Positions 1-17,323 of a DNA stretch of 17,323 bases are shown here, in pieces; positions within the stretch are counted from its first letter, which is position 1; each line of letters starts with the position of its first letter. This DNA comes from an uncultured Gammaproteobacteria bacterium. Its GTDB lineage: Bacteria; Patescibacteriota; Patescibacteriia; UBA2591; UBA6264. The translations under genes were made by a program, and so were the position numbers. The stretch covers positions 1-17,323 of the forward strand of contig CAZDOL010000003.1 in NCBI GenBank assembly GCA_964507075.1, given 5' to 3'. The notes beneath the pieces are model-generated. The model ran no database searches. It was not told the DNA's origin and saw only the letters and a program-made list of their open reading frames with translations.

Positions 1-39
1 AGCTTTTTAAAATATATACAAAAAACATAAACAAAAATT

Positions 40-114
40 TGGAGCGGGTAGGGGGAATCGAACCCCCGTCATCAGGTTGGAAACCTGAGATAATAACCAT
101 TATACGATACCCGC
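40..114 (-). tRNA. tRNA-Gly (anticodon UCC), CCA encoded
   Basis: The reverse complement reads GCGGGTA..TCAGG-TTTCCAA-CCTGA..GGGGG-TTCGATT-CCCCC-TACCCGC-T-CCA. It has a 7-bp acceptor stem, TCC at anticodon positions 34-36, a canonical T-loop and a U73 discriminator. Confidence 0.93.
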
Positions 115-127
115 CAAATTATTATTT

Positions 128-155
128 ATTATATCATATTTTTAAGAATTGACAA
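128..155 (-). promoter_or_regulatory. Sigma70-type promoter for tRNA-Gly
   Basis: On the minus strand: TTGTCA (155..150), 16-nt spacer, TATAAT (133..128). The -10 box ends 13 nt upstream of the tRNA 5' end. Confidence 0.6.
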
Positions 156-177
156 ACTGATTTATTTCCCTTATTAT
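149..177 (+). promoter_or_regulatory. Sigma70-type promoter for the adaptor/ABC operon
   Basis: TTGACA (149-154), 17-nt spacer, TATTAT (172-177). Only 9 nt separate the -10 box from the ATG at 187. Confidence 0.6.
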
Positions 178-186
178 GAATGATGT

Positions 187-1929
187 ATGAAAAAATCTAA
201 GAAAAAAATTATTATTTTTGTAATTATAATTTTTGTCTTTGTTGTGGGTTATTTGTCTTTGCGTAACAACAAGGGCACGGATTATGATTTTATTATAGCC
301 CAAAAAGATAATCTTTTTCAAGAAGTTAACGTAACAGGACAAGTGAAACCCACAGAGTCAGTTGATTTGGGGTTAGAGGTTAGCGGAAAAGTTGACAAAA
401 TTTATGTTAAAGTCGGAGATAAGGTAGTCCCCGAGCAATTATTAGTTGCCCTAGATAGTAGTGAATTGAATATTCAGTTATTGCAATTAGGGGCAGAAAC
501 AGAAAGTGCGCAGGCTAATTTAGACCAGTATAGAGCAGCGGCTGATGTCCAGCAAGCAAAGCTAGATGAATTAATGCAAGGCTCTCGCCCCGAGGAGATT
601 CAGATTGCTGAAACTAAGGTAGCAAATGCAAGAGAAGCATTGGTTGATGCTAAAAATAATTTAGAAAATATCCGTGACAAGGCGAGCATTGATTTATTGA
701 ATCTTTATAACGACATTGAAGACATACTCTATGATTCTTACTCTAAGGCTGACAGCGCTGTCAACGAACAAATAGACGAAATGTTCTCAAACGATTCCTC
801 CAGTAATCCGGAATTAACTTTTTTTACTTCTGATTCTCAAGGGAAAATTGATGTGGAGCAACAAAGAAAAAACGCAACAGAAATTCTTGATATTATAAAA
901 AATGACCTTGATAATGTTTCTTTAGAGACAGATTTTTTGGTTCTAGATAGTTTTTTAAGTAACACCAGAGATAATCTTTCGACCATTAGAGATTTATTAA
1001 ATAGCTTAAATAATGTAGTTAATTCTGCTATTAATCTCTCTCAAACTACACTTAATACATATAAAAGCAATATTAGTACTGCTCAAACAAACATCAACAC
1101 AGCACTATCTAATATTAATAGCCAAGAACAACTCATCGCCAGTCAAAGAATCGTTAATCAGAATAACATTGCTACTTCCCAGAGCAGTCTTAATGCCTAT
1201 CAAAATGCTTTATATTTAGCTGAAGATGAGTTGATTCTCAAACAATCAGGAGCAACTAATGAACAAATCAAAGCGCAAGAGGCCCTGGTATCTCAGGCAA
1301 AATTGAATATTGTTTCTCAACAAGCTCAAGTAAAACGCGCTCAAGCTAATTTACAAAGCACTAACATTCAGCTTCTTAAAATGGAATTGCGTGCTCCTTT
1401 GGAGGGAATTATAACCAAACAAGAAGCCAAGATTGGTGAAATTATTTCAGCTAACTCTTCTTTCATTACTATTATTTCAGATAATAATTTCAAAATTGAA
1501 GCCAACATTCCCGAGGTTGATATTGCTAAAATTGAATTAAATGATTCAGCAAAAGTAAGGTTGGACGCTTATGAGAGTAATGTTGTTTTTGAAGCTAATT
1601 TAATTGGTATTGACCCCGCAGAGACAATTATTGAGGGCGTTTCTACATATAAGGTAACTTTTTATTTTACCAGAGAAGATGAACGCATAAAATCTGGAAT
1701 GACTGCCGATATTGATATTTTAACTGACGAACGTCAAGGGGTTATTGTTATTCCCGGCAGGGCTGTTTTTGGAAAGGATGGAGATAAATTTGTTAGGGTT
1801 GTGGGTTTAGGGGAAATTATTTCAGAAATTAAAGTGGAAACAGGATTAAAGGGGACATTGGGTCAAATAGAAATCACAAAGGGAATAGTAGAAGGCGACA
1901 AAATAATTACTATTTTAAGAGAAAATTAA
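187..1929 (+). CDS. HlyD/MacA-family membrane-fusion (periplasmic adaptor) protein with an unusually long coiled-coil region
   Basis: N-terminal TM helix (IIIFVIIIFVFVVGYL). Split lipoyl-like motifs (VTGQVKP..VDLGLEVSGKV..VKVGDKV and LRAPLEGIITK). A long Q/A/N/S-rich helical segment and a C-terminal beta-barrel-like part. Lies directly upstream of the ABC ATPase. Confidence 0.85.
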   Translation: MKKSKKKIIIFVIIIFVFVVGYLSLRNNKGTDYDFIIAQKDNLFQEVNVTGQVKPTESVDLGLEVSGKVDKIYVKVGDKVVPEQLLVALDSSELNIQLLQLGAETESAQANLDQYRAAADVQQAKLDELMQGSRPEEIQIAETKVANAREALVDAKNNLENIRDKASIDLLNLYNDIEDILYDSYSKADSAVNEQIDEMFSNDSSSNPELTFFTSDSQGKIDVEQQRKNATEILDIIKNDLDNVSLETDFLVLDSFLSNTRDNLSTIRDLLNSLNNVVNSAINLSQTTLNTYKSNISTAQTNINTALSNINSQEQLIASQRIVNQNNIATSQSSLNAYQNALYLAEDELILKQSGATNEQIKAQEALVSQAKLNIVSQQAQVKRAQANLQSTNIQLLKMELRAPLEGIITKQEAKIGEIISANSSFITIISDNNFKIEANIPEVDIAKIELNDSAKVRLDAYESNVVFEANLIGIDPAETIIEGVSTYKVTFYFTREDERIKSGMTADIDILTDERQGVIVIPGRAVFGKDGDKFVRVVGLGEIISEIKVETGLKGTLGQIEITKGIVEGDKIITILREN

Positions 1930-1934
1930 GAAGC

Positions 1935-2666
1935 ATGTCTACTCAAAAAATTCCCTTAATTCTCGTTAAGGGCTTAGAAAAAATTTATTATAATGGTGAA
2001 ATAAGCACTCCAGCCGTTCAAGGGGTGTCTTTTGTTGTTCAAGAGGGTCAATTTGTTGCGATAATCGGAGCTTCTGGTTCTGGCAAATCCACATTGCTTC
2101 ATATTTTGGGATTTTTAGAGAGACAAACAAAGGGTGATTATTTATTTGACGGCAAAACAATGAGCGCCTATTCAGAAGAAGATTTGGCTCACATTAGGAA
2201 CAAGAAAATAGGATTTGTTTTTCAATCTTTTAATCTTTTAAAAAAGACAACTGTCTTTAATAATGTTAGGTTGCCTTTAATTTATTCTAAAGTGAAAGAA
2301 TCTTTATGGGATGACTTAACAATGGAAGCTATAGAAAAGGTTGGGCTTACTCATCGTAAAGATTATGAAACATCTAAGTTGTCGGGTGGAGAAAAGCAAA
2401 GAGTAGCAATAGCAAGGGCTTTGGTTAATAAACCAAAGATTATTTTTGCCGATGAGCCAACAGGTAACCTTGATTCGCGTTCTGGACAAGTCATTATGGA
2501 TATTATTCAAAAATTACACGAGAGTGGACATACCATTGTTTTGATTACTCATGAAAAATACACTTCTGAGATGGCAGAAAGAATAATAAAACTTAGGGAT
2601 GGAAAAATCGTTAGTGATTTGTCGGTAGATAGTCGTCATTTTGCTAAAGAAGGTTTTGTTAAATAA
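1935..2666 (+). CDS. ABC transporter ATP-binding protein (MacB/LolD-type)
   Basis: Walker A GASGSGKST, ABC signature LSGGEKQRVAIARAL, Walker B IIFADEPT, H-loop LITHE. Starts 5 nt after the adaptor stop. Confidence 0.93.
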   Translation: MSTQKIPLILVKGLEKIYYNGEISTPAVQGVSFVVQEGQFVAIIGASGSGKSTLLHILGFLERQTKGDYLFDGKTMSAYSEEDLAHIRNKKIGFVFQSFNLLKKTTVFNNVRLPLIYSKVKESLWDDLTMEAIEKVGLTHRKDYETSKLSGGEKQRVAIARALVNKPKIIFADEPTGNLDSRSGQVIMDIIQKLHESGHTIVLITHEKYTSEMAERIIKLRDGKIVSDLSVDSRHFAKEGFVK

Positions 2667-2782
2667 AGGGCTTTGTCTAACAAAATCAAACCCGTAGGGT
2701 GAAGATTTTTCAGCAACAAAACCTTTACCCTGTTAAATAAAATCTTCGATTTTAATTTGCTTCGCAAATTATTTAACAGGGT
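2650..2782. repeat. Nested perfect inverted repeats forming a multi-hairpin intergenic element between the ATPase and permease genes
   Basis: An 11-bp stem AAGGTTTTGTT (2650-2660, inside the last codons of the ATPase) pairs with AACAAAACCTT (2715-2725). A 14-bp stem ACCCTGTTAAATAA (2727-2740) pairs with TTATTTAACAGGGT (2769-2782). The second stem encloses two TTC-triloop hairpins, TAAAATC-TTC-GATTTTA (2738-2754) and AATTTGC-TTC-GCAAATT (2754-2770). There is also ACCC-GTA-GGGT at 2690-2700. Confidence 0.7.
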
Positions 2783-2839
2783 ACTCAAAAATATAATAAA
2801 ATTTAGTTCGCTTCGCTCCGAAATTTTAACATTTTTGGT

Positions 2840-4087
2840 ATGCACATTAGATTCATTTTACAAACTTCTCTAAAAGCTATAATAACGAATAAATCTCGTT
2901 CTGTTTTAACGGTTCTAGGCATTGTTATAGGTATCAGTTCCATTGTTTTAATTATGTCTATTGGTCAGGCAGCTGAATCTTTAATATTAAGAGAAGTGGA
3001 AACTCTGGGTGGAAATTTTGTTCAAATTAATCCTGGCAAAGAAATGAAGGGTCCCAGCGATATGGCAACTAATTTACTGTTAGATTCTTTAAAAGAAAGA
3101 GATATCAAGGCCTTAAAAAATAAAAGTAATGTTCCTGACCTGAAAGACATTACTCCCTCTTTAATGGTGCCAAGTAGTGTTTCTTATAAAGGAGAGATTT
3201 ATCGGCCGACTATTCTTGGCTGGACTGCTGATTGGTTGGGTAAACTTTACGATATCTATCCAGCAGAGGGAAATTATTTTACAGAAGATGACATTAAATC
3301 TCGAAGAGCAGTAGCCGTTATTGGACAGAAAGTAAAGGAAGAGCTTTTTGGTTCTGCTGATGCTATTGGAGAAAAAATTAAAATTAAAAATAAATATTTT
3401 AGAATAGTAGCAATCCTTCCTCCAAGCGGTTCAGTTTCTTCTTTTATGGATGTAGATAAATTTATTGTTATTCCATATTCTGTTGCTCAAAAATATATTC
3501 TTGGCATTGATTATTATCAGGAGATTCATATTATGGCCCAAAGCGAAGCGGTAGTTCCCAGAATGGTGGAAGACATTAAGTTAACTTTGAGAGATTTACA
3601 CGACATTGAAGAAGGAGAAGATGATGATTTTAGTGTAACAACCCAGGGCGATATAATTGACACCATAAAGTTGGTTACCGACGTCTTAACCATTCTTTTG
3701 ACTTCAGTGGCTGCGATTTCTTTAGTTGTTGGTGGAGTGGGAATTATGAATATTATGTTAGTTTCGGTTACAGAGAGAACTCAAGAAATTGGCTTAAGGA
3801 AGGCGTTGGGAGCAACTAGCAAAAATGTTTTAACTCAATTTCTAATTGAATCAATAATTTTGACAGCCATGGGGGGCATTATAGGAATCATTTTAGGAAT
3901 AGGCCTTTCTTTTCTATCAGCTTTAGTTTTAGCAAAAGCTGTTGGCCCAGGATGGCAGTTTAGTGTTTCAATTCAAGCAATTTTTCTGGGTTTAGGGGTG
4001 GCTGGTTCAGTTGGTTTAATTTTCGGATTTTATCCGGCTCGCAAAGCCGCTAAGCTTAGTCCGATTGAAGCCCTAAGACACGAGTAA
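2840..4087 (+). CDS. ABC transporter permease, FtsX/MacB family
   Basis: N-terminal TM helix (RSVLTVLGIVIGISSIVLIM), a large extracytoplasmic domain, then a C-terminal FtsX-type 3-TM bundle (ERTQEIGLRKALGA..YPARKAAKLSPIEALRHE). Confidence 0.9.
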   Translation: MHIRFILQTSLKAIITNKSRSVLTVLGIVIGISSIVLIMSIGQAAESLILREVETLGGNFVQINPGKEMKGPSDMATNLLLDSLKERDIKALKNKSNVPDLKDITPSLMVPSSVSYKGEIYRPTILGWTADWLGKLYDIYPAEGNYFTEDDIKSRRAVAVIGQKVKEELFGSADAIGEKIKIKNKYFRIVAILPPSGSVSSFMDVDKFIVIPYSVAQKYILGIDYYQEIHIMAQSEAVVPRMVEDIKLTLRDLHDIEEGEDDDFSVTTQGDIIDTIKLVTDVLTILLTSVAAISLVVGGVGIMNIMLVSVTERTQEIGLRKALGATSKNVLTQFLIESIILTAMGGIIGIILGIGLSFLSALVLAKAVGPGWQFSVSIQAIFLGLGVAGSVGLIFGFYPARKAAKLSPIEALRHE

Positions 4088-4140
4088 AAACAAAAAAATA
4101 CTATCAAATTTTAATAGTATTATCTATCAGCGATTTATTT

Positions 4141-4169
4141 GGGAACCGAGTTCCCAAGTGTTTTAATTT
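4141..4169 (+). terminator. Candidate intrinsic terminator after the permease gene
   Basis: GGGAAC-CGA-GTTCCC hairpin (4141-4155) followed by AAGTGTTTTAATTT. The T-tract is interrupted, so this is a weak call. Confidence 0.4.
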
Positions 4170-4173
4170 GGTC

Positions 4174-4210
4174 GGTACGCTGAGCGTACCATGGGCCAAG
4201 CTAAGCTTGG
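4174..4210 (-). other. tRNA-Pro 3' trailer with two triloop hairpins, the first containing the encoded CCA
   Basis: In tRNA sense: CCAAGC-TTA-GCTTGG (4210..4196), CCCAT, then GGTACGC-TCA-GCGTACC (4190..4174). Same architecture as the tRNA-Ser trailer. Confidence 0.75.
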
Positions 4211-4283
4211 TCGGGACGGAGAGACTCGAACTCTCGATTTCCTGCTCCCAAAGCAGGCGCCTTAGCCACTAGGCTACGCCCCG
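4208..4283 (-). tRNA. tRNA-Pro (anticodon UGG), CCA encoded
   Basis: The reverse complement reads CGGGGCG-TA-GCCT..AGGC-G-CCTGC-TTTGGGA-GCAGG-AAATC-GAGAG-TTCGAGT-CTCTC-CGTCCCG-A-CCA, a 76-nt cloverleaf with TGG at positions 34-36. Confidence 0.93.
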
Positions 4284-4284
4284 T

Positions 4285-5805
4285 TTAATACATTTGCGTT
4301 AGATTGATATTGGTATAATAATATTTTAATATTTGGGAATAATTTGCTCCTTGGCGAGCAGCAGCCATTCCTCCAACTTGAGGAAGACCTACTCCGTGCC
4401 CAAGCATACTTTGTCCTTGGCTAGGTGGGTCTAATTTTGGCTGTAAGTAAGCAACGGGCGCAGCAGTCATATTTGCTTCATAAGAAGATATGGTTGAACC
4501 ATTACTATGGGCGAAATAATATGCCAATATAGGCTCATTATCATATGTAGCAATAATCCCTTTAGTTGAATCTACTGCTACTGATGTATTGGATGCCCTC
4601 ATCTCTCTGTTATACCCTCTGTAGACTTGGTCAGCCTGAGTACTGCGTAAAGTAAAAAAAGGTTCTCCGTTAGGAGTGTTCGTATATTTTGGCGTTAAAT
4701 AACGGAAGAGACCGTAAGTTCTAGCAGCAATTTTTTGAGCTTTTAAGAATTCAAATGGAGCTAAATCTGACACCTCTGCAACTCCTTTTAGATATTTTTC
4801 TAAAGAGAGTTCATTGATTAACCAAAGACGTCCAGTATTAGGATTATATTGAACTTCAACATCACCACGAAATTCATTATCATTAACATTCTGCCCCCAG
4901 AAAGGACCGTTAGTCCAGCTATTGATTTCAAATACATTCTCATCATTTGATGATAATTTTATATAAGAATCAGTCATTAATAATCTTTTTCCATTACTAT
5001 CATTAAGAAAATAGTATCCAGTCTCATAATTATAATCTATTTCTATGATTTCTCCAGCTGTATTGCGAACTAAAAGTTTATTGTTTTGGTCGTAAATATC
5101 GTAAAGTTTATTATTGAAGCTAGAGATTCTAAAGGGTAAGTAATCATTCTTTTCTTCCGAATCTACGAAAAGAAGTCCAACACGCACATTAGGTCCGTCC
5201 GCAAGTTGATTCCAGCGAAGTTGATTTTCAATAGTTATTGAAGGAGAAACAGTTTGCCAAAATAATTGTTCTGGTTCTGGCTCAGGAATGGGCTCTGGTG
5301 ATGGTTCTGGCTCAGGAATGGGCTCTGGTTCACTTGCTTCCTCTGCTTCGCTTAAAACCTTAATTGCTATTTCTATCTCTCCTCCTGGAATGATAGTTGA
5401 GCCGGCAAAAAGATTAAATTTTTCCCATTTTATTCCGGGTTCAGATGGGGCATTAACCCTAAACCTAAAGAGCGCTTCGCCTTCTTGCTCAATGGTTAAA
5501 ACGGGGTTAACGCGATTTGGTGTATAGCTATTATACCAAGTAGGGTGGCTAAATTTACTTTTCATCCCGCTTATGGTTCTGAGAGTTACAGCTTGAGCCC
5601 CATCCCCTCGCCAATATTGGGAGCCAATATTTTTAAATTTTACCCAGAATTCTAAAGATTGGCCTGAGTAAAGCTCTGGCAAGGAAATATGACTTTGTTC
5701 CAATCTTTTTGCTTGATATATATTTTCAGCGCGAGTTGTTAATGGCAGAACAAGAAAAGTAAGAGCAAATATTAATCCTATTTTAGGTAAGGTAAATTTT
5801 GACAT
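4285..5805 (-). CDS. Secreted SpoIID/LytB-domain protein with an N-terminal Ig-like domain and a Pro/Glu linker
   Basis: Signal peptide (LIFALTFLVLPLTTRA). Linker EPEPIPEPEPSPEPIPEPEPE. C-terminal SpoIID hallmarks: LEKYLKGVAEV..FLKAQKIAARTY, DQVYRGY, AVDSTKGIIATY, YFAHSNGST, GHGVGLPQVGGMAAARQG..ILKYYY. Confidence 0.85.
   Translation of the reverse strand: MSKFTLPKIGLIFALTFLVLPLTTRAENIYQAKRLEQSHISLPELYSGQSLEFWVKFKNIGSQYWRGDGAQAVTLRTISGMKSKFSHPTWYNSYTPNRVNPVLTIEQEGEALFRFRVNAPSEPGIKWEKFNLFAGSTIIPGGEIEIAIKVLSEAEEASEPEPIPEPEPSPEPIPEPEPEQLFWQTVSPSITIENQLRWNQLADGPNVRVGLLFVDSEEKNDYLPFRISSFNNKLYDIYDQNNKLLVRNTAGEIIEIDYNYETGYYFLNDSNGKRLLMTDSYIKLSSNDENVFEINSWTNGPFWGQNVNDNEFRGDVEVQYNPNTGRLWLINELSLEKYLKGVAEVSDLAPFEFLKAQKIAARTYGLFRYLTPKYTNTPNGEPFFTLRSTQADQVYRGYNREMRASNTSVAVDSTKGIIATYDNEPILAYYFAHSNGSTISSYEANMTAAPVAYLQPKLDPPSQGQSMLGHGVGLPQVGGMAAARQGANYSQILKYYYTNINLTQMY
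5273..5328. repeat. In-frame 30-bp tandem repeat encoding the PE-rich linker
   Basis: GGTTCTGGCTCAGGAATGGGCTCTGG occurs at 5273-5298 and again at 5303-5328, a 30-bp period equal to 10 codons on the minus-strand CDS. Confidence 0.85.
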
Positions 5806-5811
5806 GTTTTC

Positions 5812-5840
5812 ACTTTAACCAGAATTAAATTAGAAGTCAA
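5812..5840 (-). promoter_or_regulatory. Sigma70-type promoter for the SpoIID-domain gene
   Basis: On the minus strand: TTGACT (5840..5835), 17-nt spacer, TAAAGT (5817..5812). Only 6 nt (GAAAAC) precede the ATG at 5805. Confidence 0.6.
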
Positions 5841-5844
5841 TATC

Positions 5845-5873
5845 TTGATACTCTCTTCTTTTCTTGATATCAT
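5845..5873 (+). promoter_or_regulatory. Sigma70-type promoter for the flippase/ligase genes
   Basis: TTGATA (5845-5850), 17-nt spacer, TATCAT (5868-5873). Only 6 nt (AAGATT) precede the ATG at 5880. Confidence 0.6.
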
Positions 5874-5879
5874 AAGATT

Positions 5880-7301
5880 ATGTTTTTAATTCAGAAAATT
5901 GGGCGCAATACATTAGTACATTTTTGCAGTAAGATTATTAGTCTTTTTTTAAATGTTTTTGTTTTTGCATTAATCGCGCGTTATTTGGGCGCAACTGGTT
6001 TTGGAGAGTTTACTATTGTTATTGCTTATCTTCAGGGCTTTGCAATTTTTGCTGATTTAGGATTGTATATGACTTTTATTCAGATGCTTTCTTTGCCAAA
6101 TGCAAATGAAGAAAAGATTGCCAGCAATTTTTTTACGATTCGTTTAGTTTCTAGTATTTTTCTTTTATCTCTTGCTCCCGCAATATGTCTATTAATCCCA
6201 CAATATTCTCATCTTGTTAAGTTGGGCATTGCCGTCACCGCAATTTCTTTTCTTTTCGGTTCTTTGAGCCAACTTTTAACTGGTTTTTTTCAGAAAAAAA
6301 TGGAAATGTTAAAAGTTGCAATTGCTGAAATAGTTAGTAAGTTAGTTTTTGTCAGCTTGATGTGTTTTGTTGTTTATTCAGATATTGGTTTTTTGAGTAT
6401 TTTGGGTGTAGTAGTTGTTGGCGGATTCGTAAATTTTATTTTACTTTATTTATTTTCGCGTAAATTTGTTAAGATTTCTTTGCGTTTTGATAAAACAATT
6501 TGGCGTAATGCGATTAAAAAAACATGGCCTATTGGGTTATCAATTATTTTAACTACAATTTATTTTAAAGGAGATACTATTATTCTTTCTTTATTTAAAT
6601 CATCACAAGAAGTAGGTATTTATGGCGCTGCTTATAGAATATTAGAGGCCTTAATTATGTTTCCGCCAATTTTTATGGGTTTAATTCTGCCGCATTTAAC
6701 TTTGGCTTGGGCCAAGAAAGATATTTTTACTTTTAAGCGAATTTTTCAAAAATCATTTGATTTTTTCGCTCTTATGACCATACCATTGATAGTCGGTGTT
6801 TTGTTTTTAGCTAAACCTTTAATGGTGTTTATCGCTGGCTCAGAATTTGCTATTTCTGCAGAACCACTTAAAATCCTAATCTTCGCAACAACGCTTATTT
6901 TTTTCGGGAGTTTAGTTAGCCATGCGATTATTGCCATGAACAAACAACGTACAATGCTTAGGTTTTATTGTTTAGCGGCAGTAGTGGCATTGATTGGATA
7001 TTTGATTTTTATCCCACGCTATTCTTATTATGGAGCGGCGTATGTGACCATTGTTGCCGAGTTTATAATTACCATTTCTGCTTTTGTAATTATTAAACAA
7101 ACTAGTAAATTTTCTCCTTCTTTAAAAATTTTTAGACCAGTAATTTTATCTAGTTTAGTAATGGGACTTGTTTTGTTTATTTTTAACCAAGCCAATTTAT
7201 TTTTATTAATTCTTTTAGCAATTATTGTTTACACCTCGGTTTTATATTTATCAGGAGGGATAAACAAAAAAATGATTAGAGATATAATTAAAACAAATTA
7301 G
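5880..7301 (+). CDS. MOP-superfamily polysaccharide/lipid-linked oligosaccharide flippase (Wzx/MurJ-like)
   Basis: About 14 predicted hydrophobic helices over 473 aa, with the typical polysaccharide-biosynthesis-protein layout. Adjacent to an O-antigen-ligase-like gene. Confidence 0.75.
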   Translation: MFLIQKIGRNTLVHFCSKIISLFLNVFVFALIARYLGATGFGEFTIVIAYLQGFAIFADLGLYMTFIQMLSLPNANEEKIASNFFTIRLVSSIFLLSLAPAICLLIPQYSHLVKLGIAVTAISFLFGSLSQLLTGFFQKKMEMLKVAIAEIVSKLVFVSLMCFVVYSDIGFLSILGVVVVGGFVNFILLYLFSRKFVKISLRFDKTIWRNAIKKTWPIGLSIILTTIYFKGDTIILSLFKSSQEVGIYGAAYRILEALIMFPPIFMGLILPHLTLAWAKKDIFTFKRIFQKSFDFFALMTIPLIVGVLFLAKPLMVFIAGSEFAISAEPLKILIFATTLIFFGSLVSHAIIAMNKQRTMLRFYCLAAVVALIGYLIFIPRYSYYGAAYVTIVAEFIITISAFVIIKQTSKFSPSLKIFRPVILSSLVMGLVLFIFNQANLFLLILLAIIVYTSVLYLSGGINKKMIRDIIKTN

Positions 7302-7302
7302 T

Positions 7303-8625
7303 ATGTTTTATCCTCTTGTATTCTTCTCTATATTCTTTATTTGGTTAAGCTGGAATTATCAGAAATGGTCTTTATTTTTGATTTTAGCGCTTTTACCCGC
7401 TTATCAAATTCGTTTTCAAATCCTAGAAATTCCTTTGACATTTTTAGAGATTTTAATTTTGGTTTTATTTATTGTTTGGTTGATTAAGAAGATAAAATAC
7501 AGGCAATATCCTATTTTTGATTATAAAAAGCCGAGAATATGGTTTTGGTCAATTTTAGCATGGTTTTTAATATCAATAATAGCAGTATTTATATCCCCTG
7601 ATTTGCGTGCTGGGGCTGGCATTTGGAAGGCCTATTTCTTAGAGCCAATCTTATTCCTTATTGTGTTTTTGGATATAATAAGAAATAAAAAGGATTTAAG
7701 GTTAGCAGTTGGGACTTTAATTTGTTCGGGCTTGCTGGTTACTTTTTATGCTTTTTATCAAAAAATTACTGGTCAAGGGGTTTGGAGCACTGAAATTTGG
7801 GGACAACCGAAAATTTTAAGGGCAACTGGGCCCTTTCCTCATCCCAATTTTTTGGGTCTGTATCTTGGTCCTTTATTTATGCTGGGATTAGGGTATATAT
7901 TTTTAAATTTCAAAAAAAACATCCCATTTATTGTTAAAACCATATTTTTTGCAGTATTATTTTTAGGTTCTCTTGCTTTTGCTAAATCTGAAGGAGCAAT
8001 AATAGCTATCTTTGTTGCCTTGCTCTTTTGTGGTGTGCTTTATAAGCCAGTCAGAAAATGGGTTTTGGTTCTGATTTTAGTTCTTATTTTGCTATTGTTG
8101 TCTTTTTCCGTTTCACGTCATTATTTGACAGAGAAAATATTTTTTCAAGACCTTTCTGGTCGTTTGAGGGTTAATATTTGGAAAGGTGCTTCAGAAATAT
8201 TAAAAGAAAAATCCGTTTTAGGAGCAGGGTTAAATGGATATCGTGTTTTAGCTCCTCAATATCAAGAACGTTATTACGACCAAAGCACCCAAGAATTGAT
8301 TTCCGTTGAAACACATCCTTATCCACATAATTTGCTTTTAACAATTTGGCTGGAGCTTGGATTATTAGGTTTGGTTATTTTTTTCTTGATTCTGTTCCAA
8401 TTTTTTAAAAAAGGTTTTAAAAATTTTAAAAAAGAACCAATCTTAATTGGTTCAATTATGGGAGCAATGGCAGTTATTCTAATCCATGGATTGGTTGATA
8501 CCCCATATTTTAAAAATGATTTAGCAATTCTGTTTTGGGTAATTATAGGAGCAATGATAATTATTTCACGGAGAGGTACCGAAGTGGTCATAACGGCATC
8601 GCCTCGAAAGCGATTGGTCCCGTAA
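7303..8625 (+). CDS. O-antigen ligase/polymerase-like (Wzy_C domain) membrane protein
   Basis: Polytopic membrane protein containing the Wzy_C-type segment AKSEGAIIAIFVALLF ... THPYPHNLLLTIWLELGLLGLVIF. Starts 1 nt after the flippase stop. Its last 56 nt run into tRNA-Ser. Confidence 0.75.
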   Translation: MFYPLVFFSIFFIWLSWNYQKWSLFLILALLPAYQIRFQILEIPLTFLEILILVLFIVWLIKKIKYRQYPIFDYKKPRIWFWSILAWFLISIIAVFISPDLRAGAGIWKAYFLEPILFLIVFLDIIRNKKDLRLAVGTLICSGLLVTFYAFYQKITGQGVWSTEIWGQPKILRATGPFPHPNFLGLYLGPLFMLGLGYIFLNFKKNIPFIVKTIFFAVLFLGSLAFAKSEGAIIAIFVALLFCGVLYKPVRKWVLVLILVLILLLLSFSVSRHYLTEKIFFQDLSGRLRVNIWKGASEILKEKSVLGAGLNGYRVLAPQYQERYYDQSTQELISVETHPYPHNLLLTIWLELGLLGLVIFFLILFQFFKKGFKNFKKEPILIGSIMGAMAVILIHGLVDTPYFKNDLAILFWVIIGAMIIISRRGTEVVITASPRKRLVP

Positions 8626-8660
8626 GGGGCACGTGGGTTCGAATCCCTCCCTCTCCGCCA
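8570..8660 (+). tRNA. tRNA-Ser (anticodon CGA), long variable arm, CCA encoded
   Basis: GGAGAGG-TA-CCG..CGG..ATCGC-CTCGAAA-GCGAT-TGGTCCCGTAAGGGGCAC-GTGGG-TTCGAAT-CCCTC-CCTCTCC-G-CCA. Class II tRNA with CGA in the anticodon loop; the T-stem has one U-U mismatch. Confidence 0.88.
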
Positions 8661-8693
8661 CGCTCAGCGTGGCCATTGGGACGCTTAGCGTCC
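8657..8693 (+). other. tRNA-Ser 3' trailer with two triloop hairpins, the first containing the encoded CCA
   Basis: (G)CCACGC-TCA-GCGTGG(C) at 8657-8673, then CCATTG, then GGACGC-TTA-GCGTCC at 8679-8693. Confidence 0.75.
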
Positions 8694-8716
8694 GGCTAGT
8701 TAATTTTATTTATATT

Positions 8717-9160
8717 ATGAAAAATTGTTTTTTTTCGAAAACGAAAATACCGAAAAATTTACCCAAGGAAATGCAAAAAATAATCCATAAAATAAAGGAA
8801 TCATCAAATCAAAAGCAATGTTTAAGGAATGTCTATGAGATTATAACCGACAGATATCGTGGATATAGATTTGAGACATATACTAAATTATTTCAGATGT
8901 TTACGCTTGACGTTCAAAAGTTGTGGAACGGGACTAATTTTATCCACTGTAACAACGCTAACTATTTGATGAGAATATTATTGGTCAAAAGTGGTTTTTT
9001 TAATAATAATAACATTGAAAATAAATGGACATTAGTATGGTATATTTCACCTCATCAATATCTGCGAATAAAATTAAATAACCGTCAATATATCAACATA
9101 GACATTTGGGGCGCAGCTCATGGAATTAAATTTGGTGATTATGCCCACGGATTTCATTAA
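8717..9160 (+). CDS. Transglutaminase-like superfamily protein (putative Cys-His-Asp enzyme), copy 1
   Basis: 147 aa from the first ATG outside the tRNA. The motif layout fits a transglutaminase core: FIHCNNANYLMRILLVKSG (Cys), PHQYLRIKL (His), YINIDIW (Asp). The ORF-track GTG start at 8633 lies inside tRNA-Ser and is rejected. Confidence 0.6.
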   Translation: MKNCFFSKTKIPKNLPKEMQKIIHKIKESSNQKQCLRNVYEIITDRYRGYRFETYTKLFQMFTLDVQKLWNGTNFIHCNNANYLMRILLVKSGFFNNNNIENKWTLVWYISPHQYLRIKLNNRQYINIDIWGAAHGIKFGDYAHGFH

Positions 9161-9167
9161 TTATTTT

Positions 9168-9196
9168 TTGACAAATCAAAAAAAGTGTTTTAGATT
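9168..9196 (+). promoter_or_regulatory. Sigma70-type promoter inside repeat copy A, reading toward the 74-aa ORF
   Basis: TTGACA (9168-9173), 17-nt spacer, TAGATT (9191-9196). It is followed immediately by the inverted repeat CCGCTCT (9197-9203)-N16-AGAGCGG (9220-9226), which spans the expected transcription start. Confidence 0.55.
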
Positions 9197-9296
9197 CCGC
9201 TCTATCAAAGGATTACAAGAGAGCGGTTTAAGGGGACTGTCCCCATGAAAATAAAGGTCGCAAATTATATAAACATTAATTTTTTAACTTAATATT

Positions 9297-9521
9297 ATGA
9301 TTGTAGAAATTGTATTAAAGAATAAACCAAGTCTGGAACTTGAAGGATATGAAAAAATAGAGCTTCCCAATGGAGCTATCTTTGCAAACCCGGTAGAAAA
9401 AAGGGTAGAGATAGTAGTGAAACAACATCCAGATGGAAGGATAAGTGTATTTACAGACAAATCAGAAGTAATAAAATCTGTGGTTCAATCCGGAGAAGTA
9501 GTTGATATTCACGCAAAATAG
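9297..9521 (+). CDS. Hypothetical 74-aa protein, the unique cargo between the two repeat copies
   Basis: ATG-initiated ORF with balanced, beta-strand-like composition (IVEIVLKN..RVEIVVKQHPDGRISVF). I recognise no family. Confidence 0.45.
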   Translation: MIVEIVLKNKPSLELEGYEKIELPNGAIFANPVEKRVEIVVKQHPDGRISVFTDKSEVIKSVVQSGEVVDIHAK

Positions 9522-9599
9522 TTGGTATGCTCAAAGTTTCTGAATAGTGGGCTAACCTTTGGGACGCTTAACGTCCGGCTAGTTAATTTTATTTATATT

Positions 9600-10043
9600 A
9601 TGAAAAATTGTTTTTTTTCGAAAACGAAAATACCGAAAAATTTACCCAAGGAAATGCAAAAAATAATCCATAAAATAAAGGAATCATCAAATCAAAAGCA
9701 ATGTTTAAGGAATGTCTATGAGATTATAACCGACAGATATCGTGGATATAGATTTGAGACATATACTAAATTATTTCAGATGTTTACGCTTGACGTTCAA
9801 AAGTTGTGGAACGGGACTAATTTTATCCACTGTAACAACGCTAACTATTTGATGAGAATATTATTGGTCAAAAGTGGTTTTTTTAATAATAATAACATTG
9901 AAAATAAATGGACATTAGTATGGTATATTTCACCTCATCAATATCTGCGAATAAAATTAAATAACCGTCAATATATCAACATAGACATTTGGGGCGCAGC
10001 TCATGGAATTAAATTTGGTGATTATGCCCACGGATTTCATTAA
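9600..10043 (+). CDS. Transglutaminase-like superfamily protein, copy 2 (coding sequence identical to copy 1)
   Basis: Same 147-aa product as 8717..9160. The ORF-track TTG start at 9522 adds an unsupported N-terminal extension. Confidence 0.6.
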   Translation: MKNCFFSKTKIPKNLPKEMQKIIHKIKESSNQKQCLRNVYEIITDRYRGYRFETYTKLFQMFTLDVQKLWNGTNFIHCNNANYLMRILLVKSGFFNNNNIENKWTLVWYISPHQYLRIKLNNRQYINIDIWGAAHGIKFGDYAHGFH

Positions 10044-10050
10044 TTATTTT

Positions 10051-10079
10051 TTGACAAATCAAAAAAAGTGTTTTAGATT
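10051..10079 (+). promoter_or_regulatory. Duplicate of the TTGACA-N17-TAGATT promoter (copy B), reading toward the palindrome cluster and DUF523 gene
   Basis: TTGACA at 10051-10056 and TAGATT at 10074-10079, followed by the same CCGCTCT-N16-AGAGCGG inverted repeat. Confidence 0.55.
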
Positions 10080-10120
10080 CCGCTCTATCAAAGGATTACA
10101 AGAGAGCGGTTTAAGGGGAC

Positions 10121-10158
10121 AGTCCCCTTTGAAAAAGTTAGTCCCCTTTGAAAAAGTT
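10121..10158 (+). repeat. Exact 19-bp tandem duplication
   Basis: AGTCCCCTTTGAAAAAGTT occurs at 10121-10139 and again at 10140-10158. Confidence 0.9.
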
Positions 10159-10204
10159 ATAATTTTAAAATTTAAGGGGACTGTCCCCATGAGTTGTCCC
10201 CCTG

Positions 10205-10228
10205 AAGCTCGCGTTAGTAGCGGGTTTT
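10205..10228 (+). terminator. Candidate intrinsic terminator or attenuator
   Basis: AAGCTCGC (10205-10212) pairs with GCGGGTTT (10220-10227) using two G-U pairs, with loop GTTAGTA. The 3' arm runs into a T-tract. Confidence 0.4.
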
Positions 10229-10289
10229 AAGATAAAAAATCCGATTTGGCAAAAAATGGACCAAAATAGACAAAAATTTTAATTATATT

Positions 10290-10745
10290 ATGAAAATTGT
10301 AAGTGCCTGCTTGGCAGGAATTAATTGTAATTATAAAAACGAAGCAAAACCTTCTCAGAAAGTTATTGAATTAGTTAAGCAAGGCAAAGCAATTCCTGTC
10401 TGTCCAGAACAATTGGGCGGTTTAACTACTCCGCGAACTCCTGCTGAGCAGAAAGATAATAAAGTTTTTACCAAAGACGGAGAAGATGTTACCTTCCAAT
10501 TTGAAAAAGGCGCGAAAGAGGCCTTGAAAATTGCTAAACTTGCGAATTGTGATGAAGCAATTTTAAAATCTAAATCTCCTTCCTGCGGTTCAGGTAAGAT
10601 TTATGACGGTACTTTTTCTGGGAAATTAATTGACGGAGACGGTGTATTCGTTAAAATTCTGAAAAAGAATAATATTAAAGTATTAACTGAAGACGAAATT
10701 TTTGCATCGGTCAGGCCCAGAAAGGGCATAAACAGAGCAAATTAA
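10290..10745 (+). CDS. DUF523 family protein (TudS-like putative thiouracil desulfurase, Fe-S)
   Basis: Family signature segments: VSACLAGINCNYK, PVCPEQLGGLTTPRTPAE, KSKSPSCGSGKIYDGTF. Confidence 0.8.
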   Translation: MKIVSACLAGINCNYKNEAKPSQKVIELVKQGKAIPVCPEQLGGLTTPRTPAEQKDNKVFTKDGEDVTFQFEKGAKEALKIAKLANCDEAILKSKSPSCGSGKIYDGTFSGKLIDGDGVFVKILKKNNIKVLTEDEIFASVRPRKGINRAN

Positions 10746-10790
10746 AATGTGGTGACTGTCCCTAATTAAAAAATAGTAAATAATAAAAGT

Positions 10791-11147
10791 ATGGAAAAAG
10801 ATATACCAATTGAGGGCGTAAAGCCCGCAATAGAGTCCACGATTGAGGACGATAAAGAAGAAAAAGAATTAACCTTCAAAGAAATGGTTGACGCAAAAAT
10901 TAAAGAAAAGGTTGATGCTATTAATGAGTATATGCCAGAGGGTTTTAGATTAGCGGAAGATGAATTTAGGCAAAGATTTGGACGCGGAGGCAGGTTAAGC
11001 GGGTTGTTAAAGGGCGATGAAGGCGTTATGAACGAAGTAGCAATAGAGGCGTTAAAAGAATGTTTGGAAAGTGAAAACATAGAAGATAAAGACAGAGTTA
11101 CTGTAGAAGGGGTTATAGAAAAGTTATCTTCTCGTCCTCAATTTTAA
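10791..11147 (+). CDS. Hypothetical acidic 118-aa protein
   Basis: ATG ORF on the same strand as its neighbours, with E/K/D-rich composition. The overlapping minus-strand ORF (10766..11080) is S/L/F-rich, as expected for the antisense frame of such a gene. Confidence 0.5.
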   Translation: MEKDIPIEGVKPAIESTIEDDKEEKELTFKEMVDAKIKEKVDAINEYMPEGFRLAEDEFRQRFGRGGRLSGLLKGDEGVMNEVAIEALKECLESENIEDKDRVTVEGVIEKLSSRPQF

Positions 11148-11152
11148 ATTTT

Positions 11153-11908
11153 ATGCAGAGATTGAACCAAATAGCTGCTAAAGAGCAAGAGATAATTAAA
11201 GGTTTTTTTAATTGGTCATCTTTTGTAATTCCATGTTTGCCAGAATGGGTTAATGATGAAATTATCGAACATTGGTTAACACTTAATTTTGATTTGCATT
11301 ATCTTCCCAAGGTTTCCTTAGAACAGGATATGAATTTGTCGTTATGGAAAGATAAACCAGATGATGTTTTTTACGAAAAAATAAAAAAAGGCAAAATTGC
11401 AATGGATTCTAAAGATTTACAAGGAAAATGGGTCTTAATTGATGCTCGCGACAAGCCCAAAAAATTAAATCGCTGGATAAGCTCTAGCGATGTCTGGTTT
11501 TTAGAAAAAATGGGCTTTAATTTCAGGAAATGTTTGAAAAAGAAAAATAAACAATTATATCAAAATGAATATTTGACCAAAATTTTAAATGCCCAAGGAT
11601 TTGTCACTCGGTTTTGTTTGTCTATCAACGATATTAAAAAAATATTGCCATTTATTTTGAGTATTTTGAAAATTGACTCAAGCCACATTATTCGCTTGCC
11701 TCGTTTTATAGAATATAATTATTTGGGCAATGTTTTTTATCCCCAATGGGCTACTACCAAAACTTGGGAATGGTTTGAGGATAAATTTGAACAAAAACAG
11801 AACTTAGCTGGCGGATGGAAGTCAGTTGGCTCTTTGGGTTGGGACCCACCTACGTTTTGGAGCACGATTTTAAGTTTTCGGCCAGTTATTGAAATTTCAA
11901 CAAAATGA
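11153..11908 (+). CDS. Hypothetical 251-aa protein (Trp-rich C-terminus)
   Basis: Starts 5 nt after the previous stop. Its TGA stop overlaps the next start as ATGA. No family recognised. Confidence 0.6.
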   Translation: MQRLNQIAAKEQEIIKGFFNWSSFVIPCLPEWVNDEIIEHWLTLNFDLHYLPKVSLEQDMNLSLWKDKPDDVFYEKIKKGKIAMDSKDLQGKWVLIDARDKPKKLNRWISSSDVWFLEKMGFNFRKCLKKKNKQLYQNEYLTKILNAQGFVTRFCLSINDIKKILPFILSILKIDSSHIIRLPRFIEYNYLGNVFYPQWATTKTWEWFEDKFEQKQNLAGGWKSVGSLGWDPPTFWSTILSFRPVIEISTK

Positions 11909-12777
11909 ATAAAGAGATTAAGCAAATATGTCAAAAAATAGATTATCAAAAAATCATTAATAGAGATTTTTATCCATCATGGTTTTTTACGAACGAAAAG
12001 CTAAATGAATTCTTAAAAAAATTAGATAAATTAAAAAAAATTGAGCGAATTTTTGCTATTGCAGGTGGCAATGATTTTGTTTTTAATATTCTATCCTTAT
12101 TTGATGTTAATGAAGTTGATGTTTGCGATAAACGACCAATGTCCTGTTTAACTACAGATTACAAAATAGCTCTATTTAGAGAGTTTAATTATGAGGAATT
12201 ATTAAAAATATTTTCGGACTTTAAATCCCACAACAAAGAACAAATTCATCAGAGAATAAGGGGCAAAATAAATTTATTGACACAAAAAGTTTTTGATTAT
12301 ATTTTTTATAATTGTCAGCACAACAATTTTATAAAATGTTTACAAAAATCCCGCTTTTGGTATAAAGAAAGTTTTAATCAAGTCAAAAACAAAGAAGATT
12401 ATTTGTTTTATCTTATTTCTCGCGAGAAATATCAAATTTTGCCAACAAAATTAGATAAAATAAATATTTATTGCGGAGATTTTGTTAATAATTTAAAATT
12501 ATTTGACAAAGGACATTTTGACGCGATTTATCTTTCTAATATTTTAGATAGTAAGGATTATAATTCTGATAATCAATTATGTTTAGAAACCGTCAAGAGC
12601 AGGTTGAACAAGAATGGTTATTTGTTCATTGTCACACAAAATAAAAATAGGATTATAGCTGAATGCGTAAATGATTTTGGTTTTACGCTTTTAGCCCAAG
12701 AAATTCATAATTTTAATGTTTTGTCATTTTTGCTTGGCCATTATTCTTATTCTTTTTTATTATTCCAAAACAAATAA
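11905..12777 (+). CDS. Class I SAM-dependent methyltransferase-fold protein, DUF3419/BtaA-like
   Basis: Resembles the DUF3419 layout: a glycine-containing nucleotide-binding strand (RIFAIAGGNDFVFNILSL), VDVCDKRPMSCLTTDYKIALFREFNYEELLKIF (compare DlNpxQ..LeLK..L.yeeF..lF), then FDAIYLSNILD and LNKNGYLFIV. Assigned from memory of the family pattern only. Confidence 0.5.
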   Translation: MNKEIKQICQKIDYQKIINRDFYPSWFFTNEKLNEFLKKLDKLKKIERIFAIAGGNDFVFNILSLFDVNEVDVCDKRPMSCLTTDYKIALFREFNYEELLKIFSDFKSHNKEQIHQRIRGKINLLTQKVFDYIFYNCQHNNFIKCLQKSRFWYKESFNQVKNKEDYLFYLISREKYQILPTKLDKINIYCGDFVNNLKLFDKGHFDAIYLSNILDSKDYNSDNQLCLETVKSRLNKNGYLFIVTQNKNRIIAECVNDFGFTLLAQEIHNFNVLSFLLGHYSYSFLLFQNK

Positions 12778-12784
12778 AATTTGA

Positions 12785-12855
12785 GGGCCTATAGTACAGT
12801 GGTAGTACATCGCATTCGCATTGCGGAGACAGCAGTTCGATTCTGCTTAGGTCCA
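12785..12855 (+). tRNA. tRNA-Ala (anticodon CGC), no encoded CCA
   Basis: GGGCCTA-TA-GTAC-AGTGGTA-GTAC-A-TCGCA-TTCGCAT-TGCGG-AGAC-AGCAG-TTCGATT-CTGCT-TAGGTCC-A. The G3:U70 Ala identity pair is present, and the sequence after A73 is TCT. Confidence 0.9.
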
Positions 12856-12870
12856 TCTTGGCGTGGGGGT

Positions 12871-12898
12871 TTGACATTATTTTTGATAATGTTAAAAT
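12871..12898 (+). promoter_or_regulatory. Sigma70-type promoter upstream of clpP
   Basis: TTGACA (12871-12876), 16-nt spacer ending in TGT (extended -10 like), TAAAAT (12893-12898). The ATG lies 42 nt downstream. Confidence 0.6.
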
Positions 12899-12940
12899 AT
12901 AACTTATAAAGGTTAATAATAAATAAATATAAAATAATAT

Positions 12941-13519
12941 ATGCAATTTGTTCCTACAGTAATTGAAAAATCTACGCACGGAGAAAGGGCTTATGACATA
13001 TATTCTCGGCTTTTAAGAGAAAGAATTATTTTTTTGGGAGACACTATCACGGATAGCGTCGCTAATACAATTATTGCCCAATTTTTATTTCTTGAAAGCG
13101 AAGATAAAAGCAAAGATATTAAACTTTACATTAATACTCTAGGGGGCTCAGTAACAGCTGGATTAGCTATTTATGATACTATGCAGTATGTTGGTCCGGC
13201 GGTGAGCACAATTTGCGTTGGCATTGCCGCTTCTATGGGCGCGGTTCTATTGGCAGCTGGCGCTAAAGGAAAAAGATTTACTTTATCAAATTCAGAGATA
13301 ATGCTTCATCAAGTTATAGGCGGAGCAGAAGGACCAGCAGCTGATATTAAAATTAGAGCTGAGCATATTTTGCGAGTTAGAGATCGGATCAACAAAATTT
13401 TATCTAAACATACGAAACAGTCTCTAAGTAATATAGAAAAGGACACAGATCGCGATTTTTTTATGACCGCCAAAGAAGCAGAAAAATACGGATTAATTGA
13501 TAAAATTATCAAAAGGTAA
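12941..13519 (+). CDS. clpP: ATP-dependent Clp protease proteolytic subunit
   Basis: [26 protein letters not shown]. Catalytic Ser in GIAASMGA, His in IMLHQV, Asp in DTDRDFFM. Confidence 0.95.
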
Positions 13520-13566
13520 ATCTATCCCAGAGTAAATTTAATATAATTGTTTAATGCTTTTTCTTG

Positions 13567-13594
13567 AAAGCCGAGCCTTTAATGCTCGGTTTTG
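13567..13594 (+). terminator. Rho-independent terminator after clpP
   Basis: AAAGCCGAGC-CTTTAAT-GCTCGGTTTT. The core 6-bp GC-rich stem is 13571-13576 with 13584-13589, followed by a T-run at 13590-13593. Confidence 0.75.
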
Positions 13595-13617
13595 TTAATT
13601 GTTTTACCAAATAAATT

Positions 13618-15132
13618 ATGATTTATATTGAAATTTTTGTTTCCCTGTTAGTGGGATTTTTAATTGGTTGGTTTGTGCGACAAAGTGTGGCAGCTCATTT
13701 AACTCAATCAGCGGAAACTAAGGCCAAGGATATTATTTCTAAGGCCAAAACAAAACAACAAGAAGTCTTTTTCAAAGCTAAAGAAGAGGCGTTAAAAATT
13801 ATTGATAAGGCAAAAAAAGATGAAGACGCTCGTCGTCAAGAGTTGAAAAAAGCGGAGGACAGGATAGAAAAAAGACAGAATCTCTTTGAGGAAAAAATTT
13901 TAGAACTAGAAGAAAATCGCAAGGTTTTATCCAAAGAAAGGGATAATATTGAAGAAGCTAAAGATAAGATTCGTCAAATTTATGAAAAGGCCCGCACCGA
14001 GTTGGAAAGAATTTCCAATTTAACCACAGAAGAGGCTAAAGAGCTTTTATTAGAGAATATAGAAAAGAAAATAAAAGATGATATTTTAGAAAGAATTAAA
14101 AAATTAGAAGATTACGGAGCGGAAGAAATTGAAAAAAAGTCCAAGAATCTAATTACAAGTGTTATTGAGCGTTGCGCAGCCGCTCATACCTCAGAAACCA
14201 CCACAACCTCGGTATCCTTGTCTTCGGACGAAGTTAAAGGACGCATTATTGGTCGTGAAGGTCGTAATATTAGAGTAATAGAACAACTTACTGGCGTAGA
14301 AATTATCGTTGATGATACTCCAGACGTGGTTTTTGTTTCGGCCTTTAACCCCATTAGACGTCAGTTGGCTAAATTGGTTTTGGATAAATTAATTTTGGAC
14401 GGTCGTATCCAACCAGCAAGAATAGAGAGAATTGTTCAGGAAACAAAAAAGGAATTAGCACGCGATATTAGAAAAGCAGGAGAAGACGCAGTTTATCAGG
14501 TTGGGGTCACTGGATTAGATCCCAAAATAGTTCAATTATTGGGGCGATTAAAATATAGAACCAGTTATGGCCAAAACGTTTTGCAGCATTCACTTGAAGT
14601 AGCAAATTTATCGGCTATGTTAGCCGGGGAATTGGGAGCCAATGTGGCTGTTTGCCGTAAAGCTGGCTTATTGCATGACATTGGTAAAGCCATGGATTTT
14701 GAAATTCAAGGAACTCATCCCGAAATCGGAAAGGACATAGGGGAAAAACATAACCTTTCTCCAGAGGTTATAGTTCCTATTGCCACCCATCATGACGATC
14801 ACCCTCCTACACTAGAAGCAGTTATTGTTAAGGTTGCTGATGCTATTTCTAGCGCTCGCCCAGGAGCCAGGAAAGGAACCTATCAAGAGTATATTAAACG
14901 GTTAGAAGAATTGGAAGATATAGCTAAAAAGTTTGAAGGAGTGGAAAGAGTTTATGCTATTCAGGCGGGTAGAGAGTTAAGGGTTTTTGTGTCTCCAGGA
15001 AAAATAGATGACCTAGAAGCGAGTAAATTGGCTCGTAAAATAGCTGATCAAGTAGAGGAAGAACTAAAATATCCCGGAGAAATTAAAGTAACAGTTATAA
15101 GAGAAAATAGAATTAGCGAATACGCAAGATAG
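13618..15132 (+). CDS. rny: Ribonuclease Y
   Basis: N-terminal membrane anchor, K/E-rich coiled coil, KH domain ([26 protein letters not shown]) and HD domain (LLHDIGKA...ATHHDD). Confidence 0.95.
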
Positions 15133-15142
15133 ATGTCAAGTA

Positions 15143-15171
15143 TTGTTTAATAAGAAAAATTATTGTATACT
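15143..15171 (+). promoter_or_regulatory. Sigma70-type promoter for the rpmH operon
   Basis: TTGTTT (15143-15148), 17-nt spacer, TATACT (15166-15171). Only 7 nt precede the rpmH ATG. Confidence 0.55.
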
Positions 15172-15178
15172 AATTATT

Positions 15179-15316
15179 ATGCCAAAAAGAACTTATCAAC
15201 CCAAAAAGAGAAAAAGAGCCCGCAAGCATGGATTTCTTAAAAGAATGAGAACTGTTGCAGGGCGTAATATTATTAAAAGAAGAAGAGCTAAGGGTCGCCA
15301 GAAGTTGACCGTATAA
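15179..15316 (+). CDS. rpmH: 50S ribosomal protein L34 (absent from the ORF track because it is short)
   Basis: My own translation gives [45 protein letters not shown]. This is the canonical L34 sequence, in the conserved position upstream of rnpA. Confidence 0.93.
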
Positions 15317-15325
15317 TTTTTAGCT

Positions 15326-15670
15326 ATGCTTCCAAAGAAGTATCGTTTAATTAAAGATAAAGATTTCGCCAGAGTGGCTCGTTATGGCCAAAAGGCCTAT
15401 AGTCGGGAATTGAATTTAAAATGGATAAAGAATAATCAATCTTGTTCGCGTTTTGGCATAATTGTTTCTCTTAAAGTTGACAAAAAGGCGGTTATTCGCA
15501 ATAAGATAAAGAGACGTTTAAGGGCCATATTAAGAGAAAAAATTAGTTTTTTGGTTCCTGGTTGGGATGTTATTGTTATAACAAAAGACAGGATTAAAGA
15601 ATTGGACTATTCTCAGCTACAAAACATGTTTTTAGAAATTTTGAACAAAAATAATTTAATAATTTGTTAA
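15326..15670 (+). CDS. rnpA: Ribonuclease P protein component
   Basis: LPKKYRL..KDF, RFGIIVSLKV.KKAVIRNKIKRRLRAILRE. Conserved rpmH-rnpA synteny. Confidence 0.9.
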   Translation: MLPKKYRLIKDKDFARVARYGQKAYSRELNLKWIKNNQSCSRFGIIVSLKVDKKAVIRNKIKRRLRAILREKISFLVPGWDVIVITKDRIKELDYSQLQNMFLEILNKNNLIIC

Positions 15671-15672
15671 AA

Positions 15673-15927
15673 ATGAACAAACTTTTGATTTTTCCCAAGT
15701 TATTAATTTTAAAATTGATTCGTTTTTATCAAAAAACATTTTCTCCAGACCATGGACCATTTTCTTTAATACATCCTTGGCCAGGTGTTTGCAGGTTTCG
15801 TCCCACTTGTTCAGAATATGCTTATTTGGCTATTGATAAGTATGGGATAGCAAAAGGATCCATAAAGGCCATTTGGAGAATTCTCCGTTGTAATCCCTGG
15901 TCTAAAGGTGGTTGGGATGAACCATAG
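15673..15927 (+). CDS. yidD: Membrane protein insertion efficiency factor YidD
   Basis: FYQKTFSP....CRFRPTCSEYAYLAIDKYGIAKGSIKAIWRILRCNPWSKGGWDEP. I prefer the ATG at 15673 over the ORF-track TTG at 15664. Confidence 0.9.
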   Translation: MNKLLIFPKLLILKLIRFYQKTFSPDHGPFSLIHPWPGVCRFRPTCSEYAYLAIDKYGIAKGSIKAIWRILRCNPWSKGGWDEP

Positions 15928-15928
15928 A

Positions 15929-16057
15929 CATAGAAACATTGGAACATGAGAACATGGGAACAATTTAACAATTAGCAATTAACAATTAATTTATTAGAAA
16001 TTAGAAATTTATTACATATTTTATGTTCTAATGCTCTAATGTTCTAATGCTCTAATG
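15929..16057. repeat. Mosaic of short tandem repeats forming an imperfect long inverted repeat between yidD and yidC
   Basis: Left arm 15929-15962 contains GAACATG(A/G)G repeats. The centre holds AACAATT/AGCAATT/AACAATT and ATTAGAA x2. Right arm 16023-16057 is ATGYTCTA x4. About 24 of 34 arm positions are complementary by hand alignment. Confidence 0.7.
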
Positions 16058-16064
16058 AGATATT

Positions 16065-16778
16065 ATGATTGAATTTTTCAAAGTAATTCTTTATGAACCA
16101 TTTTTAAATCTTTTGGTTTTTTTCTATAATATAATACCTGGTCACGATCTTGGGATTTCAATTATTTTTTTGACTCTTAGTATTAAATTACTACTTTTGC
16201 CACTTTCCATGAAAGCAGTAAAGGGACAAAAAGAATTAAAAGAATTACAGCCGAGATTGGATGAGATAAAGAAAAAATACGCCAAGGACAAAGAGAAACA
16301 GACAAAGGCCATAATGAATTTATATAAAGAAAACAAAGTGAATCCTTTTTCTTCTTGTTTGCCTTTATTGATTCAGCTTCCTATCTTAATTGCTGTTTTT
16401 CAAGTTTTTAGGAGTGGCTTAACAGAGGTTAATTTGCCTGTTTATTCTTTTATTCATAATCCAGGTGCGCTTAATACCATAGGTTTTGGTTTTTTAGTTC
16501 TTAGCGCGCCAAATATTTTTTTAGCAGTGATAACCGGCATAGCGCAATATATTCAAGCTAGTATGTTATCAGGCGTTAGTCCACTTAAATCTGTAGCCAA
16601 AAAAGAAGGAGCCAAAGATGAGGGCATGATGACTACGATGAATAAGCAAATGAAATTTATGATGCCAGTAATGACTATTATTATTGGGAGCACTCTTCCC
16701 AGCGGTTTAATGATTTATTGGCTTATAGGTATTGTTTTCACTATATTAGAACAGAAGATTATATTTAAAAGAAAGTAA
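16065..16778 (+). CDS. yidC: YidC/Oxa1-family membrane protein insertase (short form)
   Basis: ISIIFLTLSIKLLLLPL, LQPRLDEIKKKY, MNLYKENKVNPFSSCLPLLIQLPILIAVF, and C-terminal SGLMIYWLIGIVFTILEQ. Confidence 0.92.
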   Translation: MIEFFKVILYEPFLNLLVFFYNIIPGHDLGISIIFLTLSIKLLLLPLSMKAVKGQKELKELQPRLDEIKKKYAKDKEKQTKAIMNLYKENKVNPFSSCLPLLIQLPILIAVFQVFRSGLTEVNLPVYSFIHNPGALNTIGFGFLVLSAPNIFLAVITGIAQYIQASMLSGVSPLKSVAKKEGAKDEGMMTTMNKQMKFMMPVMTIIIGSTLPSGLMIYWLIGIVFTILEQKIIFKRK

Positions 16779-16799
16779 ATCTATTCATCTATAAATTTT

Positions 16800-17165
16800 A
16801 TGTTCGTATTGCTCAATATTATCAAATCATTTTTTGTTGATACTTTGTTGAGTATTTTTTATTTTCCTGTTTGGTGGTATGGACCTGGGCTTAAAAAAAG
16901 ATTTTTGATTTTTAGGGGGCAGGTTAAAAAATTATCTAAAGCCTTAGCCTTAAAAATTATGTTTGCCAATTATTTTAAGCCTATGTTTGGAGAATATTCT
17001 AGAACAGGTAGGATGATTAGCTTTTTCATGAGGACAATTCTTTTGTTTTGGCGTCTTCTTTTGTTTTTGGTAAGTTTTTTGGGTTTGTTAGTTTTATTTT
17101 TAGTTTGGATTATTTTGCCTATTGTGGCTATTTGGCAAATAATCATTGAATTAACATCATCATAA
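16800..17165 (+). CDS. Hypothetical small membrane protein
   Basis: 121 aa with hydrophobic N- and C-terminal helices (FLVSFLGLLVLFLVWIILPIVAIW). Same strand as yidC. No family recognised. Confidence 0.5.
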   Translation: MFVLLNIIKSFFVDTLLSIFYFPVWWYGPGLKKRFLIFRGQVKKLSKALALKIMFANYFKPMFGEYSRTGRMISFFMRTILLFWRLLLFLVSFLGLLVLFLVWIILPIVAIWQIIIELTSS

Positions 17166-17207
17166 TTAAAATACCTTAATTTATATATAATGATAATTTA
17201 ATTTCAA

Positions 17208-17323
17208 GGTTCTGCGAGCACAGCGAGCAGGTTCTTACTATGAGCGTAGCGCGAATAGCAAGGTTCTACGAGCACAGCGAGCAGGTTCTTACTATGAGCG
17301 TAGCGCGAATAGCAAGGTTCTAC
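17208..17323. repeat. GC-rich 54-bp tandem repeat truncated by the window end
   Basis: Unit GGTTCT[G/A]CGAGCACAGCGAGCAGGTTCTTACTATGAGCGTAGCGCGAATAGCAA occurs at 17208-17261 and 17262-17315. The first 8 nt of a third unit are at 17316-17323. One mismatch: 17214 g versus 17268 a. Confidence 0.9.

Follow-up and report, generated by a model that had tools for sequence, protein, structure and literature searches.

What are the paired hairpins that start at the encoded CCA of two tRNA genes in this genome, and how did they come to be there? The stretch of DNA that was analysed, 17,323 nucleotides long and referred to here as the window, lies in a 613-kb assembly (G000) of 30 contigs that is 92% complete. 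It is treated here as a Patescibacteria genome, since the genomes grouped with it at phylum level bear Patescibacteria names. The original prediction described a two-hairpin trailer shared by tRNA-Pro and tRNA-Ser, and proposed for it a role in 3′ processing, termination or protection of the CCA end, or as a protein-binding site. On re-reading the window, both trailers were recovered with position and sequence as predicted, and both form a pair of hairpins whether folded as RNA or as either strand of DNA (z ~ -3 to -5). The features on which the argument depends are as follows.

4208..4283, minus strand: tRNA-Pro(TGG) with encoded CCA, the host target (ARAGORN, Rfam).
4195..4211, minus strand: Pro palindrome 1, 17 bp, core GCT-T-AGC, 7/8 pairs (from sequence).
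4174..4190, minus strand: Pro palindrome 2, perfect, 17 bp, core GCT-C-AGC, centre 21 bp from that of palindrome 1.
4169..4175, minus strand: direct copy of the tRNA-Pro 3′ end (CCGACCA), the right insertion junction (evidence includes the empty-site alignment).
4170..4207, minus strand: segment of 38 nt (38-39, depending on an A run) missing from the orthologous G002 locus (alignment).
4139..4157, no strand assigned: separate, older palindrome of a RAYT-associated repeat family, outside the unit.
8570..8660, plus strand: tRNA-Ser(CGA) with encoded CCA, the host target (ARAGORN, Rfam).
8657..8673, plus strand: Ser palindrome 1, perfect, 17 bp, from G73 onward.
8678..8694, plus strand: Ser palindrome 2, 17 bp, 7/8 pairs, centre 21 bp from that of palindrome 1.
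8694..8698, plus strand: degenerate direct repeat of the tRNA-Ser terminus, reading GGCTA instead of the expected CGCCA (comparison with L013, L073 and L087).
9561..9577, plus strand: lone copy of Ser palindrome 2 with one core mutation, heading the second copy of a ~570-nt duplication.

The doublet pattern matches three times in the genome and not once in 20 order-4 Markov simulations, and therefore is not due to chance. Every match lies at a tRNA 3′ end, those of Pro(TGG), Ser(CGA) and a tRNA-Ile at a contig end (C22:5577-5614). With a fourth, decayed copy behind tRNA-Pro(GGG) at C7:11401, 4 of the 44 tRNA genes carry the unit; the two predicted trailers are real, and two further copies lie elsewhere in the genome. 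The unit is absent at the window's other two tRNAs, and the tRNAs were the sole matches in an Rfam search of the window. Single, imperfect GCT-N-AGC hairpins also occur in intergenic DNA (C4:22886, C10:17877 and C5:30695; L402, L404 and L405), for which an Rfam search returned no family above threshold.

The unit measures 37-39 bp and consists of two 17-bp palindromes, 3-4 nt apart, followed by a repeat of the last 4-6 bases of the tRNA. The two-hairpin architecture thus stands, while the repeat of the tRNA 3′ end beyond hairpin 2 had been overlooked. The CCA end is indeed paired, but not in a 6-bp stem that begins at the CCA: the palindrome spans 17 bp and the first one starts at the discriminator base N73, with the left arm of Pro palindrome 1 (4195..4211) being the N73-C74-C75-A76 of the tRNA itself. 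The bases of the proposed TYA triloop are present, but because the T and A that flank the loop are complementary, each hairpin is really an odd palindrome with core GCT-N-AGC and a free middle base (T in 60, C in 66, A in 48 and G in 24 cores of the tRNA-anchored copies). Among 105 distinct tRNA-anchored copies the second palindrome is found in 93, with palindrome centres 20-21 bp apart in 88, and 14 of 93 loci contain 3-4 palindromes. The arms outside the 7-bp core vary freely, with complementarity kept. In 56 gap-free copies, 98.6% of cells are paired, with 180 double changes and only 4 G-U cells, which is the compensatory covariation expected from the predicted selection on structure. Mismatches show no excess of G-U, with 9 G-T and 10 A-C, and such near equality is the pattern of strand-symmetric DNA.

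Orthologous loci indicate how the trailer arose. The tRNA-Pro locus of the same-genus genome G002 aligns to the window with one 38-nt gap exactly across the unit, and is therefore an empty site. In G002 tRNA-Ser(CGA) is followed by a different hairpin and a decayed GIY-YIG gene, the tRNA-Ile genes of G001 and G002 are without the unit, and a doublet search of these two same-genus genomes found none. Two unrelated palindromic repeats of genome G116 contain exact inserts of 37 nt (17 + 3 + 17 nt), one repeat in 4 of its 10 copies and the other in 5 of 10, and both also occur as empty copies. In one of these repeats the original target GAC lies to the right of the insert, and the left arm (GCC or GTC) matches the unit's inner arm. 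Judged from these filled and empty sites, the trailer is an exact insertion of 37-39 bp that leaves a short repeat of the target end. The older palindrome at 4139..4157 doubles as the terminator-like site of a convergent ABC permease gene and is found decayed in G002. Assembled contigs from one DNA run include a minor-strain joint that skips 4088-4207 and has unknown sequence between, which we do not treat as evidence.

Doublets were found in 27 of 401 genomes of the phylum (~7%; control 2), at 1-17 copies per genome. The 67 tRNA-linked copies span 29 anticodon types, tmRNA ends are also hit, and in G250 an identical unit is found at three different tRNAs. A search made without requiring a tRNA returned 58 sites, which were sorted by reading into 7 chance matches, 3 members of another family and 48 real units; the latter comprise 24 at tRNA or tmRNA 3′ ends, ~4 at remnants of tRNA ends, 9 within other repeats and ~11 elsewhere. 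The tie to tRNA 3′ ends was therefore correctly seen, and the outcome that the prediction itself named as refuting it, a generic REP-like element scattered equally between genes, is half borne out: the unit is a REP-like DNA element, but has a strong preference for tRNA ends.

The copies also place the junction. In the 67-copy set (29 anticodon types) the direct copy equals the host tRNA at N73 in 46 of 47 cases and at N72 in 43 of 47, with permutation means of 29 and 28; the N73 figure is taken from this set because the 105-copy alignment was registered on N73, C74 and C75, which makes matches there circular. Agreement extends to N71 (52 of 71) and not to N66-N70, and the idea of a longer, "zig-zag" repeat of the tRNA's last 10 bases was rejected for this lack of a match. 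No more than 33-35 nt separate one copy of the tRNA end from the other. Among discordant cases, the left arm agrees with the unit's inner arm at positions 75-76 in 26 of 27 and with the right-hand copy at N72 in 17 of 21; when the arm differs from the tRNA at N72, the direct copy sides with the tRNA 17 times and against it 3 times. The outer pair of palindrome 2 matches the target base in 75 of 77. This pattern puts the junction near N73/C74, with the old end displaced downstream and the CCA of the gene replaceable. CCA is lacking in 23 of the 105 copies, with CCG in 14 and CCC in 5. Positions 75-76 follow the inner arm and N72 follows the target, so that insertion pushes the old gene end downstream and a working end is kept, although arm conversion after insertion could mimic an element-borne left arm. 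In tRNA and tmRNA genes the unit is inserted at the N71-N73/CC junction; similar C-RMC sites in other hairpin repeats are used at times. Tandem arrays and unit-gene-unit arrangements are also seen (L010, L021 and L101).

The gene in these arrangements suggests a partner. A small GIY-YIG gene lies directly downstream of 11 of the 67 tRNA-linked units, on the same strand, and 10 of these 11 genes carry the signature LKGG[N/K]G. In the reciprocal search, starting from the protein, a palindrome was found within 400 nt upstream of 73 of 74 LKGG[N/K]G genes. A tree of 108 GIY-YIG proteins contains one supported clade (97/90) in which 59 of 62 members have the palindrome upstream, compared with 2 of 46 proteins outside it. 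Units are present in 6 of 6 phylum genomes with a KGG gene (up to 17 copies) and in 20 of 394 others, a comparison among kin that are not independent, so that P values overstate the association. When 88 units were found by DNA alone, a gene of the clade was within 600 nt in 17. By these comparisons, the unit is tightly linked to a single clade of ~90-aa single-domain GIY-YIG nucleases. The doublet is probably a protein-binding site, as one of the original proposals had it.

The clade proteins are 89-93 aa long, single-domain and PF01541-type, with a confident predicted fold. The GIY-YIG catalytic residues Y5, Y16, G18, R26, H30 and E62 are invariant. The nearest solved relatives are UPF0213 BH0048 and Slx1/HIGLE, with all Foldseek matches above E 0.001, and an NCBIfam search returned no family above cut-off. 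A member of the clade whose signature reads LKSGKG accompanies a unit in which both cores are changed to GTT-N-AAC; this is a single case. A search for GTT-N-AAC doublets was at control level overall (6 versus 11 genomes), with only 2 hits being real units and only 1 of them having a gene. Most clade genes have a unit on one side only and no defined right end, and a search for a conserved right end beyond the nuclease gene found a copy of the tRNA end of at least 8 nt in 1 of 35 loci. None of the six GIY-YIG genes in this 92%-complete assembly belongs to the cognate clade, and no remnant was found; we infer that the four units of this genome are orphans of a cognate nuclease that was lost or left unassembled.

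Other GIY-YIG subfamilies also occur behind tRNAs, with other hairpins. Control subfamilies (L238, L240, L245, L251 and L256) each have a hairpin of their own that starts from the end of a tRNA or tmRNA, and in some of them this end is also directly repeated, which suggests many cognate hairpin/nuclease pairs. In L153, L154, L183 and L217 the unit and nuclease gene follow a non-tRNA sequence that these loci share, and all that remains of the tRNA is TCACC, as would be expected had a larger island integrated between tRNA and unit. A second kind of GCT-N-AGC doublet lies beyond the nuclease gene in L148, L151, L154 and L183. At the left end of the window, tRNA-Gly(TCC) has a GIY-YIG gene of another subfamily within 12 nt downstream, without a hairpin, and window positions 1-60 (minus strand) overlap the start of contig C22 (G000:C22:1-75).

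Several further repeats were observed in the window and the rest of the genome. A ~570-nt segment is duplicated near-exactly, 883 nt apart (window 8673-9244 and 9556-10126); it starts at Ser palindrome 2, encodes a 147-aa transglutaminase-like gene, and has a GGGGAC-N-GTCCCC palindrome near the end of both copies. An O-antigen ligase-like ORF (window 7303-8625) runs 56 nt into tRNA-Ser(CGA) and stops inside it, as it does in G002. Two tandem 54-nt copies of a structured repeat of the AAGGTTCT...GGTTCTTA family occupy window 17200-17307, with others elsewhere in the genome. At least a dozen triloop palindrome families are found in this genome, some within RAYT reading frames. The palindrome family AGCTTYGATGTAAATCRAAGCG lies just 5′ of five Arg/Lys tRNA genes, all beginning GCCCC, at the following sites.

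C1:67660, C2:21370, C2:31150, C3:33900 and C7:20050: AGCTTYGATGTAAATCRAAGCG palindromes.

Other hairpin families start from the 3′ ends of tRNA-Ser(TGA), a tmRNA-like gene and tRNA-Gln (C7:24165, C7 near 16250 and C4:35988), and downstream of two of them are GIY-YIG genes from other subfamilies. Several records titled "uncultured Gammaproteobacteria", among them L068 (G354), fall in the class of this genome, and these titles are probably wrong.

Taken together, the explanation that we favour, and consider fairly likely, is that the unit is a mobile, non-autonomous doublet of DNA that owes its spread to a cognate GIY-YIG nuclease. The nuclease would recognise the hairpin core in single-stranded DNA and, by analogy with SsnA at its NTS hairpin, would cut beside it. 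By way of 3-5 nt of microhomology, host repair could then copy the unit to a new site, where its inner arms would pair with the target. Ends of tRNA genes would be favoured because they offer N-CC beside a stem and because the gene still works after an insertion there. Since GIY-YIG enzymes only hydrolyse DNA and cannot themselves join it, the nuclease does not explain the joining step. A bolder form of this explanation, which we regard as doubtful, is that the doublet and its 90-residue nuclease make up a minimal, undescribed transposition system in which the inner arms serve as a DNA guide, a change of 2-4 bases would retarget the element to another tRNA, and the CCA encoded in the gene would be overwritten on insertion. 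Many such hairpin/nuclease pairs, with a different core for every GIY-YIG clade, would then colonise the ends of stable-RNA genes across Patescibacteria.

The doublet might instead be an operator or immunity site on double-stranded DNA for a nuclease dimer, with solo copies as relics of gene-deleted cassettes and the unit immobile on its own. Centres 20-21 bp apart correspond to two helical turns, the central base is free, and the unit stands directly before the gene start in most clade loci, all of which would suit an operator. We nevertheless judge this unlikely, since G116 contains exact gene-less inserts in 9 copies of other repeats, G250 has its identical units at three tRNAs, and the arms vary yet stay complementary, which is needless for sequence read-out of duplex DNA. 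It is more improbable still that the unit is mobile through another enzyme (a RAYT/HUH transposase, an integrase or host template switching), with the GIY-YIG gene only sharing or protecting the site. HUH enzymes cut and rejoin single-stranded hairpin DNA (PMC8266576), and this genome has ten Y1/RAYT genes in its 613 kb and no cognate nuclease. Those ten genes, however, have palindromes of other families on their flanks, the unit is almost completely linked to one GIY-YIG clade, and no RAYT match lies within 600 nt of any of the 88 units, in a search with a profile built from the ten Y1 genes that a divergent RAYT could escape. RAYT was rejected as the partner on this count. At the foot of the palindromes, the tetranucleotide GTAG was found at 0 and CGTC at 4 of 176 ends.

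That the trailer acts as RNA, signalling maturation of the tRNA 3′ end or termination or protecting the CCA, as originally put forward, is least probable, and we would be surprised if it were the explanation. The hairpins would be stable in the transcript, Rho-independent terminators abut the CCA in E. coli proK, proL and proM, and E. coli proline tRNAs mature in a single RNase E step that CCA-adjacent hairpins direct (PMC5291269). Like those terminators, the unit places a hairpin straight after the encoded CCA; unlike them, it pairs the CCA itself, is DNA-symmetric and is not kept at orthologous tRNAs. The terminator check at both trailers agreed with the original prediction that no U tract follows the hairpins on the tRNA strand, and the mark of an intrinsic terminator, a G+C stem with a U tract behind it on the transcribed strand, was not found there. 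Against an RNA signal also stand the patchy presence (few genomes of the phylum, and empty orthologues in both same-genus genomes), the lack of a G-U bias, the copies that have CCG or CCC in place of CCA, and the units inserted in repeats outside tRNA genes. A side effect of the unit on pre-tRNA processing is possible. The mobile doublet thus remains our preferred reading, and a warning follows from it: conserved-looking hairpins behind Patescibacteria tRNA genes can be selfish DNA and not processing signals.

A search of the literature outside subscription journals found no description of the unit, in line with the original remark that it was not recognised as a described element, and several known systems resemble it in part. 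Phages and islands insert at tRNA and tmRNA 3′ ends, leave the gene functional and shift its old end downstream. The present unit shares this target and this outcome; unlike these integrative elements it is 38 bp long, has a repeat of 3-6 nt, and extends as one family over 29 anticodon types, with no integrase gene or cargo in the 33-35 nt between the tRNA-end copies that would correspond to attL and attR. The fungal mitochondrial double-hairpin elements (Paquin et al. 2000, as cited in PMC2800124) are also tiny two-hairpin insertions that are patchy among close relatives, and are an analogy only: the Allomyces elements are without flanking repeats of the target (PMC2800124), whereas the present unit is bacterial and has flanking target repeats and a candidate cognate enzyme.

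Closer parallels are found among bacterial repeats. REP, BIME and REPIN sequences are likewise extragenic palindromes of 20-50 nt that form pairs and tandem arrays (PMC8266576), and the REP/RAYT system shares with the unit its non-autonomous nature and a partner enzyme gene beside some copies. REPs are defined by a GTAG tag and an adjacent RAYT (PMC8266576); in contrast, the partner here is a GIY-YIG nuclease, the copy number is low (1-17 per genome), and the target is a defined tRNA end. The nearest likeness is to the Ssn nucleases (SsnA, cd10448) and their NTS/SRM hairpin repeats (Chenal et al. 2025, PMC11893778). SsnA cuts single-stranded DNA at its NTS hairpin, and mobility of small GIY-YIG genes and hairpin repeats was proposed there without evidence of movement; tRNA and Patescibacteria are nowhere mentioned (PMC11893778). 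Both systems tie a single-domain ~90-aa GIY-YIG gene to its own short palindrome, have many gene-less copies in the genome, and show a repeat-gene-repeat layout at some loci. The present unit differs in being a fixed doublet of perfect 17-bp palindromes, in targeting tRNA and tmRNA 3′ ends with a short target repeat and with filled and empty sites that show insertion, and in having a nuclease whose nearest solved relatives are UPF0213/Slx1-like; none of 93 units matches the published SRM pattern on either strand. The unit therefore works like Ssn/SRM or REP/RAYT and belongs to neither, since the SRM pattern, the GTAG tag and an adjacent RAYT are absent. What this different clade adds to the Ssn picture is a 37-39-bp unit with exact boundaries, sites in both filled and empty form, a defined target junction and a natural variant pair of core and enzyme, which together make the idea of mobility testable with one 90-aa protein and a 60-mer, and which would add site-specific single-strand nucleases of new specificity to those already described.

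Follow-up and report, generated by a model that had tools for sequence, protein, structure and literature searches.

REP-mediated tandem chromosomal duplications were reportedly described in Salmonella and E. coli by Shyamala, Schneider and Ames (EMBO J 1990). The join-point of these duplications lies inside a dispersed extragenic palindrome, and the duplicated state is unstable and reverts via recombination between the long repeats. In the REP/RAYT systems of Proteobacteria (REPtrons and REPINs), a short intergenic palindrome inversely flanks the gene for a RAYT-type Y1 (HUH) transposase, further copies of the palindrome occupy other intergenic sites, and inverted doublets are able to form a long hairpin (PMC3116915, PMC3337134, PMC5581495, PMC6006769). 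Atypical REP classes which lack the tetranucleotide head have been described as well (PMC6006769). Elements of the IS200/IS605 'peel and paste' type and their non-autonomous derivatives are bounded by hairpins at both ends, on one strand (PMC6006769). A full-text literature search yielded no account of REP elements in CPR bacteria.

The locus described here was found in a stretch of 17,323 nucleotides (the window) from an uncultured Patescibacteria population. It consists of two copies of a repeat, A and B, which bracket a unique segment, U, between a tRNA-Ser gene and a gene of the DUF523 family (Table 1). Base-by-base comparison at an offset of 883 confirmed that the copies differ at exactly two bases (8688, G/A, and 9238, T/A), with an identical core of 549 bp, and the two 147-codon open reading frames are identical in the window. 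Both the comparison and a repeat finder place abrupt ends of the identity at 8675 and 9245. The first-pass annotation had located both differences at the centres of hairpins or palindromes; 9238 is exactly the centre of a palindrome, but 8688 lies 2 nt off the centre of its hairpin, in the stem. Its proposals that the repeat ends fall in palindromes and that a third copy of the right junction exists were upheld, the latter by a 22-nt sequence, TTTAAGGGGACTGTCCCCATGA, which is found at 9227-9248 and again at 10171-10192. As it had also noted, no recombinase gene is present in the window. A simple tandem duplication is excluded since the copies are not adjacent and the order A-U-B cannot arise that way. 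The locus resembles the Salmonella and E. coli duplications in its palindromic join-point and in the instability of the duplicated state, and differs from them in that the copies are separated by an unrelated segment, the left end is a tRNA-trailer hairpin and not a REP, and the duplication is a natural polymorphism in metagenomes, not one selected in the laboratory.

Table 1. Features of the duplicated locus, in coordinates of the window.
Feature	Position	Strand	Remarks
tRNA-Ser, anticodon CGA, CCA encoded	8570-8660	+	ARAGORN; Rfam tRNA, 50.4 bits
Trailer hairpin 1 (CCACGCT-C-AGCGTGG)	8658-8672	.	Outside the duplication
Repeat copy A	8676-9244	+	569 bp; native position, 3' of tRNA-Ser trailer; repeat finder and comparison
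Trailer hairpin 2, copy A (GGGACGCT-T-AGCGTCC)	8678-8693	.	Left end of repeat
147-aa transglutaminase-like gene, copy A	8717-9160	+	
RAYT-flank-type element E(+), copy A	9161-9244	+	Contains TTGACA-N17-TAGATT and CCGCTCT/AGAGCGG; ends in P1 (9232-9244, centre T)
Unique segment U	9245-9558	+	314 bp between copies A and B
74-aa gene, highly conserved small-protein family	9297-9521	+	Homologue clusters; AF2 pLDDT 89
Repeat copy B	9559-10127	+	569 bp; derived copy; base-by-base comparison
Trailer hairpin 2, copy B	9561-9576		In repeat copy B; weakened by G->A at 9571
147-aa transglutaminase-like gene, copy B	9600-10043	+	
RAYT-flank-type element E(+), copy B	10044-10127	+	Ends in P2 (10115-10127, centre A); alignments
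Perfect tandem duplication, 19 nt (AGTCCCCTTTGAAAAAGTT x2)	10121-10158	+	Overlaps right half of P2
Inverted RAYT-flank-type element E(-)	10176-10263	-	From P3 (10176-10188, centre T) to GATTTGGCAAAAAATGGACCA; upstream region of DUF523 gene
DUF523 / 2-thiouracil desulfurase family gene	10290-10745	+	Right neighbour; Pfam PF04463, E 2e-45
Degenerate palindrome P4 (GGTGACTGTCCCT)	10751-10763	.	Just past DUF523 stop codon

The right part of each copy is a member of a repeat family of about 85 nt which ends in GGGGACWGTCCCC and which holds the entire module that had been read as a promoter, hairpin and palindrome. The member in copy A is 83% identical to positions 6313-6402 of a sister-lineage locus, L072. 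The palindromes themselves (GGGGACNGTCCCC) were confirmed, with three perfect matches and one match with two mismatches in the window where 0.07 would be expected by chance; all four lie at 9.2-10.8 kb, and one more is found about 3 kb to the left of the window. Sampling of the palindrome in this genome is sparse, with four perfect copies in roughly 21 kb, three of which belong to the duplicated locus. A REPIN-like doublet is made up of P2 and P3, a 15-nt inverted pair (10115-10129 and 10174-10188) that is 100% complementary with 44 nt between its members and that folds as single-stranded DNA at -25.9 kcal/mol (z -6.0). The arms adjoining the doublet represent a single element, present as two diverged copies that face in opposite directions.

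In three related lineages, a gene for a RAYT-type Y1 transposase lies between inverted members of the repeat family. The RAYT-like genes, in L072, L100, L101 and L102, carry HFH and YxxxN motifs (YIDLNAVRAGLV) and have GGGGACTGTCCCC upstream and GGGGACAGTCCCC downstream. The flanks in L072 comprise 16-nt arms that are 100% complementary (7097-7112 and 7922-7937) and an inner inverted repeat (7162-7182 and 7852-7872), a layout that is shared by L100, L101 and L102. Positions 10040-10132 of the window, together with the reverse-complemented 10171-10292, align with these flanks as one element family, and by this alignment the repeat element is shown to belong to the RAYT-flank family. Extra palindromes at other intergenic sites, as are known from REP/RAYT systems, are seen in L100, where six of the seven copies (allowing up to two mismatches) in 12.6 kb are intergenic. 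There are several differences from the proteobacterial systems. The host belongs to the phylum Patescibacteria; the palindrome, a perfect 6-1-6, lacks a GT[AG]G or CGTC head and is flanked by TTTAA or TTT(A/G)AAA; and the conserved unit, with its inner TTTTTTGCCAAAT motif, is longer. In addition, the best NCBIfam match of the RAYT-like genes, NF047646 (E 5.5e-20), scores 71.7 bits against an NCBI cut-off of 80, and tblastn found no RAYT gene in the window, the one in L072 being at the syntenic position. One may only infer a part for the transposase in the duplication. That the 569-bp unit and its passenger gene were copied by the RAYT-type Y1 transposase of the lineage, acting in trans on single-stranded DNA, is a doubtful proposition that has little probability.

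The TTGACA-N17-TAGATT sites (9168-9196 and 10051-10079) and the CCGCTCT/AGAGCGG inverted repeat, which had been interpreted as a promoter with an inverted repeat over its transcription start, are indeed present. They do not appear to be designed parts of a gene module, however, as they lie inside the repeat that is shared with the RAYT flanks, and the element family conserves neither the hexamers nor the pairing of CCGCTCT with AGAGCGG. Promoter-like matches are weakly enriched, with 19 found versus 12.4 +/- 4.2 expected. A conserved structured RNA or operator at the inverted repeat was rejected because RNAalifold, applied to nine members of the element family, kept just the palindrome hairpin. 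Rfam searches at gathering and permissive thresholds returned only tRNAs.

The left end of the repeat lies in the trailer of tRNA-Ser, whose hairpins 1 and 2 fold at -14.8 kcal/mol (z -4.2). An identical double-hairpin layout (hairpin 1, 5 nt, hairpin 2) is found in the trailer of tRNA-Pro, which agrees with the earlier description of the left hairpin as a tRNA-trailer type. Because the repeat has hairpin 2 of the tRNA-Ser trailer as its left end, with the 5-nt spacing seen in tRNA-Pro, copy B is regarded as the derived copy. The further suggestion that this is a classic tRNA-targeted site did not hold, as the direct repeat is free of tRNA sequence and the 147-aa gene's relatives are not adjacent to tRNA genes. 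A tRNA-att island or integron cassette was rejected on related grounds, since the window lacks an integrase and the repeat starts 16 nt past the end of the tRNA. The unit resembles IS200/IS605 elements in that hairpins delimit it at both ends on one strand and a Y1 transposase is available in the lineage, but its two end hairpins are dissimilar, and inverted repeats flank the lineage's Y1 gene, REPtron-like rather than IS200-like. The unit contains no transposase (no tnpA), just two neighbouring copies of it were found and none at an unrelated site, and the closest relatives of the 147-aa gene lack the flanks of the repeat, even at 79% protein identity; a transposon of the IS200/IS605 type or a derivative was rejected for these reasons.

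The locus occurs in three states across independent assemblies, namely the two-copy form, a single-copy form without the 74-aa gene, and contigs that break in the repeat. The two-copy form is the commoner assembly, although copy number and haplotype frequencies rest on short-read assemblies made by other groups, some possibly from one study and one assembler. It is present in JGI samples 3300028272, 3300028191 and 3300028162 and partly in 3300028168. Contigs L090, L091 and L098 break inside the repeat, as is expected of a true repeat. The single-copy contig (L089/L095; 57.9 kb, MEGAHIT) carries tRNA-Ser, hairpin 2 (with G), the 147-aa gene, P2, P3 and the DUF523 gene, and corresponds to the two-copy form minus exactly 883 bp; the 19-nt tandem duplication occurs in this haplotype too. 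Other assemblies of this population show a third difference between the copies, at 8802/9685. This site is C/C in the window, T/T in L001, C/T in L094 and L097, and C in the single-copy form. Allelic contigs differ by only 1-2 per ~12 kb.

It might be argued that the genome has one copy of the repeat and that a loop through U was introduced during assembly by strain mixtures or a small extrachromosomal circle. Such an artefact would account for the single-copy MEGAHIT contig and for the several contigs that break in the repeat, whose 549-bp interior exceeds the length of short reads. Every assembly that contains U has it joined to the repeat on both sides, however, which implies two copies on a linear chromosome, and the two-copy structure is found in at least four samples in addition to the window. 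Moreover, the SNP at 8802/9685, which is 114 nt from the end-specific variant, is phased differently between copies in two assemblies. An artefact is very hard to credit. The duplication is real and resides in the chromosome of the uncultured Patescibacteria population.

The single-copy form could be ancestral and not derived. An 883-bp unit, made up of the 74-aa gene and a slightly diverged repeat, would then have entered the locus by a Campbell-type single crossover of a small circle, by import from a related strain, or by action of a Y1 transposase on the hairpin-bounded unit. The existence of a haplotype that lacks precisely this unit is consistent with an insertion polymorphism, and the 22-nt direct repeat brackets 922 bp in the manner of a pair of attachment sites. 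A diverged donor would fit the 3 differences in 569 sites between the copies of the C/T haplotype, given how few differences separate allelic contigs. Positions 9246-9520 of U are 91.6% identical to L072 (4951-5224) versus 84.5% for the neighbouring core genes, although high identity of U is expected anyway with a 74-aa family that is so conserved; the last 38 nt of U, from the stop codon of the 74-aa gene to copy B, matched nothing anywhere. Insertion is harder to reconcile with the tRNA-Ser trailer hairpin of copy B, which indicates that this copy derives from this very locus, and no donor arrangement with U beside the repeat was found elsewhere. In addition, the allele 7769T is common to the single-copy contig and to two-copy contigs, and two-copy contigs carry both alleles at 7769; the shared 7769T favours deletion over ancestry for the single-copy form. 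Insertion is consequently considered unlikely.

The locus is probably a segmental duplication with hairpin-repeat ends that is now undergoing gene conversion and loop-out deletion. The original unit, directly 3' of tRNA-Ser, would have consisted of trailer hairpin 2, the 147-aa gene and the element ending in GGGGACWGTCCCC, and a second copy of the stretch from hairpin to palindrome now stands downstream of the 74-aa gene, which is unrelated and conserved separately. The repeat has both its ends in hairpin-forming repeats, the right end being the centre of the REP-like palindrome, and the duplication may have arisen via recombination or strand switching at dispersed palindromes or hairpins. The identical core presumably drives gene conversion between the copies, although the C/C and T/T states could reflect the consensus of an assembler and not gene conversion. 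The same core may drive the occasional loop-out of one copy together with the 74-aa gene, which would give rise to the single-copy haplotype. As an event the duplication is of an ordinary kind, a common product of recombination.

Under the segmental duplication, the adjacency of the 147-aa and 74-aa genes would have come about by chance, through rearrangement of a variable, repeat-rich island, and would not be a functional pairing. The first-pass annotation had called the 74-aa reading frame an orphan and had raised the possibility of an enzyme and partner (effector and immunity) relationship. The 74-aa protein instead belongs to a conserved family with 32 homologue clusters at 69-96% identity, in which full-length members are exactly 74 aa, mean column identity is ~83%, and the contexts look both bacterial and archaeal. 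Its AF2 model gave no convincing fold match, with weak and inconsistent hits to TBP-like halves and ribosomal L6 (E at least 0.057, TM <0.5). In other genomes the gene stands alone in unrelated contexts: the genes around it in L072 showed no homology to those in L080, and no 147-aa neighbour is present in L072-L082, L092 and L093 (0/3 independent contexts). Similarly, no 74-aa homologue lies within 5 kb of the 147-aa gene at any of the 70 loci of its family. In these sets the two families were not found close together outside this population, and an effector/immunity pairing is unsupported because the 74-aa family is never beside the 147-aa family elsewhere. A selected module, with the 74-aa protein as an immunity protein, inhibitor or substrate partner and with the duplication, promoter and operator-like palindromes kept for dosage or regulation, could explain why both genes are intact and conserved, why a near-consensus promoter-like site lies 5' of the 74-aa gene, and why the two-copy form is the commoner. 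The separation of the families elsewhere, the lack of conservation of the hexamers and of the pairing, the slight excess of promoter-like matches, and the persistence of a haplotype without the 74-aa gene all argue against such a module, which is most improbable.

The 147-aa protein belongs to a widespread, unnamed Patescibacteria/DPANN family that is single-copy in 70 other genomes with unconserved neighbours; clustering of the neighbours found no conserved partner, the most frequent being at 4/70 loci. As had been proposed, it is confidently predicted from modelling to have a transglutaminase-like fold and to be a putative cysteine enzyme. Residues C78, H113 and D129 are invariant across 42 sequences of the family, and in the AF2 model (pLDDT 87.9, pTM 0.85) C78 opens helix 78-92, H113 is in strand 111-119 and D129 is just past strand 125-128. 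The top 11 Foldseek matches in the PDB are all transglutaminase-like (TglA, LapG, a TGase, BDI_1141 and TgpA), with probability 0.63-1.0, E 0.011 to 0.36 and query-normalised TM 0.49-0.59. Sequence models did not add to these structural matches, as searches of Pfam and NCBIfam at E up to 10 found nothing for the protein or for any of the 42 family members, and a PDB sequence-profile search gave noise only. The protein resembles LapG/BTLCP, TgpA and TglA (PDB 4fgq, 6g49 and 9crn) in its predicted fold (Foldseek probability 0.92-1.0, query-normalised TM 0.54-0.59) and in having an invariant Cys at the N-terminus of a helix followed by His and Asp on or just past successive strands. Unlike them, it is a minimal stand-alone domain without a signal peptide or extra domains, and its identity to these structural matches is 8-16%. 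No record exists of the exact 147-aa sequence encoded in the window; a metagenome scan with it found one distant locus and missed all of the close relatives, and scans of viral contigs for the 147-aa and 74-aa families found nothing. Literature searches returned no paper linking Patescibacteria with transglutaminase-like proteins and none on S. pyogenes TglA.

CPR genomes are small and usually described as repeat-poor. At this locus, segmental duplication, apparent gene conversion and loss are observed directly in a population with a reduced genome, and these events are tied to a palindromic repeat family that is associated with RAYT-type transposases. If the unit had been copied by a RAYT-type transposase, a REP/RAYT system of Patescibacteria would be able to duplicate or move whole hairpin-bounded genes, and the REP-rich island beside tRNA-Ser would be a site of RAYT-driven cassette shuffling. 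The locus also provides two conserved, unnamed families of small proteins as targets for characterisation, a minimal transglutaminase-like putative cysteine enzyme and the 74-aa protein.

The 569-bp duplication reported in the first-pass annotation, at an offset of 883, was confirmed by base-by-base comparison. Copies A and B differ only at 8688 (G/A) and 9238 (T/A), and both the base comparison and a repeat finder indicate that identity collapses right outside the repeat bounds. Both differences had been placed at hairpin or palindrome centres, which holds for 9238, the exact centre of GGGGAC-N-GTCCCC, but not for 8688, a stem position of the left hairpin that is 2 nt off the centre; the G to A change weakens this hairpin in copy B. 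Since 9238 is a palindrome centre, the last 6 nt of identity between the copies are forced by palindrome symmetry, and their true homology stops at that centre. The small motifs listed earlier were all found in the window, which has a G+C content of 33.7% and four tRNAs. A perfect 19-nt tandem duplication (AGTCCCCTTTGAAAAAGTT twice, 10121-10158) provides an extra half-palindrome beside P2; it is common to two-copy and single-copy haplotypes and is therefore older than, or independent of, the 883-bp polymorphism. An ORF of 75 codons at 10003-10230, annotated at 68 aa in public assemblies, covers the repeat element, the 19-nt tandem repeat and both P2 and P3, and is most probably a false gene call in repeat DNA. 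Other repeats include a perfect 30-nt tandem duplication (5272-5329) in a low-complexity region of a SpoIID-domain gene (4285-5805, minus strand), and, in the intergenic spacer that precedes a ClpB-like gene, a tandem repeat with a 54-nt unit (at least 2.2 copies, 98% matches) that extends past the window end (17205-17323, and onward in contig L097 at 11141-11335).

Coordinates of the duplicated locus and of related features (window positions unless a contig is named)
Feature	Position	Strand	Remark
tRNA-Pro trailer	4165-4207	minus	two GC-rich hairpins, CCAAGCT-T-AGCTTGG then GGTACGCT-C-AGCGTACC
tRNA-Pro	4208-4283	minus	
tRNA-Ser(CGA)	8570-8660		
Copy A	8676-9244		
Hairpin 2 of tRNA-Ser trailer	8678-8693		
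147-codon ORF, copy A	8717-9160		identical to copy B ORF
P1	9232-9244		palindrome
74-codon ORF	9297-9521		inside 314-bp segment between copies
Copy B	9559-10127		
147-codon ORF, copy B	9600-10043		identical to copy A ORF
Element-family member	10040-10132		module after 147-codon ORF
P2	10115-10127		palindrome
Element-family member	10171-10292	reverse complement	DUF523 upstream region
P3	10176-10188		palindrome
74-aa family gene, L080	5001-5225		
74-aa family gene, L092	2717-2941		

The 147-aa protein had no match in Pfam or NCBIfam. It is one of a large family of ~146-147-aa proteins found in Patescibacteria and in MAGs labelled DPANN, with 146 clusters in a word-indexed search and 332 representatives (E up to 1e-3) when 1.84 billion sequences were searched exhaustively with a profile. 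C78, H113 and D129 are invariant in the family, and in a confident AlphaFold model (pLDDT 87.9, pTM 0.85) a helix starts at C78, H113 is within a strand and D129 immediately follows the next one. The best 11 Foldseek matches in the PDB are all transglutaminase-like (TglA, LapG, a TGase, BDI_1141 and TgpA), with probabilities up to 1.0 and query-normalised TM scores of 0.49-0.59. The model and these matches support the earlier call of a predicted transglutaminase-like fold, at the level of fold only. No conserved gene neighbourhood was found around the family. The closest relatives (79%, 73% and 71% protein identity) share with the window only the coding sequence and ~9 nt upstream, indicating that the hairpin and downstream module are lineage-specific. 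In two distant relatives with Moraniibacteriota-type loci (L033 and L037) the gene is directly 3' of a Polysacc_synt flippase, near Wzy-like genes, a context that resembles the window and is absent from the other 68 loci; the resemblance may be coincidental or reflect a weak association with genes for envelope glycans.

The 74-aa ORF, described initially as an orphan, is a member of a conserved family of 32 clusters at 69-96% identity (mean column identity, 83%), in which full-length members are all exactly 74 aa. Its model is confident (pLDDT 89), and a search for structural neighbours gave no convincing one. Elsewhere the gene is solitary and its contexts are unrelated to each other. It lies beside a radical-SAM gene in L072, a contig of a sister lineage, and the contigs L080 and L092 carry it together with genes of archaeal type, such as those for GatD, diphthamide synthase and a wyosine radical-SAM enzyme. 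The family thus occurs in contigs with Patescibacteria genes as well as in contigs with archaeal-type genes, and its conservation and spread suggest strong selection and possibly cross-domain transfer. An effector and partner relationship between the two proteins had been raised as a speculation. It is not supported: none of 70 species-level genomes has a 74-aa homologue, second copy, tRNA or DUF523 near the 147-aa family gene, and no 147-aa neighbour was found at loci of the 74-aa family.

Copy number is polymorphic in the population, other assemblies of which, recovered by exact-protein look-ups, match the window at 99.9% identity or more. The two-copy state occurs in JGI 3300028272 (L001), 3300028191 (L094) and 3300028162 (L097), and partly in 3300028168 (L096); contigs L090, L091 and L098 are broken within the repeat or at its edge. 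A 57.9-kb MEGAHIT contig (L089/L095) has a single copy in the order tRNA-Ser, hairpin 1, hairpin 2 (G), 147-aa gene, P2, P3 and DUF523, without the 74-aa gene, and equals the window minus 883 bp save for one SNP at 7769. At a Ser29/Leu29 SNP (8802 in copy A, 9685 in copy B) the window has C/C, L001 has T/T, both L094 and L097 have C/T, and the single-copy contig has C. Lying 114 nt from an end-specific variant, it can be phased by short reads, so that the C/T assemblies distinguish copies A and B. With the same structure in independent assemblies and the copies told apart in this way, two copies are present and an assembly artefact, which the broken contigs might bring to mind, is unlikely. 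The series C/C, C/T and T/T fits gene conversion between the copies; assembler consensus is an alternative that could produce it too. Copies A and B of the C/T haplotype show 3 differences over 569 sites, and allelic contigs 1-2 per ~12 kb, suggesting that the duplication is older than the sampled diversity or that the donor of copy B was slightly diverged. Since 7769T is common to the single-copy contig and two-copy contigs, and two-copy contigs carry both 7769 alleles, secondary loss through recombination of the 549-bp identical cores would be the more parsimonious origin of the single-copy form in this small sample.

Hairpin repeats lie at both ends of the duplicated unit. The tRNA-Pro trailer has the layout of that of tRNA-Ser (CCA, hairpin 1 [8658-8672 in tRNA-Ser], 5 nt, hairpin 2), with a common ACGCTNAGCGT-like core. 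This double-hairpin trailer, a lineage-specific motif, is absent from the tRNA-Gly and tRNA-Ala of the window. The matching tRNA-Pro trailer indicates that hairpin 2 belongs to the native tRNA-Ser trailer, and copy B, which has hairpin 2 without hairpin 1 or a tRNA, is thus the derived copy. A Wzy_C (O-antigen-ligase-like) ORF (7303-8625) enters tRNA-Ser by 56 nt, so its final ~18 codons and stop are tRNA sequence; public gene calls omit it in L001 and keep it in L089. The overlap may be the trace of an old rearrangement in which the gene was cut short at the tRNA.

The palindromes at the right end are linked to a REP-associated tyrosine (Y1) transposase (RAYT). L072 is 84.5% identical in DNA to the window across genes from the 251-aa ORF (11153-11908) to ClpP, and holds a different island at the syntenic position. 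Located in this island are the 74-aa gene (91.6% identical in DNA to window 9246-9520), a copy of the post-gene module (83% identity to 10046-10135), three GGGGACNGTCCCC palindromes and a 202-aa Y1 transposase, which among NCBIfam models matches "REP-associated tyrosine transposase" best (E 5.5e-20, below cut-off) and IS200 far less well. On its two sides the RAYT gene has the palindrome in opposite orientations, together with an inner inverted repeat. Homologues at ~70% identity in three other samples (L100, L101 and L102) have the same layout, with GGGGACTGTCCC(C/T) ~115 nt upstream and GGGGACAGTCCCC ~88 nt downstream; of seven palindromes within 12.6 kb of L100, six are intergenic. The island (L072 1-7900), upstream of the homologue of ORF 11153-11908, also encodes an N6/N4 DNA methyltransferase and three unannotated genes, its radical-SAM gene has prokaryotic viperin as best NCBIfam match (sub-threshold), and its gene content is reminiscent of variable, defence-type islands. 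Alignment of nine sequences defines one ~85-nt element family (consensus TGGTCAATTTTTTGCCAAAT ... CCGCT ... GGGGACAGTCCCC) in which only the palindrome hairpin is a conserved structure. The TTGACA/TAGATT hexamers and CCGCTCT/AGAGCGG pairing, previously read as promoter and inverted-repeat parts of a gene module, are peculiar to the window; as they are not conserved and the module aligns with RAYT flanks, it is a RAYT-flank-type repeat element. Together with their arms, P2 and P3 make up a REPIN-like inverted doublet. A perfect GGGGACAGTCCCC in L096 (18-30), ~3 kb left of the window start and upstream of a nucleotide-kinase-like gene, indicates that the palindrome is not limited to the duplicated locus.

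P1 is chimeric, with the left context of P2 and the right 11 nt of P3. The duplication probably arose by recombination or template switching at dispersed palindromes. A single tandem duplication cannot give the order copy A, 314-bp segment, copy B. It is possible that an 883-bp circle, the length by which the haplotypes differ, entered by a Campbell-type event. Given the terminal hairpins and the RAYT link, a Y1 transposase might instead have acted on a hairpin-bounded unit, though we regard this as unlikely. The long repeats probably now undergo gene conversion and loop-out.

Published definitions of REPtrons and REPINs (PMC6006769, PMC5581495) agree with the palindrome-flanked transposase of L072 and L100-L102, with the inverted doublets and with the additional intergenic palindrome copies, but the canonical GT[AG]G head is not matched. 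The window itself has no RAYT gene. No paper describing REP elements in Patescibacteria was found in the literature searched. Duplications joined at REP sequences have reportedly been described in Salmonella. REP/RAYT systems and REP-joined duplications are already known, and this locus, which carries two uncharacterised small-protein families, would be a further case of such a duplication.
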